A DNA stretch of 64,000 nt. Source: a virus. The stretch lies in the IMG/VR virus record IMGVR_UViG_3300000976_000009, positions 141,151 through 205,150 of that record; one strand, 5' to 3'. The position numbers and the translations under genes were made by a program. Positions 1 to 64,000 of the stretch are shown here, piece after piece. Positions within the stretch are counted from its first letter, which is position 1. Each line of letters opens with the position of its first letter. The notes under the pieces are model-generated. The model made no database searches, had not been told where the DNA came from, and saw only the letters and a program-made list of their open reading frames with translations.

Positions 1-25
1 ACATATTCTGGATTACTTAACCAAT

Positions 26-406
26 ATGGTTATGGGGAATCTAAGAAAGGTGGTAACACGTCTTATGTTGTTCTTCAAGAAACACTTAAGTCTTTATATA
101 ATAAAGCTAAAGAGGAAGATGCCGAAGCAGCAAACCAATAAGACCAAGGAGGCTATCCAAGAACTTATTAGGGATGACCGTTCGATTGTATTCTATGATG
201 GACTGGAAGAGGCAGTAGTAGGGACGGCTGAGAGGTTTAATATGTCTCCAGTCGTTGCTTATGATGTCGAAAAGATTTTAGAGATTTACATGGAAAGAGA
301 TGAAATGTCTTATGAAGAAGCTCTAGAATATTTTAATTATAATACGATTGGTGGTTGGTATGGAAAAGCAACCCCAGTATTTATTAGAAAAATTGAAACA
401 AAATGA
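26..406 (+). CDS. hypothetical phage protein (start uncertain)
   Basis: ORF overlapping the next ORF (ATGA). Confidence 0.6.
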   Translation: MVMGNLRKVVTRLMLFFKKHLSLYIIKLKRKMPKQQTNKTKEAIQELIRDDRSIVFYDGLEEAVVGTAERFNMSPVVAYDVEKILEIYMERDEMSYEEALEYFNYNTIGGWYGKATPVFIRKIETK

Positions 407-615
407 TAGCATTAACAAATAGGGCAGTTCAAGAGGATTTATATAAGATTTTAAATCTTAAAAAAGACCCATATGTTTTGACTGGAGATAACGTTGGTGA
501 ATATAAATTAGTTACAAAAACTAGTGATACTAGTACAATGTCTTACCCATATAAGACTAAAGAAGCTTGTTATAGTGACTATAATGAGATAATCAGAATT
601 AAAAATTTATTATGA
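403..615 (+). CDS. hypothetical protein
   Basis: ORF coupled to both neighbours. Confidence 0.6.
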   Translation: MIALTNRAVQEDLYKILNLKKDPYVLTGDNVGEYKLVTKTSDTSTMSYPYKTKEACYSDYNEIIRIKNLL

Positions 616-1352
616 TACAAGGAAAAAGTAATTACAATTGGTATGCAGATTTTCAAAATTTTGCTATAAATCATATAGGTGTTTCAAGTATGGAATTCCA
701 AAATTGGGAAAGGTTACAGAATACATTATATAATAATGTTGCAACTGTTAATGTTGGGGCATCATTAACGCCATATGTTCCAGAGCCAAATAAAATGGAA
801 GTAACAATGATTGATATCTTCTCTAGAATGATGATGGATAGAACACTTTGGTTAGCTGGACCAGTGAATGACCAAATGAGTACAGTTGTTCAAGCACAAC
901 TACTTTATTTGGACCAATTAGATTCATCGGCTGATATTATGGCATATATTGATTCACCAGGTGGTTCAGTTAAATCGGGTCTATCTATTGTAGATACAAT
1001 GAATTATGTGGGTGCTAATGTGTCAACAATTTGTACAGGTATGGCAGCATCTATGGGTTCAATATTATTAGGTAATGGTGAAAAAGGTAAGAGATTTATT
1101 TTACCACATTCTAAAGTAATGTTACACCAAGTATCATACGGAGCCCAAGGTAATGTTCAAGATGTTGATATATCTCATCGAGAAGCATTAAAATATAATG
1201 ATGAATTATTCAGATTACTAGGTTCTTTTTGTGATAAAGACCCAGAAGAAGTACTAAAGGATGCTACCAGAGATTTATGGATGACTGGTGCAGAAGCTGT
1301 TGAATATGGTATTTGTGATGATATTATTGTTAAAAAAAATGATATCAAATAA
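612..1352 (+). CDS. clpP: Clp protease proteolytic subunit
   Basis: DIFSRMMMDR, YIDSPGGSV, GMAASMGS (Ser), MLHQ (His), RDLWM motifs. Confidence 0.95.
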   Translation: MIQGKSNYNWYADFQNFAINHIGVSSMEFQNWERLQNTLYNNVATVNVGASLTPYVPEPNKMEVTMIDIFSRMMMDRTLWLAGPVNDQMSTVVQAQLLYLDQLDSSADIMAYIDSPGGSVKSGLSIVDTMNYVGANVSTICTGMAASMGSILLGNGEKGKRFILPHSKVMLHQVSYGAQGNVQDVDISHREALKYNDELFRLLGSFCDKDPEEVLKDATRDLWMTGAEAVEYGICDDIIVKKNDIK

Positions 1353-1362
1353 TTAAAATATT

Positions 1363-1411
1363 AAAAAAACCGAAATAATACTTGCTATTTCGGTTTTTTT
1401 ATGTATATTTG
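1363..1411 (+). promoter_or_regulatory. terminator hairpin overlapping a Bacteroidota-type promoter for tmRNA
   Basis: AAAAAACCGAAATA..TATTTCGGTTTTTT hairpin; CTTG in loop, TATATTTG at 1404-1411. Confidence 0.7.
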
Positions 1412-1453
1412 TATAGTTATAAGAAACAAACTAGAAATAGTTCTTTGATTTAT

Positions 1454-1817
1454 GGGGATGACTTTGGATTCGACAATCTATAGTCGTAAATAGTAAGCAT
1501 GTACTGCGAGGTAAATAAGCAGTTAAAATAATAGATGCAACTTTTTTAAATGGAAATATTTTTAATATTGACGAAAACTTCCTTGCTAACGCTTCTGTAG
1601 AAGTAGTTGCTGGAGAGGCAATCGCAGCCTAACCGATGCGTTACGGGTTAATAGCCCACAGGAACGAACAATCTCAAGTTGCTAAAATAGGGAAACGTTG
1701 CTTGACAGCTCTAACGTAAAAAATAGTCAAAGATTTGCTAATTTATAAAAATTAGATAAACATGTAGAAATCCGTTGAAGAATAGATTACACGAGGGTTC
1801 GACCCCCTCCATCTCCA
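1454..1817 (+). ncRNA. ssrA: tmRNA; tag GNIFNIDENFLANASVEVVAGEAIAA (1552-1632)
   Basis: GGGGATG/CATCTCC-A acceptor with G3:U70, GGATTCGAC 5' motif, T arm GAGGGTTCGACCCCCTC, tag ORF ending AIAA-TAA. Confidence 0.93.
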
Positions 1818-1937
1818 CGCAAACGCTTTTATACTAAATTCGCTAGTGTAAAAATAAGACCTCATATGGGGACAGAAAAGCTCACAATCGGTGGGCTTTT
1901 TTTGTTTCCAGAAGTATTTATACTTAAAGGACTTATT

Positions 1938-2303
1938 ATGGCAACAAAAAAAACGAAATTCAAATTATTTAGAGATATTCTTAGGGAAAATGGGAAATAC
2001 TCACAAGGTAGGGTGTATCTATTTTGGTCGATAGTGGCTTATTATATAACTCTTGGTATAATAACTATTAATGGTATTAACAAATCAGATGTAGATATGG
2101 AAAATTTTAAATTAGTGGTTGATGCATTGGAATATGCTATGACATTATTTGCTGGTTATGTATTTGGTGGTAAAGCAATTCAAATTGCTAAAATATTTAA
2201 GAATGGAACTAATAATCCAACAAATAAGGTAACTAATTATGATAATGAGGGGTATGATGAATATGATTCAGACACATATCCAGATGATTCTGATAATATA
2301 TAA
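1938..2303 (+). CDS. two-TM membrane protein, holin-like
   Basis: two hydrophobic segments, charged C-tail; TATTTAT motif upstream. Confidence 0.55.
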   Translation: MATKKTKFKLFRDILRENGKYSQGRVYLFWSIVAYYITLGIITINGINKSDVDMENFKLVVDALEYAMTLFAGYVFGGKAIQIAKIFKNGTNNPTNKVTNYDNEGYDEYDSDTYPDDSDNI

Positions 2304-2334
2304 AAAAAAGGAGACTATATAGTCTCCTTTTCAA

Positions 2335-2454
2335 TTATTTACCATTTTTATTACTATTATTAGTAGTGTTGGTATTAGTAGTGTTAGTCTTAGTACTATT
2401 ATTATTATTAGTAGTAACGACCTTTGACTTTTTCTTTTTACATCCACATCCCAT
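2335..2454 (-). CDS. 39-aa MGCGC-initial peptide
   Basis: MGCGCKKKKSKVVTTNNNN...NGK*; ATATTTAT motif upstream, bidirectional terminator downstream. Confidence 0.55.
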   Translation of the reverse strand: MGCGCKKKKSKVVTTNNNNSTKTNTTNTNTTNNSNKNGK

Positions 2455-2559
2455 GATTTGTATATTTTAAAATTTTGTTATCGTTATAAATAAATATCAA
2501 AATCTAACAAAATAAATAGTTTATTTGATTTTTAATTAAAAAAACCGTATATTTGCCGT

Positions 2560-3378
2560 ATGGATAAGTTATTATTAAAAGAAATATTATCAATCCCTAG
2601 TTATTCACGTAGGGAAGACCGTGTTAGGGATTATATTATTAAATTTGCTCAAAAAAAGAAAATACCTCACATTGTTGATGAATTTGGTAACGTATTTTTA
2701 AAAAAAGGAAATATAGATGAAGGTCAAGGGTATCCTTGTGTTGTGGCACATATGGATACAGTCCATAGGTCACAGTCAGAAATGGTAGATAGTGAACTTA
2801 ACTTAGATATTATTGAGAAGGAAACAAATGAAGGCACAATTCTGTATGCCCAAATGCCTAGACCTTCTGGTGTACCACTTAGTACTGGTATAGGTGGTGA
2901 TGATAAAGCTGGACTATTCATTTGTTTAAGTCTTATTGATAAACTAGATGTAATAATGGGTGCCTTTTTTGTTGAAGAAGAGATTGGATGTAATGGTTCT
3001 AGAAAAGCAAAACGTGGTATTGGTAATGGGTATTTAGAAGAAGCAGCATATTTTATCCAATTTGATGCCCCAACTAATAACTGGACTTCTAGGGTTTGTG
3101 GTGGTGTTGAATTATTCAACGATGAGTTTGCAATGGTTTTAAAACCAATTTGGGATAAATACGAATTGTCCACACCAAATATTAATGACCCTTTTACTGA
3201 TGTTAAAGAATTAAGATTAAATTACCCAGTATGTTGTATAAATTATTTTGCTGGTTATATGGATATGCATTCACCAGTTGAATATGTGGTTATTGAATAC
3301 ATTGAAAAAGCAATAAATGTTGGAGCAAGTACGATTATTGAATTAGGTAAAGACATATATTTATATAAAAAAGATTAA
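2560..3378 (+). CDS. M20/M28-family Zn peptidase
   Basis: AHMDTV, GGDDKAG, EEEIG, C-terminal H motifs. Confidence 0.85.
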   Translation: MDKLLLKEILSIPSYSRREDRVRDYIIKFAQKKKIPHIVDEFGNVFLKKGNIDEGQGYPCVVAHMDTVHRSQSEMVDSELNLDIIEKETNEGTILYAQMPRPSGVPLSTGIGGDDKAGLFICLSLIDKLDVIMGAFFVEEEIGCNGSRKAKRGIGNGYLEEAAYFIQFDAPTNNWTSRVCGGVELFNDEFAMVLKPIWDKYELSTPNINDPFTDVKELRLNYPVCCINYFAGYMDMHSPVEYVVIEYIEKAINVGASTIIELGKDIYLYKKD

Positions 3379-3605
3379 TGAATTTATTTAAGAGATATAG
3401 CGTATCTGTTTTAGATGGAAAATGGGAAACTATTTTTCCATTAATTAAAGTTAAATACATGCCCCGTTCTGGGGAATTAATTTATCTATCTGATAAAAAT
3501 TATTATAGGGTTATTAATGTGGTTCATAATATCAATAAAAAACATGGTATCTTTTTAATTGTTGAATTATTAGGTAAAAATCCAGAAGAGTTAAGTAAAC
3601 AATAG
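3378..3605 (+). CDS. hypothetical protein
   Basis: coupled ORF. Confidence 0.6.
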   Translation: MNLFKRYSVSVLDGKWETIFPLIKVKYMPRSGELIYLSDKNYYRVINVVHNINKKHGIFLIVELLGKNPEELSKQ

Positions 3606-3635
3606 ATTTTTATAGATTTTCGGATATTTATTATC

Positions 3636-3932
3636 ATGAAAACAATTTTAAGTAAAATCGGTTTATTTTTCAAATGGTTAGTTATTACTAATTTTGGGAG
3701 ATTACTATTATCATTCATTTGGATATTTTTATGGATGGGAATTAACAGTCTTTTATTGGACAATTCAAATTATAGTGGTTGGGCAGTATGGGTTGCATTT
3801 GTAGGTGTAGCTTATTTAGTCGGATTTACATTAGTCGCAATAGTTTATGCGTGGATTTTAAACCCAATTAGGGACCGTAAAGCCATGAAAAAAGCTAAAG
3901 CTGAATATGAAGCTAAGGAGAAAAATAAGTGA
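3636..3932 (+). CDS. hypothetical membrane protein
   Basis: two TM segments. Confidence 0.65.
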   Translation: MKTILSKIGLFFKWLVITNFGRLLLSFIWIFLWMGINSLLLDNSNYSGWAVWVAFVGVAYLVGFTLVAIVYAWILNPIRDRKAMKKAKAEYEAKEKNK

Positions 3933-4387
3933 TGATTTATAGTATTCTAATTCTATGGTCTATTTATGCAATCCTTGAAGGAAAGAGAGAAGCAATATTC
4001 TGGCACCATAGAATAAAATCAACAGATTATAATTCATTCAAAACAATAGACAGACATCCACTGTTTATGGTACAAAGAGGTTTGGTATTAGTAGTTAGTG
4101 CAATCACATCATATTATATAAGTGGAAATATATGGTTAACATTATACATTTTCATTATGAATTGTTTAGTTTTTAGTTTTTTCCACAACGGTATGATGTA
4201 TAGAGAAAGGAATGAAATGTCTAGAATAGCGTCCCCAATCGATTCTACTAAATGGGTTTATGCAAAAAGATGGTGGGACCAAAGTAGTACATCAACAGCA
4301 AAATTAACAAAATTCATGACCCCTAATAGTAGAACAATACAAATGGTAATTGGGGTTATAGGGTATATTATATATCCATTTTTATAA
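3929..4387 (+). CDS. hypothetical membrane protein
   Basis: several hydrophobic segments. Confidence 0.65.
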   Translation: MMIYSILILWSIYAILEGKREAIFWHHRIKSTDYNSFKTIDRHPLFMVQRGLVLVVSAITSYYISGNIWLTLYIFIMNCLVFSFFHNGMMYRERNEMSRIASPIDSTKWVYAKRWWDQSSTSTAKLTKFMTPNSRTIQMVIGVIGYIIYPFL

Positions 4388-4411
4388 TAAAATAGTTTCT
4401 AAATAAGAAAA

Positions 4412-4621
4412 ATGAAGAAGACAATTAAAATCAAAAACTTAATTGAGCGTTATAAGGCGTTCATTCGTTATAAAGAAATGGCTAAAAAAGAGTTACCAGA
4501 ATCGATAGAATATTATAGATTTATTGAAATGGATGCATTAAGGGAAATAGCCAAATTAAAGGCTGAAAGTCCAACTAGTTTTAAGTTTGCTTGTGCCATT
4601 AATAGATTAATTTTGAATTAA
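4412..4621 (+). CDS. hypothetical protein
   Basis: ORF with A-rich leader. Confidence 0.55.
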   Translation: MKKTIKIKNLIERYKAFIRYKEMAKKELPESIEYYRFIEMDALREIAKLKAESPTSFKFACAINRLILN

Positions 4622-4654
4622 TTTGATTTTTTTATGAAATTTTTTATAAAAAAG

Positions 4655-4685
4655 CTTGCTATTTAGAAAAAGTTTAGTATCTTTG
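4655..4685 (+). promoter_or_regulatory. Bacteroidota-type promoter driving ncRNA array
   Basis: CTTGCT..TATCTTTG, near-identical to promoters at 13127 and 42657. Confidence 0.75.
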
Positions 4686-4752
4686 TATTGTTGTTAATGA
4701 TAACACAAAAAGAAAAAGTTCTTTATTTTATTGAAATTAAAAAATTGTCATA

Positions 4753-4899
4753 AGAATGATTGCAGCAAATTGTACAAATTCAAACAATCTACAGTTAAGA
4801 AGAAAGAGGGGTTTTAGTATAGGCTTCCCCACGGTAAATCCAAATTGAATAGCTGCCATGTTGCTAGGCTCATGTAAAAATAGCTTAAACTATCATTCT
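4753..4899 (+). ncRNA. stem-CAGCAA element 1
   Basis: AGAATGAT-TGCAGCAAA...ATCATTCT-G. Confidence 0.6.
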
Positions 4900-4916
4900 G
4901 GACAAACTTATTATAT

Positions 4917-5014
4917 GGGGAGGTAGTGTAAGAGAGAAAAGAATTTACTTCGGTAAGTTTTCGAGCACGGTAATCCACCAATTACAAGTACAGGTTCAAG
5001 TCCTGTCTTCCCCA
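4917..5014 (+). ncRNA. tRNA-like RNA with hairpin in D loop and CCACCA anticodon loop
   Basis: GGGGAGG/CTTCCCC-A acceptor, T arm ACAGG TTCAAGT CCTGT. Confidence 0.65.
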
Positions 5015-5019
5015 CAAAT

Positions 5020-5071
5020 GGAGATGCATGCATTGAAAGGCATGATTTAAGAGCAATACCTAACATCTCCA
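5020..5071 (+). ncRNA. 52-nt mini-RNA copy 1
   Basis: GGAGATG/CATCTCC-A closing two hairpins with ATTG and CAAT loops. Confidence 0.6.
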
Positions 5072-5182
5072 CAATTGGGTTTATTAGTATTACCTACAAA
5101 CGAAAGTGACTTTAGTTGACACATCGATTTGAATGGTTGAGACTACGCTAGTTCATGACTAGATAAGCCCACAGCGTTTAAC

Positions 5183-5244
5183 GGTTAGTTACAGCAAATT
5201 ATTTAAAACATTAGATTCAAACTCTAAAGCGTTAAAGACTAACC
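5183..5244 (+). ncRNA. stem-CAGCAA element 2 with isolated CAA anticodon stem-loop
   Basis: GGTTAGT-TACAGCAAA..TTAGA TTCAAAC TCTAA..ACTAACC. Confidence 0.65.
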
Positions 5245-5418
5245 AGATAGATATTCCGCTAGAATATTTGAATTTTAGCGAATACAACTCTTTGATTCCC
5301 TTGACACTTACTTGGGAACTTAAGGTGGAAGACCTTTTCGAAGAGCACATGGTAATGAGTATATTAAATCTTAGGGTTTTATGATACTAAGAAGTTCAAT
5401 CTTCACATTCCCACACAT

Positions 5419-5491
5419 TGCGGGGTAGAGCAGTTGGTAGCTCGCAAGGCTCATAACCTTGAGGTCGCTGGTTCGAGTCCAGCCCCCGCTA
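5419..5491 (+). tRNA. tRNA-fMet (CAT)
   Basis: cloverleaf, 1:72 mismatch, loop CTCATAA. Confidence 0.9.
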
Positions 5492-5496
5492 CACAT

Positions 5497-5547
5497 GGAG
5501 ATGCACTTATTGTGAAAAGTGATTAGGAGTCAATACCTACATCTCCA
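5497..5547 (+). ncRNA. 51-nt mini-RNA copy 2
   Basis: same layout as 5020-5071 with compensatory stem changes. Confidence 0.6.
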
Positions 5548-5552
5548 CATAC

Positions 5553-5608
5553 GGTTCGGATAACTATCCCCAAGACAGTTATTAGGAAGTTAAATTTTCC
5601 CCGAACCA
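5553..5608 (+). ncRNA. D-armless tRNA-like RNA
   Basis: GGTTCGG/CCGAACC-A, ATAACT/AGTTAT arm, T-like arm. Confidence 0.45.
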
Positions 5609-5613
5609 CTAAA

Positions 5614-5671
5614 AGAGTCCGTTCAGCAAAAATTTATAATTTTTTTTAGGATAAAAACAAAAGGTGACTCT
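5614..5671 (+). ncRNA. stem-CAGCAA element 3 (minimal)
   Basis: AGAGTC..TTCAGCAAA...GACTCT-G. Confidence 0.5.
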
Positions 5672-5684
5672 GTATTATTAAACT

Positions 5685-5710
5685 AAAGCTAACTTAAGTT
5701 AGCTTTTTTT
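5685..5710 (+). terminator. intrinsic terminator
   Basis: AAAGCTAAC/GTTAGCTTT plus U-tract. Confidence 0.75.
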
Positions 5711-5833
5711 ATGTGTAAGTAATACTTGGGTGGGTGTACAACCACTATTAACAAGAGGATTAGACCGTATACAGGTTGGAGGTTCGAACCCTTCCTTATG
5801 CTCGATAATAACAACTTCCTAAAACCAAAAACG

Positions 5834-6503
5834 ATGGAAACTATTTATTTAGAAATCAAAGATGCCCAAGGTGGTAAAGAATCGAAGTTATTGGTGGGAG
5901 ATATGAGAGATATCTACATCAAAACAGCGAAGAATAATAACTTCAAATGAACTGCAATTACAGATAGAGACGGATTTGTCTGTCTATGTCTTTAGCGGTG
6001 TTGGTGTAAAGAAAGTATTCAAGAACGAAGTAGGAACCCATACGTGGCAACGAGTATCTCCAACTGAAAAAAGAGGGAGAACCCATACTTCATCAATCAC
6101 GGTAGCAGTATTAGATAAACCAAAATACAATGAAGTCGAAATCAGACCCGATGAAGTTCGTATAGAAAGGACTATTGGTACTGGGAAAGGTGGTCAAAAC
6201 AAAAACAGGAGAAGTACTTGTATTGTTATGACACACTATGCAACAGGAATAAAGGTTGTACGTGATGGTAGAAAACAACACAAGAATTTAGAGGATGCTT
6301 ACAAGGAAATGAAGAAGCGAGTAAATGATTACCATAAGAATGGTCACATTGAAAATGAATCATCCCAACGTAAGCAACAAGTTAGTGTTACTGATAAGAG
6401 AAGAACCTATAAAGTTAAGACTGGTTTAGTTGAAGACCATATAACAGGTAAGTCAACTAAGATTAAGAATATCCTTAGAGGTAAAATCGAATTACTACAA
6501 TAA
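5834..6503 (+). CDS. class I release factor-like protein lacking domain 1; needs recoding (TGA 5948-5950; CTT TAG C at 5990-5996)
   Basis: LEIKDAQGGKES, E.GTH..QRVSPTE.RGRTHTSS, GKGGQNKN, RRTY motifs split over two frames. Confidence 0.85.
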
Positions 6504-6591
6504 TAAAAAACCCCATAATGGGGTTTTTTAATTTTCACCTTGTGGGTAATCAAAAAAAAACATATCTTTGTGTTAATTAAAAACAAAAATT

Positions 6592-7089
6592 ATGAATAAG
6601 AAAATATTAATACTAGGGCACGCTAGACATGGTAAAGATACGTTTGCTGAAATACTAAGAGACCATTTTGACCTTAAATTTAAATCATCATCAGTTGCTG
6701 CATCTGAGATTTTCCTTTATGACACACTTAAAGATAAATATGGGTATCAAACACCCGAAGAATGTTTTGAAGATAGGGTGAACCATAGACAAGAATGGCA
6801 TGAGCTTATCGTTGATTATAATAAAGATGATAGAGCAAGATTAGCTAAAGCTATATTAAAAGATGCTGACTGTTATGTTGGTATGAGAAGTGGTTTGGAA
6901 ATCGAAGAATGTAAAAGACAAGGTTTATTTGATATAATTGTATGGGTTGATGCCTCAGAAAGACTTGACCCAGAACCAAAAGAGTCATTTAATATAGATA
7001 TTTCTTACGCAGACTTTATTGTCCCAAACCACGGTACATATAAGGAATTTGAGGAAAGGGTGTTACGTATAGGGGAGATTTTTAAATAA
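6592..7089 (+). CDS. P-loop deoxynucleoside monophosphate kinase-like protein
   Basis: N-terminal GHARHGKDT Walker A. Confidence 0.65.
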   Translation: MNKKILILGHARHGKDTFAEILRDHFDLKFKSSSVAASEIFLYDTLKDKYGYQTPEECFEDRVNHRQEWHELIVDYNKDDRARLAKAILKDADCYVGMRSGLEIEECKRQGLFDIIVWVDASERLDPEPKESFNIDISYADFIVPNHGTYKEFEERVLRIGEIFK

Positions 7090-7205
7090 AAATTAAGGAA
7101 AAACTTGTGAGAGTAAAATAAAGCCCTTATCTTTGTAATCCAACAATGACCAATAGTGGTCGAATTTTAATAAATTATATTTTTAACTAAAAACAAGAAA
7201 AACAA

Positions 7206-8624
7206 ATGTTTACATTAATCGGAATTTTAATCATTGTCTTTGCTGTCGGTATGCTTATCGCAGTAAACGTATTGCCTTTACGAAAACAGGCTCAACAAGT
7301 AGATAATGGGTATAATGGTACTAAGACCATTCCAGCACACCCAGAATTTCTAACATCATGGTCACTTAAGAGAACATTACTTACATCTTTAGTAGGTATT
7401 ATGGTTATCGCAATTAACGGAATGTTTTTTTATAATCCAGCTGGTACTGCAACGTCAGTCCAATACCTTTGGGGTGGGGATGATGCGGTTACAACTCAAG
7501 GACTTAAGATGAAATTGTGGGGTAAGACAATCCCAATCTCATTTGAAATTGCAATGCAAGATGTCATCTTAGGTAGTGGTGAATCATTACCAGAAGAAGA
7601 GGGTATTTATTACAGACAAGGGCAACGTAGAGAATTTGCAGATGCGATTAAAGCAGATATCGCTGCATCATTGGTTATATCAGTTGATTATGAGAATGAG
7701 GAATTATTCTTAGATATGGCGGATAAAAACAGGTCAGAGCAAAAATTAGTTTATGCCCGTATATACCCAGTATATGACCAAGCATTAAAGAATACGTGTA
7801 AATTGATGGATGCACAAGATTATATTTCTGGTGCTGCACCACAATTTGATTATTATCTTAAAGACCAGATGGAGAATGGGATGTACTTAACAGAAGAGGT
7901 ATATGAAGTAGAAGAAGAAATCAACATTACTCCAAATGATACTAGTTCTACACCTAGAACAGTTGTTAAACAAAATATTAAATCTGATAAAAAGCAAAAG
8001 AAATACAGAATACGTAGAGATAAGAATGGTGACCCAATTAGGGATGCTTCTAACTCACTTAAAAGATATGGTTTGACAGTACAACAAGCCGCAGTAACAA
8101 ATATTGATTGGGAATCATCATTCGATGAGAGACTTAACTTACAGAAAGAACAAGTAGCGCAAACTCAATTAGAGAAAGCTTCTGCCGAAAAAGAATATTA
8201 TGCAACACAAAATGCTATTGCAAAAGGTGAACGTGAGAAAGCTGAGGTACAAGTTGAATGGGAAAAGCAACAATTAGAGAAAACGATTGCCGCTGAAACT
8301 AAATCTAAAGTAGCTAAATACAAGGAACAAGAGGAAATTAATTTACTTGCTGCTGAGAAGAAAAGAGCACAAAGAATTAGAGTTGCTGCTGATGCAGATG
8401 CATATGAAATTTCTAGGAAAGTATCTGCGGGTATTACACCAGAGAAGAGACTTCAAATGGAATTGGATGCAAAAGTCGAGGTGATGAAAGCACTAGCTGG
8501 ACCAGATGGTATGAAGATGCCAACCACAGTAATGTCTGGCTCAACTAACGGAAGTGGTCAAACAGGGATGTTAGAATCTATCTTAGGTGCTAAAATCTTA
8601 ACAGGTGAAATTGGTAACAAGTAA
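7206..8624 (+). CDS. SPFH/band-7 membrane protein
   Basis: N-terminal TMs, AE-rich coiled coil, C-terminal MPTTVM. Confidence 0.75.
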   Translation: MFTLIGILIIVFAVGMLIAVNVLPLRKQAQQVDNGYNGTKTIPAHPEFLTSWSLKRTLLTSLVGIMVIAINGMFFYNPAGTATSVQYLWGGDDAVTTQGLKMKLWGKTIPISFEIAMQDVILGSGESLPEEEGIYYRQGQRREFADAIKADIAASLVISVDYENEELFLDMADKNRSEQKLVYARIYPVYDQALKNTCKLMDAQDYISGAAPQFDYYLKDQMENGMYLTEEVYEVEEEINITPNDTSSTPRTVVKQNIKSDKKQKKYRIRRDKNGDPIRDASNSLKRYGLTVQQAAVTNIDWESSFDERLNLQKEQVAQTQLEKASAEKEYYATQNAIAKGEREKAEVQVEWEKQQLEKTIAAETKSKVAKYKEQEEINLLAAEKKRAQRIRVAADADAYEISRKVSAGITPEKRLQMELDAKVEVMKALAGPDGMKMPTTVMSGSTNGSGQTGMLESILGAKILTGEIGNK

Positions 8625-8697
8625 AACTAATATTTATAAATAAAAAAACCCACAGCAATTGCTGTGGGTTTTTTTATGTTTGAATATATTTATAGAT

Positions 8698-9276
8698 ATG
8701 ATGAAGATTGGTAAAATATATGAATCATTAATTAATGAAATTCAAAGTGGTGGATATAGAGCGTATCATGGAACACCTAAAGAGATAAATAAATTTGTCG
8801 ATGATTTTGTTGGTGGAGAAGATGCCCACGACCAAGAGGGACCAGGTATTTATTTCACTACTGATTTTGAGGATGCCAGTGGTTATGGGTCATACATTTA
8901 TTCAGTTAGAATAAATGGGGATAAATTTTTAGATGATGAAAATCCAGCATCTAATGTTGATGTTGAAGAATTGGTATCTCTAATTAAAATGAGTGAAGAT
9001 TGGGAAATGAATGCTCAAGATTGGGCTGAGGACCCAGAACATGGTGCTTATGAAGCAGCACATAGTGCTATCCAATATAATGATACTGAAAGAGATGTCT
9101 TCCAACAAATATGGGTCGATTTCTATAGATATAAAGCAGTTGACTATGTTAGAAATATGGTAAAATTAGGTTATGATGGGATGGTTGTTACTGGTTATAG
9201 GGACCGTGAAAACATCAAACATATTATAGTTTACAATCCATCAATAATTGAAGTTATAGATTTAGATAGAATATGA
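8698..9276 (+). CDS. ADP-ribosyltransferase-like protein (H-type)
   Basis: AYHGT, GPGIYFT, GYDG motifs; paralog of 48711-49295. Confidence 0.6.
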   Translation: MMKIGKIYESLINEIQSGGYRAYHGTPKEINKFVDDFVGGEDAHDQEGPGIYFTTDFEDASGYGSYIYSVRINGDKFLDDENPASNVDVEELVSLIKMSEDWEMNAQDWAEDPEHGAYEAAHSAIQYNDTERDVFQQIWVDFYRYKAVDYVRNMVKLGYDGMVVTGYRDRENIKHIIVYNPSIIEVIDLDRI

Positions 9277-9893
9277 AATTAAATATACTTAAAATACTAA
9301 GAGAAAAATTTATGTCAGAGGCAGAGGTTGACCCACATACTAATGACAGAATTAGGGATAGAATTATATCCATGTCTGATGAGGATTTACCTAAAGAAAT
9401 TAAAGAACAAATTTTAACAACATTTGATAAAGTAGAATCAATAGATTTCCCAAAAAAAAGAGATTATGTTGTATTTTTAGGGCAATTCCCAATTAATGTG
9501 AATTCTAAATATTATAGAGAATTCCAAGGTGGTAAGTATTATGAAATTGAGGGTTCGATAGGTAATCAATTTTGGGTAATTGTTAGAAAAAATAGTATTA
9601 ATACATTTATGTTAGCTACTAGCCACCAAACTAAGAATCCAACAAAAAATGCTGATAGATTAAATGTTGATTTTTCAATTAATGATATTGATAAATTTAG
9701 TGCTAATCTAGATAAAAGCCGAATAAAGAAAGAAAGAGTACCTATGGTACAAATTAATGGTGTTAAATGGATAGTAGATGTTGAGAATGAAACAATATAC
9801 AAAAAGAATAAACAAACCGTTAAACACAGGATTGTGGATATGATTGATAGTGTTGATGAGAAGACACAGGAAGAGATAATGAACTTTTTTTAA
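9273..9893 (+). CDS. hypothetical, possible virion protein
   Basis: N-terminal ILRE..SE leader. Confidence 0.6.
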   Translation: MKLNILKILREKFMSEAEVDPHTNDRIRDRIISMSDEDLPKEIKEQILTTFDKVESIDFPKKRDYVVFLGQFPINVNSKYYREFQGGKYYEIEGSIGNQFWVIVRKNSINTFMLATSHQTKNPTKNADRLNVDFSINDIDKFSANLDKSRIKKERVPMVQINGVKWIVDVENETIYKKNKQTVKHRIVDMIDSVDEKTQEEIMNFF

Positions 9894-9944
9894 AAAAAAC
9901 ACTAAATTGTTTGGACAATTGAAATATCTTTACTATATTTGTAA

Positions 9945-10072
9945 TGTGTTTGAGAGAGGTACAAATCACTAGGATGCCAAATTCCTGTCGCTAGTGGTCG
10001 TCTTCTTATGAAGCTCATAGGTCCGCAAGACCTATTAACCCCAGAGTAAAGGATTGTGACGGGTTAAACACA
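9945..10072 (+). ncRNA. unassigned structured RNA
   Basis: TGTGTTTGA/TTAAACACA closing stem, internal hairpins, follows TATATTTG promoter. Confidence 0.5.
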
Positions 10073-10076
10073 AACT

Positions 10077-10157
10077 GGGAATAGAATGAATTGTACACGG
10101 CTAGTACGAGTCAGCCTCTAAAACTGATAATATGTGGTTCGAGTCCACCTATTCTCA
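10077..10157 (+). tRNA. putative amber suppressor tRNA (CTA), atypical 8/4 fold
   Basis: TCAGC CTCTAAA ACTGA anticodon arm; GGGAATAG/CTATTCTC; GTGG TTCGAGT CCAC. Confidence 0.7.
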
Positions 10158-10183
10158 CTAATTAAAAACAAAAAACAAAAGTT

Positions 10184-10540
10184 ATGAACACTTAGATTAG
10201 TACAACAGAAAAATTAAGAGTAGTTTCAAGAAGAGACTTACACATTGGCGTTCAAGCCACACAAGCTGGTCATGCAGCAATTCAATTTCAACATGAACAT
10301 TCAGATAAAGCCTCAGCGTGGTATAATATTTCAAACCACTTAGGATTCTTAGCTGCAAAAGACGAGCAAGAATTAAAAGAGCTCATTCAAAGAGCCGAGA
10401 AAAGAGGACTTAATATTTCAATTTTTAGAGAACCAGACTTAGATAACGTTATTACGGCAGTAGCTATTGAAGCTTCGGACGATGGTAGACGTATTACTAG
10501 TCAGTATCCATTATTAGGGAAGGGGGTGGTCTCATGCTAA
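10184..10540 (+). CDS. Pth2-type peptidyl-tRNA hydrolase with in-frame TAG at codon 4
   Basis: ATG AAC ACT TAG then RRDL..G..ATQAGHAA..FREPDLDNVITAVA..YPLL; absent from ORF track. Confidence 0.8.
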
Positions 10541-10797
10541 TAATGGATGATACAAAGAAAAGGGAAATTATCTTTCACTTTAACAAGAAACATTTAGAAG
10601 ACCCAACGATTCCAATGTGGGTGATTAAACACAAGGGTGTGAGCCACTATGTTAATCACATAGACGTGGACTCTGGAGTCGGTTTCACAACCAAAGAGAC
10701 TCCAGATAACCCACGAACAAAGGGTAGTTTAAAATTTAAAGGAAAATTGAAGATTAGTGTTGACAATGGTGATATCCTAGCGTATATTTATTCATAA
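10534..10797 (+). CDS. hypothetical protein
   Basis: coupled ORF. Confidence 0.6.
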   Translation: MLIMDDTKKREIIFHFNKKHLEDPTIPMWVIKHKGVSHYVNHIDVDSGVGFTTKETPDNPRTKGSLKFKGKLKISVDNGDILAYIYS

Positions 10798-10808
10798 ACA
10801 GAAATATT

Positions 10809-11033
10809 ATGGAAAATGAGAAAACGTTAGGTGAGAGCCGAGTAAAGATTGATTTCAATACAACAAATGATTCGTTGGTTGACCAAATTAAAAGAAAGTC
10901 AGCAGAACTGATTGACCTTTGTGAAGAAATTAGAGCTAATGGTTCAAGTGAAAAACAAAGGGTATTATCTTTAGCACAAACTGGGTATGAGGATGCTTGC
11001 ATGTGGGCTGTTAAAGGAAACTTCACTGATTAA
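10809..11033 (+). CDS. small helical protein, Acb2/Tad1-like hairpin possible
   Basis: R.LSLAQT.YEDACMWAVK pattern. Confidence 0.5.
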   Translation: MENEKTLGESRVKIDFNTTNDSLVDQIKRKSAELIDLCEEIRANGSSEKQRVLSLAQTGYEDACMWAVKGNFTD

Positions 11034-11045
11034 TCAGTGAGGAAT

Positions 11046-11117
11046 GGTCGGGTGCTCCGAGTGGCTAGGGACAACTCCGCAAGAGTTGATAGGGATGTTC
11101 GAATCGTCCCCCGACCT
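11046..11117 (+). tRNA. tRNA-Cys (GCA)
   Basis: cloverleaf, U73, loop CCGCAAG (C33). Confidence 0.75.
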
Positions 11118-11280
11118 CAAAAAAACATGTGATTAATATTTATTTTAAATAATCTTATATTATAATAGAAGTATTAAGATGGTATTTCATCTTAAAGTTC
11201 TTTTTTTTAAAGCTCCTACCAAAGTAGGAGCTTTTTTTGGTTTAAATTTGGATATTTATTATTAAATTGTTATATTTGCA

Positions 11281-12435
11281 ATGAAAGAGTTTATTAGAAA
11301 TAGAATTAGAGAAAGTCTTATTATGGAGAACAGAGTAAAATTTAGTATTCCGATACCAGCAGACATTAATGCGATAAAAGATGTGTTCGTTAAAAATGGT
11401 CACAAATTATTTGTCGTTGGTGGTGCGGTTAGGGATTCATTACTTGGCAAGTCACCAAAGGATTGGGATTTAGCTACTGATGCAGTACCAGATAAAGTAG
11501 AAGAGATGATGAAGGGTGCTGGACTTAGAACAATTCCAACAGGTAAGCAATTTGGTGTTATTAATGTTTTTACCGAAACGGATGAATACGAAATTGCAAC
11601 ATTTAGAAAGGATATTGGTTCTGGTAGAAGACCAGATGAAGTTGAATTCACAACAATAGAACAAGACGTTAAAAGGAGAGACCTTACAATTAATGCATTA
11701 TTTTTTGATATCGATACTGGCGAAGTAGTTGACCTAGTTGGTGGAATTGAGGATTTGAAAAATGGTGTTGTTAGAACTGTTGGTAAGGCTGAGGATAGAT
11801 TTGGTGAGGATAGACTTAGAATACTTAGAGCAATTAGATTTGCTGGAAGATTTGGTTCTGAACTTGACCCAGCAGTAGATAGTGCACTTAATAACGATTC
11901 TTCATTAGAAGGTGTTTCTGGTGAGAGAATTAGAGATGAATTCCTTAAGGGATTGAGAACAACTAAGTCAGTTGTACATTTCATGAGATTAAATGAGAAG
12001 TATGGATTACTAGACCAAATTTTTGATGGTCTTAATGTAAATAAGGATTTCATTGAAGAAAAAGAACCAGCGATTCAATTAGCTTGGGTATTAGTTAATA
12101 ATGAACCGACTAAATTAACTAAAGATTTGAATAAGTTAAAATACTCTTCAAATGAAATTAAAGCTGTTACATTCTTAGTGGCATTAACTGATTTCAGAGC
12201 AACGGGTGTTGTACAGTTCAAGAAACTACAAATGAAGTCTGGAGTACATTCAAATTTGATTAAGAAGTTCGCTAAGTTAATTAACTTTGATGAAACAATG
12301 CTCACAGCATTCCTTGAGTTCCAATTAAGTGTGAATGGACAAGATGCCGAGGAAGCTGGGATACCAAAAGGACCAGAGATGGGGATATGGATAAACCAGA
12401 AAGAGGTCGATAATTTTCAAGCACTACTAAATTAA
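11281..12435 (+). CDS. cca: CCA-adding tRNA nucleotidyltransferase
   Basis: VGGAVRD, DWD, RRDLTINAL, EDRLRILRAIRF, ERIRDE. Confidence 0.92.
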   Translation: MKEFIRNRIRESLIMENRVKFSIPIPADINAIKDVFVKNGHKLFVVGGAVRDSLLGKSPKDWDLATDAVPDKVEEMMKGAGLRTIPTGKQFGVINVFTETDEYEIATFRKDIGSGRRPDEVEFTTIEQDVKRRDLTINALFFDIDTGEVVDLVGGIEDLKNGVVRTVGKAEDRFGEDRLRILRAIRFAGRFGSELDPAVDSALNNDSSLEGVSGERIRDEFLKGLRTTKSVVHFMRLNEKYGLLDQIFDGLNVNKDFIEEKEPAIQLAWVLVNNEPTKLTKDLNKLKYSSNEIKAVTFLVALTDFRATGVVQFKKLQMKSGVHSNLIKKFAKLINFDETMLTAFLEFQLSVNGQDAEEAGIPKGPEMGIWINQKEVDNFQALLN

Positions 12436-12486
12436 TAAAAAAGGTTATCTATTGCAGATAACCTTTTTTTTGTATAAATTTGTTGT

Positions 12487-13119
12487 ATGACATGTATAGT
12501 AGGTTATATTGAAAAAGAAAAAGTAATCATCGGTGGCGATAGTGCTGGAGTCGGTGGTTTATCAATCCATATTAGAAGAGACCCTAAAGTATTTAAAACT
12601 GGTCCATTCATAATGGGATTCACATCAAGTTTTAGAATGGGACAATTATTAATGTCCTCAGACTTTAAACCACCCAAGCAGAAAAAAGGGCAATCGGACT
12701 ATGACTTTATGGTAACATCTTTTATCGATGCAGTAAAAGATTGCTTCAAGAAAGGTGGGTACTCACAAAGATATAAAGACGGTGATGATAAGGGTGGAAC
12801 ATTCTTAGTTGGATATAAAGGTGAGCTTTATATGATTGAGAGTGATTATCAAGTAGCAATGACTCATGATAAATATATGGCAGTTGGATGTGGAGAAGAG
12901 TTAGCTGAGGGTGCAATGTATGCAATGGATAATTGTGATATAATCCACCCAAAAGACCCTAAAAAAATAATGACCGTTGCGCTAGAAGCAGCCGCACATT
13001 TCTCTGGTGGTGTCGAAGGACCATTTAATTTTGTGTCAATGACAAAAAAAGAATCTGTTTCGGAAGCCACTAAAATCAAAGAAAAAACGGTGAAAGTTAA
13101 AAAAAATAAAAATAATTAA
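12487..13119 (+). CDS. HslV/proteasome-beta-like Ntn protease
   Basis: MTCIVG N-terminal Thr, GGDSA, AVGCG. Confidence 0.7.
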   Translation: MTCIVGYIEKEKVIIGGDSAGVGGLSIHIRRDPKVFKTGPFIMGFTSSFRMGQLLMSSDFKPPKQKKGQSDYDFMVTSFIDAVKDCFKKGGYSQRYKDGDDKGGTFLVGYKGELYMIESDYQVAMTHDKYMAVGCGEELAEGAMYAMDNCDIIHPKDPKKIMTVALEAAAHFSGGVEGPFNFVSMTKKESVSEATKIKEKTVKVKKNKNN

Positions 13120-13126
13120 CAAAAAA

Positions 13127-13298
13127 GCTTGCTAATTAAAAAACTTTTAGTATCTTTGTAATAGTTATTTTCGATTAATTGGAGACGTAATAGTTACCAA
13201 AATAGTCAAGGTATGTTTAATGAAGAAGAAGGGTAAAACCTTCAATTTATAAGAAACTAAAAAAGCCTTGACTATCCAGTCAAGGCTTTTTTTTTTTT
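13127..13298 (+). promoter_or_regulatory. promoter plus attenuator 1 (leader frame ..SINWRRNSYQNSQGMFNEEEG*)
   Basis: TATCTTTG 13151; TAGTCAAGGT 13203-13212 complementary to terminator 5' arm GCCTTGACTA; terminator 13261-13298. Confidence 0.7.
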
Positions 13299-13316
13299 AT
13301 GTAAAATAATTAGCTT

Positions 13317-13490
13317 ATGGAAGAGGGAGAATTAGTTAGGAAACTAGGAAGTGAAAAGCTACAGGACTTTAAACACAATTTTGATAAAGTCGTTGATAAA
13401 TACAGAGCGATTGCTAGAGCAACAGGATACGAAGGTGAGTTGGTTTTTAAAAAAGAACATGGAAAGATGTTGGTATTTGTTAAATTGTAA
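13317..13490 (+). CDS. 57-aa hypothetical protein
   Basis: ATG..TAA ORF MEEGELVRKLG... Confidence 0.5.
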   Translation: MEEGELVRKLGSEKLQDFKHNFDKVVDKYRAIARATGYEGELVFKKEHGKMLVFVKL

Positions 13491-13493
13491 TAT

Positions 13494-13581
13494 GGTGTTT
13501 GAATCGGATATTGGTTAGCCGAGCTTGACTGTGAATCAAGTAGAAGTAATTCTTGTGCGGGTTCGATTCCCGTCTTTCACC
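13494..13581 (+). tRNA. tRNA-His (GTG), long variable arm
   Basis: G-1:C73, CTTGA CTGTGAA TCAAG; three U:U in acceptor. Confidence 0.7.
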
Positions 13582-13630
13582 CAAAACTCTTTGAAAGAGT
13601 ATAAAGTTCTTTGAAATCTTGGTATAACAC

Positions 13631-13709
13631 ACAGGTGCTTACATTGGCGGGTTAAGCGGTCTCCAAAACCGTAGCTTAGGCTCTGCTGGTTCGACTCCAG
13701 CCATCTGTG
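13631..13709 (+). tRNA. tRNA-Trp (CCA), long variable arm
   Basis: GCGGT CTCCAAA ACCGT. Confidence 0.8.
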
Positions 13710-13715
13710 CAATAT

Positions 13716-13788
13716 ACGTCTATGGTAGTAATGGCTAACACATCGGGTTCCAACCCCGAAGTTCTGGGTTCGAATCCTAGTAGGCGTG
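13716..13788 (+). tRNA. tRNA-Trp (CCA)
   Basis: TCGGG TTCCAAC CCCGA. Confidence 0.8.
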
Positions 13789-13793
13789 CAAAT

Positions 13794-13885
13794 GGAGAGA
13801 TGAGCCGAAAGATTCTGGGTAACGGTCCTCGTCTTGAAAACGAGTTGCCCGAAAGGGTGTGTGGGTTCGAATCCCACTCTCTCCG
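13794..13885 (+). tRNA. tRNA-Ser (TGA)
   Basis: CTCGT CTTGAAA ACGAG, long arm, G73. Confidence 0.88.
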
Positions 13886-13890
13886 CAAAT

Positions 13891-13973
13891 GGAAGGTACC
13901 GTCAAGGTGACAAACAGGGTTTGAACCTCTGGGGTACGGTAAAACGTACGGGTTTCGATTACTCTATCTTCCG
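13891..13973 (+). tRNA. tRNA-Ser (TGA)
   Basis: CAGGG TTTGAAC CTCTG, long arm. Confidence 0.75.
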
Positions 13974-14031
13974 CAAAGGGTTTGGTGGTACCTATAGGAT
14001 TTAGTAACGTTCCTATTAAAACCCACCCCAC

Positions 14032-14116
14032 GGAGAGGTGACAGAGCGGCAATGTGCCAGCTTGGAAAGCTGAGGCTATCCTTCGGGATACGAGGGTTCG
14101 ACTCCCTCTCTCTCCG
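14032..14116 (+). tRNA. tRNA-Ser (GGA)
   Basis: CAGC TTGGAAA GCTG, long arm. Confidence 0.88.
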
Positions 14117-14183
14117 CATATTATATGTAATTACATATAATATTATGAAAAGTATTAAAACTATATGTGAAAACATATAATAT

Positions 14184-14256
14184 GGTGACCGTGGTGTAAC
14201 GGTTAACACGACTGGTTGTGGTCCAGTTAATGGGGGTTCGATTCCCCTCGGTCACC
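14184..14256 (+). tRNA. tRNA-His (GTG)
   Basis: G-1:C73, ACTGG TTGTGGT CCAGT. Confidence 0.92.
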
Positions 14257-14261
14257 CAAAT

Positions 14262-14334
14262 GGACAGATAGTACTAATGGTAAAACTCTTGCCTGTTAAG
14301 CAAGTCGATGTTGGTTCGAATCCAACTCTGTCCG
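14262..14334 (+). tRNA. tRNA-Asn (GTT)
   Basis: CTTGC CTGTTAA GCAAG. Confidence 0.88.
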
Positions 14335-14339
14335 CATAT

Positions 14340-14411
14340 TGTCTCGTGGTGAAATGGTTATCACGCAACGCTGATAACGTTGTATTCCCAGTTCGAATCT
14401 GGGCGAGACAA
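14340..14411 (+). tRNA. tRNA-Ile (GAT)
   Basis: CAACG CTGATAA CGTTG. Confidence 0.9.
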
Positions 14412-14417
14412 CTAAAT

Positions 14418-14494
14418 TGTGTGGTATCCCCCGTGTCTGATGAACATGAGAAAGGTAGCGGTTGAAAACGTGGGTTCGAATCCCACTCACACAA
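14418..14494 (+). tRNA. rearranged tRNA-Ile-like (GAT)
   Basis: anticodon arm directly after acceptor; D-loop-like TAGCGGTT lies 3' of it. Confidence 0.55.
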
Positions 14495-14500
14495 CTACAT

Positions 14501-14577
14501 TGGGTAGTATCCCCTCAAGCTTATATCTTGTAGAAAGGGTAATAGGTCACATGCGGGTTCGAGCCCCGTCTACCCAA
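14501..14577 (+). tRNA. rearranged tRNA-Ile-like (TAT)
   Basis: CAAG CTTATAT CTTG; same layout as 14418-14494. Confidence 0.55.
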
Positions 14578-14581
14578 CAAT

Positions 14582-14655
14582 GGACCTTTAGCTCAGTTGG
14601 TTAGAGCAACGCACTCATAATGCGTAGGTCGTGAGTTCGAACCTCACAGGGTCCA
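14582..14655 (+). tRNA. tRNA-Ile2/Met (CAT)
   Basis: ACGCA CTCATAA TGCGT. Confidence 0.9.
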
Positions 14656-14660
14656 CATAT

Positions 14661-14734
14661 GGATTGGAAGCTTAAGTGGCATAAGCAATCGGCTGTTAAC
14701 CGATAGACAGTGGGTTCGAATCCCACCCAATCCG
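14661..14734 (+). tRNA. tRNA-Asn (GTT)
   Basis: ATCGG CTGTTAA CCGAT. Confidence 0.92.
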
Positions 14735-14789
14735 CATAATACTTTACTTTTGGTGTTAGTCCTTTATATTAACAATAAATGTTAATATT

Positions 14790-15221
14790 ATGGGCAAACT
14801 ATCAGAAGAATTAATAGGAAAAATTAAGGATTATTATAATGAGGGTAATTCTTGTCAGAAGACAGCCGATAAATTCGGTGTGGGTAAAACAACGGTTAGG
14901 TCTTATGTGGATATAAGGGTTAAAAGAAAAAGAAGTGATGAGGAAATCAGAGCGGCTAGGGTTGAGGCTGTACAAAGACGTAGACATAAAGTAAAACAAA
15001 TGGCAATCGATTATAAAGGTGGTTGTTGTCAAGAATGTGGATATGATAAATATAATGGGGCTCTTGAGTTCCACCACCTAGACCCAAACGAAAAGGATTT
15101 TTCACTAGGTTATAAAGGTCATTGTACCGCATGGGAAAAAGTAAAAAAAGAATTAGATAAGTGTGTATTATTATGTTCAAATTGTCATAAAGAAGTACAC
15201 GCTAGTTTAATTAAAATATAG
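14790..15221 (+). CDS. HNH endonuclease with N-terminal HTH
   Basis: CQECG, LEFHH, LLCSNCHKEVH. Confidence 0.85.
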   Translation: MGKLSEELIGKIKDYYNEGNSCQKTADKFGVGKTTVRSYVDIRVKRKRSDEEIRAARVEAVQRRRHKVKQMAIDYKGGCCQECGYDKYNGALEFHHLDPNEKDFSLGYKGHCTAWEKVKKELDKCVLLCSNCHKEVHASLIKI

Positions 15222-15273
15222 TTTATTGGTGTGCCAAATCACCAATTAAAATAACAATTTGGCACATGAATAT

Positions 15274-15362
15274 TCTGGTGTAGCTGAACAGGTTTAGCAA
15301 GGGGCTGTTAACCTCTGATTGAAAATATTGAAATAAAGTGGGTTCGAGTCCCTCCACCAGAG
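15274..15362 (+). tRNA. tRNA-Asn (GTT), long variable region
   Basis: AGGGG CTGTTAA CCTCT. Confidence 0.7.
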
Positions 15363-15368
15363 CAACAT

Positions 15369-15440
15369 TGCGATATAGTATAATGGTTATTACACTTGGC
15401 TCATATCCTTGAAAAGTGGGTTCGATTCCCACTATCGCAA
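15369..15440 (+). tRNA. tRNA-Met (CAT)
   Basis: cloverleaf, loop CTCATAT, weak anticodon stem. Confidence 0.7.
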
Positions 15441-15445
15441 CACAT

Positions 15446-15515
15446 TGCGTGTCTTAGAGGAAAAGACCCACGGCTCATATCTGAGGGTAAGTCGGTTCGA
15501 ACCCGATACACGCTA
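15446..15515 (+). tRNA. tRNA-Met-like (CAT), aberrant D arm
   Basis: loop CTCATAT, T arm GTCGG TTCGAAC CCGAT. Confidence 0.55.
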
Positions 15516-15526
15516 CAAAAATCATA

Positions 15527-15838
15527 ATGATGGGAAAGACATATAAAAAAGCAAAAAAGGAAATTGAACTCGTATTATCTAGACACCCAGAATACGATGG
15601 GTTTGAAGTTAAATTCTGGGGAAGTAGAATGTTCATTAGAGACCCAAAGGGTTGGTCATTTTCATTTCATTTCGATGAATGCCCAATTTATAGATTCGAT
15701 ATTATGCCACCAAAAGATGGTACAGAAAGAAAAAATGGTTGGGGTGGATATAAATTATTTCTTAAACCAGATGATTATAAAATAGGTCGTGATAGGAAAC
15801 CTTGGTTATTTGGTAATGAAATTCCTATTAAAAATTAA
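15527..15838 (+). CDS. hypothetical protein
   Basis: ORF between tRNAs. Confidence 0.6.
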   Translation: MMGKTYKKAKKEIELVLSRHPEYDGFEVKFWGSRMFIRDPKGWSFSFHFDECPIYRFDIMPPKDGTERKNGWGGYKLFLKPDDYKIGRDRKPWLFGNEIPIKN

Positions 15839-15839
15839 T

Positions 15840-15882
15840 ACCTCCGTAGTTCAACGGATAGAATATGGGTTTCCTAAACCAT
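15840..15882 (+). pseudogene. 5' half of tRNA-Arg (CCT)
   Basis: D arm and TTCCTAA loop, no T arm or acceptor 3' strand. Confidence 0.65.
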
Positions 15883-15917
15883 TTGCAATTTTCGGAACGT
15901 TCTGTATATTTATTAAT

Positions 15918-16361
15918 ATGGAAAAGAAATGTACAAAATGTGGTGAGATTAAATCTTTAGAAGATTTTGCTTATAAGAACAAACCGAAAGGGGTTAAAAA
16001 ACCACATTGTAAAGAATGTGATAAAATAGCTAGAAGACAATACTATTTAGATAATAAAGAAAGGATTGTAGAGGATATCCTTATAAGGAATAAAGAAAAG
16101 AAGAAAAGGAATTACACATTCCTACATAAATATTTAGAAACACATCACTGTATTGATTGTGGAAATGATAACCCAATAGTATTGGAGTTTGACCACAGAG
16201 ATGGTGTTGATAAGATTGATAGTATTAGTAAAATGTGTAGTGAGGGTAGGGGTATTGAATCGATTAAAAGGGAAATTGATAAATGTGATGTTAGATGCTC
16301 CAACTGTCATAAAATTAGAACAGCTAAACAGATGAATTGGTTTAGTTACTTAGACTTATAG
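15918..16361 (+). CDS. HNH / endonuclease VII-like homing endonuclease
   Basis: CTKC, CKEC, CIDCG, LEFDH, RCSNCH. Confidence 0.85.
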   Translation: MEKKCTKCGEIKSLEDFAYKNKPKGVKKPHCKECDKIARRQYYLDNKERIVEDILIRNKEKKKRNYTFLHKYLETHHCIDCGNDNPIVLEFDHRDGVDKIDSISKMCSEGRGIESIKREIDKCDVRCSNCHKIRTAKQMNWFSYLDL

Positions 16362-16424
16362 TTCAACAGGATAGAATGAGAACCTCCTAAGTTCTAGATT
16401 TGGGTTCGATTCCCGATAGGTCTA
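16352..16424 (+). tRNA. tRNA-Arg (CCT)
   Basis: AGAAC CTCCTAA GTTCT. Confidence 0.85.
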
Positions 16425-16427
16425 CAT

Positions 16428-16499
16428 ACATCTATAGTTCAATGGATAGAACAATCGGCTACGGACCGATAGATGTAGGTTCGAATCCTACTAGGTGTA
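16428..16499 (+). tRNA. tRNA-Arg (ACG)
   Basis: ATCGG CTACGGA CCGAT. Confidence 0.92.
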
Positions 16500-16504
16500 C
16501 AAAT

Positions 16505-16584
16505 GGCGGTGTAGCCGAGGCATTTTTCTAAATTGCTATCCGTAATTGGAGCTGAAAATGTGGGTTCGAATCCCACCACCGTCT
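16505..16584 (+). ncRNA. tRNA-like RNA without canonical D or anticodon arm
   Basis: GGCGGTG/CACCGTC acceptor and perfect T arm. Confidence 0.5.
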
Positions 16585-16592
16585 CAAAATAT

Positions 16593-16664
16593 CTCTCTAT
16601 AGTTCAACGGATAGAACATCCGCCTTCTAAGCGGAGAATTGGGGTTCGAATCCCTGTGGGGAGA
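16593..16664 (+). tRNA. tRNA-Arg (TCT)
   Basis: TCCGC CTTCTAA GCGGA. Confidence 0.9.
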
Positions 16665-16718
16665 CTAAGTTATACTGAGATAATTTGTTAAAGATAAAAA
16701 TTATTTCTATATTTGCAT

Positions 16719-17288
16719 ATGATTATAAAACACATACACGCTAATGTTGGTATTTTTAATGGTTCACTATATTTTACTGTAGATAATAGATTATTGAGGG
16801 TTGGTGTTTCAACACCCAACTATAATGATTATAATGAGTGGCGATTAGATGAATGGTGCTTATCTAAAGACCCATATAATCCAGATGGTAACCAAATTGA
16901 ATTATCACCATATAAGTTTATTGATATAGAAATTAATAATATTGATTTAAAAATGTTGGAATATTCATCATCTTTAAGTGACTTAAATAACGAATATGAA
17001 ATTGATAGCGAATTAATAAAAAGTTATTCAGATATTGATTTATATTTGTCTGGAATTAAATATTCAAATAATAATCGAATGTCAATATATATTGAAAGTA
17101 AAAATGATTATATTAATTTAGATAGTTTTGATGAATCTAAAGAGACACCATTTCAAAAAGTTTTTTTTAAGATTTTAGAAGGATTTAGAAATGGGTTTAA
17201 ACAAAAAATTATTGATGAGGAAGAAAATAAAATTAAACAAAAGAAATTAAATACTAAGTTAATTAAAGATGCTTTTGAAAAACTTTAA
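16719..17288 (+). CDS. hypothetical protein
   Basis: ORF after TATATTTG promoter. Confidence 0.6.
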   Translation: MIIKHIHANVGIFNGSLYFTVDNRLLRVGVSTPNYNDYNEWRLDEWCLSKDPYNPDGNQIELSPYKFIDIEINNIDLKMLEYSSSLSDLNNEYEIDSELIKSYSDIDLYLSGIKYSNNNRMSIYIESKNDYINLDSFDESKETPFQKVFFKILEGFRNGFKQKIIDEEENKIKQKKLNTKLIKDAFEKL

Positions 17289-17297
17289 TTAATAAAT

Positions 17298-17385
17298 AGA
17301 GAGTAAACCTATCGGGGTATAGGGGCAGTTTGCTAAACTGTACGGACATGAAATAAGGTCTGCGGGTCGGGACCGCTGCTCTCTG
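17298..17385 (+). tRNA. tRNA-Ser (GCT)
   Basis: GCAGT TTGCTAA ACTGT, long arm. Confidence 0.75.
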
Positions 17386-17404
17386 CAAACTTAATTTTTG
17401 TAAT

Positions 17405-17614
17405 ATGGAAAATGAAGTTAGATTATCTGGTTATAATTTTATAGTAACCTACAAAGATGTCGAATATGAATTAAGAACAGATGTTTGTTTGGAACCTTAT
17501 ATATTTGAAGGGTCCATTAAACCAAACCCAGAAGATGCTGGACATACACCAATGGAAATTAAAGAATTTGTTGAACAGGTGTTTTTAAAAGGTAAAGCAA
17601 TTGGGTTAAAATAA
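17405..17614 (+). CDS. hypothetical protein
   Basis: ORF. Confidence 0.55.
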   Translation: MENEVRLSGYNFIVTYKDVEYELRTDVCLEPYIFEGSIKPNPEDAGHTPMEIKEFVEQVFLKGKAIGLK

Positions 17615-17619
17615 TTAAT

Positions 17620-18252
17620 ATGGAATTAAAAATTGACCAAATTGCTAAGGGGACTAGAATTATATCTGGTGAGCAAGCTAAAGAAAGGCGTATCTTATTA
17701 AACCAAATTATTGAATTGGTTGAGTTAGAAGGCTATAATGAAATTATTCTACCTTGTGTGGAAAAATCTGAGGTATACACAGATAAAGCTGGTCAAGAAA
17801 TCCTTGGTCAAATGTATACATTCCCAGACAAGGGTGGCAGAAGTCTATGCTTAAGACCAGAAGGTACCGCAACTGTTCAACTATTAGCTGATAAATACTA
17901 TCCTACACAGAAGGATGTTAAGTTGTGGTATTTTGAAAGGTGTTGGAGATATGAGAAACCACAAGCTGGTAGATACAGAGAATTCTTTCAATTCGGATGT
18001 GAATGGGTTAACCCAAGAGACCCAGAAAAAGCAAAACAAGAACAAATAGAACTATCTAAGAAATTAATTGGGTTGAAGACTACGGAATTTGAATTAAATG
18101 ATTCAGCTAAGCGTGGTCTTTCTTATTATGATGGGGATGGTTTTGAAATTTCAGTACCCACTCTTGGTGCTCAAAAACAAGTTATGGGTGGTGGTAAATA
18201 TAAACAAGGTATTGGTTTTGCAATTGGTTTTGATAGATTAATGCTTTGTTAA
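17620..18252 (+). CDS. hisS: histidyl-tRNA synthetase, catalytic core only
   Basis: LRPEGTA, RYEKPQAGRYREFFQFG, RGLSYY, GGG.Y, GFAIGFDRL. Confidence 0.85.
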   Translation: MELKIDQIAKGTRIISGEQAKERRILLNQIIELVELEGYNEIILPCVEKSEVYTDKAGQEILGQMYTFPDKGGRSLCLRPEGTATVQLLADKYYPTQKDVKLWYFERCWRYEKPQAGRYREFFQFGCEWVNPRDPEKAKQEQIELSKKLIGLKTTEFELNDSAKRGLSYYDGDGFEISVPTLGAQKQVMGGGKYKQGIGFAIGFDRLMLC

Positions 18253-18282
18253 TAGTTGTTGATATTTATATTAAAAAAAGCT

Positions 18283-18765
18283 ATGAAAAATTTATTAATA
18301 TATTTATCAATTGTGTTTTTTTCATTAAATTTATTTAGTCAAGAAACATTTAATCAACCAACTAACCCAGAAAAAAATGTTGGTTTATTCGGTGGACCAT
18401 ATCTTCAATTAAATACATTTAATTATTTAGAATTTGGATTATTAGGTGGTATTAATTTTAAAGATGTAGTAATGGTTGGACCTTATTATCAAAAAAGTAT
18501 ATTTAATGATGATTTTTATGGATTATATTCTCAAATAAATTTATGGCCTAAAGAATATTATTTCACAGTTGGTTTAGCCTGTAGAGTTGGGTTTGTTAAT
18601 AACAAATATCTAGGGTTTGAGCCAGCTATGACAATCCAACATAATAATATGAATGATAGATTTAAAATAATACATCAAATTGGTTTTTCTGGTGGACCAT
18701 TACCAAGTTATAATATTGGTATTTTATTTGGTAATTTTGGGATGAAATATTGGAAAAAACCTTAA
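18283..18765 (+). CDS. signal-peptide, outer-membrane beta-barrel-like protein
   Basis: N-terminal signal, alternating aromatic strands. Confidence 0.5.
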   Translation: MKNLLIYLSIVFFSLNLFSQETFNQPTNPEKNVGLFGGPYLQLNTFNYLEFGLLGGINFKDVVMVGPYYQKSIFNDDFYGLYSQINLWPKEYYFTVGLACRVGFVNNKYLGFEPAMTIQHNNMNDRFKIIHQIGFSGGPLPSYNIGILFGNFGMKYWKKP

Positions 18766-18766
18766 T

Positions 18767-19327
18767 ATGTGTAAATATAGTCTATTTTTGTTGATTATTT
18801 TAAGTTTATTTGGTTGTAATAAAGAAAAATTTACACCCTTTAAAAAATATATAATTAAGGAGGGTAAACATAGTTCATCTAATAAAATAAGGACACTAAA
18901 ATCAGATACAATATCTTTTGATGTAAAATTCACTGAAACAGCAATATATAAATCAGAAAAACCAAGTAATCAGTATGACATTAATAAGTTATTTGGTTTT
19001 TCTGATTGTAATCAACACCATCATGAAAATTCTGCAAGATTTGGTTGGCGTTGGTTAGATGAAAAAATAGAAATTTTTTCATATGTTTATAATAATGGTG
19101 TTAGGAGTTATACATTTATAAAATCAATATTACCGAATGAAATACATGAATATCAAATAATAATACTTGAAGATAATTATATTTTTTCGGTAGATAATTC
19201 CATAGTTATTGAGAAACGAACCAATAAATGTGATGTTGGTTTATATTATCTATTATACCCTTATTTTGGTGGTGATGAATCTGCCCCACACAAAATCATA
19301 ATTTTTATGAAAGAAAATATAACATAA
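18767..19327 (+). CDS. lipoprotein
   Basis: lipobox LFGC. Confidence 0.6.
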   Translation: MCKYSLFLLIILSLFGCNKEKFTPFKKYIIKEGKHSSSNKIRTLKSDTISFDVKFTETAIYKSEKPSNQYDINKLFGFSDCNQHHHENSARFGWRWLDEKIEIFSYVYNNGVRSYTFIKSILPNEIHEYQIIILEDNYIFSVDNSIVIEKRTNKCDVGLYYLLYPYFGGDESAPHKIIIFMKENIT

Positions 19328-19380
19328 ATATTTGGTTATTATTTAAATTATTTGTATTTTTAACAAAAATAAAGATAACT

Positions 19381-20022
19381 ATGAATAATTACGGTATTAA
19401 ACCACAGGTTATTACAAACATACCTATTGATTGTAAGGAAATGTTGTTCTATATGTATTTACCAATTAAAATGATTGGTAGTATGGAATTTAGACTACCA
19501 GAACAATTAAAAGTATTCCAACCATTAATTGATTTAGTTATTAAACATGAAGGTGAAAAGCTAAAAGATAAATTAGTTTATATTACGGCAAAACACATAT
19601 ATGCTAGTCCAGATAATGTTGGTAACAGACCAGGATACCATTCTGATGGATATGGTACAGATGATGTGAATTATATTTGGACCAATAAATTTCCTACAGT
19701 ATTTTGTATACAAAATTTTAATTTGAGTGAAGATTGTTCAACATCTTTAACACAAATGAAAGAACAAGCGTTGAAAACTAATGAAATTACATTTCCAGTA
19801 AACACATTATTGAGATTAGATGAACTAAATGTGCATAGAACACCAGATATTGAAGTTGGTGGTATGAGAACATTTGTTAAAATTTCAATTTCTACTGAAA
19901 AATATAATTTAGTCGGTAATTCACATAACTATTTATTTGATTATGATTGGAAAATGTTTGATAGGTGTGAGATTAGAAACCACCCAACATTGCTAGAGTC
20001 AGATTCAATAAAATATGAATAA
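19381..20022 (+). CDS. 2OG-Fe(II) oxygenase-like protein
   Basis: PGYHSD...VHR...RTF pattern. Confidence 0.55.
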   Translation: MNNYGIKPQVITNIPIDCKEMLFYMYLPIKMIGSMEFRLPEQLKVFQPLIDLVIKHEGEKLKDKLVYITAKHIYASPDNVGNRPGYHSDGYGTDDVNYIWTNKFPTVFCIQNFNLSEDCSTSLTQMKEQALKTNEITFPVNTLLRLDELNVHRTPDIEVGGMRTFVKISISTEKYNLVGNSHNYLFDYDWKMFDRCEIRNHPTLLESDSIKYE

Positions 20023-20074
20023 AACTTGTTTATTATATATTAATTACCTATCTTTGTAATCTTAAGAATATCTA

Positions 20075-20380
20075 ATGGATTATATACTACTTCGGAAACG
20101 AAAACCCTTAAATCAATTTATCAGTGAGAATAACTTACCGTTATTTGTGTGTTTTGAGGGTTCAGATAATTGTTTGAGATTAATCAAATCAAAAGTTGAC
20201 GGTAGGGCTATATATTATCGGGATGGTGGAGACTATCAAGTTGAAATCAAAATCAAAGAAGGTAAATTATATTCATGGTCACATATTGGGTCTATCAATA
20301 ATATTAGAATGATACCAGTTAGTAAAAATGAATGGAAAATTTCGAATGGAAGATATTCACCAGAAGATATTGAATTGTAA
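20075..20380 (+). CDS. hypothetical protein
   Basis: ORF after promoter. Confidence 0.55.
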   Translation: MDYILLRKRKPLNQFISENNLPLFVCFEGSDNCLRLIKSKVDGRAIYYRDGGDYQVEIKIKEGKLYSWSHIGSINNIRMIPVSKNEWKISNGRYSPEDIEL

Positions 20381-20390
20381 AAATAGGATT

Positions 20391-21299
20391 ATGAAGAATG
20401 CATTAGGAATAGAAGTTACAAGACCAAACGATGTTTTGGTAATTATGCGTGGAATACCAGGTGCTGGTAAGTCTACAGTAGCTAAAAGATTAGTCAAAGA
20501 AGGGGTGATTCACTCAACAGATGATTTAATTGAGGCTACTGGTGATTATTTAGGTTATTTTGCTGAAATTAAGGCAACCAATAACTGGGCAAAGCATGGT
20601 AGAATGCATTCTAAGAATTTCAAAAACGCATTGACTTCAATGACTGAGGGTGTTTCACCAGTTATTATTGATAACACAAATATTAAGGCTTCTGAGGCTA
20701 AAAAATATGTTATGGCTGCTTTAGAGTTAGGATATGCAAATGAAAACATTGAGTTTGTTGAAGTTGGTACTGCTGGTTTAACTGCTGAGGTATTAGCTAA
20801 TAGAAATACTCATGGTGTACCATTGGAAACTATTGAAAGAATGATTAAGTCAATGAATTCGGTTGGACCACTTACAGTTGAATCTGTAGTTAAGGCTAAA
20901 GATATGTACAAGAAAAAACCAAAACTATTTGCTTCCGTAATATTAGATGATTCTTCTAAAAGTAAACTAGTTACAGCATTGTCTCATTATATACCAAAAG
21001 GGTGGGAAATTATTACACACCATATGACAATTAATTTTGGTAATGGTCTTGGTAAAGATAGAATAGAAGATAAAGGTAAGGTTATTGGTTTGGTTGCAAC
21101 TGAAATTGGTGTTTCAGATATGGCAGTTGCAGTCAAAGTCCACGGATACCCAAGTGATAATGATATACCACATATAACAATTGCAGTAAATAGAGCTGGT
21201 GGTGGTAAACCTGTTATGTCAAATGAGATTACAAATTGGGAAAAAATGAACTCACATATTAATTTGAGTGGGGTTGTAACTGAGGAAAAATTAAACTAA
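20391..21299 (+). CDS. polynucleotide kinase-like P-loop fused to 2H phosphoesterase
   Basis: RGIPGAGKST, IIDNTN, RNTHGVP; HMTI and HITI motifs. Confidence 0.8.
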   Translation: MKNALGIEVTRPNDVLVIMRGIPGAGKSTVAKRLVKEGVIHSTDDLIEATGDYLGYFAEIKATNNWAKHGRMHSKNFKNALTSMTEGVSPVIIDNTNIKASEAKKYVMAALELGYANENIEFVEVGTAGLTAEVLANRNTHGVPLETIERMIKSMNSVGPLTVESVVKAKDMYKKKPKLFASVILDDSSKSKLVTALSHYIPKGWEIITHHMTINFGNGLGKDRIEDKGKVIGLVATEIGVSDMAVAVKVHGYPSDNDIPHITIAVNRAGGGKPVMSNEITNWEKMNSHINLSGVVTEEKLN

Positions 21300-21745
21300 T
21301 GGCAGAAGTAATTAAACCACCATTCAGAAAACTTTCAATATTCTTAGCTGGTTCCATTGAGATGGGGGTAGCTGAGGATTGGCAGTCTAAGATTGAAGAA
21401 GAGTTGATGGATTGTAATGTAACAGTATTTAACCCTAGAAGAGATAGTTGGGATAATTCATGGGAACAAACAATTCATAACCCAGAATTCAAAGAACAAG
21501 TTGAATGGGAATTAGACCATTTAGATAAATGTGATATTATCTTAATGTATTTTGATGAAAATACAAAGAGCCCGATTTCTTTATTGGAATTGGGTCTCTA
21601 TGCTTCATCTGGTAAAATGATTGTCTATTGTCCAGAAGGATTTTGGAGAAAAGGTAATGTGGATATCGTTGCGGGTAGATACGATATAAAACAAGTTCAG
21701 TCTTTAAATGAATTATTAACCGCAGTTAGAAATTTGGCAAAATGA
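21299..21745 (+). CDS. nucleoside 2-deoxyribosyltransferase-like protein
   Basis: FLAGSI, FNPRR, QVEWE, SPISLLELG. Confidence 0.8.
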   Translation: MAEVIKPPFRKLSIFLAGSIEMGVAEDWQSKIEEELMDCNVTVFNPRRDSWDNSWEQTIHNPEFKEQVEWELDHLDKCDIILMYFDENTKSPISLLELGLYASSGKMIVYCPEGFWRKGNVDIVAGRYDIKQVQSLNELLTAVRNLAK

Positions 21746-21901
21746 AATATTCAAATAAAAAAACTGGTGTCGTAGTTAATGTAATTGATTTAATGGCGGT
21801 TGGTATGGGTGACGAAATTGGTACAACATTTATCATATATAAATTTAATACTGATTTAGATTTCCATAGAGTTATGAATTCCAAAGAGTTTTTAAAAACA
21901 T

Positions 21902-22897
21902 ATGAAAAAATATAAAATGACTGAGTTACATGAAATAAGATTCACAAAATCAAGCGCACCATTTGGTTGGATGGGTAATATGTCTAGATGTAAGATATTC
22001 TTTGAAGAACAAGAATGGCAAAGTACAGAAGCATTATTCCAAGCACTTAGATTCCCAGAAGATTCCCCAATTCGAGAAGAAATAAGGTTGGCTAAAAATG
22101 GTTATGAAGCAAAACAAGTTGCTAAGCTTAATAGAACAAAGATGTCTGTTGTACCAACCTCAGAAGAAGATTTAGATAATATGAGACTTTGTATTGCCCT
22201 AAAGATAGAACAACATAAAGAACTTAGGGATATTTTAATTGGGTCTAAGGGTATACCAATATATGAAGATGTAACAAAGCGTGGTGAAGGTAATAGTAAT
22301 TTAATTTGGGGAGCAATAAAACAAGATGATGGAACTTGGAAGGGTGATAACATAATGGGTGAGCTTTGGGTAGAATTACGTGAAAAATTATTAATGCAAA
22401 ATTCAACAAAAATGGGATTTGATGAACCTAAAGTAGAAATTGAAACTGAACGTAGATTTTTATTGAAAAGTTTACCATCTCACGTTAGATGGGATGATAT
22501 TATTGAAATATCTCAAACTTATATTAGTGAAAAAAACGCTAATATAGTTGAGAGAGTTAGGAATAGTTTTAGTCTTAATTTAGAATTTGATATTTGGACC
22601 CACACAACTAAAGATAGATTAACAGACATGTCTGTTAATGAAGTGGAGAGAGAAATTGGTGTTGATGAATATAATAAATTCATTGATATGGGTAAACGTT
22701 CGATAAATAAGCGTAGAAATATTAAGAAAGTTGATAATCTTAAGTGGGAAATTGATGTTTTTAGTAATTTAGTTATTGCCGAAATTGAACTACCGAGTGA
22801 GGATTATAATTTAGTAATACCAGATTGGTTAAAACCACACATTATTATGGAAATAACTGGTATGCATCAATTTAGTAATTCAAATCTGGCTATATGA
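21902..22897 (+). CDS. NADAR domain fused to CYTH domain
   Basis: STEALFQA..WG..G.N.MG; EIETERRFL..WEID..IAEIE..SN. Confidence 0.8.
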   Translation: MKKYKMTELHEIRFTKSSAPFGWMGNMSRCKIFFEEQEWQSTEALFQALRFPEDSPIREEIRLAKNGYEAKQVAKLNRTKMSVVPTSEEDLDNMRLCIALKIEQHKELRDILIGSKGIPIYEDVTKRGEGNSNLIWGAIKQDDGTWKGDNIMGELWVELREKLLMQNSTKMGFDEPKVEIETERRFLLKSLPSHVRWDDIIEISQTYISEKNANIVERVRNSFSLNLEFDIWTHTTKDRLTDMSVNEVEREIGVDEYNKFIDMGKRSINKRRNIKKVDNLKWEIDVFSNLVIAEIELPSEDYNLVIPDWLKPHIIMEITGMHQFSNSNLAI

Positions 22898-24450
22898 ATT
22901 TTAGAGATAAACCAATATTGGGTATGATTCATTGTTCTGGTACGAACAAAGTAGTTGATGCTATTAAAGAAGTTAAAATCTTACAAGAAGAGGGTGTTGA
23001 TGGTGTGATTATTGAAAACTATCATGGTTCTATTTCAGACGTTAATGAGGTTTTGAAGGCAATTAGAAAAGATAGTAATATTAGTATAGAAATTGGTATT
23101 AATATTTTACCTAATGATTTCATAATAGCTTTTGCATTAGCTAGAGAATATGGTGCTAGTTTCATACAACTTGATTATGTTTCTGGTAATTATGAAAACA
23201 CAACACCATTTGATGTTGAATTATATCAACAAATTAGGGATGATAATAAGGATATTGTAGTACTTGGTGGTGTCCACCCTAAATATTATAAACCAATAAA
23301 AGGTAGTATTCTAGAAGATGATATCAATAATGGAATTAAATTGGTTGATGCAATAGTTGTAACTGGAGCTGGCACTGGTAAGGAAACACCATTAGATAAA
23401 ATTAAAAGTTTTAGAAAAATTCTTGGGGACTTCCCATTAATAATCGGTGCTGGTATTACCCCAAATAATGTTTATGAACAACTTTCATATGCTGATGGGG
23501 CTATAGTTGGTAGTTGTTTTAAAAAATATGGTAGAACTCAAAGTTTAATTAAAAGAGATTTAGTTGAGGAATTAATGTTTAAGGTTAATAAATTAATTAA
23601 TAAACCATGTAAATTTGACCATAATGGTGAATGTTTAATTTGTGATTGTTGGTCTATCAATTGTGCTTGGGATAGACTATATAAATGTGACTATAAATAC
23701 GAATCAAAAGAAGAATTGGAAGATATGTTTAACAATGAAAAAAAAATTAAATATGCTGTACAAGCAGTCATATTAAATGACAAAGGAGAAGTCCTAGCAG
23801 TAAGTAGAAAGGACAATCACAACGACTTTGGATTAGTTGGTGGAAAGGTTGACCTAGAAGACTTGAACCCAGAAGAAGCAATGGCTAGAGAGACATTTGA
23901 AGAAACAGGTCTTAGGATTAATACCGCAACTATGCAAGTAGTATTTCAAATGCATAAAGATGGGTATATGGGAATAACTTATTTGATTCGTCAATGGTCT
24001 GGTGAAATTAATACCAATGAACCACATATGGTTAAATGGGTGCCATTTGAAGTCGTTATGAATGGTTCATTTGGTAATTGGAATACGATGGTTCATAATT
24101 CTTTAACTAGTATGGGTATTGAACATAAACTTCACCCAGATGCCACTAGGAAATATGTTTTTGCATTAGAAGAAGATACAGATGAGGGTGACGGGACTTA
24201 TTTATTTTACGTATCCCCAATCTATGATGAAGATGGTAATGGTCAATGGGCTTATTATGATAGAGAAAATGACACAATGGAAGAAGAAATTAGTAATATT
24301 TTAGAAGGTGTCAAAACTAATGTTGATTTTTTAGATGAAGTTAGTATGAAATTATATGGTGGTGATTCAGAATACACTAAAGAAGAGGTTATTAAATTTC
24401 TTACTGATGCTGGTCTTTTTGAAGATAAATTCAAACCTTTTTTAAAATAA
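22894..24450 (+). CDS. BtpA/SgcQ TIM-barrel fused to Nudix hydrolase
   Basis: GMIH, IEN, VTG.GTG, DGAIVGS; GGKVD..EAMARETFEETG. Confidence 0.75.
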   Translation: MNFRDKPILGMIHCSGTNKVVDAIKEVKILQEEGVDGVIIENYHGSISDVNEVLKAIRKDSNISIEIGINILPNDFIIAFALAREYGASFIQLDYVSGNYENTTPFDVELYQQIRDDNKDIVVLGGVHPKYYKPIKGSILEDDINNGIKLVDAIVVTGAGTGKETPLDKIKSFRKILGDFPLIIGAGITPNNVYEQLSYADGAIVGSCFKKYGRTQSLIKRDLVEELMFKVNKLINKPCKFDHNGECLICDCWSINCAWDRLYKCDYKYESKEELEDMFNNEKKIKYAVQAVILNDKGEVLAVSRKDNHNDFGLVGGKVDLEDLNPEEAMARETFEETGLRINTATMQVVFQMHKDGYMGITYLIRQWSGEINTNEPHMVKWVPFEVVMNGSFGNWNTMVHNSLTSMGIEHKLHPDATRKYVFALEEDTDEGDGTYLFYVSPIYDEDGNGQWAYYDRENDTMEEEISNILEGVKTNVDFLDEVSMKLYGGDSEYTKEEVIKFLTDAGLFEDKFKPFLK

Positions 24451-24583
24451 CCATAAATAAATTTGGTTTAACCAAATTAAAAGCTTATATTTGTAGTGTT
24501 GAAAAAACTATATAGGGTTGCGACTAATGGAGGTTGTTGGTATTCCTCTTCAACGCAAGGTTTGATAAACCTAAATTATCATT

Positions 24584-24734
24584 GGTAGACTGTATACTAA
24601 AAAGCAATAAGTACCACCGCTTTAGGTGGGGATATGGGTTGGAGTCCCATCAGTCATACCATTCTTTTGTCGTCTAAATAGCAGTAGGACACCTCTTATT
24701 TGAGGAAATTTGGGTTGGAGTCCCAACGGAAGAA
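24584..24734 (+). ncRNA. two degenerate tRNA-like RNAs with 6-nt anticodon loops
   Basis: T arms TGGG TTGGAGT CCCA; loops GCTTTA and TTATTT. Confidence 0.5.
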
Positions 24735-24748
24735 CTAAAAAATCAAGA

Positions 24749-25156
24749 ATGAAAAATAGAGATAATTATACTGAATCAGAAGAAAATAACACACGTAGAC
24801 GTGAAGTTAGTTTAAGATTACTTAAAATGGGTAAAGCCTTAATGGATGAGGGTGCAGAAAATGATGATTTCTGTTTATTATCAGCTGGTAATCAATTAAT
24901 TCTATTATCTGGTTTAACGTTAAACCCTAAAGATATGGAAGAATTCTCAAACTTATCTGGAATGTTTTCGGCTAAGAGTATATTGGATGATATGATGAGT
25001 TCACCATTTGGTCTTATGGGTTCACCATTTGGTGGTTTATCAAGTACTGAACGTATTGAGAATTTGCTAAAAAATCTAGGTAATAAAGATGAAAATGATG
25101 ATAGTAAAGATTTCCCCTTTAACTTCCCATTTCCATTCGATAAACCAGAAGATTAA
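24749..25156 (+). CDS. hypothetical protein
   Basis: ORF; ATG after tRNA-like RNA. Confidence 0.6.
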   Translation: MKNRDNYTESEENNTRRREVSLRLLKMGKALMDEGAENDDFCLLSAGNQLILLSGLTLNPKDMEEFSNLSGMFSAKSILDDMMSSPFGLMGSPFGGLSSTERIENLLKNLGNKDENDDSKDFPFNFPFPFDKPED

Positions 25157-25161
25157 TAAAT

Positions 25162-25235
25162 GGACCCTTAGCTCAGCTGGATAGAGCACCTCCCTTCTAA
25201 GGAGGCGGTCCTAGGTTCGAATCCTAGAGGGTTCA
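25162..25235 (+). tRNA. tRNA-Arg (TCT)
   Basis: CCTCC CTTCTAA GGAGG. Confidence 0.93.
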
Positions 25236-25349
25236 CAGAAGCGAGAAGATTTTGATATTTGTTGGAAATGCTTCATAAAATAATTTACAAATATCAAAAG
25301 GTTAAGGTATAATACCTTAACCTTTTCTATATATTTATAAAAAAAGATT

Positions 25350-26267
25350 ATGAAAAGATATTTAACAATTATATTATTATTTGTTCAATTTATTAATTAT
25401 GGACAATTAAATAATGGGACAACATTAGTTGATTCAATTTCAACTAGTATACCACCAATTATTACAATAACTAAAGCTGGTTCATGTGGGTCACCAGATG
25501 GTCCAATGAATTCAACTATAATTACACCACCAGACTACCCTTGGTTACAAACTAATGGTTACTGTAATCCATTAATGTACGGTAATAATCCAACAGTTTG
25601 TTGGACTTTAACACCAACATCTACCTCAGTTTCTATTAATTCTGGATTTTCAACAGATTGCGATAGCTATACCTTTAGTAATTTTAACTTATATGATGCA
25701 ACATGTACTTTAATTGGGACTGGGTTAAATTATAGTGGTTTAACTATTGGTTCGACTTATACATGGTGTATGACAGCAAATAGTTGGAATTTTGATGGAA
25801 CACCATGTGATGGGTTTTTAGATTTTTGCCCATACTATTTTAATAATAGTGCATTACCAATAGAGTTAATAAGTTTTTTTGTAACTAATCAAGGTAGAAC
25901 TAATGACATCATTTGGATGAGTGCATCTGAAATTAATAATGATTATTATACATTAGAAAATAGTATTGATGGATATACATGGAATATTATAACAACAATT
26001 AGTGGTGCTGGAAATAGTAACTCACCACTGGTTTATAGTTATGAGGATAACAATTATACTGATACATTAAATTATTATCGTTTAACTCAGACAGATTATG
26101 ATGGTGTTTCTGAAATATTTGAAATTATTTCAATAGATAATAATGTTGATAAAACCAAATTAATTAAGACATTAAATCTAATGGGGCAAGAAGTTGATTC
26201 AAATGAAAAGGGATTTTTAATAGAGATTTATGATGATGGGACAACTAAAAAAATATTTAAAGAGTAA
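25350..26267 (+). CDS. secreted Bacteroidota-style protein
   Basis: signal peptide, LPIEL..W..ASE.NND..YYRL.Q.DYDG, C-terminal NLMGQEV. Confidence 0.7.
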   Translation: MKRYLTIILLFVQFINYGQLNNGTTLVDSISTSIPPIITITKAGSCGSPDGPMNSTIITPPDYPWLQTNGYCNPLMYGNNPTVCWTLTPTSTSVSINSGFSTDCDSYTFSNFNLYDATCTLIGTGLNYSGLTIGSTYTWCMTANSWNFDGTPCDGFLDFCPYYFNNSALPIELISFFVTNQGRTNDIIWMSASEINNDYYTLENSIDGYTWNIITTISGAGNSNSPLVYSYEDNNYTDTLNYYRLTQTDYDGVSEIFEIISIDNNVDKTKLIKTLNLMGQEVDSNEKGFLIEIYDDGTTKKIFKE

Positions 26268-26280
26268 TTTAAATTACATT

Positions 26281-26328
26281 AAAAAAGGGAAATTATTTTG
26301 GTAGTTTCCCTTTTTTTGTTTATATTTG
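26281..26328 (+). promoter_or_regulatory. terminator/promoter cassette (also 32773-32821, 37084-37132)
   Basis: GGGAAATTA TTTTGG TAGTTTCCC hairpin, U-tract, TATATTTG. Confidence 0.75.
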
Positions 26329-26347
26329 TAACCTAAATAGAGAAGAA

Positions 26348-27475
26348 ATGTTAAAAATAGTAGCTTACATAAAGAAGTATGGTCTTGAAAAGACATTAAA
26401 GGACTTTAATTTAAAATCTAGAGACTACCCAAACAAGGTTTTGATTAAGTATGACCAAATAGCATCGTCTATGGGGGAATCTATAGTACAAGAAGCTAGA
26501 GGTCTTATACTGGAAAAAGGAACATGGAAGGTTATGTCATTACCATTCTACAAGTTCTTCAATTCAGCTGAGGGTCATGCGGCAAAAATTGATTGGGATA
26601 CTGCACACGTACTTGAGAAGTGTGACGGTACTATGATACAATTATATTGGGACTGGAACAAGAACACTTGGTGGGCTGGTACTACAGGTACAGCTGAGGG
26701 TGAAGGTGAGGTAAACAACAAGTTGGGTACTACATTCAATGAATTGTTTTGGAAGACTGTTGCAGATAAGTATGGTCTTACACCAGACTCTAGATTCCTA
26801 GAGAAGACATTTGTATATGTGTTTGAGTTAACTACTCCATATAATATTGTTGTAAAGCCACACGGTGAGTCTTCTGTTACATTGCTTGCAATGAGAAACA
26901 GAAATACACTTGATGAATTACCATATAATATTTTAAGAATTAAAGCTGAGGAAATTATTAATGTACCATTAGTTAAGTCATTCGACTTGAACGAAGGTAA
27001 TGTTGGTAAGTTGTTGAGAACATTCGAAGACATGATGTGGTATGAAGAAGGTTATGTTGTTGTTGATGGGAATTTCAATAGAATTAAGATTAAGAACCCA
27101 GCATACGTTGCTGTGCACCACTTGAAGTCTAAGACTTCTGAGCATGCAATTATGGGTGTTGTTAAGACTAATGAGATTGATGAGTTTGCTGCTACTTTCC
27201 CAGATAGAAAAGAAGAGATTGAAGGTTTGAAAGATAATTATGATGCTCTTATTCTTAAATTGGAAAATGGTTGGAATATCTTGAAAGAGAAAAAACCAAA
27301 GAATATTACACCAAAGGAAAGTAAGAAGTTCGCTATGGCTGTTTTTGAAGTTACTAAGGAATTAGGGCTTGAGAAGTTCCACGGTATGTTCTTTGCACTT
27401 AAAGATGGGAAGGTAGATAATGTGAAGGAATTCATGTTCAATTACGATAACAAAACACTATACAGAATGCTATAA
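26348..27475 (+). CDS. RNA ligase, T4 Rnl1-like
   Basis: EARGLI, KFFN, EKCDGT, FELT, EGYVV, RIKIK. Confidence 0.85.
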   Translation: MLKIVAYIKKYGLEKTLKDFNLKSRDYPNKVLIKYDQIASSMGESIVQEARGLILEKGTWKVMSLPFYKFFNSAEGHAAKIDWDTAHVLEKCDGTMIQLYWDWNKNTWWAGTTGTAEGEGEVNNKLGTTFNELFWKTVADKYGLTPDSRFLEKTFVYVFELTTPYNIVVKPHGESSVTLLAMRNRNTLDELPYNILRIKAEEIINVPLVKSFDLNEGNVGKLLRTFEDMMWYEEGYVVVDGNFNRIKIKNPAYVAVHHLKSKTSEHAIMGVVKTNEIDEFAATFPDRKEEIEGLKDNYDALILKLENGWNILKEKKPKNITPKESKKFAMAVFEVTKELGLEKFHGMFFALKDGKVDNVKEFMFNYDNKTLYRML

Positions 27476-27717
27476 GGTTTTAACCTTATAGCATTTTAGT
27501 TCATAAGATTATGGAAGGGGATAAATATATTAAGGTGAGTATCGATACAGAACTCCCAATAGAAGATGGTAAGTATATCGTATTTACTAAGACTGGTGCT
27601 GGTAATCAGAATATATTCGCTACTAATTGTCATCTTAGACAAAAGAAAGGTAAAACAATTGCGACATGGGGTTGCACAAACCAAATTGTAACTCATTGGT
27701 TAAAAAAGATTAAGTAA

Positions 27718-28014
27718 ATGTTAGATTATATATTACAACACCCGTGGCTAGGGGCACTAGTTATATTAGTTGCTCAATTATCATTTATGTATTTGAGAAC
27801 CATTAACGTTATTTATACATCAGAAAGAAGAATGAAACCAACAATTATTAGTGGTTGGGGTCTAGATGTTTCTTGGTTGATTTCAATGTCGATTGGTCTT
27901 AGTTCTATTATGACAGGTGATTGGCAACCAATTGTTGCATTTTTAATTGGTGCCACTTTAGGTAGGTACTGGGGAATCAATCAAGAGAGAAAAAGACATG
28001 GCGACAAGAAATGA
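27718..28014 (+). CDS. small membrane protein
   Basis: three hydrophobic segments. Confidence 0.6.
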   Translation: MLDYILQHPWLGALVILVAQLSFMYLRTINVIYTSERRMKPTIISGWGLDVSWLISMSIGLSSIMTGDWQPIVAFLIGATLGRYWGINQERKRHGDKK

Positions 28015-28525
28015 AATAAAGAAAATTAATCGTAGAATAGATTTTTTAATGTCTAGCGGTTATGGAATACATTTTGCTGATTGGGAGAAATCGCATAAGG
28101 ATGCCTGTATAGCAGTAATTGTTTCTGGTGTAGCATGGAGGAATTGTTTAGATGCTCCTTTTGACCCAAGGGATTATAAAAAACAAGGCTATCTAAGGGC
28201 TAATATTCAGATAATGATTTTAGCTATGGAAATTAACTTGAGTGTTGATGACGTAGCCAAGCGTTGTGCTAAGCATAATATAGATAGAAAGGAAAGTAGG
28301 GATGCGATGAAAGGTTCCCCACAAAAAGAAGGTAGAGACAATAAAGGTGTCTACGTTGGTTCTGGTGGTGGTGGTAGTAATAGAGTTCGTTACCCTAAAT
28401 TGAATAGGTCTAAAAAGGTTTGGAAGATGTTTTATAAAATGTTCCCATATTATGCTGAACGTGATAATTGGGATGGTGAGAAGTCAGACAGATACCCAAG
28501 GAAAACTAAAAAGAAGAGGTCATGA
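27998..28525 (+). CDS. hypothetical basic protein
   Basis: ORF. Confidence 0.6.
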   Translation: MATRNEIKKINRRIDFLMSSGYGIHFADWEKSHKDACIAVIVSGVAWRNCLDAPFDPRDYKKQGYLRANIQIMILAMEINLSVDDVAKRCAKHNIDRKESRDAMKGSPQKEGRDNKGVYVGSGGGGSNRVRYPKLNRSKKVWKMFYKMFPYYAERDNWDGEKSDRYPRKTKKKRS

Positions 28526-28754
28526 GTTCAGAACAATTAAAGGGGATGATGGATATGCTTACGAGACTTCGTAAAGAGCATAAGATTACTATTATGACTT
28601 CAACTCAGATTCCTAGAGTTAAACCTCATTTACACCATACTCTACCTAATAGTACTGGTCCAGATGTTATTTTCATTGACCATATGAATTTAATTAGAAA
28701 ATAGTTTGGTAGTTACGAATAATTTTCGTAAGTTTGTATGCAAACATATATATT

Positions 28755-29255
28755 ATGGAATATACAGAAAAAAATTACAGAGAAGCGAGAATGGTTTCGA
28801 TTAAAGCTCACGGAACACAGGATTACGATGGGGTTTTCCCATATAAGAAACATTTAGATGATGTGGTTGATGTATTAAAGAGATTTGGATTCTCTGGTAA
28901 GTATATTGTTGCTGGTTATTTACATGATATTATTGAAGATACTGCGTTGTCTTACAATAAAGTTAAGAAGCATTTTGGATATGAGGTTGCTGAGATGGTT
29001 TATTGTGTTACTGATGAACTTGGTAGGAACAGAGAAGAAAAGAAAACAAAAACACTACCTAAGACTGCTTCTAACCCAGATGCCATTATTCTTAAATTAG
29101 CTGATAGAATTGCAAATATTGAGCATGGTGGTAAGGTTGATATGTATAGAAAAGAGTATGAGGTGTTCCACCAATTTTTATTCGCAAGAACTCCAGATGG
29201 GGCTAAAGAAATGTGGAGATGTTTAGAAAAATTGTTAAAATTAGAAACAGTATAA
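28755..29255 (+). CDS. HD-domain (p)ppGpp hydrolase-like protein (SAH/Mesh1)
   Basis: AH..Q, PY..H, LHDIIEDT, KLADRIAN. Confidence 0.85.
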   Translation: MEYTEKNYREARMVSIKAHGTQDYDGVFPYKKHLDDVVDVLKRFGFSGKYIVAGYLHDIIEDTALSYNKVKKHFGYEVAEMVYCVTDELGRNREEKKTKTLPKTASNPDAIILKLADRIANIEHGGKVDMYRKEYEVFHQFLFARTPDGAKEMWRCLEKLLKLETV

Positions 29256-29256
29256 T

Positions 29257-30651
29257 ATGATTAAAGAGATTCTAGATAGTATAGCCGCTGTAAGTGGTAA
29301 AAATGATAAGAGAGATTTGTTGATGAGTCATGCTGACAATGAATTACTTAAAGAAGTAATTTATGCTGCACATTCACCAAGAATTAAATATTACATTAAA
29401 CAGATTCCAGAATACACACCTAACACCAATAGTGTTCCAGCTTCATTAGGTTGGGCTATTTTACAATTAGAAGATATTAAAAATAGGGTGATAACTGGTG
29501 GTGAAGCAAGTGATAGATTAAAGGATACTTTAGAATCTATTAGCCCAGATGATGCTTATGTAATTGAGAAGATTATCGGTAAGAATCTTAAAATTGGAAT
29601 GGATACAGGATATAATAAATGTATCCCTAATTTGATTGAAGAAACACCATATATGGGTGCTAAGTCTTATTCTGAGAAATTAGTTAAGAAATTATTCGCA
29701 TCTGGACAAGGTGTTCGTTCAGACATTAAGATGGACGGTACTTACCGTAATGCTATTATTAGAAATGGTGAGGTTGAGTTACTTTCTAGGCAAGGTGAGG
29801 TTTCAGTTTTATCTGGTGCCCCATTTTTAGCAGAACTTGCATCTATGGATGATTGTGTTCTTAATGGTGAACTCACAATTGATGGTGAACCAAGTAGATT
29901 AATTGCTAATGGTATGGTATCATCAATTATGGATATCTTACAAAAAGCTGAGTCTAGGGGTGATACTGCAACTAAGAAGAAGATTATCTTATTCGAAGAG
30001 AAGCATGGACCATTTGAAGGTGCAATTAATAATATGCGATTCACTGTTTGGGATAGAATATCTGTTGAAGATTATTTTGATAAGAAGTCTTCAACACCAT
30101 ATGAAACTAGACGAATGGGATTACAGTCAATTATAGATGGTGGTAATTTCAATATGATTGGGTTAGTTGAATCTAAAATTGTAACTAGTTTTGCTGAGGC
30201 AATGGAACATTTTCAAGATGCACTTGCAAGAGGGCTGGAGGGAACTATTCTTAAAGCAATGGATGGTGGATGGAAAGATGGGAAACCAACTTACCAAGTT
30301 AAGATGAAATTAGATATTTCAATTGACTTCCGAATTACTGGATTTCTTTATGGTAATGAGGGTACTAAGAATGAAAACGTGATTTCTAGATTATTAGTTG
30401 AGTCTTCATGTGGACTACTTAAGACCCAACCTTCTGGAATGAAGGAAAAAGAAATGAAATGGGTTACTGAAAACCAAGAGAACCTTATGGGTACTATTGT
30501 TGAGGTTAGATGTTCTGGATTATCTCACGATTCAGAGGGTAACTGGTCTTGCATGCACCCAAGTGTTGTCGAATTCAGAAGCGATAAAGACACTTGTGAT
30601 TCATTAGAATCGGCTCAAGAAATTGAGGAAATGGCTAAAACGCTAGCATAA
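29257..30651 (+). CDS. ATP-dependent DNA ligase
   Basis: KMDG, LNGEL, EGTILK, KMK, OB domain HP..FRSDK. Confidence 0.9.
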   Translation: MIKEILDSIAAVSGKNDKRDLLMSHADNELLKEVIYAAHSPRIKYYIKQIPEYTPNTNSVPASLGWAILQLEDIKNRVITGGEASDRLKDTLESISPDDAYVIEKIIGKNLKIGMDTGYNKCIPNLIEETPYMGAKSYSEKLVKKLFASGQGVRSDIKMDGTYRNAIIRNGEVELLSRQGEVSVLSGAPFLAELASMDDCVLNGELTIDGEPSRLIANGMVSSIMDILQKAESRGDTATKKKIILFEEKHGPFEGAINNMRFTVWDRISVEDYFDKKSSTPYETRRMGLQSIIDGGNFNMIGLVESKIVTSFAEAMEHFQDALARGLEGTILKAMDGGWKDGKPTYQVKMKLDISIDFRITGFLYGNEGTKNENVISRLLVESSCGLLKTQPSGMKEKEMKWVTENQENLMGTIVEVRCSGLSHDSEGNWSCMHPSVVEFRSDKDTCDSLESAQEIEEMAKTLA

Positions 30652-30675
30652 CATAAAAGTAAAGTTAAAATAAGA

Positions 30676-31023
30676 ATGACTTATAATTTTGACGGAGTAA
30701 TTAAAGTAATAAATCCATTACAAACATGGGATAGTGGATTTAGTAAAAGGGAAATAGTTTTAACAACTATGGATGAAAAATTCGAACAATTTATTAAATT
30801 CGAATTTCTAAAAGAGTCAGCTGAAAAGCTAAATGAGTTTAAGGTTGGTGATAAAGTTAAAGTTGTGTTTGCCCTTAGAGGTAATGAATACAATGGTAAG
30901 TATTATACTAATTTGAATGGTATTGCAATAACACATCTTAAAGATGATGGTACGATAGAAACGCCTACAGTTGAATCGCTTGTAACTAAATTTGATGAAA
31001 GTGATGATGATTTACCATTTTAA
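30676..31023 (+). CDS. DUF3127 family SSB-like protein
   Basis: F.KRE.V, F.LRG.EY.GKYY, C-terminal DDLPF. Confidence 0.8.
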   Translation: MTYNFDGVIKVINPLQTWDSGFSKREIVLTTMDEKFEQFIKFEFLKESAEKLNEFKVGDKVKVVFALRGNEYNGKYYTNLNGIAITHLKDDGTIETPTVESLVTKFDESDDDLPF

Positions 31024-31032
31024 AAAAATAGA

Positions 31033-32082
31033 ATGATGGAACCGAAATTATTTAGAATGCCTAGCATCGAAGCATTTAGACATGTTATTCAACAAGTAAC
31101 ACATAGAGCTAGATATAGAGGTGATGATGAAACGGGGCAACCAATTTATGAGAATTGCGCTTTACCCACCTTAAAATTTAGAGGTAGTGTGAAGATGCAT
31201 GGAACTAATGCTGGGATTGTATTTATGTGGGACAAAGATAGTTCTACTTACAATATGCATGCTCAATCTAAGGGTCTTATAATTACACCAGTTAAGGATA
31301 ATGTGGGTTTTGCCGCATTTGCACATACTAGCGGTGTTGATAATTTAGTTGAAGAAATTTTAGGTGATTTCGATGGTGAACAACCAGAGGTTATTAGAGT
31401 TTATGGTGAATGGATTGGTAGAAAAATACAAAAAGGAACACCTTATAATACATTAGATAAAATGTTTGTAATATTCGCAATTAAGATAGATAATAAATGG
31501 TTATCTGAGGATAAATTATCTATGGTTAAGATGTCAGATAAAAGAATATTCAACATTCTAGACTACCCAACATATGAGATATTAGTTGACTTTAATAACC
31601 CAAAGATTGCTGCTGAGGCAATGGCTAAGTTAGTTGATAATGTTGAAAAAGAATGTCCAGTAGGTAAAGCCTTTGGGATTGATAATGGTGTTGGTGAAGG
31701 TATTGTTTGGGTTTGTACAACTGATGGTTGGGGTAGTTCTAGATACTGGTTCAAAACTAAGGGTGAAGAACATAAGTCTTCTGGTACTAAGGAGAAGGTG
31801 CCAGTTGATATTGAAAGACTTAATTCTATTAACGAATTAGTTGATTCATTTCTTACTAATTCAAGATTAGAGCAAGGTTTAGACCAAATTAGGGAGAATC
31901 ACCAAGAGTTATCTAGAAAATCTACTGGATTTTATGTTAAATGGGTTAGTGGTGATGTTGTTAAAGAAGAATTAGATACTATTGTTGGAAATGGTTTCGA
32001 AGTCAAAGAGATAACTAAAACGGTCTCCAATAAAGCTAGAAAATGGTTTTTTAATAAATTAGATGAAGGGGTTGGTTTATAA
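31033..32082 (+). CDS. RNA ligase, Rnl2 family
   Basis: KMHGTNA, YGEW.G..IQKG, GEGIV, FKTK. Confidence 0.82.
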   Translation: MMEPKLFRMPSIEAFRHVIQQVTHRARYRGDDETGQPIYENCALPTLKFRGSVKMHGTNAGIVFMWDKDSSTYNMHAQSKGLIITPVKDNVGFAAFAHTSGVDNLVEEILGDFDGEQPEVIRVYGEWIGRKIQKGTPYNTLDKMFVIFAIKIDNKWLSEDKLSMVKMSDKRIFNILDYPTYEILVDFNNPKIAAEAMAKLVDNVEKECPVGKAFGIDNGVGEGIVWVCTTDGWGSSRYWFKTKGEEHKSSGTKEKVPVDIERLNSINELVDSFLTNSRLEQGLDQIRENHQELSRKSTGFYVKWVSGDVVKEELDTIVGNGFEVKEITKTVSNKARKWFFNKLDEGVGL

Positions 32083-32149
32083 AACCAACCTTTTTTAGTA
32101 ATAAACCTTTATTTTTCACTATTTATATAGTATAGTAAAATAAAAAGTT

Positions 32150-32347
32150 ATGATTACAGATAAGATTTTAGTTTTAAAAAAAGATGCTAAACTACCAAAT
32201 GGTTTAGAGTTTAAAACTGCTACTGAATTCCATATTGTTATGGATGTAGTATATATGAAAGGGTTTCCATTACCACAAACCTTACAGGCAACAATTATTA
32301 ATTGGCTTGAAAATAATAAAAATTTAGTGAAGGAGATACATAGATAA
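32150..32347 (+). CDS. hypothetical protein
   Basis: ORF after TATTTAT motif. Confidence 0.55.
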   Translation: MITDKILVLKKDAKLPNGLEFKTATEFHIVMDVVYMKGFPLPQTLQATIINWLENNKNLVKEIHR

Positions 32348-32757
32348 TGTTTTCGGTTTTCGTTTTTGGTATATTACTTGGGGCAATCGTATTCATACTG
32401 ATTAGTATGAATAATGAGTTGGTTATTACAATCAATTCTAAATATGGTATTTCTCTAGGAAGTAACTCTGACATAACCAAAGCTTATGTTGCTAAAAGGA
32501 AAAAAGATAAAAGTGGTTACAAAATTAATCATTGGAATTATTATAATGATTCTGGTGATAAAATTACAGATAAAGCTTTAATTAGAATAATATACAATTC
32601 ATTTAGTCATGAAGATTGGTATGGTGAATATGTATTTTATGTTAATGACAAAGATTTTTATCAAGATACTACTTCAATAGAAGATGTCACTAAAGAAGAT
32701 GAGATTATTAATTCAATCGATAAAATGGAAGATGTGGTACATCGCACACCAGTATAA
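32347..32757 (+). CDS. hypothetical membrane-anchored protein
   Basis: N-terminal TM. Confidence 0.55.
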   Translation: MFSVFVFGILLGAIVFILISMNNELVITINSKYGISLGSNSDITKAYVAKRKKDKSGYKINHWNYYNDSGDKITDKALIRIIYNSFSHEDWYGEYVFYVNDKDFYQDTTSIEDVTKEDEIINSIDKMEDVVHRTPV

Positions 32758-32827
32758 TTAAAAAATATAAATAAAAAAAGGGAAATTATTTTGGTAGTTT
32801 CCCTTTTTTTATTTATATTTGTATCTG

Positions 32828-33088
32828 ATGAGTAAATTTACATTCAGAAGTGGAAAGCATAAAGATAAAACAATTGATTGGGTTGAAGAGAATGACCCTA
32901 GTTATTTGGTTTGGGTTGAAGAATTTAGACCAGAAATGCTTAAAGAATCAAAGAAGAAGGAAGAGGCTATACCAGAATATAGACCAAAACCACTCACCCC
33001 AAACTACGATTTTGATAATGAGGTAGGAACTTATCTACCAGAAACTAAAAAAGATAATGATGAAGCAGAACCCGAATGGAACTTCTAA
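32828..33088 (+). CDS. small protein with F.SGKHK motif
   Basis: FRSGKHKDKT..DPSYLVW. Confidence 0.55.
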   Translation: MSKFTFRSGKHKDKTIDWVEENDPSYLVWVEEFRPEMLKESKKKEEAIPEYRPKPLTPNYDFDNEVGTYLPETKKDNDEAEPEWNF

Positions 33089-33824
33089 AACCCCATATGA
33101 ATGGGCAATTGAAAAAGAGATTAGAGTAACTGGTCTAGAGAACCACCCAGAAGATGAGTACTTATTTTATACAAAGGTTTGTTCTGAGGAAACTGCTAAT
33201 AAAATATTTTACGAAACACCAATGGATGGGGTTACCGTAAAAGAGGGTAAATTACACCTTAAGTCTGAGAAATACTTAGAGTTAAGAATGTACACACTTG
33301 TACCTTACAACTTACTTGGAATTCAAATGGGTATTCAACACGAACACTCTGTTGTGCAGAATGTAGTGAATAATATTATTGAGAAAGTACTTGATGGTAA
33401 GCAAATGGATGAGAAGTTCAAGCTTTGGGCGACTGAATGGAAAACTTCCATTCTGGTTAATGGTGGAACCTCAAATGAGGGACATATGGTTAGACATGGT
33501 TTTAGAGATGTGTGGTACGTTGGTTCAATGCAACAATACCGTGAAGCTTTAAAAGAAGCTGAAATAAATATTTCTGAATTTTATGAACCAGACCTTAATT
33601 CAATGCTAACAGGTATTTCATTTATTGTTGATGAAAGAGTCTTTAAAAGAAAATTATATAAAGATTATGAAGTTAGCGGCATGGACCCAACAAGACAATT
33701 AACTGATGATGAGTATGATTCAGTTAACTATAAAAAATGGGTTGAAAAAATTGGTGGTGAAAAAAATAAATTTTTAAGAAAATTTTTAGACCCAAAAGGT
33801 CCATTAAAATTAGCTAGGGGTTAA
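33057..33824 (+). CDS. Pth2-like protein (second copy)
   Basis: MY.LV..L.G.Q.GIQ..H, FYEPDLNSMLT, similar to 10184-10540. Confidence 0.6.
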   Translation: MMKQNPNGTSKTPYEWAIEKEIRVTGLENHPEDEYLFYTKVCSEETANKIFYETPMDGVTVKEGKLHLKSEKYLELRMYTLVPYNLLGIQMGIQHEHSVVQNVVNNIIEKVLDGKQMDEKFKLWATEWKTSILVNGGTSNEGHMVRHGFRDVWYVGSMQQYREALKEAEINISEFYEPDLNSMLTGISFIVDERVFKRKLYKDYEVSGMDPTRQLTDDEYDSVNYKKWVEKIGGEKNKFLRKFLDPKGPLKLARG

Positions 33825-33860
33825 CTTGTAATTAACATATATTTTCCATATCTTTGTAAT

Positions 33861-34724
33861 ATGGAGAATATGTTAGATGGTTTAATAAATAAACAACAAC
33901 TAATCGGGGATTATTTGTTGGGTAATTATAAATTCTCTAGATGTAGTGATACTGGTCATTTAGGTATTTTTGACAAACAAACAGAAGAACATATATACGG
34001 TGAAGAAATTGAAAAGGATATATTAGTTTTTTATCCATTCGGTAAAAAAATAGTGACAACAGTTATTAATGTTTGGATTAATGCTAATGGTATTGAACGT
34101 AATAGTAGGGATTGGAGACGTATTTGGGTTAAACCAAAAGTATATATGAGAGATGATTATGGTCATCAAGGTTATATCGAACAATATGTAAACCAAGATA
34201 TTGAAAATGGACCAATACGTTTACAAACTGAATATAATACCAGATATTATGATGACTATCGTTATGGGTATCATAGGGCTACTGAGGCAGAGACTGAATT
34301 AGTTAGAGGATTAGCACAAAGTATAATTATTGAATTAGCTGATGACAGGGGCGTATCTAGATTATTAAATAATTGTAGGACGTTAATGGATTTAAATGAG
34401 GTTATGCGTAGAATTGGATTCGAAAGAGTCGAACAAATGACAGCTAATGGTAGAATAATTAGATGGTTTGAAGGCGATGAATCATTTGAAAGGAGAAGAG
34501 CAGAGTATTACCATAGATTAAGAACAGAGGAAAGGTTAACAATAGTAAGAGAAAGAGTCAACACCCAACATGATTTAATAGAGCGTACCCATTTAGAAAG
34601 AGAAGCTAGATTAAGACATGAGGAAGAAAGGGCTAGATTAAGACATGAATGGCGTATTGAACAAGAAAGACAAGAAAATGATTATGTTAGAAACAATAAC
34701 ATTAGAAGGTACGATTTATTTTGA
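33861..34724 (+). CDS. hypothetical protein
   Basis: ORF after promoter; R/E-rich tail. Confidence 0.65.
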   Translation: MENMLDGLINKQQLIGDYLLGNYKFSRCSDTGHLGIFDKQTEEHIYGEEIEKDILVFYPFGKKIVTTVINVWINANGIERNSRDWRRIWVKPKVYMRDDYGHQGYIEQYVNQDIENGPIRLQTEYNTRYYDDYRYGYHRATEAETELVRGLAQSIIIELADDRGVSRLLNNCRTLMDLNEVMRRIGFERVEQMTANGRIIRWFEGDESFERRRAEYYHRLRTEERLTIVRERVNTQHDLIERTHLEREARLRHEEERARLRHEWRIEQERQENDYVRNNNIRRYDLF

Positions 34725-35274
34725 CCCAGAGGATAAGACTAATAAACACAAGTCTCAAGCATCTTGGAAGAAAATGGCTATGGTTATTTTCAAAGGTGAT
34801 GTTACACAATATTATGCTTGGTTCATAAAGAAGAGATTCGGTGTAGAGCTTTCTAAACCACTCAGAGGTGCCCATATCTCGTTTATAAATGATTCTATAA
34901 ACGAGATGACCACCCATTGTAATACAAAGGCTGAGAGACAAGTTTTATGGAATAAAGTAAAAAAGAAATACCATAGAAAAAAAATAACAGTAACGTTAAG
35001 TTTAAAACCTTATATTGAAACACCACATTGGTGGTTTATTGTACCACATTCTGAAAGGGGTGAATTACAAGCAATAAGAGAAGAATTAGGTTTTATTAAT
35101 AAAAAAACTGGATTAAGTAAACCATATTTTGGTATGCATATGACAATTGGTTCTGCCGTAAATAAAAAATCTGAATTGAAAGCTGATACAAATGTTAAGA
35201 CAGCAAAAAAAATGAATTTGGCACAAACCGATTATATTAAGAAGTTAATAGACAATGGATTTATTAAACTTTAA
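34678..35274 (+). CDS. 2H phosphoesterase-like protein
   Basis: HISF and HMTI motifs. Confidence 0.6.
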   Translation: MIMLETITLEGTIYFDPEDKTNKHKSQASWKKMAMVIFKGDVTQYYAWFIKKRFGVELSKPLRGAHISFINDSINEMTTHCNTKAERQVLWNKVKKKYHRKKITVTLSLKPYIETPHWWFIVPHSERGELQAIREELGFINKKTGLSKPYFGMHMTIGSAVNKKSELKADTNVKTAKKMNLAQTDYIKKLIDNGFIKL

Positions 35275-35316
35275 AAAAAACTTGTGATTTATAATATTAA
35301 TTAATATATTTGCACT

Positions 35317-35592
35317 ATGAATAATCAATTAACTTTCGGAGACTATCCAGTGTATATGGAAGTTATTGGTGAAGAAGTGTTTATCACTTGTAAAGGAATT
35401 ACTGGTACACTAACACAAGGACATAAGTTCCTTAATAAAGAAAAAAAAACTAGATATTATTTTGGGGTATGTAGAATAAGGAGCTATCCAAATAAAATTG
35501 TTAAAATTGATTGTCTAGAAGATACATTAACACAATTTTTATTAATTTACAAAGAAGCCTTAAAATTAAAAAATGGAAATATTCACAAATAA
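35317..35592 (+). CDS. hypothetical protein
   Basis: ORF after promoter. Confidence 0.55.
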   Translation: MNNQLTFGDYPVYMEVIGEEVFITCKGITGTLTQGHKFLNKEKKTRYYFGVCRIRSYPNKIVKIDCLEDTLTQFLLIYKEALKLKNGNIHK

Positions 35593-37069
35593 CAAGAAAA
35601 TGAAAACTGAAACATCAACGGAAGAAAATCAAACAACAAAAACTGCGGTAATAAATGATACTGATAAAATTGAAGAGCAAAGGCTTAAAGATTTAATTTC
35701 AATTGCAAAAGAGGATGGTCTAGAAAAAGCAATGAAAGTCATGAATACTAGAATTGGTGCTGAGGAACAAATAATTGAAATAGATTATGAGATTAAAGCT
35801 TTCCAACATGAGGGTGCTTATGCTATTGCTCAAGCAGTAGAGCGTGTTTTAGGTAGATTTGATATGTCACCGTCTGGTGCATCTGGTAAACCACCACAAT
35901 TAATTAATATCACATTACCAAATGGTACTGATGTTAAGGCACCTTGGGGGACTATACAATTACCAGGGTTTGATGACGATTGTTATATTGAACTTGACTA
36001 TGATTGGGATAGAAGTGAAATTACTATTGAGGCTCGTATAAGAAAAAGATATGAAGCTGATATGAAGAAAATCATTGATGTTACAAAAGATATTTTAGGT
36101 AAAGAATCGATTTATTTGGGTGAAGCTATTGAATTGGATTTTGATGATAACGGATATGCTGAGGAACCATCTTTTATGGATTTATCAACAATTAATGAGG
36201 ACAAAATCCTATTCTCTAAAAATATAAACGATGGATTAGTCCCAATCCTAGCTAGGATTAAAGAAACTGATAAGTGTCTTGCAGAAGGATTGGATATTAA
36301 ATTAGGTGTACTTATGGAAGGTATTTATGGTACTGGTAAAACATTAGTAGCATTCTGGTTAGGTAAAATTGCTAGAAAATATGGTTGGACATTTATATAC
36401 CTTAAACATTGTAAAGATGCGGCAAAGGCACTTAAAATTGCTGAAAACTATGCTAGAAAAGGAAATGGTGTTATCTTATTTACTGAGGATATTGACCAAG
36501 TAATTAGGGGTGAGAGAGGTTCAAAAATTCAAGATATTGTGAATACACTTGATGGTGGTGACACAAAGAATCTGCCAATAATTTCAATTTTTACAACTAA
36601 CCATATTGAGGTTATCGAACCAACATTCCTTAGAGGAAAAAGAATTGGTTCATTAATTAATTTTGGTGTTTTGGACATGGATACTGCTCAACAATTTATC
36701 GATAAATTAGTGGTTGATAAAAATGGTAACTCTTTAATGGCTAAGGGTAACACAAGTAAAGCAGCGGAAGCACTATGTGGTATTGTACCAGCATTTGCAT
36801 CTGAGGTAATTGATAAAGCTAAGGCTTATATGATTAACCGTGGAACTAGAACAATTACAAATGAAGATATTATAATTGCGGCTAATTCATACAAAAAACA
36901 AATTGAGTTTGCAGAATGTAAGGCAATCGATACCACGAATGAATTACCAAATGCTTTGAAAGTTATTGCTAAAGCATTGGATATTAGTGGAGATGGTAAA
37001 ACATTGCGAGTTCGTGAAGTAATTAAAAAACTTCAAGATGTTGCTGACCATGTTGGTGATAGAGGATAA
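35573..37069 (+). CDS. AAA+ ATPase
   Basis: GIYGTGKT, LFTEDID, TTNH, LRGKRI. Confidence 0.85.
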   Translation: MEIFTNNKKMKTETSTEENQTTKTAVINDTDKIEEQRLKDLISIAKEDGLEKAMKVMNTRIGAEEQIIEIDYEIKAFQHEGAYAIAQAVERVLGRFDMSPSGASGKPPQLINITLPNGTDVKAPWGTIQLPGFDDDCYIELDYDWDRSEITIEARIRKRYEADMKKIIDVTKDILGKESIYLGEAIELDFDDNGYAEEPSFMDLSTINEDKILFSKNINDGLVPILARIKETDKCLAEGLDIKLGVLMEGIYGTGKTLVAFWLGKIARKYGWTFIYLKHCKDAAKALKIAENYARKGNGVILFTEDIDQVIRGERGSKIQDIVNTLDGGDTKNLPIISIFTTNHIEVIEPTFLRGKRIGSLINFGVLDMDTAQQFIDKLVVDKNGNSLMAKGNTSKAAEALCGIVPAFASEVIDKAKAYMINRGTRTITNEDIIIAANSYKKQIEFAECKAIDTTNELPNALKVIAKALDISGDGKTLRVREVIKKLQDVADHVGDRG

Positions 37070-37136
37070 AGATTATAAATTATAAAAAAAAGGGGAATCA
37101 TTTGGTGGTTCCCTTTTTTTTATTTATATTTGTAAT

Positions 37137-37400
37137 ATGAAACATAAAATATTAATATTAATATTATTAGCATTTTCTTCATGTGAAGAAAATCTTAAAC
37201 CAATAGGTAATACTGAAATAAAAATAGTTGTAACTAAACTTGAATTATCTGATGGTAAGTATGATAATTCAATATATGATAATGGTAAATTTCAGAGATT
37301 TTTAGTTCATTATAAAGAGGTAAGCACTGATAGTGTTGGTTATTATTTAACTAAAGAGATAGAATTTAATATTGGTGATACAATAACAATTACAAAATAA
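37137..37400 (+). CDS. lipoprotein
   Basis: lipobox FSSC. Confidence 0.6.
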   Translation: MKHKILILILLAFSSCEENLKPIGNTEIKIVVTKLELSDGKYDNSIYDNGKFQRFLVHYKEVSTDSVGYYLTKEIEFNIGDTITITK

Positions 37401-37413
37401 TCCTTATTATATT

Positions 37414-37818
37414 ATGGAAGAAGATTTAGAGATTAAAGTTAACCGAGAATTGGTATTTAAAGAAAGTACTGAGCAATTATCTGATATTATATCTAGAGAG
37501 TTTGCAACTGATGAAGAGTTACAAAATTCTGAATACCAATTTACAACTAATATTGATAAGGGTAATATTTATTTGGATGCCACAGAAGTACCAATTTCGG
37601 TAATTAGAAAAATGTTAAATAAAGCAGAAAAAGCTGGTGCTAATTATGTGTCTATTGATTTCCATTGTGACCACGGTGAATATGATATTTATGGTTTAAA
37701 AATATCTAGAGCTACTGCAAAGGTTATTAATGAGGAAAGGGAGAAGGAGTTAATATTGATGGAAGCTAAGAAGAATGCTAGAATTTTAGCATTAGAAAAA
37801 GAATTAAAACATAAATAA
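37414..37818 (+). CDS. hypothetical protein
   Basis: ORF. Confidence 0.6.
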   Translation: MEEDLEIKVNRELVFKESTEQLSDIISREFATDEELQNSEYQFTTNIDKGNIYLDATEVPISVIRKMLNKAEKAGANYVSIDFHCDHGEYDIYGLKISRATAKVINEEREKELILMEAKKNARILALEKELKHK

Positions 37819-37820
37819 TT

Positions 37821-38819
37821 ATGGGTGGGCATGCACTAAAAAATACGTTTACAAGACGATATTCAAAACAAGAATTTGAAACAGTTTCACAAGAACTAGT
37901 TGACACACTATTGAAGACATTCAAAAAGGCTGAAATTCCTATGTATTTTTCAACTAAAGAATCTTTTGGTGATATTGATATTATTGTGTCAATGGAAGGA
38001 ACACCAGTTTCAAATTTGAAAGACTATATTACAGATACATTTAAACCTAATGAAATTTTTCATAATGGAAATGCTTGGTCATTTGATTATAAGGAAGTAC
38101 AAGTAGATTTCATAACTTGTTCAGCAGATGACTTCAACTCCAACAGACATTATCTAGCTTATAATGACCTTGGTAATTTTATTGGTAGGATTACACAAAA
38201 GTTAGGATTAAAATATGGTCAAGAAGGTTTGTGGTATAACCATTATTTTAAAGACCAAAAAATTGGTAAGGTAATGATTTCTAAAGATTACCCTAAAATT
38301 TTCGAATTTCTTGGTTTTAGTTATGATAGATGGTTAGAGGGATTTGACACTCTTGAAGATGTTTTCGAATATGTGATTGCAAATGAGCATTTTGATTCAG
38401 AAATGTTTGAATTACAACATTTGAATAAAATTAACCGTGAACGTAATGCAAAACGTAAATCTTATATGTCATTTTTAGAATATATTTCTGAAAACCATTC
38501 TGACCGAACTTATGAGTTCCCAGAAAAGAAAGTATCTGTTGATAAGGCTAATAGGTTTTTTCCAGATGCTAGAATGACTGAAAAAATTAGAGAACTTGAA
38601 TATTTACATTGTAAAAAACTTTATATTAAGTCTAAATTCAGTGGTGGTGTAATTATGTCACGATATGGTCTTCAAGGTAAAGAATTAGGTAAAGCACTTA
38701 ATGGTTTCAAAGAATATGTTATAAAACATATGGATAATTATAATGAGTTTATTATAAACACAAGCACTGATAATATTTATGCATATTTTGAACTATACTA
38801 TAGGGAAGAATTATTATAA
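37821..38819 (+). CDS. nucleotidyltransferase-like protein
   Basis: FGDIDI, QVDFI, C-terminal G.ELG. Confidence 0.6.
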   Translation: MGGHALKNTFTRRYSKQEFETVSQELVDTLLKTFKKAEIPMYFSTKESFGDIDIIVSMEGTPVSNLKDYITDTFKPNEIFHNGNAWSFDYKEVQVDFITCSADDFNSNRHYLAYNDLGNFIGRITQKLGLKYGQEGLWYNHYFKDQKIGKVMISKDYPKIFEFLGFSYDRWLEGFDTLEDVFEYVIANEHFDSEMFELQHLNKINRERNAKRKSYMSFLEYISENHSDRTYEFPEKKVSVDKANRFFPDARMTEKIRELEYLHCKKLYIKSKFSGGVIMSRYGLQGKELGKALNGFKEYVIKHMDNYNEFIINTSTDNIYAYFELYYREELL

Positions 38820-39121
38820 AATGGATTTTCTTCCATTAATAATTGTATAGTGTCACTAATTCTTTTACAATCTGATTCGAACTCATGAATATCAGTTTCT
38901 TCTAATACAAACCATTCACCCTCAACACGTTTTGAACCATGTTGCCTATGTAACCACCCTTCTACTTTTCTGTAGTGTTCACAATCAAACTTTTTAACTA
39001 AAATGATTTCATCTGGACAACCAGTTTGTAGTTGTTTTATCCTTTTATTAACATCTCTTTTAGTTACACCGATTTTATAATTTTCGGTTCCATACGCATT
39101 AAGTAAGTATACTGTTCCCAT
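38798..39121 (-). CDS. GIY-YIG / T5orf172-family nuclease
   Basis: VYL..YKIG.T..RIKQLQTG..E..LH..GEWF. Confidence 0.8.
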   Translation of the reverse strand: MGTVYLLNAYGTENYKIGVTKRDVNKRIKQLQTGCPDEIILVKKFDCEHYRKVEGWLHRQHGSKRVEGEWFVLEETDIHEFESDCKRISDTIQLLMEENPFYNNSSL

Positions 39122-39180
39122 AATTACAATTATAATAATTTTAATTGGATTAGTCAATATTTATATGTAACTTTATTGAT

Positions 39181-39426
39181 ATGGTAGAACTAAAAGAATT
39201 ACACGAAGAGATTGCATCATTATTAAAAAAAGATTTTGGATTGGAAGAACTCCATTTTGAAATGGAAGATGAGGTGGTGGATAAGGAGTTAAGCTTCAAG
39301 TTAAACCCAAATTGTAATGGTAAAATTATTAAAGAAAGACTTAATAGACACTTTGGTCCTAATTTAACTTTCCATGCATGTGAGATAAGTGGGATTTTAG
39401 GTATATTAATAGAAAACCCTAATTAA
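39181..39426 (+). CDS. hypothetical protein
   Basis: ORF. Confidence 0.5.
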   Translation: MVELKELHEEIASLLKKDFGLEELHFEMEDEVVDKELSFKLNPNCNGKIIKERLNRHFGPNLTFHACEISGILGILIENPN

Positions 39427-40166
39427 TTGTCTCCCCAAGTGACAATAGTTTCCAATAAGTCAAATAATTCAGTTGAGAATTGAACTGGGTAAATTTTTGC
39501 CATTACTTCAATAGGTCTATTATCAATTCTTAATATTTCATCTTCATCTTTAGAAGATAGATGATTAAAATGTTTTCCTTTAAATATAAAATCTTCTTGT
39601 CTTGTTCTATATTTTAAAATAATAGGAATTTTAGTATCTAACCTATGTGCGATTAGATGTTGTAAAAATTCATCTAAATGACCTTCTTGTTTTGCTTTAT
39701 TAAACTTTTTCAATAATAGAAGTAATAATGTTCCACTCTGACCAAATTCATCATTAGCAATATCTTCATCATTAGTCCAACTTTGAATAGGTGTTTTTGC
39801 ATTATAAATCATTGGGAAAGGTTTACCCAATCTAATATCTTCTTTGATTTTATTATAAGATTTTAATAAATCCTCAATAGTTACTTTAGTTCCACGATAT
39901 GCCATACCTTCTGGTTGAAGAATTTCTGGATAAGCAGATACACATTTTTTTAAATTACTTGCCATTTGAAACATATTAGTATCAATTCTACTACTATGTA
40001 CATTTCCAGAAAATTTATGTATTAACTCTACATAATCATCTTCTAATTTAGTATTAGTCTCATCACCCCCAAATTCTGGTGAGAATAATTCTTGACCAAA
40101 TTTACTAACACAAGCCTCAATTTGTCCTTCTTTAATTATTGTTTTATATAGTGTTACTAATTTCAT
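39423..40166 (-). CDS. ADP-ribosyltransferase-like protein (R-S-E type)
   Basis: AYRG, QSWT, EDEIL; ATATTTATA upstream. Confidence 0.55.
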   Translation of the reverse strand: MKLVTLYKTIIKEGQIEACVSKFGQELFSPEFGGDETNTKLEDDYVELIHKFSGNVHSSRIDTNMFQMASNLKKCVSAYPEILQPEGMAYRGTKVTIEDLLKSYNKIKEDIRLGKPFPMIYNAKTPIQSWTNDEDIANDEFGQSGTLLLLLLKKFNKAKQEGHLDEFLQHLIAHRLDTKIPIILKYRTRQEDFIFKGKHFNHLSSKDEDEILRIDNRPIEVMAKIYPVQFSTELFDLLETIVTWGDN

Positions 40167-40392
40167 ATTATATAAATATCTAAGTTTTTACTTAACATTT
40201 TAACAGTAAAAAACCTTATATAATATGATATATAATTTTTTTCTTTAATATATAGATAAACACTTGGTAATCAATTAATTATGTATCAATAAAAAAATGA
40301 AAAAAAGTGTAAAAAACCTTGCCTTTTACCAGGTTTATGTGTATCTTTGTAGTAGAAATAAAAATCATAACAAAGCCTTAAAAATATATAAA

Positions 40393-41016
40393 ATGGCAAG
40401 AAAAGGTAACGCAACAAGTAAAGTAACAACAGTAGCTCAAGCGAGTACAGTTAAAATTAACAAAGCAACAGACGGATTAGCAAAAATCGTTGCTGAATTA
40501 CAATCAACGAATGATTCTTATGAAGAAATCGTAACTAATATTGAGCTTAAGGAAGCTGAACTTGAAAGATTGGGTCAAGAATATTCTGAGAAAGAAAGAG
40601 AAATGCAAGCTGACCTTAAACTAAAAGCAAAGGAATCAGCATCAGATTTGGTAAACAGTATTTTGAAATCAGAAAATAAAGTTTCAATTGATTCTGAGGA
40701 ATTATCTTCATTAAGAAATGAGTTGGAGACTATGAAATCTAATTTTGATAAAAGTGTTAAATCTGAATCTGAAAAAGCAATTGCTATTATTACAGCTAGA
40801 CATAGTGGGGAATTGAGAGCAAAAGATTTAGAGTTTGCTGCTTCATCAGCAACAATGAAAGCTGAATTATCAACGGCTAATGATAAGATTGCATCTTACA
40901 CTACACAAATTAATGATTATAAAGCACAAATCACTGCTGATAGAGAGGCTAGAGTTCAAGAGGCTCAAGCAAGAGGTGGTCAAAGTATCACAGTACAGTC
41001 TGATGGTAAAAGATAA
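40393..41016 (+). CDS. coiled-coil protein
   Basis: heptad-rich sequence; promoter and terminator flank. Confidence 0.7.
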   Translation: MARKGNATSKVTTVAQASTVKINKATDGLAKIVAELQSTNDSYEEIVTNIELKEAELERLGQEYSEKEREMQADLKLKAKESASDLVNSILKSENKVSIDSEELSSLRNELETMKSNFDKSVKSESEKAIAIITARHSGELRAKDLEFAASSATMKAELSTANDKIASYTTQINDYKAQITADREARVQEAQARGGQSITVQSDGKR

Positions 41017-41102
41017 TTTAACCAATAAACTAAATGAAAAAGCCCCATATTCTGGGGCTTTTTTGTTGTCAAATAATTTAATTTTGTGTAATTTTGTGAA
41101 TA

Positions 41103-41588
41103 ATGGATTTTAATACATATACCAGTAAGGGTTTAACCCACCTACTTCATGAGGAATTAAATAATACTAATATTAATAGTGATTTGGTAAAAAGAATTAA
41201 TATTGAATTAAAGAGACGAATAGAATCCAACCAATTTCAAATGTCAGTAGAAGAACAAATCCATTGGATTATAATGGACACTAACTTTGAGCAAATACAT
41301 GATATTGAAGAGTTTCTTATGTTAAATAATGGAAAACCATTTAAACCAACAACCATTAATGGTTTAATGTTAGTAGTTAAGGAAATGTTAATAAGGATTG
41401 CTAATACGGTGGAAAATGATGATGGATATTCATCATATAAAATTGGTAATTTTTTAGTAGAAAAGACTATATACGATGGTGTTATGTGTTTATCATTTAA
41501 ACATGTAGTAGGTGGTTGGGATATGGATTATGATGCAGTTACTTCACAAAATTATTGCGAACCAGAAGACGAATATACAGGAGGATGA
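41103..41588 (+). CDS. hypothetical protein
   Basis: ORF. Confidence 0.6.
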   Translation: MDFNTYTSKGLTHLLHEELNNTNINSDLVKRINIELKRRIESNQFQMSVEEQIHWIIMDTNFEQIHDIEEFLMLNNGKPFKPTTINGLMLVVKEMLIRIANTVENDDGYSSYKIGNFLVEKTIYDGVMCLSFKHVVGGWDMDYDAVTSQNYCEPEDEYTGG

Positions 41589-42058
41589 GATTATATGCAA
41601 CATTTGAAGGGATTAAAGACATCGACCCAAATAAATACGATGCATTTACAGGAAACTTACAATTAATGTGGTCTAATGTAAAAGATGATACTGGGACTCC
41701 ACTTAAAGGTAGCTTCCATTGTAATAGGGCAAAATTATTTGAAACACTAACACTTAGAAAGGGTAATAGATATGTGTTAGGTTGTAAGGAATTACGAGGA
41801 CAAAAGATATACTTCCCAACATCAGTAATGAACACAAGGAAGAACCCAACATGTAATATTATGAGAAAAGCCTTTAGTGATTACACATTTATTAATGGTA
41901 AATTCAAAGGTAAATGGTTAAGTAAGATGACTTATATGGAGAAAGATGAACTTAAGAGATACTTATTATACCTAGGTAGAAATACCAATAATGAAGCTAC
42001 AGTAATAAATGTACTTAGCATATTAAAAATATTAGATGATGAGCAAAAGCAGATTTAA
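41585..42058 (+). CDS. hypothetical protein
   Basis: coupled ORF. Confidence 0.6.
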   Translation: MRLYATFEGIKDIDPNKYDAFTGNLQLMWSNVKDDTGTPLKGSFHCNRAKLFETLTLRKGNRYVLGCKELRGQKIYFPTSVMNTRKNPTCNIMRKAFSDYTFINGKFKGKWLSKMTYMEKDELKRYLLYLGRNTNNEATVINVLSILKILDDEQKQI

Positions 42059-42272
42059 TTTAGATTTACATGATGTAAGACATGCAGAAGTTCCAAGAAA
42101 AGTTGATAAATTCATTGGAGCACATTTAATGGGTGGTAGTAAATCGGTAATAATTATTACTGGTAATAGTGATGAAATGAAAAAAATAGTCGCTAGAACA
42201 TTAGCGGATTATGGGTTAGATTATAAAGATACTTGGGGTAACACTGGTGAAGTGGCAGTAAGTTTAGTTTGA
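42036..42272 (+). CDS. Smr-domain protein
   Basis: LDLH, IITG, N.G. Confidence 0.65.
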   Translation: MMSKSRFNLDLHDVRHAEVPRKVDKFIGAHLMGGSKSVIIITGNSDEMKKIVARTLADYGLDYKDTWGNTGEVAVSLV

Positions 42273-42287
42273 TAATATTTATTTAAT

Positions 42288-42603
42288 ATGAAAGCATTAA
42301 TTAAAAAATTATTAAAAGAAGGTTTAAGTAGAAAACATTATATTGGTCAGTGTGATATATTGAGACATAAATCAGATACTAATGAATTATATTGGTATGA
42401 TATGATGAAGAATAAGCGTGAAATAACATTCGAAAGATTTTTAAATTCAGTAGATTTCACACCAGTTCTTGATGAAGATGAAACAGCAGAAGGATACATT
42501 AGGGACCAATTAAGGCAAGACCCAAGCATATGTTTCAAATTGGGGAGATAAAGAATCTATGTTCTTACAGACTGCTGGATTTGAATTTATTTTCACTGAT
42601 TAA
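42288..42603 (+). CDS. possible virion protein, apparently frameshifted near 42525
   Basis: MKALIKKLLKE leader; alternate frame continues AYVSNWGD..FEFIFTD*. Confidence 0.5.
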
Positions 42604-42746
42604 GTAATTGATAATCAAATAGTTATAAAAAAATATTAAAATTAATTAACAAAAAGCTTGCTAATTAAAATAACTTTAGTATCTTTGTAGTATATTTAAA
42701 AACAAGGGGTAACCCTTAATAGAAATAAAAAACAAAAACATTTTCA

Positions 42747-42830
42747 ATGCAAACAATTGTAAACATATTAACACTTAACTTAGTCTTATGCCTAGTGGTA
42801 TTAGACGGGTCGAGCTATGTGTTTATGTAA
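42747..42830 (+). CDS. leader peptide MQTIVNILTLNLVLCLVVLDGSSYVFM
   Basis: 27 codons, Leu/Val/Cys cluster, overlaps antiterminator. Confidence 0.8.
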   Translation: MQTIVNILTLNLVLCLVVLDGSSYVFM

Positions 42831-42886
42831 GTATAGAAAACTTAAACATATTTAAGCTCGATTCGTAACTGAATCGAGCTTTTTTT
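42810..42886 (+). promoter_or_regulatory. attenuator 2
   Basis: TCGAGCTATGTGTTTA pairs with TAAACATAT..AGCTCGA; terminator AAGCTCGATTC/GAATCGAGCTT plus U-tract. Confidence 0.85.
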
Positions 42887-42899
42887 ATGTATAATAAAT

Positions 42900-42983
42900 G
42901 CCTATGTGCTTGAGTGGTCGAAAAGTGCGGTCTGCAAAACCGTAAGGGAAACCTCATCGTTGGTTCGAATCCAACCATAGGCT
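42900..42983 (+). tRNA. tRNA-Cys (GCA), long variable arm
   Basis: GCGGT CTGCAAA ACCGT, U73. Confidence 0.85.
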
Positions 42984-42999
42984 CAAAAATAAAACAATA

Positions 43000-43071
43000 G
43001 GTCGGGGTGACCGAATGTTTAGGTAGTTAGCTGCAACCCTCCTTATGCTGGTTAGATTCCATTCCCCGACT
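43000..43071 (+). tRNA. tRNA-Cys (GCA), degenerate
   Basis: loop CTGCAAC, weak anticodon stem. Confidence 0.5.
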
Positions 43072-43240
43072 CTACAATAATGTAATAACTAAAAATGAGG
43101 GTTATGAAACAGGGGTAACAAATAAGACTAGAGAATTTAGAAAACAATTCTTAGTCGAACGAGAACACACAGGAAGAGAAATAGTCACTTTCTGGGAAAC
43201 GGGTAAATCATATTTTATTGAATATATTGAACCGAGAAGC

Positions 43241-43447
43241 ATGAATAAGAGTGGTTGGGGTGATATTGACCCAGCGACTAAAAAGGTAACTGGTTCTTAT
43301 GGTAATAAGTACAAAGGTGCAATTAAAGCAGATGAATCTATGATTACTAAAGAGAATGGCTTCGAAAATATTATTGAAGGAATGGGTTCTCCATATGCAC
43401 AAATTGAATGGATGCATAATAAATGGAAAACTGAAAATGGATACTAA
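43241..43447 (+). CDS. hypothetical protein; frame open upstream to about 43070
   Basis: ORF WGDIDP..GSYG.KYKG. Confidence 0.6.
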   Translation: MNKSGWGDIDPATKKVTGSYGNKYKGAIKADESMITKENGFENIIEGMGSPYAQIEWMHNKWKTENGY

Positions 43448-43619
43448 AAATGGATACATTAAGAAGTATAAAATTGACTAGAGAACAAAAAAAAGAAATA
43501 AGGAAAATAGTCAATAGATACATGAGGAAGCAAAGAAATCGAAAGATTAGACAACTAAAAGAATGGTTGGTGCTTCATAAGAATTAAATAAAGTGGAAGG
43601 TTGTAATTCCTTCCAATAT

Positions 43620-43691
43620 TGGAGTATAGCTCAGCTGGAGAGCGGGTGTGTTACATGCACTAGGTCGGGGGTTCGAATCCCCCTACTCCAA
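43620..43691 (+). tRNA. tRNA-Val (TAC)
   Basis: GGTGT GTTACAT GCACT. Confidence 0.85.
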
Positions 43692-43698
43692 CTAAAAT

Positions 43699-43770
43699 GC
43701 TCTGTGGGTGTGATGGTTAGCATACTTGTTTTACATGCAAGTTGAGTAGGTTCGATTCCTACACAGAGTA
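43699..43770 (+). tRNA. tRNA-Val (TAC)
   Basis: CTTGT TTTACAT GCAAG. Confidence 0.88.
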
Positions 43771-43777
43771 CAAATAT

Positions 43778-43858
43778 GGGGATGTGGCGAAATGGTTCAC
43801 GCAGCGGTTTTAGAAACCGTATCTTAATTGACTGTGGGTTCGAATCCCACCATCCCTA
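43778..43858 (+). tRNA. tRNA-Leu (TAG)
   Basis: GCGGT TTTAGAA ACCGT. Confidence 0.88.
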
Positions 43859-43872
43859 CTAAAAATTTATAT

Positions 43873-43952
43873 TGCGGGTGAGTGAAACGGATATATAAAT
43901 CATTCTGGGCTCATAACCCACGAGATACTAGGTTCGACTCCTAGACCCGCTA
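43873..43952 (+). tRNA. tRNA-fMet (CAT)
   Basis: TGGG CTCATAA CCCA, 1:72 mismatch. Confidence 0.8.
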
Positions 43953-43958
43953 CAAGAT

Positions 43959-44029
43959 GGTTCCATAGTTTAATGGGAGAACGTCACCTTGACATGGTGA
44001 TAGCGAAGGTTCGATTCCTTCTGGAATCA
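43959..44029 (+). tRNA. tRNA-Val (GAC)
   Basis: TCACC TTGACAT GGTGA. Confidence 0.92.
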
Positions 44030-44044
44030 CAAATAGTACTACAC

Positions 44045-44133
44045 GGGGGTGTGGGCAAATTGGAAAAGTCAGTGGGTTTAAGCCCCACGGTAAACGTAAG
44101 ATACATCTGCGGGTTCGAGTCCCGCCACCCCTA
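44045..44133 (+). tRNA. tRNA-Leu (TAA)
   Basis: GTGGG TTTAAGC CCCAC. Confidence 0.85.
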
Positions 44134-44145
44134 CTAACTATTCAT

Positions 44146-44233
44146 TGCGGGGTAGTGTAATTGGTAACATGCTGGGCTCATAACCCAGAGAAGCGGTAAC
44201 ACCGTGTTCTAGGTTCAACTCCTAGCCCCGCTA
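44146..44233 (+). tRNA. tRNA-fMet (CAT), long variable arm
   Basis: CTGGG CTCATAA CCCAG. Confidence 0.8.
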
Positions 44234-44239
44234 CAAGAT

Positions 44240-44324
44240 GGTCGCATGGTGGAATTGGTAGACACGCCAGACTTAAAATCTGGTGCCCATTACGGGCGTG
44301 TGGGTTCGACTCCCACTGCGACTA
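44240..44324 (+). tRNA. tRNA-Leu (TAA)
   Basis: CCAGA CTTAAAA TCTGG. Confidence 0.93.
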
Positions 44325-44350
44325 CAAGGGGTTCGAAGTACAAGAACCTT

Positions 44351-44434
44351 GGCGATATGGTGAAACTGGTAAACACAGCCTCGGATGGGGCGGGGTTTGA
44401 CTCCCCACTGTTGGTTCGACTCCAACTATCGCCA
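44351..44434 (+). ncRNA. tRNA-Leu-like body with tetraloop instead of anticodon loop
   Basis: Leu-type D arm and long arm; GCCTC GGAT GGGGC. Confidence 0.65.
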
Positions 44435-44437
44435 CAA

Positions 44438-44524
44438 AGGATGATTACAGCAAATGTAACTAGGTTAAAAAACATGATTCAAACTCAAGTTCAGATGGTT
44501 CAAATCCATTAAATTCATCATCCT
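44438..44524 (+). ncRNA. stem-CAGCAA element 4 with D-like, CAA and T arms
   Basis: AGGATGAT-TACAGCAAA..TGA TTCAAAC TCA..ATGG TTCAAAT CCAT..ATCATCCT-G. Confidence 0.7.
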
Positions 44525-44530
44525 GTCCAT

Positions 44531-44614
44531 CCCCAAGTGGTGGAATTGGTAGACACGCTGTCCTAAGAAGGCAGTGCTAGTAATAGCGTGTGGGTTCGAC
44601 TCCCACCTTGGGGA
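44531..44614 (+). tRNA. tRNA-Leu (AAG)
   Basis: CTGTC CTAAGAA GGCAG. Confidence 0.85.
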
Positions 44615-44619
44615 CAAAT

Positions 44620-44701
44620 GGGGGTATGGCGGAACGGTATACGCAGCAGTTTCAAAAACTGTGGTCCTAGAGACATGTGGGTTCGACTCCCATTACCCTT
44701 A
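44620..44701 (+). tRNA. tRNA-Leu (CAA)
   Basis: GCAGT TTCAAAA ACTGT. Confidence 0.88.
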
Positions 44702-44743
44702 CTAAAATTAGGGGTTCTAATTTATTTAACTTATATTTGTATT

Positions 44744-44905
44744 ATGAATGATGAATTTTATAGTTTGGTTATGTTTCCTTATCCATCTGGTGATGGATTA
44801 CATGTTGGTCATTATTATAATTATGCGATTATGGATTCATTTAATCGTTGGAAGAGTATAAAGGAATTAAGGTGTTTCAACCATTTTAAAATGGTTTATC
44901 CCTAA
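44744..44905 (+). pseudogene. leuS: leucyl-tRNA synthetase N-terminal fragment
   Basis: MFPYPSGDGLHVGH; alternate frame gives YKGIKVFQPF then stop. Confidence 0.75.
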
Positions 44906-44948
44906 TTTTTAATATTTATTAGTATAATATATTTCTAAAATAATTAAG

Positions 44949-45197
44949 ATGGGAAAATTTGAAAAAAAGGGTTATAATATATTTGCTAGGATAAGTTCAT
45001 TGTTTACATTTGTGTTTGGATTAATTGCTACTATAGCATTTTGGGTATTCATAGCACAAGGTGATGTATTTGATAGTTTGTATCCAGCAATTGGTATGTT
45101 TATAGCATCACATGGGGCATTGATTGGTATAATATTTTATGAAATCATGCATTATACTGGTAAATCATTCACAGAATTATTTAAAAAAAACCACTAA
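44949..45197 (+). CDS. small membrane protein
   Basis: two TM segments. Confidence 0.6.
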   Translation: MGKFEKKGYNIFARISSLFTFVFGLIATIAFWVFIAQGDVFDSLYPAIGMFIASHGALIGIIFYEIMHYTGKSFTELFKKNH

Positions 45198-45299
45198 ACA
45201 TTTGGTTTAGCGGAATATTATTACTATATTTGAATAAGAAAGCTGATTCAATTGATATTTATAATTGAGTTTGTTTAGGTTAAACTAAAACATAAAAGT

Positions 45300-45614
45300 A
45301 TGGAAATGATAACATCAATTTTATTAGTAATGTTAGTCGCAATTAGAATTATTGAATGTTATTTATTTGTTAGAAAAGTGAGTAAAACATGTCGTGCATA
45401 TGATATGAAACACATTGAAACTAATGAGCTACTACTTTTGGAGATGTTAGAAAGTAAAGATTATTACACAACTAGTAATTGGTCAGCATATAACTTCTTA
45501 TACTTAAAGGGTCCAAACCCTTTAAGCTTGTTTTTTTCTTTAAAACCTATTACCATTGAAGCTCAATATAATAAAGAGGTTGTAGAGAAATTGAACAAAT
45601 ATGAAATTAACTGA
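45300..45614 (+). CDS. hypothetical protein
   Basis: N-terminal TM. Confidence 0.55.
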   Translation: MEMITSILLVMLVAIRIIECYLFVRKVSKTCRAYDMKHIETNELLLLEMLESKDYYTTSNWSAYNFLYLKGPNPLSLFFSLKPITIEAQYNKEVVEKLNKYEIN

Positions 45615-46248
45615 GGCATATAATAAAGTCATTCTAGATGAGTTCTGGAATGGATTAGAAGAAGAACTCCAATTAGATGAATCCGATAGTGGATTAAAAA
45701 ACTTAATTGGTCAAGCAAATGAAATTATATTCGAAAAATTTCAAATTAATCCAGTTGATAGAGAATACTGTATAGTTGGTTCAGCAAGATTATACTTATA
45801 CCCACAACTTAGAGATGCCTTTGGTTTAGAAGGAACAATTGGTGACCTAGATATGGTTATACCAGATAAAAAACATTGGATTCAAGCTGGATTAGAAGAA
45901 AATTGGAATAAAGGTGGTATATATAGACCAACTGATGATGGTTCTATTGAAGCATTTAATGTGTGGGACCCAGCAAGAGCTGGTGGAGAATATGCAGATG
46001 TCCAAGTTAGGTCAACCCAAGAGGTAGTTAAAGATGGTACATTAATTAATGGATATTATTTTATGTCATTACAGGACATTATCGATTATAAAATGTCTAT
46101 GAATAGAGAGAAGGAACAAGATGTAGTTAGTCTTATTTCAGCATACCAAAAGAGTGGTTCTTCAAACAGAATGGATTTACTTAGGAGAATGGCTAAAGTC
46201 ATTGGGTTTGATAAAACTAAAGAATTTTTAGGTAGGGTAGGTAAATAA
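45601..46248 (+). CDS. nucleotidyltransferase-like protein
   Basis: IVGSA.L..GDLD..K..MNREK. Confidence 0.55.
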   Translation: MKLTEAYNKVILDEFWNGLEEELQLDESDSGLKNLIGQANEIIFEKFQINPVDREYCIVGSARLYLYPQLRDAFGLEGTIGDLDMVIPDKKHWIQAGLEENWNKGGIYRPTDDGSIEAFNVWDPARAGGEYADVQVRSTQEVVKDGTLINGYYFMSLQDIIDYKMSMNREKEQDVVSLISAYQKSGSSNRMDLLRRMAKVIGFDKTKEFLGRVGK

Positions 46249-46405
46249 TTAAAAAAAATACTCTTAAAATACAATAAAAATAAGGGTTTTGAAAAAAAAA
46301 TAAAAAAAAATAGTGAAAAAACTTGCCATTTAATAAAAGTTTTGTATCTTTGTACCATACTTATAAACAACGAGACTAAATTTAGTCTTACAAAAATAAA
46401 AAAAA

Positions 46406-46495
46406 ATGAACACATTAATTAACATATTTGAATTTAGCTTTGAAGCTGCCGAGGATGATTGCATCTTGGGAAGGTCAAGTTATGTCAAAAGTTAA
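46406..46495 (+). CDS. leader peptide MNTLINIFEFSFEAAEDDCILGRSSYVKS
   Basis: 29 codons, Phe/Glu/Ala/Asp cluster, overlaps antiterminator. Confidence 0.8.
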   Translation: MNTLINIFEFSFEAAEDDCILGRSSYVKS

Positions 46496-46552
46496 GTGTT
46501 AAAAAACATAAACTAAACATTACAAGCCTTCCAGAAACGGAAGGCTTTTTTT
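46469..46552 (+). promoter_or_regulatory. attenuator 3
   Basis: GGAAGGT pairs GCCTTCC; terminator AAGCCTTCC/GGAAGGCTT plus U-tract. Confidence 0.82.
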
Positions 46553-46562
46553 ATGCACATAT

Positions 46563-46634
46563 GTGACCTTGGAAGCAGCGGTACTTCGCTTGGTTGAAGC
46601 CCAAGAAAGCTCGGTTCGAATCCGAGAGGTCACA
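46563..46634 (+). tRNA. tRNA-Phe (GAA)
   Basis: CTTGG TTGAAGC CCAAG. Confidence 0.88.
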
Positions 46635-46639
46635 CACAT

Positions 46640-46712
46640 AGCCCCATCGACTAGCGGTCAAGGTCGCCACCCTCTCAAGGTGGAAACATCGGTTCGAATC
46701 CGATTGGGGTCA
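46640..46712 (+). tRNA. tRNA-Glu (CTC)
   Basis: CCACC CTCTCAA GGTGG. Confidence 0.88.
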
Positions 46713-46747
46713 CTAAGATTTAGTTCTTTGACATATTGAAATGATTT

Positions 46748-46819
46748 GGTGCGGTAGCTCAGAGGTAGAGCAGTAGGTTGAAAACTTACGTGTCGGGGGT
46801 TCGAATCCCTCTCGTACCA
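46748..46819 (+). tRNA. tRNA-Phe (GAA)
   Basis: GTAGG TTGAAAA CTTAC. Confidence 0.92.
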
Positions 46820-46825
46820 CAAAAT

Positions 46826-46900
46826 GCTCGGTTCGTCTAACGGCTAGGACGGGTGGTTTTCAGCCATCAAATAGGGGTTCGATTCCCCTACCGAGTACCA
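46826..46900 (+). tRNA. tRNA-Glu (TTC)
   Basis: loop TTTTCAG, encoded CCA. Confidence 0.9.
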
Positions 46901-46948
46901 AGTGTCAGTTTCTAGTGGTTCTGAACGAAATAAAATTTCACTAATTTT

Positions 46949-47020
46949 CGCCCGTTCGTCTAACGGTTAGGACGTTAGGTTTTCAACCTAAAAATAGGAG
47001 TTCGATTCTCCTACGGGTGA
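46949..47020 (+). tRNA. tRNA-Glu (TTC)
   Basis: TTAGG TTTTCAA CCTAA. Confidence 0.92.
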
Positions 47021-47090
47021 CTATGTTAATAAACACTGCAATGTTTATTACAGAAACCAATGAACTATTTGCAGATAGGTAAGTTGGTTT

Positions 47091-47161
47091 TGAATGTTCG
47101 TCTAGCGGTTAGGATACTGCCCATTACGGGTGGAGACACGGGTTCGAATCCCGTACATTTA
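47091..47161 (+). tRNA. Glu/Asp-body tRNA with aberrant loop CATTACG
   Basis: TCGTCTAGCGGTTAGGA D arm, perfect T arm, no U33. Confidence 0.55.
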
Positions 47162-47232
47162 ACAAACGCCCGTTGAGATATTACGAATCGATAGGGAGAA
47201 TGAGTATGACTGTTAGGAAAGACTAACAATAT

Positions 47233-47307
47233 GGTCCAGTGGACGAAATTGGTTTAGTCGTCACCCTTTCAAGGTGAAGGTTGCGGGTTCGATTCCCGTC
47301 TGGACTA
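47233..47307 (+). tRNA. tRNA-Glu (TTC)
   Basis: TCACC CTTTCAA GGTGA. Confidence 0.92.
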
Positions 47308-47318
47308 CTAAAAACTAC

Positions 47319-47391
47319 GGTCTGTAGGTCAAATGGTTAAGATGCCTCCCTGTCACGGAGAGCGGAGCGGGTTCGACTCCCGTATGGACCG
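47319..47391 (+). tRNA. tRNA-Asp (GTC)
   Basis: CTCC CTGTCAC GGAG, G73. Confidence 0.9.
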
Positions 47392-47399
47392 CAAAGTAA

Positions 47400-47470
47400 C
47401 GTCCATTGGTGTAATGGTAACATGACTGGTTGTCTCCCAGTTGCTAAGGGTTCGATTCCCTTATGGACGG
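47400..47470 (+). tRNA. tRNA-Asp (GTC)
   Basis: ACTGG TTGTCTC CCAGT. Confidence 0.82.
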
Positions 47471-47481
47471 CATAATCACAC

Positions 47482-47554
47482 GGCTGGTGTGGTGTAACGG
47501 TAGCATACTTCCCTGTCACGGAAGAGGTTCGGGGTTCGAATCCCCCATCAGCCG
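47482..47554 (+). tRNA. tRNA-Asp (GTC)
   Basis: CTTCC CTGTCAC GGAAG. Confidence 0.88.
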
Positions 47555-47561
47555 CAATAAT

Positions 47562-47637
47562 GGTCTAGTGAGCCCCATTGGTAGGGGATTTGCACTGTCT
47601 CTGCTCAAAAACGAGGGTTCGACCCCCTCCTAGACCC
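47562..47637 (+). tRNA. tRNA-Asp-like (GTC)
   Basis: GCA CTGTCTC TGC. Confidence 0.6.
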
Positions 47638-47640
47638 CAT

Positions 47641-47710
47641 GAAGTCATAGTTTAGTGCAAGAACGCCACTTAGACGGGTGGAAATACGAGTTGGATTCTC
47701 GTTGACTTTA
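47641..47710 (+). tRNA. degenerate tRNA, identity unclear
   Basis: cloverleaf with irregular anticodon loop. Confidence 0.45.
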
Positions 47711-47720
47711 CAAATATTTT

Positions 47721-47797
47721 GGGGGCACATGTCCCAAGGCTGGCGAGGTAGGTTTGCACCTTCCCTGTGGTGGGTTCGATTCCCACTGTCTCCACCA
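47721..47797 (+). tRNA. tRNA-Ala (TGC)
   Basis: G3:U70, loop TTTGCAC, encoded CCA. Confidence 0.82.
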
Positions 47798-47809
47798 AAA
47801 TAACATAAT

Positions 47810-47882
47810 GGGGCTATGGTGAAACTGGCTATCATCGTTGACTTGCACTCAGCAGTTCCGAGTTCGAACCTCGGTAGCTCCA
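47810..47882 (+). tRNA. tRNA-Ala (TGC)
   Basis: G3:U70, GTTGA CTTGCAC TCAGC. Confidence 0.9.
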
Positions 47883-47883
47883 C

Positions 47884-48048
47884 ATGAATGATAAATTTAT
47901 TAAAGATGTTGATTATTATATTAAAGATGGTAATCTAATAATGACAAAATCTTACCACATTAAACGAGGACAATGCTGTGGTAATAATTGTAAACATTGT
48001 CCATTTAACCCAAGATATACAAAAGGGGTGAGAGAAATTAAAAACTAA
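47884..48048 (+). CDS. small Cys-rich protein, DUF5522-like
   Basis: HIKRGQCCGNNCKHCPF. Confidence 0.65.
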   Translation: MNDKFIKDVDYYIKDGNLIMTKSYHIKRGQCCGNNCKHCPFNPRYTKGVREIKN

Positions 48049-48130
48049 TAAAAATGAAAGAATTGGAGGCGATAAGCTAAAGAGAATCGAAGAGAGTAAA
48101 AATAATGTCGGTTCTCGCAACGATAGAAAG

Positions 48131-48550
48131 TTGAAGAAATACTCTCAGAAGTTTAACAAGATGTTTGATTTCTATTTAAAAGTATACAGAAGCGGACTAA
48201 TCATATTTTGTGGTGTTGGTGTAGAAGTAGATTCTGATATTAATGGTTCAGATGGTAAGTTTGGATTCAGAGAATATGATAATGGTAGATTTAAGTTTAA
48301 GACACCAATCACCAGACACCCTAATATATTAAGAGGGGTGATTACTGGAAAGAAAGGTTGGGGACTTTGGGTTGAACAATGGTCACAAGGGATTGTTGAT
48401 TGGTCATTCACAAAAGAAGAAATACTTAAAGAATTTACTGATAGAGATATAGAAATACCAGAACCTTTAATGAAGGAATGGGATAAATTAATTGAGAGAA
48501 AGAAAAAGAAGCGTAACTCAGATTATTTTGATGAGTTACAAAATAAGTAA
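48131..48550 (+). CDS. hypothetical protein
   Basis: ORF. Confidence 0.55.
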   Translation: MKKYSQKFNKMFDFYLKVYRSGLIIFCGVGVEVDSDINGSDGKFGFREYDNGRFKFKTPITRHPNILRGVITGKKGWGLWVEQWSQGIVDWSFTKEEILKEFTDRDIEIPEPLMKEWDKLIERKKKKRNSDYFDELQNK

Positions 48551-48554
48551 TAAT

Positions 48555-48678
48555 GGACGTATGGTGTAATGGTAGCACGGTTTAAAAAAGGTAATCTGAT
48601 TACTAAAGATTATTTTCAGCAACATATACAAATTTGCCTGTCACGCAAGAGGTGGGGGTTCGATTCCCTCTACGTCCG
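48555..48678 (+). tRNA. tRNA-Asp (GTC) with 53-nt stem-CAGCAA insertion between D and anticodon arms
   Basis: all four arms present; insert 48580-48632. Confidence 0.75.
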
Positions 48679-48710
48679 CAACATTTCAATATTAGGGGAT
48701 ATTTATTAGT

Positions 48711-49295
48711 ATGAAAACGTTAATTAAAAAACTCCTTAGAGAAGGTCTTATAAATGAAGGTAATAACCTAATTGCTTATCATGGTTCACAACATAAGATA
48801 AAGAAATTTACAGATGATTTTGTTGGTGGTGCTGAGGCTAGAGACCAAGAGGGACCAGGTATTTACTTCACAACCGAAGAAAAGGAAGCACTTGAATATG
48901 CAAAAGGTGGTGGTTACATATATAAGGTAAATCTATCATTAGGTAAACTAGTATCTAATGAACCTAATATGGATTTAGATTACTTAAGTAAACCAATTTC
49001 AAAATTAATTAACGCAGCACCCAATTGGGAAAGAGTAGCTAGAGGTTACGATGATGACATCGAAGAAGGTAAATATGAAATGATTCATAAATACGTTGGT
49101 ATGGCTATGAGTGAGAAGGAGGCATTTGTTGGTATGTATGGTGATGTATATAAAAATGCACCAACAGCATATGTTAGAAACATGACTAAATTAGGTTATG
49201 ATGGTGTTAATCTACCAACGGCTGGTGGTGGGGCACATATTGCAGTCTACAATACATCAGCTATTCAAATTATTGATGCTAAGCAAATCAAGTAA
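48711..49295 (+). CDS. ADP-ribosyltransferase-like protein, paralog of 8698-9276
   Basis: AYHGS, DQEGPGIYFTT, YVRNM.KLGYDG shared. Confidence 0.65.
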   Translation: MKTLIKKLLREGLINEGNNLIAYHGSQHKIKKFTDDFVGGAEARDQEGPGIYFTTEEKEALEYAKGGGYIYKVNLSLGKLVSNEPNMDLDYLSKPISKLINAAPNWERVARGYDDDIEEGKYEMIHKYVGMAMSEKEAFVGMYGDVYKNAPTAYVRNMTKLGYDGVNLPTAGGGAHIAVYNTSAIQIIDAKQIK

Positions 49296-49346
49296 ATCGT
49301 TTACATTTTCCATGATTTATATTATACTTAAACAAAAGTAATAATC

Positions 49347-50423
49347 ATGGAAAATATCGTTTATCACCCTAATCGGGTGTCGAAAGAAGAAAAAAACTTA
49401 AAACAAAATCACAAATCACCAGTAATCTGGTTAACAGGGTTGTCCGCTTCTGGTAAATCAACAATTGCAAATAAATTAGAACAAATATTATTTGAAATGG
49501 GGGTTAAAACCCAAGTACTTGATGGAGATAATATTAGACTTGGATTAAATAAAGATTTAGGTTTTACAGACAAAGACCGTAAAGAAAATATGCGTAGAAT
49601 CGCAGAAGTAGCTAAATTATTTTCAGACTCTGGAACATTAACTATCGCTGCATTCATATCCCCTTTTGAGGTAGAAAGACAATTATGTAAAGAAATTATT
49701 GGTGAAGATAATTTTATTGAGATATTTGTTAATGCTGATTTAGCTACTTGTGAGGAAAGGGACCCAAAAGGGTTATACAAAAAAGCTAGAGCTGGAGAAA
49801 TACCAATGTTCACTGGTATTGATTCCCCATATGAGAATCCAACCAACCCAGATATTAGTATTAATACATCAGTTTTTTCGGTTGACTTTTCAGTTGATTT
49901 TATTATCCACCATTTAGTAGATAATTGTTTTATTTCAAAATTAGATAATACTGTTTGGAATAAAACAAATCATGGAGGTGAGCCAACTAAAAATTTAGAT
50001 AAAAAAAGGGCAGTATTTATCGGTAGATTTCAACCATATCATCAAGGTCATATATCTTTAATTCAACAAAAAATTGATGAAGAGATACCAGTATTAATTA
50101 TGGTAAGGGATATATACCCAGATGAAAAAAACCCATTCACAACAAAGCAAACTGTTGACATGATAGAAAAATACCATTATAATAGACATAATGAAGATGT
50201 TGAAATTATGATAATTCCAGATATTGAATCAGTTAATTATGGTAGGGGTGTTGGATATGAAATTAATGAATATATACCACCAGAACATTTAGGATGGATA
50301 TCAGCAACTGAAATAAGAGAATCAATTAAAAATGGGAATAATGACTGGAGAGAACTAGTCGATAAATCAATCCAAGAGGATGTAGTAAAATATTTAACAA
50401 ATGAAGACAAAGAGAACACATAA
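49347..50423 (+). CDS. cysC: adenylyl-sulfate kinase fused to HxGH nucleotidyltransferase
   Basis: TGLSASGKST, LDGDNIR, RDPKGLYKKA; GRFQPYHQGH, ISATEIR. Confidence 0.88.
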   Translation: MENIVYHPNRVSKEEKNLKQNHKSPVIWLTGLSASGKSTIANKLEQILFEMGVKTQVLDGDNIRLGLNKDLGFTDKDRKENMRRIAEVAKLFSDSGTLTIAAFISPFEVERQLCKEIIGEDNFIEIFVNADLATCEERDPKGLYKKARAGEIPMFTGIDSPYENPTNPDISINTSVFSVDFSVDFIIHHLVDNCFISKLDNTVWNKTNHGGEPTKNLDKKRAVFIGRFQPYHQGHISLIQQKIDEEIPVLIMVRDIYPDEKNPFTTKQTVDMIEKYHYNRHNEDVEIMIIPDIESVNYGRGVGYEINEYIPPEHLGWISATEIRESIKNGNNDWRELVDKSIQEDVVKYLTNEDKENT

Positions 50424-50563
50424 TTTTATTAATAGCTGGAGACCATCCAGTAAACAAAAAGATAAAGTACAAATTGAATTAAGGGTTGGAAGATTAACAA
50501 TTTTTGGGTTAGCGTTTGATATTTCTAAAGGTAGTTTTAGAATTATGATATTAAATATTGGAT

Positions 50564-50788
50564 ATGAAACCAAAAATTGATAGGAAGAGACACCTATTAA
50601 AAGCCATCACTTGGAGAATTATTGCATCACTAACTAGTTTTTTTCTTGCTTGGGGTGTAACTGGTAATATTAAAGCTGGCTTATCTATTGGTGCTGCTGA
50701 TGTAGTAATTAAATTTGTGTTATATTATTTTCATGAAAGAGTATGGTATAGTTACGATTTTGGTGTTAAACATAAAGATAAAAACTAA
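50564..50788 (+). CDS. DUF2061 membrane protein
   Basis: KAITWRI..YYFHERVW. Confidence 0.8.
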   Translation: MKPKIDRKRHLLKAITWRIIASLTSFFLAWGVTGNIKAGLSIGAADVVIKFVLYYFHERVWYSYDFGVKHKDKN

Positions 50789-50893
50789 TTAATTTTAGAT
50801 TAATTATAATTTTATTTTGGTAGATACAAATTATTTTTATATATTTGTACTCAACAAAGACTAATATTGGTCGAAACAATAAATATTATAATT

Positions 50894-51220
50894 ATGAGTA
50901 AATTTGCAACAAAATTATCTGCTTCAAACAAAGATATTAAAGCAGATAGAGCAGAAATGTTATCAGAAGAGGTAGCATTAGAGGTTAATGAATTTGTTAG
51001 TGGGTTAAAGAAAGAGAAAATTAAACTTAGAAATAAGGTTGCTCGTCTTACTGATTTGGCTCCAGATTCTAAGGATTCTTTAAGACCAACTTCTAAAGAT
51101 TTTTGTGCCTCTACTTGGGTAGCTGAATTGCACCAAGCAAAAATGGATTTAAAGCTCAAAGAGATTGAATTAGAAATTGCTAATGGTATCGAAAAAGAGT
51201 GGTTCTCTGATGAGGATTAA
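50894..51220 (+). CDS. hypothetical coiled-coil protein
   Basis: ORF after promoter. Confidence 0.6.
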   Translation: MSKFATKLSASNKDIKADRAEMLSEEVALEVNEFVSGLKKEKIKLRNKVARLTDLAPDSKDSLRPTSKDFCASTWVAELHQAKMDLKLKEIELEIANGIEKEWFSDED

Positions 51221-51653
51221 AGTTTACTTCTCAAAAACTAACAGAACTAACCCAGATGATGAATCTATGGTTAGGTCTGTTTTATCAGATTTCAATGATA
51301 TAGAGATAGTTGAATATAAAAGTGGGTCAAGAAACTTAGCTAATATTAAAGGATGTGACTATTTAATTATATTTCCAAATTATATAGATAAACATATCGA
51401 TTCAGATTGGGTTGGATTAAGTTTAAGTCAATATGATGAGTATTGTGCATTTAAAGATGTAAATTATTCAATGGATAATTCCAACATAATGTTTGTTACT
51501 GATACAAATCAACATTATAGATATATAAGGTTTCAAAATGATTTTGATTGTGATGAATCAGATGACCCAAATAATTATTTATATATAGAGAATACAATTA
51601 GAGGCATATTTGAAGATAGATTTGGTTTATCAGTTAGTAAATCACATTTATAA
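51210..51653 (+). CDS. hypothetical protein, paralog of next ORF
   Basis: shared KVY..K.N..NPD..IVE.K.G..D.LI. Confidence 0.6.
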   Translation: MRIKVYFSKTNRTNPDDESMVRSVLSDFNDIEIVEYKSGSRNLANIKGCDYLIIFPNYIDKHIDSDWVGLSLSQYDEYCAFKDVNYSMDNSNIMFVTDTNQHYRYIRFQNDFDCDESDDPNNYLYIENTIRGIFEDRFGLSVSKSHL

Positions 51654-51691
51654 TCAATGAAATCAAATTATTATCATTTAATAGGTTAATT

Positions 51692-52144
51692 ATGAAGAAG
51701 GTATATTTAGCAAAATCAAATAAATGCAATCCAGATAATGTTCAAATAATTAGAAAACTTTTGAAAAATTATGATTGTGAAATTATTGAACATAAGGGTG
51801 GTTCCTTTTCACATAAACCAATGATGAAATCAGATATATTAATTGTTTTACCATATTTAGAGGAATATGTAGAAAATAATATTGTTGGTAGGGGTTTATA
51901 TTCTCAAATAGAAGAATTTGAAAGAACAGGTAAACCTTGTTTAGTTGTTTATAATATTGATAAACAAATTTCGGTTGGTAATATTATTGATAAAGAGGTT
52001 TTAGATTATAATGACTTTTTCGAATATGGTGAAGTATGTGTTGACCCAGTTGGACCACTAAAAAATTCATTAAATGAATTCTTTGGACTATCTACTGATG
52101 TATTAATGAGTAAAAAAAATAATTATTTACTTATTTGTAAATAA
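51692..52144 (+). CDS. hypothetical protein
   Basis: paralog of 51210-51653. Confidence 0.6.
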   Translation: MKKVYLAKSNKCNPDNVQIIRKLLKNYDCEIIEHKGGSFSHKPMMKSDILIVLPYLEEYVENNIVGRGLYSQIEEFERTGKPCLVVYNIDKQISVGNIIDKEVLDYNDFFEYGEVCVDPVGPLKNSLNEFFGLSTDVLMSKKNNYLLICK

Positions 52145-52652
52145 TTTTTAAAATAAACTTGCAAGTTTGAAATATTAATTATAAATTTGCACAGTTAGAA
52201 ATAACAAAACGTTTTTTGAAATCTTGGAGTAATTAAAAATAATGTTTGGTAGTACAAAGATAGAGCGGTGCTCGGTAGGTACATTAACGAGGTAGGGACC
52301 AAATACATATACAGAATGCAGTTCTATTTGTCTTGCAAGACTAGAACAGGTAAACATTATCCCCTTAATTGGATTAGTGTAGGTTAAAATGGTGGTTCAA
52401 ATCCCTCATTCTGTGCAAAATTGGGGTGTTGGTCGCACAGGTCCTTGACGGACTGTTATTCTAGATGTGCATTGTGGTTCGATTCCACGTACCCCAGCAA
52501 GTCTCAGTTAGAAATGACAATAATTAAATTAATAAGGTTGAACCCCTTAACCACTTAGACAGACAGAGACAGGTTCTGTAAGTAAATTATGAGGAATAGT
52601 AGGTATAGTTTATTCTAGGCTCTGCGGGAAGTGCACTTCTACTAGAATGCTT

Positions 52653-52725
52653 GGTGACGTAGCTCAGTTGGTAGAGCAATGGATTGAAGCTCCATGTGTC
52701 GCTGGTTCGAATCCAGCCGTCACCA
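52653..52725 (+). tRNA. tRNA-Phe (GAA)
   Basis: ATGGA TTGAAGC TCCAT. Confidence 0.93.
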
Positions 52726-52869
52726 CGAAATCTTGCCTATATCAGCACCGCTAGTTTTATAGGATAGTTAAATACCTACCCCGTGCAGAAACGATTGCAG
52801 TCGTCTGTGGTAGAGGTGTTTATAAAATACGATATAGGACTGAGACGAGCGGGAAAACCTATATCACAT

Positions 52870-52982
52870 GGAAAGGTAGCTCAGATAGGTATATAGTAGA
52901 TAACATGTTATTAGATGATATACTTCGGTAGAGCAATGGGTTGAACACTCATGTGTCGTTAGTTCGAATCTAACCCTTTCCA
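52870..52982 (+). tRNA. tRNA-Phe-like with ~40-nt hairpin in D loop
   Basis: GCTC..GAGC D stem, ATGGG TTGAACA CTCAT. Confidence 0.65.
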
Positions 52983-53493
52983 CAGGTCTGGATGAATGTT
53001 ACAAGAGACGGAGCTTTTTAAATGTCTAAACAGTAACCACGTTTGATTTTCGTGATGAACTAATCTGCTGGGTAGTGCCCAAAAGAAAAACCACTACATG
53101 GGGAAAATCCAGAAGTAACTGGTAAATCGGCTGGCGTTAATCGCACGGAATCAAGTCGTAATTAGGGTGAACAAAAATCCGTTATACCTTAAGATTGTAA
53201 GTTAAAATCTTACTTTCTCCACAAGTTCGCTCCACGCTGGGGAGATTTGTTTCTTATCTCCTATGATGAGGCAGAACACCAAAATATCAGCTGAGAAGTG
53301 TGATTGAGGTTATTACTGTAGAAAAACAGGTGCAAGCAACTTTACTAAAACATCTCTTATGGAGGTTTGGTTCATACGAATAGATATTGTTCTATTGAAG
53401 GTACAGTTTGGGCTAAAAACATCATATAAGAGTTCTCGGAAGTTTGAGAAGACGTAATTTTAAAAGAGATGACATCGGGAAAGACTGAAATTT

Positions 53494-53654
53494 GGGTTGG
53501 GAGTTACGATTGGTTGAATGGTTCCTATTAGTACGGAACACCAAGGCAGAACATTAGTTTATTTGAGTGGCTTAAGACACGAAATGATTTAGGTGGGTCT
53601 GTATTAGGTTCGGGCGAATCCCGAAGGTTGCTGGTTCGAATCCAGTTCAATCCA
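53494..53654 (+). ncRNA. enlarged tRNA-like RNA
   Basis: GGGTTGG/TCAATCC-A, T arm GCTGG TTCGAAT CCAGT. Confidence 0.5.
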
Positions 53655-53778
53655 CGAATCTCAATACACATAGTCAGTGTATTAAATGTTGCATAACAGA
53701 CTCAGTTAAAAAAATGAGAGAGCAACGGAAGGAAAGTTTTCGCAAACCTACTTAGCTTTTGTAAGGTAAAAGCAACTT

Positions 53779-53829
53779 GGGGGTGTAACCAATTGTGGGT
53801 TATTGATGGGGCAATACCATCCACCTCCA
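53779..53829 (+). ncRNA. 51-nt mini-RNA copy 3
   Basis: GGGGGTG/CACCTCC-A (G3:U70), ATTG and CAATA loops. Confidence 0.6.
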
Positions 53830-54282
53830 CAACTAACCACCAATGCCTCTGCTAGCATGCACAATTTTGGTATCGAAGGAAAACTAGTTAGTACTGAGAC
53901 AGAGTTAAGCGATTCTCTAGGGTAGTTAAAATCGCAAATGGGGTTATCACGCCTTTTGGATTACGTTGGAAAGTTACAACCAACGCCTTTGGGTAATATT
54001 GGTAAGTCGGTAACATATTATAAGGTGTACATAAATGTACTAGTTACACACTACTTGTAATGTAAGAATGATAATGTTGGTTCGAGTCCAACTAATCCCA
54101 CTAGTGGTAGTTTGATTGAATGCTTGGGTCGCTCTTAAGTTGAAGGTTAAATATTACTTGCTCGAAGGGTCGCTCCCAAAGAGTCCCTTAGAAGTTCAAT
54201 TGGCTGAACGCCCTCTCGATGGGGGAGGCTGAGGGTTCGAACCCCGTCTAAGGTACAAAGAAGCTAAACGTATAATAGCTTT

Positions 54283-54366
54283 GGTGATATAGAGCAGTTG
54301 GTAGCTCAGTTGGCGAGGGAGTAATTCCGAACCGAAAGGTCATAGGTTCGACTCCTATTATCACTA
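54283..54366 (+). ncRNA. tRNA-like RNA with GNRA hairpin replacing anticodon
   Basis: fMet-like D arm; GGGA GTAA TTCC. Confidence 0.65.
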
Positions 54367-54397
54367 CAAGCGTGTCCCAACACGTTAATAAGGTTAA

Positions 54398-54514
54398 AAA
54401 ATTGTTACAGCAAATGTAAAAACTTGTATGTGAAACAACAGGACTAGGTTCGAATCCTAGCATAGAGATGGGAACTATGTGGTGTAATGGTAGCATTGAT
54501 AAAAAAGCAATTTT
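54398..54514 (+). ncRNA. circularly permuted tRNA (GTG) closed by stem-CAGCAA element
   Basis: order: anticodon arm, T arm, CATAG/CTATG acceptor hairpin, D arm; AAAATTGT/GCAATTTT closing stem. Confidence 0.72.
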
Positions 54515-54734
54515 GCCCTTTATGGAGTAAGTGTATGTCTGTCATAATTCGTATGAGTTATGATTTTGGGTTCGATTCCCATTTACCCCACAATATTAGT
54601 GGTGAGTCCTACTTAGCCTATTTTCATAGGGGTACAGGTACTTAATGAATGTATAACAGCTACTAATTTTTGAGATGGCTAGGAATGCGTGGAGTCATGA
54701 CCACAATGGGAGTTCAATTCGACCACATCTCACT

Positions 54735-54989
54735 AAAGAATGAGAGCCCAATTGGGTAACTCGCAGTGCGTTTAACAGACCAACTGACACACGTTTGAGT
54801 GGTAGTAATTACCCACGATAATTTTATACCTCTATCATCTGGTAACACTAGTGTTACCTTGTGAAACGTATAGTTGTGAAGGGACTGTGTGCCGAATCTT
54901 GAATTCCGTGACTTGGGATAGGGGTGTCAACACATGGGTTAAGGTAAGCCAGTCGGTTTAGTCACCGAGAAATTGTTATCTCATTCTTT
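54735..54989 (+). ncRNA. unassigned ~255-nt structured RNA
   Basis: 11-bp closing stem AAAGAATGAGA/TCTCATTCTTT, no ORF. Confidence 0.5.
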
Positions 54990-54994
54990 TTAAT

Positions 54995-55135
54995 AGGGAA
55001 GTAGCTCAGTTGTTTAGAGCGTGTGGAAAGCAACCTTAGCTTAGATTATATCTAAGTATCCGAAAGGGTATTCCGTTAGGAAATAAGGTTTGGTTGTGAG
55101 TACCAAGGTCGTTGGTTAGAGTCCAACCTTCTCTA
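54995..55135 (+). ncRNA. tRNA-like RNA with multibranch domain replacing anticodon
   Basis: acceptor, D and T arms intact; three internal hairpins. Confidence 0.6.
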
Positions 55136-55160
55136 CTAATAATAAATAAATTAGTTAACT

Positions 55161-55370
55161 ATGAGTAAAGTAACAGTAATTTTAAATCGTGTAAATTCAG
55201 AAGCACAAGGTGGTTTTGATAAAGAGGTAATTACATTAGCTATAGACCCAAACTGGTCAATTCCAGCAGTACATAGGGTAAATGGTCATAATTATGAGGC
55301 TAGACAAAAAGGTCAAGAAGGTGGTGTTGTAACATATTCTTTGTGTGATTCTGCTATTCCACAAGATTAA
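55161..55370 (+). CDS. hypothetical protein
   Basis: ORF. Confidence 0.55.
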   Translation: MSKVTVILNRVNSEAQGGFDKEVITLAIDPNWSIPAVHRVNGHNYEARQKGQEGGVVTYSLCDSAIPQD

Positions 55371-55372
55371 AA

Positions 55373-55462
55373 TGGGTCTCAGAGTGCCAGCTCCTATAGA
55401 ACCTCCCCAGAGGCGGAAGCAAGCAAGGATATATGGTTGTAGCGGTAGTTCTGAGTAACCTA
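55373..55462 (+). ncRNA. ffs: SRP (4.5S-like) RNA
   Basis: long hairpin with CAGA-G-GC-GGAA-GC-A-AGCA domain IV pattern and distal TGTAGC. Confidence 0.7.
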
Positions 55463-55601
55463 TTTAAGATAATGTCGTTCCCTTAGCGGGGTTCATGTGC
55501 TTATGACGAATACCCAGTGTGGTCGCTTAATTGAAGTTCGTTAGACTATTTTTTAGATGTTGTTCTTTCGTGGTCTTAAAATATGAAGGGAAAAACATTT
55601 T

Positions 55602-55810
55602 AATTGGAGATTTGAACATATAGAGTTCAAGGGTCTTACCTTCCGTGATGGTGACTAATTCGGAGAGCGAAAACGAGAGTAGCTAGACCCTACAAACAGA
55701 AGAATGTTAAATCTATTAGTAAGTCATAGTCTTTGCTGACAATGGGTGCTAATATGTCTGGGCTACGTAGCAGACGTTTAGGTATGAGGGGCAGAACCTC
55801 ACTCCAGTTC
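55602..55810 (+). ncRNA. unassigned ~210-nt RNA with tRNA-like 3' end
   Basis: AATTGGAG/CTCCAGTT plus TGAGG GGCAGAA CCTCA. Confidence 0.45.
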
Positions 55811-56246
55811 AATTGGTGAGAGATACCAATAAAGTTTACAAGGTACTTCAAAAACTTGAGGCTGATATACCCACGGTCATACAGAGGGGTCTGATTGGAA
55901 TATGGGTATTACTAAACCCACCACAGCGATAGTTGACTTTTTATTGGTAGTAAGACACCATTTGTTTTTGAAAAGGAAAAACATTGAACATCTAGCATAC
56001 GGAATCTCAATATGTGACATTGGTTAAAGGAGATTGATTTCGACTTTAACCACATAAATGTGAAAAGAGTGCGCTCGATGATATTAATATCATAATTAAC
56101 ATAGACGGGTTCGACCAGAGGCTGGCATGAGATGTAGGTTTAAGAAAGGTGATAAACACGGATTAGTTCCGACCTATTATTAATTAACGTTAGGACTACC
56201 AATATTTCACATAAAAAATAATTATAACCATTAAATAAATAAAACA

Positions 56247-56561
56247 ATGGAATTAACAGAAATTGGGGTTAAAAAAGAACTCTACAAGTCAAAAGTAATG
56301 GCTAATTTTAGTCGAGTAGAAAATGGTGTTTTATATTATACAGTCCAACTGGAATCTGGTCTTTATGAAATTCCATTAAGATTAGAAGAAGAGAAAATTA
56401 TTACCATTAATGATGGTGAAGATGTTTTAGCTTCATTTACAATTACTAGACCGACACCAGATATGAAGGGTGCTTCATTTGGACCAGAGGTTAAAGGGTC
56501 AGACCTTAACAGATGGATTGCAAAAGCAATGAAGACTGATGACTTTAAAAGAGTTGGATAA
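56247..56561 (+). CDS. hypothetical protein
   Basis: ORF. Confidence 0.6.
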   Translation: MELTEIGVKKELYKSKVMANFSRVENGVLYYTVQLESGLYEIPLRLEEEKIITINDGEDVLASFTITRPTPDMKGASFGPEVKGSDLNRWIAKAMKTDDFKRVG

Positions 56562-56585
56562 TAACGTAGTTCTAAATAATAAAAA

Positions 56586-56945
56586 ATGAGAAGAACAGGT
56601 AATAGAACGATTACTGTCAATAAGCAAAAACTTATGGACAAAATCAAAGAAAATAAAGAAAACCACATTGTTGAATATGAAAAGGCAGTTGCTGCTTATA
56701 AGAAAGAGGCATTAAAGCAATTGGAGAAACAAATTAACGCAGTTAATAATGGTTCACTTGAAGCTAGATTAAATCTAATCACTCCAATAGATAACCGAAC
56801 AAATTATGACAAGATTCTTGACATGTTTGAGTGGGAAGAGGAAGAATTAGTTACACTTGAACAAAGTGAATTCAATGAATATGTTCAAGATGAAACTGAA
56901 TTTGCTAGGCAAGCTAAGTTTTCAAACATGAGCTATTTAGGTTAA
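56586..56945 (+). CDS. hypothetical protein
   Basis: ORF followed by terminator. Confidence 0.65.
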   Translation: MRRTGNRTITVNKQKLMDKIKENKENHIVEYEKAVAAYKKEALKQLEKQINAVNNGSLEARLNLITPIDNRTNYDKILDMFEWEEEELVTLEQSEFNEYVQDETEFARQAKFSNMSYLG

Positions 56946-57070
56946 AACTAAGGAAATGGGGTTTATTTAGGTAAATCCCATTATTTTTTTTGTAAAAAGT
57001 TTGGTAGATACAAAAAGATTGTTTATATTTGTAGACAATTAGAAACGAATATTAATTTAAATACTAAAAA

Positions 57071-57772
57071 ATGAGTTGGAAAAGTTTAATTTTTGCTGGT
57101 CATAATAAAGATGATGACAAAAAGAAGAAAGAACCTACTGATAATGCTCAGACTTCTTTTAAAAGTAAATTCCCGTCAAACGGTCCAATAACTGAGACTA
57201 AAACGGAAACCCCAGCGGTTGTAACTAAAACAGCACCCGCAATTACCCCAAGTAACCCAGCATGTGCACCCCATCTGGATAAAATTATGTCCATGTATGA
57301 AAAAGGCTTTGAAGGTCTTAATATGGAAGGTTTTGATTTCTATGAATTTTTTAAGATGGTTGTAGAAGGTGGTGTTGATAACCCACAAATGTATGGCATG
57401 GCATTTACTGCCGCTAAGAGTATGGGTTCAACTAAGCAGAGTTTATTAGACCAGTCTAACTATTACATAACTGAAATTCGGAAAGTTCATAACAATTATG
57501 TTATGGCTGGTGATAAAAAACGTCAAGAAGCGATTACTTCTAAAACTACGGAGGAAACGTCACTTAAAACTGAATTAATTGGTATTGATTCTGAACTAGA
57601 AAGACTAAATGATTTAAAGAAGCAAAAAGAAGCGGCTTTAAAAGATATTGATAATAAGTACGAGCCAACAATTACAGAAGTTGAATGTAAATTAATGGCA
57701 AATGACATGGCTATGGAAGGTATTGTTGGTTCCATACAAAAAGTCGTAAATGGAATAACCAACAATATATAA
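57071..57772 (+). CDS. hypothetical coiled-coil protein
   Basis: ORF after promoter. Confidence 0.7.
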   Translation: MSWKSLIFAGHNKDDDKKKKEPTDNAQTSFKSKFPSNGPITETKTETPAVVTKTAPAITPSNPACAPHLDKIMSMYEKGFEGLNMEGFDFYEFFKMVVEGGVDNPQMYGMAFTAAKSMGSTKQSLLDQSNYYITEIRKVHNNYVMAGDKKRQEAITSKTTEETSLKTELIGIDSELERLNDLKKQKEAALKDIDNKYEPTITEVECKLMANDMAMEGIVGSIQKVVNGITNNI

Positions 57773-57794
57773 CATAACTAAATTAAAAAAAAAG

Positions 57795-58892
57795 ATGAGT
57801 AATTCAAACACAAATTCGTTACCAATTATGAAGCACTTCCAAGGAGATAGTGCAATTGGTCAAACTGTTGACTCTTTCAGAAAGGGAGAGTGGTCAATTT
57901 ATACCATTTTAAAGTTAGGACTATTAGGTGCGGCTTTATATTTCTCTTGGGTATATGTATTACCACCAGTATTTATTGCAATTGGTCAAACATTAGCAAT
58001 TGTTAGTACAGGTATTATTATTGTTGCGGTTATAATTATGATGCCTTTAATTCTTAAGGGTATTCGTAGATTCACAAGATTCTTACATAAACTTATGATT
58101 AAACATGACCCATTTGCGGAATTAGAAGACCAAGAGAAGATTATGGAAGGTAATAAGAAAAAATTTGCTGTTGCTAAAGGTAAGATTCAAGACCTTAAAA
58201 ATAAAGCGCATGGTTCTTCTGTTGATGCTGAAAAAAATGCTAAACAACATGAAGATAATATTACTAGACTTCATGATAGGGCAGCTAAACTTAAGGTAGA
58301 AATTGATACTAAAGAGGCTAAAGATGATAAATTCAGAGAAACGGATGATTATATTAATTTAAGAACTGAATTACAAAAAGTTGTTTCTAAAGCTGATAGA
58401 TTAGGACACATGTTAGCCCAAGAGAAAGCATTTGTAACTAAATATGGTGCTAGATTCTTAGTTATGAAGAAAATGGGACAAAAATTAACTTGGGTTGAAG
58501 GTCAAATGGAAATTAAAATTTTAGACTTTAAAGCTACAATTGATATTCTTAAAAGAGAATATGAATTTGCTAAAGAAGCTAAAATTGCTTCAACAACAGC
58601 TAAAGATGCTATGTTTTTTACAGATGGTTGGGAAGTGGAATATGCACTAGATATTGTTACAAGTACTATTGCTGCTGACCTTTCAATTATGAATGCTAAT
58701 TTCAATGATATTGATAGCATTACTTCACTACCATTGGATTCTGATGAAATGTATGATAAATTAGAAACATTAGCAGATAGTATTCATTCGGGTGCTGACC
58801 CAGTACCTTCTGCAAAGAAGTATACTCGTCCAGATTACAAACCAACTTATGAAGATAAAACTGCTTCTGGTTTTGATGAGTCAATGTTTTAA
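57795..58892 (+). CDS. membrane-anchored coiled-coil protein, PspA-like
   Basis: two TMs then long heptad region. Confidence 0.65.
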   Translation: MSNSNTNSLPIMKHFQGDSAIGQTVDSFRKGEWSIYTILKLGLLGAALYFSWVYVLPPVFIAIGQTLAIVSTGIIIVAVIIMMPLILKGIRRFTRFLHKLMIKHDPFAELEDQEKIMEGNKKKFAVAKGKIQDLKNKAHGSSVDAEKNAKQHEDNITRLHDRAAKLKVEIDTKEAKDDKFRETDDYINLRTELQKVVSKADRLGHMLAQEKAFVTKYGARFLVMKKMGQKLTWVEGQMEIKILDFKATIDILKREYEFAKEAKIASTTAKDAMFFTDGWEVEYALDIVTSTIAADLSIMNANFNDIDSITSLPLDSDEMYDKLETLADSIHSGADPVPSAKKYTRPDYKPTYEDKTASGFDESMF

Positions 58893-59066
58893 TAGATACT
58901 AACAATGTGGGGTGCTAGCACCCCACATTTTTTTAAAAAGTAAAAAAAAAATAAAAATAATTACAAATATATTTGGTAGATACAAATAAACTTATTATAT
59001 TTGTAATGTCTTAACGAAGAGACAAAAAAACAAAAACAATTAAATTTAACATTAAAGAAAAGAAAA

Positions 59067-60896
59067 ATGGGAAAATTATTTAACAGAAAGAACCCAAATA
59101 GAGGGTTAACAACAGGACTAGAGATTATTATAGTAGTAGTCGGACTAGCCGTAGTAAGTTTTGGACTTTATAAATTCGCACCAGGTCTAATAGTTGGTGA
59201 GTCAGTAGAAATGGAAGCTATGGACCAGAATGGTGACCATATTGATAATGTAACAAATTCTACATTGTTACCAGTACCGACTAAACAAATTTCAACAGAT
59301 GTTTCTAGTAAACCTAAAGTAAGAATTGCTGGGTATGCTTGGAATGGTCAAACACCAATGATTGTTGCAAATGGTGGTCCAAAGACAACAAAGGGTTCTT
59401 TAATGGAACAAGCGGGTGTAAATTTGGAGATTATACGTCAAGATTGGTTGTCAGAGTTAAAGACAATGCAATTAAAATTCGTAGAGCAATATAACTCTGG
59501 GCAAGAATTTCCTACCTCAGACAAGTCAGCCTTTGCAATTATGATTATGGGTGATGGTGCACCATTCTATATTTCAACAATGAATAAGACGTTGGATGAA
59601 AAGTTTGGTAAAGATAAATACCATGTACAGGTAATTGGTGCTATTGGAATGTCGAATGGTGAAGATAAATTGATTGGTCCAGCAAAATGGAAAAGCAACC
59701 CTAAGACAATGGAAGGTGCATTAATTTCAACAGTGCTTGGAGATGGTGACTGGGTAACAACACTTAATTATTGTTTCGCAAATGGTCTTAAAGTAAACCC
59801 AGATATTACGACTTATGACCCAAATGCAGTGAATTTTTACCCGTCAGCTGATGATGACTATATTAATTCTGCTAAAGAATTGATTGCTTCTCAGAAAGAA
59901 GGTTTCTCAGTAGAATTGAAAGAAGTTATTGACGGCAAATTAACTGGAAATACTATTAAGAAGAAAGTTGATGGTTGTGCTACTTGGACACCAGGAGATA
60001 AGATGGTATTTGATGCTCTAACAGGATTTACAGATATTGCTTCTACAGCAGATTTCCCTAACCAAATGGCAACAACAATAATTGCGGTAAAAGAGTGGTC
60101 AATGGCTCACCCAGAAATGGTCACTAATATTTTGTCGTCAGCATTTACTGCCTCAAACCAGATGAAGCAATATAATGAATGGAGAATGGCTGGTGCTGAG
60201 GCAGTAACTACAACATTCCAAATGGAAACACCAAAATATTGGTATAATATGTACCAAGGGCAAAGTGGTTCTGATGCAAATGGTTTGTCTTACAACATGG
60301 GTGGAACTAGATGTTTAACTTATGCTGATGCTAGACAGTATTACGGATTGACAGATGGTGTAAACAGATATAAGTCTGTATACAACCAAGTTTCTAACTA
60401 CCTAACAACACTTAACCCATTTGGTTTCAACGAGTCAGTTAAGGGTGTTACACCATACTCTGAGGCTGTCAACATGTTCTTCATTAATAGTATTAGTGAT
60501 GTTGATGCGGGGGTTGTTGAAGCAGTTGATTATTCTGATGAGAAAACAGAAGTAATGGCAAGTGGTAACTGGAGTATTCAGTTTGCAACAGGAAGTAATG
60601 AAATTCAAAGTTCTTCAAATAGTGACTTAGAAAGTATTTACAACTTACTTGTACAGGCTGAACAAACTAAAGTAACGATTGTTGGTCACACAGATAACAC
60701 TGGTTCAAGTGCGGTAAATACACCATTGTCTCATGATAGAGCACAAGCAGTAGTTAATTACTTAATTGACCGTGGAATTCCTTACAACAGAATTCAAAGT
60801 GTAGATGGTAAAGGTTCTGATAACCCAATTGACACCAACGGAACAAGTAAAGGGCGTGCGAATAACCGTAGAGTTGAGATTACTTTACTACAGTAA
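59067..60896 (+). CDS. ABC substrate-binding-like domain fused to OmpA domain
   Basis: TWTP, ST.DFP.QM; VGHTDNTG..LS.DRA.AV..NRRVEI. Confidence 0.8.
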   Translation: MGKLFNRKNPNRGLTTGLEIIIVVVGLAVVSFGLYKFAPGLIVGESVEMEAMDQNGDHIDNVTNSTLLPVPTKQISTDVSSKPKVRIAGYAWNGQTPMIVANGGPKTTKGSLMEQAGVNLEIIRQDWLSELKTMQLKFVEQYNSGQEFPTSDKSAFAIMIMGDGAPFYISTMNKTLDEKFGKDKYHVQVIGAIGMSNGEDKLIGPAKWKSNPKTMEGALISTVLGDGDWVTTLNYCFANGLKVNPDITTYDPNAVNFYPSADDDYINSAKELIASQKEGFSVELKEVIDGKLTGNTIKKKVDGCATWTPGDKMVFDALTGFTDIASTADFPNQMATTIIAVKEWSMAHPEMVTNILSSAFTASNQMKQYNEWRMAGAEAVTTTFQMETPKYWYNMYQGQSGSDANGLSYNMGGTRCLTYADARQYYGLTDGVNRYKSVYNQVSNYLTTLNPFGFNESVKGVTPYSEAVNMFFINSISDVDAGVVEAVDYSDEKTEVMASGNWSIQFATGSNEIQSSSNSDLESIYNLLVQAEQTKVTIVGHTDNTGSSAVNTPLSHDRAQAVVNYLIDRGIPYNRIQSVDGKGSDNPIDTNGTSKGRANNRRVEITLLQ

Positions 60897-61040
60897 GCAT
60901 ACATAAAGATAGATATAGAAAAAGGTCTTGCAATTGCAAGACCTTTTTTTTTTTGTTTAAAATAAGTCTAAATAAATTTGGTATAATGGATTATTATTAT
61001 TATATTTGTAATCTAAATAATTAATTAAAATAAAGTAAAA

Positions 61041-61532
61041 ATGAAAAAACTATTAACATTAGCATTTGCTGTATTATTAACAGCAGTAACATTTGGACAG
61101 GACAAACAAAGTGTAATGTTCTCAACAGAAAAAGAAAAGTGTGAGGTGACACCTTATGTGGCGGCTGGTTTGTCAATGACAAATACAACTGATTTTAAAG
61201 CTAGCTCATACCCCTCTATGGAAGTAGGTGTAATGTTTGATAATATTACCATAGCTGGTGTGTTTGGTCGGAATAACTTAGCAAACTCCCAAACTAGCGG
61301 TATTGATAATTATTGGACTGAGGCAAAATTAGCTTACTCCTTCCCGTTAGGTTTTGTTGACGGTTATGGTGTTTTCGGTGTGGGGACATATTTTGGAACT
61401 AGTGGGTCATTATTTATTGAATATGGTGGTGGTGTCATGAAAAGTTTTAGTGATAATTTCGGAGGATTCATTCAAGTAAGTAATTGGGATGGGATAACAT
61501 ACCTTACACCAGGTCTTTCTTATTCATTCTAA
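61041..61532 (+). CDS. outer-membrane beta-barrel protein
   Basis: signal peptide, C-terminal YSF. Confidence 0.65.
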   Translation: MKKLLTLAFAVLLTAVTFGQDKQSVMFSTEKEKCEVTPYVAAGLSMTNTTDFKASSYPSMEVGVMFDNITIAGVFGRNNLANSQTSGIDNYWTEAKLAYSFPLGFVDGYGVFGVGTYFGTSGSLFIEYGGGVMKSFSDNFGGFIQVSNWDGITYLTPGLSYSF

Positions 61533-61542
61533 ATTAAAAAAA

Positions 61543-62310
61543 ATGAAATTATTAAAACCATTTGAGAAGTTAACTAAGAGAAAACGTCTCTTAATTGGTT
61601 TAGGTTGGTTGGCTTTAATTTTAATAATGTGGGGATTCTATTCAACTGGAGAAACCACATTGTTCCCAACACCTAAACAAGTTTGGTCTGGTATAACTGA
61701 ATTATACGCAGAAGGATTAGTTGTACATATTGCTAGTTCATTATGGCTTTGTGCAAAAGCAGTATTAATTTCAGTGATTGTTTCATTAGTATTAGTTTAT
61801 GCCTCACCAATTCCATTACTAAAACCATTAGGTACTGCAATTTCAAAATTTAGGTACTTACCGCTTACAGGTATCGCATTCTATATAACAATGTTAATTG
61901 ATGATGGTAGAGAAATACAAGTTTGGATTTTGGTGGTATTCATGAGCACATATTTAATTACCTCATTACTTTCAATGTTAAAAGATATTAAAGAAGAAGA
62001 ATTTGACCACGCAAGAGCTCTTGGTTGCTCTAGGTTTGAAATGCTTTGGGAGGTAGTTATTAAGGGTCGATTTGATTACGTAATTGAAATTATTAGACAA
62101 AACCTTGCTATTGGTTGGATGATGCTTGTAACAGTTGAGTCTATTATGGCTGCGGCTGGTGGGTTAGGATTTCTTATTAAGAATTCCGATAAATTTGGTA
62201 ACCACGGTAGAATTATTGCATTACAATTGGTTATATTATTTATTGGATTGTTCATGGATTGGGGATTAACTAAGATTAGAAAATTATTATTCAGATACTC
62301 TAAATTTTAA
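61543..62310 (+). CDS. ABC transporter permease (SsuC/TauC-like)
   Basis: LFPTP, ARALG EAA loop, VE..GGLGF. Confidence 0.88.
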   Translation: MKLLKPFEKLTKRKRLLIGLGWLALILIMWGFYSTGETTLFPTPKQVWSGITELYAEGLVVHIASSLWLCAKAVLISVIVSLVLVYASPIPLLKPLGTAISKFRYLPLTGIAFYITMLIDDGREIQVWILVVFMSTYLITSLLSMLKDIKEEEFDHARALGCSRFEMLWEVVIKGRFDYVIEIIRQNLAIGWMMLVTVESIMAAAGGLGFLIKNSDKFGNHGRIIALQLVILFIGLFMDWGLTKIRKLLFRYSKF

Positions 62311-62313
62311 AAT

Positions 62314-63131
62314 ATGTCATACGAATTAAAAGATACAATTTTATACCTTGACAATGTAGAGTTAGGGTATGGTGAAGGGCATGACTATAAATGTGTTCTT
62401 AAAAATATTAACCTTGAAGAAAAAGATGTTGTTAGAGAAGGGTATACAACAGGACAAGTAATTGCAGTTGTAGGTCGCTCTGGAAGAGGTAAGTCAACAT
62501 TATTTAAAGCTCTAACTGGGTTAGTCAAACCAAAAAGTGGTCAAGTCCTTATTACTGAATTAGATACTGAGGATGTAACAGATGCTAAAGATGTTTCTGA
62601 GGGTGATGTTGGGTTCGTTGACCAAAAATACACACTTTTTAGACATAAGACTGTTGAACAAATATTCAAATATGCATTAAGAAAGTCTAAGTTAACAAAA
62701 GACCAAAAGAAATTAACAATTGCTAAATATCTTGGTGAATGGGGTCTAGAAAAACATAAGGACCAATACCCAAACGAATTATCTGGTGGTCAGAGACAGA
62801 GAACTGCAATTATTGAACAGATATTATCTTCTGGACATTTTCTGGTTTGGATGTTGGTAATATTAGAGATGTTAAGCGGTCATTTGAATTAATTAAAAAT
62901 GACCATGAGTTAAATACTATAATTTACTCAACACATGAATTAAGACTTGCAGCTGAATTAGCCGATAGCATTTACGTTGTAGGTCACCCAACTATAGATG
63001 GTGTACAACAAGAATATGCTACAATAGTTAAACATTTTGATTTAAAAGCAATGGGTTTAGCTTGGCAAGAATTTGGACCAAGACATATTGAGTTAGTTAA
63101 AGAGATTGATGCAGCAATGATGGCTTCATAG
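62314..63131 (+). pseudogene. ABC transporter ATPase, frameshifted at Walker B
   Basis: GRSGRGKST, LSGGQRQR; DEP missing; other frame resumes FSGLDVGN..STHE. Confidence 0.8.
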
Positions 63132-63205
63132 TATTTAACTATAACACTTAAGCAAAAAGTCTCCAAAATGCGGAGACTTTTTTGTTATTGTAGATATTTA
63201 TAGAT

Positions 63206-63491
63206 ATGAAAACAAGTAATTTAATAACAGAAACTGATGAAGAAGGAAGTAAACAGAAAAAAGATAGCAACCTTGGTTCTAATGACAGCGATGTTTCTGA
63301 ACCCGCTCGGTTACGATGCACTATTTTATATGGTATTGAAGGCGACAGGGAATTCTTATGTAATTACTACAAGTATTTTCTACCTACTATCTCTATCATT
63401 ATTTGGTCTATATTGTTACTTAATTAAAAGTAATCCATTCACTTGGATTAAAAAACAATTTAAAAACCTTATTGAAAGATTTAAGAAGTGA
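63206..63491 (+). CDS. overlapping small ORFs; 63237-63491 is a membrane protein
   Basis: ATATTTATA upstream; hydrophobic segments in second frame. Confidence 0.45.
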
Positions 63492-63544
63492 AACTTCAAA
63501 CCCTTGATTTATAGGAATAAAAATTGTATATTATAAATAAGATT

Positions 63545-63889
63545 ATGAAATTTGACTTTGATAGATATAAAAATCGTAGGTTCCACAAGAATGATGACAT
63601 TGATAAAAAGGTCAAAGCATCATTCTTGTATTATGATTATCAAGTAATTGAAAAGAAATTAAAATTACCAGAACAATTAACTTTGTTAGATGATTGGATA
63701 ATAAAATTTAAAGAGCATGAATTATACGAGGTAATCCCAATGTTTAAATTAAGACGTGCAGTAGTGGTAAAGCAAATTATTAATCATAACCATGAAAAGA
63801 TGTCAATGGTTGAAGACATAGTACCAAGTTTTCCAGAAAAATGGGTAAAAGTGAAAAAGTTTTTCAAAAATCCATTTAATAGAAAATAA
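63545..63889 (+). CDS. hypothetical protein
   Basis: ORF. Confidence 0.55.
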   Translation: MKFDFDRYKNRRFHKNDDIDKKVKASFLYYDYQVIEKKLKLPEQLTLLDDWIIKFKEHELYEVIPMFKLRRAVVVKQIINHNHEKMSMVEDIVPSFPEKWVKVKKFFKNPFNRK

Positions 63890-64000
63890 AATCGTATATT
63901 TGCAATAAGAAAAAAAATTAACATGAGTAATAATTTTGACGACCTATCTGATGACTTCTTAGGTGAAGGAAAGGATAAAAAAAAATCAGACGAGACTAAT

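What the first reader, a model, noticed from the sequence alone, without database searches (positions are those of the whole stretch)
10077..10540. Amber-suppressor tRNA followed by a Pth2 gene with TAG at codon 4
Seen: CTA-anticodon tRNA (8-bp acceptor, 4-bp T stem, 6-bp D stem), then 26 nt later ATG AAC ACT TAG and 114 sense codons of a Pth2-like hydrolase with no internal ATG. TAG is an ordinary stop elsewhere in the window. Inference: a switch in which the hydrolase is made only when the suppressor outcompetes RF1, which is when peptidyl-tRNA would accumulate. It parallels the stop-gated RF gene.
Basis: partly seen in the sequence, partly recalled or inferred. Interest (0 to 1): 0.85.

Follow-up and report, generated by a model that had tools for sequence, protein, structure and literature searches.

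The report
Amber-gated phage gene with private suppressor
A 353-kb phage that uses the normal genetic code puts a UAG stop at the fourth codon of a small tRNA-hydrolase-like gene and a UAG-matching tRNA gene right in front of it, a pairing kept in over a hundred related loci and in 14 of 16 lab-grown phages checked, so the protein is likely made only when that tRNA beats the host's termination factor, which would give the unexplained amber tRNAs of big phages a job.

Summary
Observation confirmed. A CUA-anticodon tRNA-like gene (10077-10157) lies 26 nt before ATG AAC ACT TAG plus 114 Met-free codons of a Pth2-fold protein, in a standard-code jumbo phage. The stop is conserved. Of 144 distinct homologues, 132 carry TAG just before the first strand, against 1 TGA and 0 TAA; 126 of the 132 have an in-frame ATG within 5 codons; their bodies hold 0 TAG in 15,005 codons. 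A CUA tRNA lies in 110 of the 132 loci. The gate is present in 14 of 16 cultured phages (Bxz1, XacN1, GAP32 and others), all 14 with a CUA tRNA. Four ungated genomes checked whole lack it. ATT initiation cannot be the general route, since 29 of 132 have no start codon there, but it may give a leak. Two corrections: hydrolase activity is unproven (the lysine shared by solved Pth2 enzymes is absent in 144 of 144), and this genome's tRNA is atypical. Readthrough gating is well supported (~0.85); its purpose as an RF1-shortage sensor is inferred (~0.45). My ten literature searches did not find it described.

The parts
9910..9941 (+). Bacteroidota-type promoter-like site (TTTG, 20 nt, TATATTTG); consensus recalled
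   Evidence: Sequence; a TAnnTTTG box lies within 400 nt upstream of the TAG in 76 of 116 gated loci (no shuffle control)
9945..10073 (+). Structured RNA of unknown kind directly before the tRNA; seen in one other phage only
   Evidence: nhmmer E 1e-17 to L156; 6 of 36 predicted pairs change on both sides in the two sequences; no Rfam hit
10077..10157 (+). CUA-anticodon (amber-reading) tRNA-like gene, atypical long D region, no encoded CCA
10184..10195 (+). Start and gate: ATG AAC ACT TAG (three-codon mini-frame if termination occurs)
   Evidence: conserved layout
10184..10540 (+). Amber-gated Pth2-fold protein, 118 aa on readthrough
   Evidence: Pfam PF01981; model pLDDT 94; Foldseek to Pth2 3erj, TM 0.76, E 3e-7
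10534..10797 (+). 87-aa ORF of unknown function overlapping the stop of the gated gene
   Evidence: A homologue lies in 50 of 143 loci, 49 of them right after the gene; no family hit
11209..11234 (+). Intrinsic-terminator-like hairpin closing the predicted transcript (after an Acb2/Tad1-like ORF 10809-11033 and tRNA-Cys 11046-11118)
5834..6503 (+). Neighbouring short release-factor-like gene: in-frame TGA at 5948, then CTT TAG C at 5990-5996 with the rest in the +1 frame (companion gate, separate finding)

Best explanation
The gene starts at ATG 10184 and carries a conserved UAG at codon 4 beside a CUA-anticodon tRNA gene, so full-length Pth2-fold protein is likely made only when the phage's amber tRNA wins against host RF1 at that codon, and the output would then rise when termination is weak, likely supplying a factor that recycles or binds blocked peptidyl-tRNA. 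Shown: the layout, its conservation, the standard code of the neighbours, the fold, the linkage and co-loss with the tRNA. Inferred: (1) readthrough is by the CUA tRNA (about 0.85); (2) the inserted residue does not matter, since the stop lies in the variable tail before the first strand and the tRNA bodies are diverse; (3) the gate is a sensor of RF1 availability, the UAG counterpart of the UGA/UAG gates on the neighbouring release-factor-like gene (about 0.45); (4) the protein acts on peptidyl- or otherwise N-blocked tRNA, with an altered active site (about 0.6).
For:: 185 loci including the window, 171 anchored, 144 distinct; 133 have a stop 2-13 codons before the KLxV strand with no ATG between, 132 TAG, 1 TGA, 0 TAA; 0 TAG in 15,005 body codons against 815 Gln codons; in-frame ATG within 5 codons in 126 of 132, 0 in either other frame; A at -3 in 94 of 127; neighbours hold 1 TAG in about 36,000 aligned codons (80 loci); base +4 is a purine in 132 of 132; gated proteins have median identity 55%, minimum 24%, 45 clusters at 70% among 130 rows. 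CUA tRNA in 110 of 132 gated loci (next anticodon 35), within 300 nt upstream in 62 of 121; gate in 14 of 16 cultured phages of Mycobacterium, Xanthomonas, Stenotrophomonas, Cronobacter, Yersinia, Serratia, Salmonella, Acinetobacter, Ralstonia and Tenacibaculum; all 14 encode a CUA tRNA. RaK2, Hallingskeid, G001 and G002, whose genes need no readthrough, show no CUA tRNA. In four mycobacteriophages TTGACA and a TAnnnT box end 6-7 nt before the first ATG/GTG, which predicts a leaderless message starting before the TAG. In G000 this is the only clear early-TAG gene, and no convincing mid-gene TAG fusion appeared.
Against: No expression, readthrough or enzyme data. The Lys of the GK motif shared by the three solved Pth2 shown is absent in 144 of 144, DAGxT reads EPDx(D/N/G), and NCBIfam Pth2 cut-offs are missed (31 vs 126; 28 vs 82 bits). 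ATT follows the TAG in 94 of 96 Ile cases against 50-60% at other Ile sites, so a start at ATT is not excluded for most loci, this one included. GTG follows the TAG in the mycobacteriophages and an ATG lies 5 codons on in Xoo-sp13. This genome's tRNA is atypical (27-nt D region against 18-20 in 104 of 117). Some ungated homologues keep a CUA tRNA beside them (L008, L012, L014, L015). The loci are the best 80 of 113 and best 80 of 384, so close relatives are over-represented, and the four co-loss genomes are few (G001 is 78% complete).
Confidence: 0.5

Rival explanations
1. Same readthrough gate, but it is a fixed dampener or delay: it keeps a protein that is harmful in excess low, or holds it back until the phage tRNA has been made, trimmed, given its CCA and charged.
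For: All gate evidence fits. tRNA and gene often share one predicted promoter. A CCA-adding enzyme gene lies in 42 of 143 loci. Archaeal Pth2 also cleaves bacterial initiator fMet-tRNA (recalled, Fromant 2003; not retrieved).
Against: A weak start or a leaky TGA would dampen without a dedicated tRNA. Several relatives live with an ungated gene. The neighbouring release-factor-like gene is stop-gated in the manner of a termination sensor.
Confidence: 0.2
2. Negative feedback on the suppressor: the protein deacylates or sequesters the amber tRNA (or clears what suppression leaves behind), so suppression switches on its own brake; the suppression itself serves some other end.
For: The CUA tRNA stays beside ungated copies (L008, L012). 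The canonical active site is remodelled while R, Q, H, EPD and TA are near-invariant. An HD-like domain is fused or adjacent in several phages and is itself TAG-interrupted in four.
Against: The protein is kept in four genomes with no CUA tRNA. No second clear target of suppression was found in G000.
Confidence: 0.14
3. No readthrough needed: ribosomes end the three-codon mini-frame and restart at ATT 10196 (or GTG in mycobacteriophages), giving a weak, possibly IF3-sensitive start.
For: Next codon is ATT in 94 of 132 and has U in the middle in 123 of 132; ATT is strongly preferred over ATA/ATC. GenBank annotates the post-TAG GTG as the start in Myrna, Phabba, ScoobyDoobyDoo and Bxz1.
Against: 29 of 132 have no table-11 start codon between TAG and the first strand. 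GAP32, BF, Arash, XacN1 and RAS14 have AAT, AAC or ACC there. It does not explain why the stop is always TAG, always in frame, and tied to a CUA tRNA. It may still supply a basal leak.
Confidence: 0.1
4. The TAG encodes pyrrolysine or another special residue needed by the protein.
For: ARAGORN and GenBank label these tRNAs 'Pyl'; PMC5966550 reads them so.
Against: The label follows from the anticodon alone. No PylS in G000. tRNA bodies are ordinary and varied. The stop sits outside the fold, at 2-13 codons from the first strand.
Confidence: 0.02
5. Pseudogene, sequencing error, or a genome recoded TAG=Gln.
For: Database gene callers translate many homologues with Gln at this place. G000 encodes a GlnRS.
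Against: Position-specific conservation over 24-100% identity; no TAG in bodies and almost none in neighbours; coding cover not improved; no variant letters in contigs.
Confidence: 0.02

Closest known systems
Orphan CUA suppressor tRNAs of standard-code jumbo phages (XacN1; PMC5852040, passages read)
   Same: Same tRNAs. That paper read through the 18 terminal amber codons and could not identify targets. XacN1 ORF364 is a homologue with ATG AAG TAG upstream of its annotated start.
   Different: The target is an amber at codon 2-10, hidden because annotation starts the gene after it or misses the gene.
Suppressor tRNAs of stop-recoded phages, code 15 (Borges et al., bioRxiv 10.1101/2021.08.26.457843, passages read)
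   Same: Phage CUA tRNA proposed to control gene expression through in-frame TAG in a standard-code host.
   Different: There, many late and lysis genes are recoded across genome blocks. Here one conserved TAG gates one translation-related gene, sometimes with its HD partner, in a code-11 genome.
prfB (RF2) autoregulatory +1 frameshift at CUU UGA C (recalled)
   Same: An early stop makes synthesis depend on losing to a release factor; the neighbouring phage gene carries a CTT TAG C version.
   Different: In-frame suppression by a dedicated tRNA, no frameshift; the product is not the release factor.
Pth2 peptidyl-tRNA hydrolases (PF01981; PDB 3erj, 2zv3, 1xty, 1q7s); phage PTH2 noted in PMC7824862 (passages) and PMC5966550 (passages)
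   Same: Same fold (TM 0.7-0.76), conserved QxxHA helix and final strand; listed in those papers as a jumbo-phage ribosome-rescue gene.
   Different: GK lysine absent, DAGxT replaced by EPDx(D/N/G); the passages returned by my term searches mention no internal stop. The eukaryotic PTRHD1 branch also lacks the lysine (recalled, not tested).
Streptomyces bldA tRNA gating TTA-containing genes; synthetic suppressor-tRNA gates (bldA recalled; PMC7969014 seen as search listing)
   Same: One tRNA licenses translation of a chosen gene through one early codon.
   Different: bldA reads a rare sense codon with no release-factor competitor; the synthetic circuits are engineered.

Membership tests
Pth2 (PF01981 / arch_pth2) | Pfam PTH2 score above cut-off | tested here: met
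   39.1 vs 23 bits
Pth2 (PF01981 / arch_pth2) | Pth2 alpha/beta fold | tested here: met
   pLDDT 94; the top Foldseek hits are Pth2 structures, TM up to 0.76
Pth2 (PF01981 / arch_pth2) | NCBIfam equivalog cut-off (NF003314, TIGR00283) | tested here: not met
   31.3 vs 126 and 28.2 vs 82 bits
Pth2 (PF01981 / arch_pth2) | GK lysine and DAGxT Asp/Thr (catalytic role recalled from Fromant 2005) | tested here: not met
   Present in 3 of 3 solved sequences shown; Lys in 0 of 144; Asp is Glu, Thr is D/N/G
Pth2 (PF01981 / arch_pth2) | Hydrolyses peptidyl-tRNA | not testable with these tools
   Needs assay or pth(ts) complementation
Amber suppressor tRNA | Cloverleaf with CUA in a 7-nt loop, U33 and A37 | tested here: met
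   Loop CTCTAAA, shared by 95 of 117 parsed CUA tRNAs; fold
Amber suppressor tRNA | Canonical D arm and tRNA score | tested here: inconclusive
   22.2 bits vs 29; missed by default ARAGORN; relatives are canonical
Amber suppressor tRNA | Charged and decodes UAG in vivo | not testable with these tools
   No data
Pyrrolysine system | pylS in the genome | tested here: not met
   TIGR02367: 0 matches in G000; host genome unknown
Code-15 (TAG=Gln) phage | In-frame TAG in many genes; coding cover rises with TAG=Gln | tested here: not met
prfB-type termination sensor | Output varies inversely with release-factor activity | not testable with these tools
   Inferred from layout only

The most novel reading that the evidence does not exclude
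The amber tRNA of standard-code jumbo phages is a measuring device: a private suppressor whose one job is to turn RF1 shortage into synthesis of a Pth2-fold factor. With the UGA/UAG-gated short release factor it forms a phage termination-surveillance circuit spread over phages of Bacteroidota, Proteobacteria and Actinobacteria. It explains the 'tRNA-Pyl' of these genomes and is the ready-made foothold from which whole-genome TAG recoding could start.
Probability: 0.4. Interest if true: 0.9.

Novelty: new variant of a known kind. Interest (0 to 1): 0.78.

Why it matters
It names a concrete target for phage amber tRNAs that published work left unexplained (XacN1) or read as pyrrolysine tRNAs (cluster C mycobacteriophages). 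It shows a natural one-tRNA, one-gene translational switch in standard-code genomes. It corrects the start of a gene mis-annotated or missed in many cultured phages. It offers a selective reason why a suppressor tRNA could exist before stop-codon recoding. It is directly testable in Bxz1 on M. smegmatis and in E. coli reporters.

Tried and rejected
ATT start as the general route: rejected, kept as a possible leak. Recoded genome, error or pseudogene: rejected. Pyrrolysine: rejected. A SECIS/PYLIS-like hairpin after the TAG: not supported (window z -1.47; family mean z -0.7, 13 of 132 below -2). Assigning the amino acid from tRNA identity elements: failed, acceptor pairs and discriminator vary (A 74, G 22, T 19, C 2 of 117). 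A second amber target at 3378-3932: no relatives found, open. Upstream RNA: a 17-nt pattern gave 5 viral loci, of which only L201 (the same phage as L156 by length and sequence) aligned. Cellular genomes: 4 loci in genome contigs, all four with the TAG, probably phage contigs in bins. No RNA holder listed. The protein tree was a quick tree with 71 of 138 forks open and is not used for order of events. One search used the wrong Pfam family and is not used. Burroughs and Aravind 2019 had none of my terms. Powers 2005 was not available, so the catalytic roles of the Pth2 residues rest on recall.

Full report
Setting. The window is part of a complete 353,143-bp virus record with terminal repeats, 31.7% GC, with 60 tRNA calls and a tmRNA. 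Around the finding lie ClpP, tmRNA, a release-factor-like gene, a CCA-adding-type enzyme and a HisRS-like gene. A TTTG...TATATTTG promoter-like site (consensus recalled) points to a Bacteroidota host. The genome uses the standard code: 20 of 265 ORFs of 150 aa or more end in TAG, and TAG=Gln raises coding cover no more than the TGA=Trp control (0.706 and 0.703 against 0.685).

Observation. It is as described. The tRNA is unusual. Default ARAGORN misses it, Rfam scores it 22.2 bits against a cut-off of 29, and its D region is 27 nt where 104 of 117 parsed relatives have 18-20. The protein matches Pfam PTH2 and folds as Pth2.

Conservation of the stop. I fetched 15 + 80 viral loci, 80 metagenome loci and 9 GenBank loci; the two sets of 80 are the best of 113 and of 384 confirmed. 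Of 185 loci including the window, 171 could be anchored and 144 were distinct. 133 have a stop 2-13 codons before the first strand with no ATG between: 132 TAG, 1 TGA, no TAA. The 14 rows dropped were read by eye: 8 have the TAG, 3 do not, 3 are cut off. Of the other 11 distinct rows, XacN1 and RAS14 carry ATG AAG TAG at the start of a fused gene, and L010 has a TAG followed by an ATG. An ATG lies in frame within 5 codons upstream in 126 of 132 and in neither other frame in any. The bodies hold 0 TAG in 15,005 codons against 815 Gln codons. Conserved neighbours hold 1 TAG in about 36,000 aligned codons from 80 loci. So this is a single positional stop in standard-code genomes. Gated proteins are 55% identical at the median and 24% at the lowest. 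The family is large (1,362 representatives at E 1e-10) and gave only 4 loci in cellular genomes.

Link to the tRNA. A CUA tRNA lies in 110 of 132 gated loci by default ARAGORN, the next commonest anticodon in 35. It lies within 300 nt upstream in 62 of 121. About 5 more are visible by pattern, and many misses are short contigs. Among 16 cultured phages examined, 14 have start codon, 0-2 codons, TAG: Bxz1, Myrna, Phabba, ScoobyDoobyDoo, XacN1, Xoo-sp13, RAS14, GAP32, fHe-Yen9-04, BF, Arash, ME3, RsoM2USA and pT24. All 14 encode a CUA tRNA. RaK2 (TAG left, upstream ATG gone, ATG downstream) and Hallingskeid (no TAG) have none, nor do ungated G002 (complete, 41 tRNA calls) and G001 (78% complete, 48 calls; overlapping stretches may double-count a few). 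Against a strict rule, ungated L008, L012, L014 and L015 keep a CUA tRNA nearby; L012 has CAG at about the place of the stop. Lak-B8 is ungated and has a CUA tRNA, as expected of a recoded phage (recoding of Lak).

Could initiation bypass the stop? In 29 of 132 loci no table-11 start codon lies between TAG and the first strand, and GAP32, BF, Arash, XacN1 and RAS14 continue with AAT, AAC or ACC. In the four mycobacteriophages the annotated start is the GTG after the TAG, with a purine-rich stretch 7 nt before it. But TTGACA and a TAnnnT box ending 6-7 nt before the first ATG/GTG predict a leaderless message that would begin at that first codon (prediction only). One result cuts the other way: where Ile follows the TAG it is ATT in 94 of 96, against 50-60% at other Ile sites. 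The 3' context is thus under selection as nucleotides. Base +4 is a purine in 132 of 132 whatever the amino acid, which fits a suppression-friendly context (recalled for E. coli). A weak ATT start as a basal leak is not excluded.

What is inserted. Unresolved. The CUA tRNAs share the loop but not the body, and the stop lies before the folded domain, so the residue probably does not matter. G000 has no PylS and does have a GlnRS above cut-off, a candidate charger. No conserved hairpin follows the TAG.

What the protein does. The fold is Pth2, and R, Q, H, EPD and TA are near-invariant. The lysine of the GK motif and the DAGxT motif seen in 3 of 3 solved Pth2 shown are replaced: Lys in 0 of 144. 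I recall these as the catalytic residues but could not retrieve a passage. So 'works like a peptidyl-tRNA handling factor' is plausible, and 'is a canonical Pth2 enzyme' is not established. An HD-like domain is fused or adjacent in several phages and carries its own TAG in RsoM2USA, GAP32, BF and fHe-Yen9-04 (Pfam HD E 0.035 only).

Mechanism. Initiation at ATG 10184 brings UAG into the A site after three codons. RF1 ends it, or the charged CUA tRNA reads it and the protein is made. As tRNA and gene often sit under one predicted promoter, the variable input would be tRNA function against RF1 supply. The neighbouring release-factor-like gene is stop-gated in all 22 distinct loci where its start could be read (24 matched): 16 with two in-frame TGA, 4 with CTT TAG C, 2 with both, as in this window (counted by eye). 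This favours a termination sensor, but a fixed dampener or a feedback on the suppressor fit the same layout. Very short frames are known to shed peptidyl-tRNA (PMC2490762, start of abstract seen), and nonsense suppression is a known source of non-stop complexes (PMC8012679, passage).

Novelty. Ten searches (those aimed at the gate were 18, 37, 70, 86, 107) found no description of it. Passages read by term search: PMC5852040 (no targets found for XacN1's CUA tRNAs), PMC6102473, PMC7824862 (PTH2 in jumbo phages; zero hits for 'stop codon', 'suppressor', 'readthrough'), PMC5966550 (cluster C arrays hold PTH2-like and 'pyrrolysine' tRNA), bioRxiv 2021.08.26.457843, PMC13037316, PMC7918605, PMC3488237, PMC4929431, PMC13023423. 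No supplements were read, bioRxiv supplements are closed, and subscription papers (for example on cluster C or M mycobacteriophages and huge phages) are not in the library, so a prior mention cannot be excluded. Earlier notes of this scan describe the same pairing in other genomes; they are not independent evidence.

Verdict. A real, widely conserved amber gate with its own tRNA. Gate about 0.85; RF1-sensor purpose about 0.45; interest 0.78; new variant of a known kind.

Noticed in passing
window 9945-10073; L156:3752-3889: A 130-nt structured RNA between promoter and CUA tRNA, found in one other phage, with 6 compensatory pairs and two invariant loops. In that phage the CUA tRNA appears to lack its D arm; here the D region is swollen. 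The RNA may work with these odd tRNAs.
   Followed up: partly
window 5834-6503: Short release-factor-like gene with in-frame TGA and CTT TAG C +1 shift site, an SPT tripeptide and GGQ; relatives use two TGA, the TAG shift, or both.
   Followed up: partly
window 47091-47163: tRNA-like gene called with a TTA (ochre) anticodon and an atypical loop; TTA calls also occur in G001 and G002.
   Followed up: no
L200:1462-3054 (G000 about 211 kb): Phage glutaminyl-tRNA synthetase above the TIGR00440 cut-off; a candidate for charging the CUA tRNA.
   Followed up: partly
L190:2124-2684; L187, L188, L195: HD-like gene next to the Pth2-like gene carries its own TAG: at codon 4 in RsoM2USA, mid-gene in GAP32, fHe-Yen9-04 and BF. 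It is fused to the Pth2-like domain in XacN1, Xoo-sp13, RAS14 and pT24.
   Followed up: partly
window 10534-10797: 87-aa ORF of no known family follows the gated gene in 49 of 143 loci and overlaps its stop, so it may be coupled to readthrough.
   Followed up: partly
window 10809-11033: Acb2/Tad1 hairpin-domain ORF (anti-defence nucleotide sponge family) in the same predicted transcript; not found in other loci.
   Followed up: no
window 5722-5812: tRNA-like remnant with a T arm directly before the release-factor-like gene; no stable fold (z 0.22).
   Followed up: partly
window 3378-3932: Two ORFs in one frame separated by TAG; no relatives found, so readthrough is untested.
   Followed up: partly
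window 17620-18252: HisRS-like protein of 210 aa covering only the N-terminal part of the family model.
   Followed up: no

Follow-up and report, generated by a model that had tools for sequence, protein, structure and literature searches.

The DNA analysed here, a window of 64,000 nucleotides, comes from a jumbo-phage record of 353,143 bases with direct terminal repeats, rated 100% complete and carrying terminase, portal and major head genes. The window includes a tmRNA, a Bacteroidales-type SRP RNA and 45 genes called by ARAGORN. Among GenBank phages no close relative was found: the best identity of the CCA-adding enzyme was 37% and DNA matches were at tRNA level only. The named relatives of the phage GlnRS are Flavobacteriales and Bacteroidetes. 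On the strength of these relatives and of the promoter motif TTG...TAnnTTTG, the host is probably a member of the Flavobacteriales. The locus under study is a short leader followed by a block of Cys, Val and Leu tRNA genes, with the following features (positions in the window):

42658..42687, + strand: promoter TTG ... TATCTTTG, recognised by sequence, which we take to be of Bacteroidota type; start site predicted near 42692
42747..42830, + strand: leader ORF B, 27 codons, A at -3, without Shine-Dalgarno
42759..42803, + strand: Leu/Val/Cys codon run (codons 5-19), doubling as strand 1 of a 1:2 fold
42809..42862, + strand: predicted antiterminator, in which strand 2 (42809-42828) pairs with 42840-42862 and takes the 5′ arm of the terminator
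42854..42887, + strand: intrinsic terminator hairpin and U tract
42900..42984, + strand: tRNA-Cys(GCA)
43001..43071, + strand: degenerate Cys-like tRNA with an 8-nt anticodon loop (26.7 bits, under the gathering score)
43242..43448, + strand: small ORF, frame open from about 43082, with look-alikes at the same place in several relatives
43620..43859, + strand: two tRNA-Val(TAC) and tRNA-Leu(TAG)
43874..43951, + strand: initiator-like tRNA-Met(CAT), copy 1, with a mismatched first pair and three G-C pairs in the anticodon stem
43959..44134, + strand: tRNA-Val(GAC) and tRNA-Leu(TAA)
44146..44234, + strand: initiator-like tRNA-Met(CAT), copy 2, with a long variable arm
44240..44325, + strand: tRNA-Leu(TAA)
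44351..44435, + strand: atypical tRNA called Pro(TGG), of doubtful identity
44531..44702, + strand: tRNA-Leu(AAG) and tRNA-Leu(CAA)
44744..44905, + strand: remnant of a LeuRS N-terminus, 53 codons (best PDB match LeuRS 3ziu, E=2.5e-9)

The anticodons listed by the original prediction are all found in the block: Cys GCA, Val TAC (twice) and GAC, and Leu TAA (twice), TAG, AAG and CAA. The two tRNA-Met(CAT) copies are named by criteria which we presume to define initiators. Protein ORFs also lie inside the block. The genes behind the terminator are not those of amino-acid biosynthesis or complete synthetases, as in classical attenuators, but tRNAs and small ORFs followed only by the LeuRS remnant, whose motif was not seen in the other fetched loci.

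Leader ORF B encodes the peptide MQTIVNILTLNLVLCLVVLDGSSYVFM, followed by a stop codon. The eleven control codons that had been read from the letters (GTA, TTA, CTT, TTA, GTC, TTA, TGC, CTA, GTG, GTA, TTA) are present exactly as predicted, in codons 5-19, where Leu, Val and Cys take 11 of 15 places against a proteome share of 14.6% (p=5e-7).

Three other terminators lie directly before tRNA blocks in this genome. We designate the four switches A, B, C and D, B being the one described above.

13129..13298, + strand: switch A, before a His/Trp/Ser/Asn/Ile/Met/Arg block, without the 5′ part of its leader including the start codon
46323..46556, + strand: switch C, with a promoter, a 29-codon leader (46408-46497) and a terminator (46524-46547)
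Genome position 205844, just past the window: switch D, before a Pro/Gln/Tyr/Thr/Gly/Lys block

Leader C is rich in Phe, Glu, Asp and Ala and precedes a Phe/Glu/Asp/Ala block (46563-47883). The amino-acid sets of A, B, C and D sum to all 20, each represented once. A fifth copy of the promoter, at genome position 218971, has no attenuator behind it. Switch B is intact in this record. Switches A and D each consist of a near-identical promoter block joined straight to mid-leader, with no start codon; the A leaders found by pattern in IMG/VR (41 of 54 matches have a short ORF and a terminator) all carry an ATG. This loss of the start codon may be an assembly error.

Leaders from relatives were collected using the CCA-adding enzyme as anchor (best 80 of 270 IMG/VR loci and best 80 of 545 metagenome loci), to which 40 further regions were added. 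This gave 43 distinct A, 20 B, 14 C and 9 D leaders. All leader counts share ancestry, and since the relatives are not independent, p-values are optimistic. The 20 leaders B have 24-30 codons and are 76% Leu, Val or Cys against a background of 15%, which holds in 17 loci chosen by position. The promoter motif precedes 19 of them and an A stands at -3 in 17; their frame is open in all 20, partly owing to the way they were chosen, compared with 0 and 3 of 20 for the other two frames. As in classical attenuators, a short conserved leader ORF thus lies behind a promoter, with control codons that match what the downstream operon produces.

The match between leader and array extends to the sister switches. 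In 90 distinct units of ORF, terminator and tRNA, classified independently without peptide motifs, the class of the array was that of the peptide in 88. These units were retained by a filter chosen after the first leaders were known (ORF of 18-48 codons ending 15-45 nt before the terminator, tRNA within 480 nt). An earlier class table, in which A, C and D had been picked by peptide motif, was circular for these three and for 3 of the 20 B leaders, and was repeated without motifs. One relative (G001) carries four intact leaders, each spelled in the amino acids of its own block. Another (G019) groups the amino acids differently, with all 20 spread over two blocks, and the leaders there use own-set codons at 16 of 18 and 18 of 18 positions, with 2 of 18 codons in the set of the other block. 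This regrouping is the best natural control for the leader/array match. In a third (G006) the second leader fits its array only partly.

The Leu/Val pattern matched 25 times in IMG/VR, 12 of these being leaders and 3 of them new and usable, while a terminator-loop pattern in IMG/VR gave 39 loci and zero attenuators ahead of tRNAs. One sister-A pattern run against GTDB gave 74 matches, of which 2 proved to be real leaders, each on a short MAG contig; a cellular origin was rejected for them, as they are probably mis-binned phage DNA.

We then consider the RNA. The original prediction placed a helix of about 16 bp downstream of the codons; the rival helix is there and slightly longer, with 19 pairs (8+9+2) at 42809-42862 (-18.1 kcal/mol, z=-4.6). 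The terminator hairpin proper (42854-42881) has a predicted energy of -15.8 kcal/mol (z=-5.7). Among the terminator-like hairpins listed genome-wide, that of leader B has the longest upstream rival (11 nt). RNAalifold on a MAFFT alignment of the leaders returned neither long helix, the one structure recovered being a 6-bp hairpin within the codon run, as the registers were misaligned; the helices were therefore compared phage by phage. Seventeen leaders B contain 14 distinct terminator-core 9-mers, and strand 2, within the ORF, varies along with them. Strand 2 paired with its own strand 3 at -11.0 kcal/mol compared to -6.5 with foreign ones (0 of 10,000 permutations, 17 phages, strand 2 being mis-picked for G028), and a free search of the leader gave -11.4 (own) and -7.7 kcal/mol (foreign). 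The orthologous leaders B thus show a three-way covarying switch. Predicted folds and covariation together describe an antiterminator and an intrinsic terminator that are mutually exclusive.

These data bear on an alternative in which there would be no codon-dependent control: the terminator would be a fixed leaky one or a processing signal, or the switch would be thrown by a protein or by the leader peptide itself, and the ORF would be a by-product. Such a by-product would hardly be expected to covary three ways with the hairpin, nor to end 20-35 nt before it in 86 of 86 classified leaders (the filter allowed 15-45), nor to have a composition that agrees with the content of the array in 88 of 90 units and is rewritten when the array is regrouped. 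There is a precedent in Streptomyces, where mutation of the presumed control codons in the attenuator-like leader of ilvB made no difference, according to passages of PMC1262725. That two of the four switches here have no start codon, and that equilibrium folding favours termination at every stall position in 11 of 17 orthologues (below), also speak in its favour. We regard this explanation as very unlikely.

To follow the switch as a function of ribosome position, two types of folding model were used. In the equilibrium model, leader B of this phage is predicted to terminate without a ribosome or with a ribosome past codon 17, and to be read through when a ribosome stalls on codons 10-17. With five different footprints the read-through window varies no further than between 11-18 and 9-16. 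The predicted sensing window is thus about codons 10-17 (42774-42797) and takes in some 7 of the 11 control codons; GTA5 and TTA8 come before it, and GTA18 and TTA19 are borderline. Across orthologues, the full equilibrium calculation fell below 50% termination at some stall position in 6 of 17, the other 11 terminating at all positions. Since only 6 of 17 switch at equilibrium, the switch must rest on folding kinetics. In a snapshot preceding the synthesis of strand 4, all 17 keep strand 3 sequestered with the ribosome inside the run and release it afterwards. A stall is predicted to free strand 2, and a ribosome at the stop codon to cover it, in 17 of 17 snapshot models and 6 of 17 equilibrium models. 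A 1:2 fold is also predicted, and the two models disagree on the outcome for an untranslated leader, which is terminated in 16 of 17 at equilibrium, whereas the snapshot has strand 3 sequestered in 14 of 17. The truncated A and D RNAs fold as antiterminator before strand 4 is made, and these two switches may therefore be locked on.

The original prediction went further and proposed a codon-level match, with sensing of individual isoacceptors rather than amino-acid supply. In this phage, 10 of the 11 leader codons have a Watson-Crick anticodon in the array against 7.5 expected (p=0.02, post hoc), and 6 of the 7 array anticodons are matched by leader codons (p=0.03 by phage codon usage, 0.19 uniform). 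A modest codon-level match thus stands, but it is not one-to-one: GTG is present without a CAC anticodon and the CAA anticodon without a TTG codon. The strict version, in which the synonymous codons are dedicated probes, each reporting on a single isoacceptor of the array, and the signal is something other than the supply of amino acids, predicts that leader codons follow array anticodons from phage to phage. They do not. Over 16 complete arrays (4 of 20 left out because they may be truncated, and two anticodons amended on inspection by eye) the match was 0.562 with the own leader and 0.552 with foreign ones (p=0.22), and the Jaccard index 0.46 versus 0.44 (p=0.067). The array studied here is nearly complete and matches foreign leaders at 0.74, compared to 0.86 for its own. 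GTC is not linked to Val(GAC) (p=0.82) and is retained in 9 phages without it, GTG is retained in 12 phages without CAC, and TTG shows no link to Leu(CAA) (p=0.31). A link was seen for CTC and GAG only (2 of 3 versus 0 of 14, p=0.022, uncorrected), the sole one of ten tests. CTT is found in all 9 arrays with Leu(AAG) and CTC in both arrays with Leu(GAG), one GAG being read by eye; these co-occurrences agree with dedicated probes. Against them, one block has one on/off output and cannot supply a single isoacceptor alone. Leader B is not indexed one-to-one to the phage anticodons, and we consider the dedicated-probe reading unlikely.

The choice of synonymous codons is nevertheless far from that of phage genes. 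In leaders B, Val is encoded by GTC (43%), GTG (40%) and GTT (0%), as opposed to 6%, 9% and 54% in phage genes. Eighteen of 20 leaders contain all three Leu classes, versus 5.8 expected, which also counts for isoacceptor probing; Leu codon identity in the CCA gene is as low as 0.36. Part of this bias may be structural. In CTT the first C is paired in 91% of cases, in CTA in 86%, and GTC is paired in about 75%; swaps of CTA, CTT or GTC cost 1.0-1.8 kcal/mol of leader fold. Since the leader hairpin includes these codons, RNA structure offers a rival cause for their choice, which weighs against dedicated probes. That CTT/CTA conservation is free of structure, the third positions being unpaired, was considered and discarded, as the first positions proved paired.

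Codon choice and pairing are confounded in leader B, and less so for AAT and CGY in sister A. Both Arg boxes are used in 42 of 42 sister A leaders versus 11.3 expected, with CGT and CGC interchanging, which again is in line with isoacceptor probing. In aligned pairs of sister leaders AAT was conserved in 129 of 130, GAT in 146 of 146 and TAT in 56 of 56, compared to 57%, 67% and 50% for the same codons in the CCA gene; AAT of sister leaders is mostly unpaired. The sister leaders thus give cleaner hints, which suggests selection on decoding. By wobble rules, phage tRNAs would read U-ending and several G-ending codons by wobble, the G-ending leader codons concerned being TCG, ACG, CCG, GAG and GTG, and such codons may be the first to slow. 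Thr goes against sampling of codon boxes (1 of 9 versus 6.1 expected), and for Val, Ala, Glu and Lys sampling was not above chance.

The contrast drawn by the original prediction between isoacceptors and amino-acid supply is a false choice: attenuators read the speed at which codons are translated, and amino-acid limitation uncharges isoacceptors selectively, as set out in passages of PMC1183508. A third alternative is that the switch evolved mainly as an amino-acid starvation sensor like the thr and ilv leaders, destruction of tRNA by the host being incidental. Codon choice would result from hairpin pairing and selective charging; the mechanism is that of our preferred explanation and the purpose differs. 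The biased codons of classical attenuators maximise sensitivity to amino-acid limitation (PMC1183508, same passages). The G/C-rich rare leader codons are mostly paired, as expected if pairing dictates them, and synthetase genes or remnants lie behind three blocks (HisRS-like, LeuRS remnant and GlnRS). On the other hand, an output of tRNAs would not relieve an amino-acid shortage, all 20 amino acids are covered and regrouped freely together with their tRNA genes, and the near-invariance of AAT, largely unpaired, is not accounted for by pairing. We hold starvation sensing as the main purpose to be doubtful, although somewhat less so than dedicated probes.

The anatomy, conservation and covariation of the element support an attenuator well, its action being predicted. 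We think it likely that leader B is a ribosome-dependent transcription attenuator switching on the Cys/Val/Leu tRNAs at shortage of charged tRNA, whatever the cause. Host RNA polymerase would transcribe leader B with a ribosome behind it. With ample charged tRNA, the ribosome would move past codons 18-19 and cover strand 2 as far as the stop codon, 23 nt before the hairpin. With strand 2 covered, the terminator would form and transcription would stop near 42887. A ribosome lingering on codons ~10-17 would instead let strand 2 pair with the 5′ arm of the terminator, and polymerase would enter the tRNA genes. The stalled ribosome would report a missing charged cognate tRNA, tRNA loss and amino-acid shortage being indistinguishable to it. 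Because several codon classes of each amino acid are present in the leader, loss of one tRNA class could trip the switch, and since the 20 amino acids are shared out over four switches, these would together form a feedback loop controlling tRNA supply. Such feedback appears the more coherent purpose, given that the product is tRNA and that the switches leave out none of the 20 amino acids.

The closest known systems are the multivalent leader-peptide attenuators of thr, ilvGMEDA and ilvBN in E. coli and Salmonella (also trp, his, leu and pheA); the ilv leader is itself multivalent. As in thr and ilv, leader B has a short ORF with control codons, an antiterminator overlapping an intrinsic terminator, a stop codon just 5′ of the hairpin and biased synonymous codons (passages of PMC1183508). 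Unlike them, it is borne by a phage, its output is tRNA instead of biosynthetic enzymes, and four switches serve 20 amino acids. No Rfam leader family reached threshold (Thr_leader, 14.8 of 55 bits). The leaders of pheST in gamma-proteobacteria and those predicted for trpS and leuS in Streptomyces are similar in that a peptide controls machinery restoring charged tRNA, according to parts of PMC1262725; these involve one amino acid and a protein output, whereas the phage switch involves several amino acids and a tRNA output, in a virus. In T-box riboswitches tRNA charging also sets the choice between terminator and antiterminator, but T-boxes bind tRNA directly and have no leader peptide. No T-box motif or specifier stem I was matched in Rfam at the gathering score or E<=5, and the term 'tRNA gene(s)' is absent from the accessible text of PMC2494555, on T-boxes. 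Among the papers listed by searches of PMC and bioRxiv, none dealt with attenuators that control tRNA genes. The element belongs to a conserved phage system, apparently undescribed, that probably gates tRNA genes in the manner of a classical attenuator.

Why phages carry tRNAs is a long-standing question, described as open in PMC10264068, which also reports that host tRNA is depleted during phage infection. Protection against host anticodon nucleases such as PrrC, VapC, PARIS and retron Ec78 is a likely purpose (parts of PMC10264068, PMC11464382 and PMC11555353); for such tRNAs no inducible codon-sensing control was found in what these papers show, the string 'attenuat' being absent from the accessible text of PMC10264068. 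Tentatively, a large clade of jumbo phages might possess a closed-loop tRNA homeostat, where a lost tRNA class turns on just the block that replaces it. Two to four leaders would then spell all 20 amino acids, using those codons that a loss of tRNA affects most, and the trigger would be cleavage or exhaustion of a tRNA class, for example by a host anticodon nuclease. If true, the phages would have an inducible counter-defence in which the ribosome does the reading.

If tRNA blocks are turned on when their own codons slow, phage tRNAs would serve to meet a shortage that develops in the course of infection. Whatever trips the switches, be it starvation, nuclease attack or heavy late translation, would name the selective pressure and make the question testable, and the four leaders would be compact natural reporters jointly covering the genetic code. 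The range of attenuation would thereby grow to include tRNA genes besides enzyme operons, and viruses besides bacteria.

Two of the switches, the predicted leader-ORF/terminator attenuators that each stand ahead of one tRNA block, lack the 5′ part of the leader:

window 13129-13298, switch A
genome C1 (whole phage record) 205705-205880, locus L001, switch D

In both, the start codon is gone with the missing part; the promoter blocks ahead are nearly identical to each other, and the breakpoints after them nearly coincide. Leaders of relatives, unlike these two, retain the ATG. The truncated switches may be locked-on variants, or the truncation may be an assembly error.

The class B leader (orthologue of the switch B leader) of G004 (L223) starts with GTG, and G019 (L238:10395-13990) has two leaders and two tRNA blocks, with the 20 amino acids split otherwise than in the four-block plan. 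One contig carries a tandem pair of differing class A leaders (L365 and L366, ∼1.5 kb apart), each with a His tRNA downstream. Class A leaders with tRNAs were also observed on short contigs in MAGs labelled Methanobacterium and Gammaproteobacteria (L298 and L349), which are probably mis-binned phage DNA.

Leaders B and C each have a small hairpin in their 5′ UTR (window 42704-42717 and 46372-46389, respectively), and some relatives have similar ones. Several tRNAs also stand out:

window 43874-43951 and 44146-44234, two initiator-like Met tRNAs within the Leu/Val block
window 47091-47163, TTA (ochre) anticodon tRNA within the Glu/Asp block
window about 10083-10156, CTA (amber) anticodon tRNA

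Initiator-like Met tRNAs are likewise present in the Leu/Val block of three relatives (G003, G004 and G005); leader B contains no control codon for them, except its own start codon. Despite the TTA and CTA tRNAs, long ORFs end in TAA (111), TAG (6) or TGA (6). CTA tRNAs recur in many relatives.

Synthetase genes, or a remnant, stand downstream of tRNA blocks of the same amino acid:

window 44744-44905, LeuRS remnant, after the Leu block
window 17620-18252, HisRS-like protein, after the His block
genome C1 210982-212574, full GlnRS, after the Gln block

Long series of structured non-coding units, including tRNA-like ones and mostly unmatched by ARAGORN and Rfam, occupy window 4680-5700 and 52200-56200 and include a Bacteroidales-type SRP RNA (55363-55469). 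Both runs are preceded by the same promoter as the switches and lack leader and terminator.

Further genes surround the arrays:

window 1454-1818, tmRNA, adjoining the ClpP gene
window 612-1352, ClpP
window 11281-12435, CCA-adding enzyme
window 26348-27475 and 31033-32082, RNA ligases

Together these make up a kit for rescuing translation and repairing tRNA.

Follow-up and report, generated by a model that had tools for sequence, protein, structure and literature searches.

In module 3 of a virus genome, an array of tRNA genes for Phe, Glu, Asp and Ala is headed by a short leader ORF, an antiterminator strand and an intrinsic terminator. The module is probably a ribosome-coupled transcription attenuator: the array would be transcribed when codons matching its tRNAs are decoded slowly, and tRNA supply would thereby be under negative feedback. 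Such a switch had been proposed in the first-pass annotation of this DNA, and it was upheld in all computational tests, namely those of ORF conservation, of covariation, of the geometry of the switch and of the match between leaders and arrays at unrelated loci, and in the controls with host genomes and with the genome itself. The module lies in a stretch of 64,000 nucleotides (hereafter the window) of a virus record of 353,143 bases with direct terminal repeats and 31.7% G+C. Bacteroidota-type promoters are present all along the virus genome and no gene for an RNA polymerase beta subunit was found in it, so that the leader would be transcribed by the host polymerase. ARAGORN called 45 genes in the window, a tmRNA among them, and the window also encodes a CCA-adding enzyme and two RNA ligases. 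A contig from run X1, the likely source sample, corresponds to window positions 42959-48700 with zero differences, and leader 3 is therefore not an assembly artefact. No cultured close relative was found: blastn and tblastn searches of the phage collection with the array, the leader region and the leader peptide yielded nothing beyond chance matches and matches at the level of tRNAs, and the matches of the CCA-adding enzyme in that collection were all below 60% identity.

Some other parts of the window also deserve mention. Protein genes at 14790-15221 (an HNH endonuclease) and 15789-16361 interrupt the first tRNA array, and about 4 kb at 52180-56200 are nearly free of ORFs and contain tRNA-like genes, a Bacteroidales small SRP RNA at 55363-55469, and much unexplained structured sequence. 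Outside the window, directly after the Gln-containing array, there is a 530-aa ORF (G000:C1:210982-212574), the start of which we take to resemble a Gln-tRNA synthetase.

Table 1. Features of module 3 and location of its sister modules (window positions, except for module 4)
Feature	Position	Strand	Remarks
Sister module 1: promoter, 3' half of Ser/Ile/Asn/Trp/Arg/His/Met leader, terminator	13127..13296	+	5' half missing from record
Sister module 2: Leu/Val/Cys leader (42747-42830) and terminator (42854-42881), ahead of Cys/Val/Leu array	42747..42886	+	
Predicted Bacteroidota sigma-A promoter	46323..46352	+	TTG at 46323-46325; -7 box TATCTTTG at 46345-46352; predicted start near 46357
Small 5' hairpin in untranslated leader	46372..46389	+	Fold prediction; A-rich run between hairpin and ATG
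Leader ORF, 29 codons, ATG-TAA, MNTLINIFEFSFEAAEDDCILGRSSYVKS	46406..46495	+	23 distinct orthologous ORFs of 26-32 codons
Sensor block, leader codons 8-18	46427..46459	+	10/11 codons Phe/Glu/Ala/Asp
1:2 hairpin (predicted pause/anti-antiterminator) over last sensor codons	46449..46470	+	-10 kcal/mol, z -2.5
Antiterminator strand GGAAGGT	46469..46475	+	Pairs with 46526-46532 (terminator 5' arm); antiterminator fold -16.9 kcal/mol, z -4.1
Intrinsic terminator, 9-bp stem + U7	46524..46552	+	Stem 46524-46547, U-tract to 46552; -14.1 kcal/mol, z -4.3
tRNA-Phe(GAA), atypical D arm	46563..46635	+	Below Rfam gathering
tRNA-Glu(CTC)	46640..46713	+	ARAGORN, Rfam
tRNA-Phe(GAA)	46748..46820	+	ARAGORN, Rfam
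tRNA-Glu(TTC)	46826..46900	+	ARAGORN, Rfam
tRNA-Glu(TTC)	46949..47021	+	ARAGORN, Rfam
Odd tRNA-like gene, Glu-type D arm	47091..47163	+	Non-canonical anticodon loop (called TTA)
tRNA-Glu(TTC)	47233..47308	+	ARAGORN, Rfam
tRNA-Asp(GTC) x3 (47319, 47400, 47482)	47319..47555	+	ARAGORN, Rfam
Fourth tRNA-Asp(GTC), weak	47562..47638	+	Relaxed ARAGORN threshold only
Odd tRNA-like gene, 8-base anticodon loop	47641..47711	+	Similar gene in L151 array
tRNA-Ala(TGC) x2 (47723, 47810)	47723..47883	+	47723 below Rfam gathering
Module 4, ahead of Pro/Gln/Tyr/Thr/Gly/Lys array, just past window	G000:C1:205706-205880		Start codon absent here

The features of module 3 are listed in Table 1. The accessible text of PMC9723704 positions the Bacteroidota -7 consensus at -12 to -5. 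Hairpins like the one in the untranslated leader are present in many orthologues. The codons reported in the first-pass annotation to precede GGAAGGT (TTT GAA TTT AGC TTT GAA GCT GCC GAG GAT GAT) were located at 46427-46459, in frame, as codons 8-18 of the leader. Phe, Glu, Asp and Ala (F/E/D/A) codons have a genome-wide frequency of 0.23 against 10/11 in this block, which also holds a Ser codon left without remark in the first-pass annotation, and none of the 94,346 windows of 11 codons from all ORFs of the genome reached 10 F/E/D/A codons; the composition of the sensor block is not due to chance. The leader 3 peptide had no Pfam match, and no Rfam or Pfam family was assigned to the leader at cut-off.

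The array behind leader 3 contains 12 Phe/Glu/Asp/Ala tRNA genes: two Phe(GAA), three Glu(TTC), one Glu(CTC), four Asp(GTC), and two Ala(TGC). The inventory claimed previously agrees with the ARAGORN calls for all 12 named tRNAs, the fourth Asp being called at the relaxed threshold only, and it had omitted the two odd tRNA-like genes at 47091 and 47641. Three of the 12 tRNAs (46563, 47562, and 47723) score below the Rfam gathering threshold. Both odd genes have abnormal anticodon loops and resemble each other in their anticodon arms, and they may be decoys or specialised tRNAs. Neither a complete promoter nor a terminator was found within the array in addition to those ahead of it. Beyond the array, at window positions 48555-48678, Rfam but not ARAGORN finds a tRNA-Asp-like gene in which about 50 inserted bases precede the anticodon arm.

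Leaders orthologous to leader 3 were collected by a motif search that returned 28 viral and 117 metagenome stretches (the metagenome scan covering 16 of 64 parts). Those with a short leader plus tRNA were retained (22/28 viral and 11/117 metagenome), yielding 23 distinct ORFs including that of the window, and the others (6/28 and 106/117) were dropped. The ATG, the stop codon and a single frame are kept in 23/23 leaders, and their length differences consist of whole codons. Since the search motif fixes four codons (A-E-x-D), only codons outside the motif were counted: F/E/D/A codons account for 154/165 from codon 8 up to the motif, 16/138 in codons 2-7, and 28/262 after the motif. Downstream of these leaders, 144 of the 153 named tRNAs are F/E/D/A (8 unnamed ones and one called "Stop" excluded), and the extra tRNAs of some arrays (Lys, Thr, Val, Pro, and Cys) are without counterpart codons in their leaders. 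Single-base differences among the leaders comprise 175 synonymous and 256 non-synonymous changes, and the leader peptide itself is therefore weakly conserved. The order and number of F/E/D/A residues also differ between orthologous leaders, which argues for composition rather than a fixed peptide sequence; in arrest-peptide leaders (tnaC and ermC type), stalling needs such a sequence together with a ligand in the tunnel.

The RNA elements are kept as well. MAFFT misaligned the terminators and RNAalifold consequently recovered only the 1:2 hairpin, so cross-pairing energies were used instead. In 17 sequences, the leader tail pairs with its own terminator arm at -10.7 kcal/mol against -8.0 with other arms (0/100,000 permutations, a value that overstates independence because the orthologues are related), and in 7/17 orthologues the antiterminator pairing is no better than after random synonymous recoding (fraction 0.19-0.61). 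The 1:2 hairpin is kept among the orthologues, with 75.6% of cells paired versus 25-56% for slid registers and double-sided changes at only two pairs; it shares two bases with the antiterminator strand in the window and abuts that strand in most orthologues. When 78 terminators of the genome were ranked by antiterminator pairing, the four that precede tRNA arrays occupied ranks 1-4, the terminator of module 3 being fourth with an upstream antiterminator duplex of -12.0 kcal/mol (median -5.4).

Terminator and antiterminator are mutually exclusive, as judged by folding and covariation, and the antiterminator helix is short (only 5-8 bp). The effect of a translating ribosome was modelled with an assumed footprint of 15 nt behind and 12 nt ahead of the P site, the bases beneath being blocked. 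With this footprint, a ribosome on the sensor codons leaves the antiterminator free and one further along blocks it; in the window, the antiterminator is predicted to be open with the ribosome through codon 19 and shut from codon 20. Among the 23 orthologue models, it forms in 21 when the codon immediately preceding the conserved Asp is in the A site, in 16 at +2, in three at +3, and in none from +4 to +11. The terminator wins outright in the equilibrium fold of the window, so that the switch would have to be kinetic. Timing would matter too, since the antiterminator re-forms in 6/23 models with the ribosome at the stop codon, that of the window among them, and forms in 17/23 ribosome-free models; the untranslated state is accordingly predicted to be "on".

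The match between leader and array is at the level of the amino acid. Matching of anticodons was ruled out, since Glu(CTC) is present in only 2/23 arrays and Ala(GGC) in 0/23; the GCC codon is retained where its CC pairs inside the 1:2 hairpin. It had also been proposed that leaders 2 and 3 share a frame (MxT..NI...SSYV) and arose by duplication followed by reprogramming of the sensor codons. The frame is literally present in both leaders of the window, and the proposal of duplication stood in part. Codons 2-7 are alike between the two families (grouped by eye), with 63% identity of family 2 versus 3 compared with 56% within family 2, 79% within family 3, and a background of 37% (99th percentile, 61%), and the N-terminal motif was found at the start of 0/399 ORFs of the genome. 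SSYV was rejected as a sign of ancestry: it is not conserved, occurring in only one of the 23 family-3 leaders and, among five family-2 leaders, only in that of this genome. A common origin of the two families is plausible from these sequences, and a shared constraint on initiation could also account for their N-terminal likeness. Reprogramming received independent support from the cultured phage phi4:1 (see below), the three leaders of which follow another tRNA grouping.

Three sister modules accompany module 3 (Table 1), and together the four cover all 20 amino acids: S/I/N/W/R/H/M, C/V/L, F/E/D/A, and P/Q/Y/T/G/K. The 5' halves of leaders 1 and 4 are absent from this record. Contigs from two runs of the same sample contain about 62 extra letters at window position 13169, where the start codon of leader 1 is expected, which makes assembly loss likely for leader 1; its interpretation as a natural start-less mutant was discarded on the same ground. 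The gap at 13169 adjoins a promoter that is repeated at leader 4. Module 4 has 47 promoter bases in common with module 1 and a terminator loop in common with module 2, which suggests that sequence may have been exchanged among modules. All four modules are intact in three distinct relatives (G001, G002, and G004), and the leaders of a further one, G003, are those of G002.

The same layout was predicted in the cultured Cellulophaga phage phi4:1 (NC_021788.1; L409:8707-11560), where three leader attenuators split the tRNA array into P/E/Q/H/L/R, A/K/I/G/M/D/T/V/R (with a GTG start), and Y/S/N/W/F/C. These leaders lie at 87065-87133, 88025-88108 and 89771-89869 of NC_021788.1, and they match their own arrays by 10/11, 15/16 and 15/21 and the other arrays by 0-6. 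The first module is nearly leaderless, the GTG of the second leader lies within an annotated 39-aa gene, and the first and third leaders are unannotated in the phi4:1 record. Phage phi17:2 is 99.6% identical to phi4:1 across the first module. An unbiased pattern (promoter, U-tract and tRNA T-arm) that contained no leader information was then used on 16 of 64 parts of the viral sequences. It gave 121 matches. A tRNA was present in 56 of them, a terminator in 33, a leader ORF in 29, and an antiterminator duplex at or below -8 in 22; 41 loci had short flanks. The leader-array match was 0.371 versus 0.176 +/- 0.024 for shuffled pairs (0/100,000), and with one locus per family (n = 19, families grouped by eye) the result was 0/20,000 in each of 20 draws. 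A 7.8-kb contig from a Mollicutes assembly also carries a family-2 leader with Cys tRNAs (L198:1501-1881) and is likely a misbinned phage fragment.

Bacterial genomes were surveyed as a control. The leader-terminator layout was found at 0/40 tRNA cluster heads of two Flavobacteriaceae genomes (30 from G006 and 10 picked from G007). The same general pattern, used on 2 of 64 parts of the prokaryote genomes, gave 120 matches, 43 with tRNA, 13 with a terminator and three with a leader ORF. One of these three leader loci, L254, is genuine and consists of a tandem pair of leader units ahead of Ile(TAT)/His/Tyr/Phe genes. The bacterial contig that carries it is 1.47 Mb long, and recC, recD and ECF sigma genes surround the locus. 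A search of 31 genomes gave units like those of L254 in nine of its 10 best loci. In the bacterial leaders, 144/385 codons are I/H/Q/Y/F versus 22.5% in flanking genes, and ATA accounts for 27/40 Ile codons versus 51/239. Single or tandem leader-antiterminator-terminator units were observed on bacterial chromosomes at L450/L451 (G008:C2:143749-144899) and at L452-L460; they have ATA-rich leaders and precede an extra Ile(TAT)/His/Gln/Tyr/Phe tRNA cluster. Since L254-type units lie on bacterial contigs, the idea of a "phage-only" control was abandoned: one bacterial group has leader units too. The phage modules may have come from host units of this kind.

On the attenuator reading, the host RNA polymerase would initiate at the sigma-A promoter and could pause at the 1:2 hairpin long enough for a ribosome to load, coupling of transcription and translation in the host being an assumption of the model. 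Fast reading of the Phe/Glu/Ala/Asp codons would bring the ribosome to codons 20-29 and cover GGAAGGT; the terminator would then fold and a transcript of about 195 nt would be released. A ribosome lingering at codons up to 18-19 would leave GGAAGGT free for pairing with the 5' arm of the terminator, and, with the antiterminator formed, the polymerase would read through into the tRNA genes. Their products would speed up decoding of the same codons, closing a negative feedback loop, and the four modules would divide the 20 amino acids between them. The most likely trigger would be the loss of usable tRNA during infection, through host anticodon nucleases, decay of host tRNA or heavy late demand. 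As a tentative extension, such modules of large Bacteroidota phages may form a complete tRNA homeostat, in which a few leader attenuators tile the code, each sensing the loss of its own tRNA group when the host cuts or degrades it and activating only the replacement array. The result would be a counter-defence that is inducible and resolved by codon, with leaders re-spelled each time tRNA genes are regrouped, and it would have counterparts on some bacterial chromosomes.

A clearly less probable alternative is that the same switch senses amino-acid starvation (low charging) or generally slow translation, grouping serving to spread the sensing over four promoters without any anti-defence role; since it uses the same switch, its probability overlaps with that of the main reading. 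A ribosome cannot distinguish a missing tRNA from an uncharged one, as in the classical attenuators treated in the accessible portions of PMC11857589 and PMC3082878, similar units are present in bacteria without phage genes nearby, and some groups (e.g., C/V/L) are partly like biosynthetic families. Against this, the groups vary by phage lineage and track tRNA genes rather than pathways, and the two RNA ligases, the CCA-adding enzyme and the tmRNA of the window fit repair or replacement of tRNA. We favour tRNA loss as the trigger because a shortage of amino acids would presumably not be cured by more tRNA and because phage tRNAs rescue from a tRNA-cleaving defence: according to the accessible text of PMC12409363, those of T5 counter the defence PARIS AriB and can replace lost host tRNA.

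Two further explanations would dispense with sensing by a ribosome on the leader. The terminator could be a fixed leaky stop, or an antitermination protein of the phage could override it. The ORF would then yield a peptide or only protect the RNA, and its codons would exert no control over read-through; the dominance of the terminator in the equilibrium fold would fit this. This explanation is improbable, given that the codons of the leader follow the content of the array at unrelated loci and in different partitions, that the covariation of the leader tail with the terminator arm would be left unexplained, and that the end of the sensor block coincides with the modelled flip of the switch. 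Direct binding of uncharged tRNAs by the RNA, in the manner of a T-box and with the reading frame incidental, would agree with the position of codon-like triplets matching the downstream tRNAs, 5' of the antiterminator. We consider it highly improbable: no T-box match was obtained even at E 10, 23/23 orthologues keep ATG, stop and one frame, and a run of many codons is used instead of a single specifier.

Leader-peptide attenuators of amino-acid operons include E. coli trpL, hisL, thrL and the ilvGMEDA leader, and E. coli pheM, the leader of pheST, attenuates a synthetase. T-boxes bind tRNA directly via one specifier codon and do not need translation. The attenuators of amino-acid operons resemble the phage leader, as predicted, in that a short ORF contains the regulatory codons, that antiterminator and U-tract terminator follow a 1:2 hairpin, and that a single leader covers several amino acids; in module 3, the short ORF lies between promoter and genes, and its regulatory codons match the identity of the tRNAs at the amino-acid level. 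They control biosynthetic enzymes, whereas the phage leader precedes tRNA genes, the product of which would restore decoding directly. The phage modules also differ in being viral and in tiling the whole code with several units, and the predicted "on" state of the untranslated leader is unlike trp. As with pheM, a leader peptide would attenuate the expression of something that supplies translation; pheM differs in its synthetase target, its single amino acid and its chromosomal location. As in T-boxes, tRNA status would set terminator versus antiterminator; the phage leaders differ in their conserved reading frame and in having no match to RF00230, which we take to be the T-box riboswitch. No sequence kinship to known leaders was found, the Rfam Phe_leader model scoring 26.9 bits against a cut-off of 55, over the terminator part only. 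The phage leader would work like the attenuators of amino-acid and synthetase operons (trpL, pheL, thrL, ilvL, and pheM) and is not a member of any of them.

Among published systems, pheL and IlvL (Corynebacterium ilvBNC) are described as leader-peptide attenuators in the accessible portions of PMC11857589 and PMC3082878, and leader attenuation is considered likely for amino-acid operons in Flavobacterium in that of PMC9723704. The T5 tRNAs acting against PARIS AriB resemble the arrays studied here in being phage tRNAs able to replace lost host tRNA, and differ in that the accessible text describes no sensor or on-demand expression (PMC12409363). Full-text literature searches, largely of the main texts of openly accessible papers, returned no description of tRNA genes, phage or bacterial, that are controlled by leader-peptide attenuation. 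A mechanism of a known kind with a new target (tRNA genes) and a code-tiling organisation is well supported at the level of sequence.

The purpose of phage tRNA genes is an old question, and most arguments about it invoke codon usage or resistance to nucleases of the host. The leaders imply that arrays would be expressed on demand, and they name the codons that the phage would monitor; the condition that raises read-through would be the condition for which the tRNAs are kept. The same design is predicted for a host-phage pair available in culture, that of Cellulophaga baltica and either phi4:1 or phi17:2. Classical attenuation would extend to feedback control of tRNA supply, and the leaders would provide compact reporters of the availability of tRNA groups in Bacteroidota.
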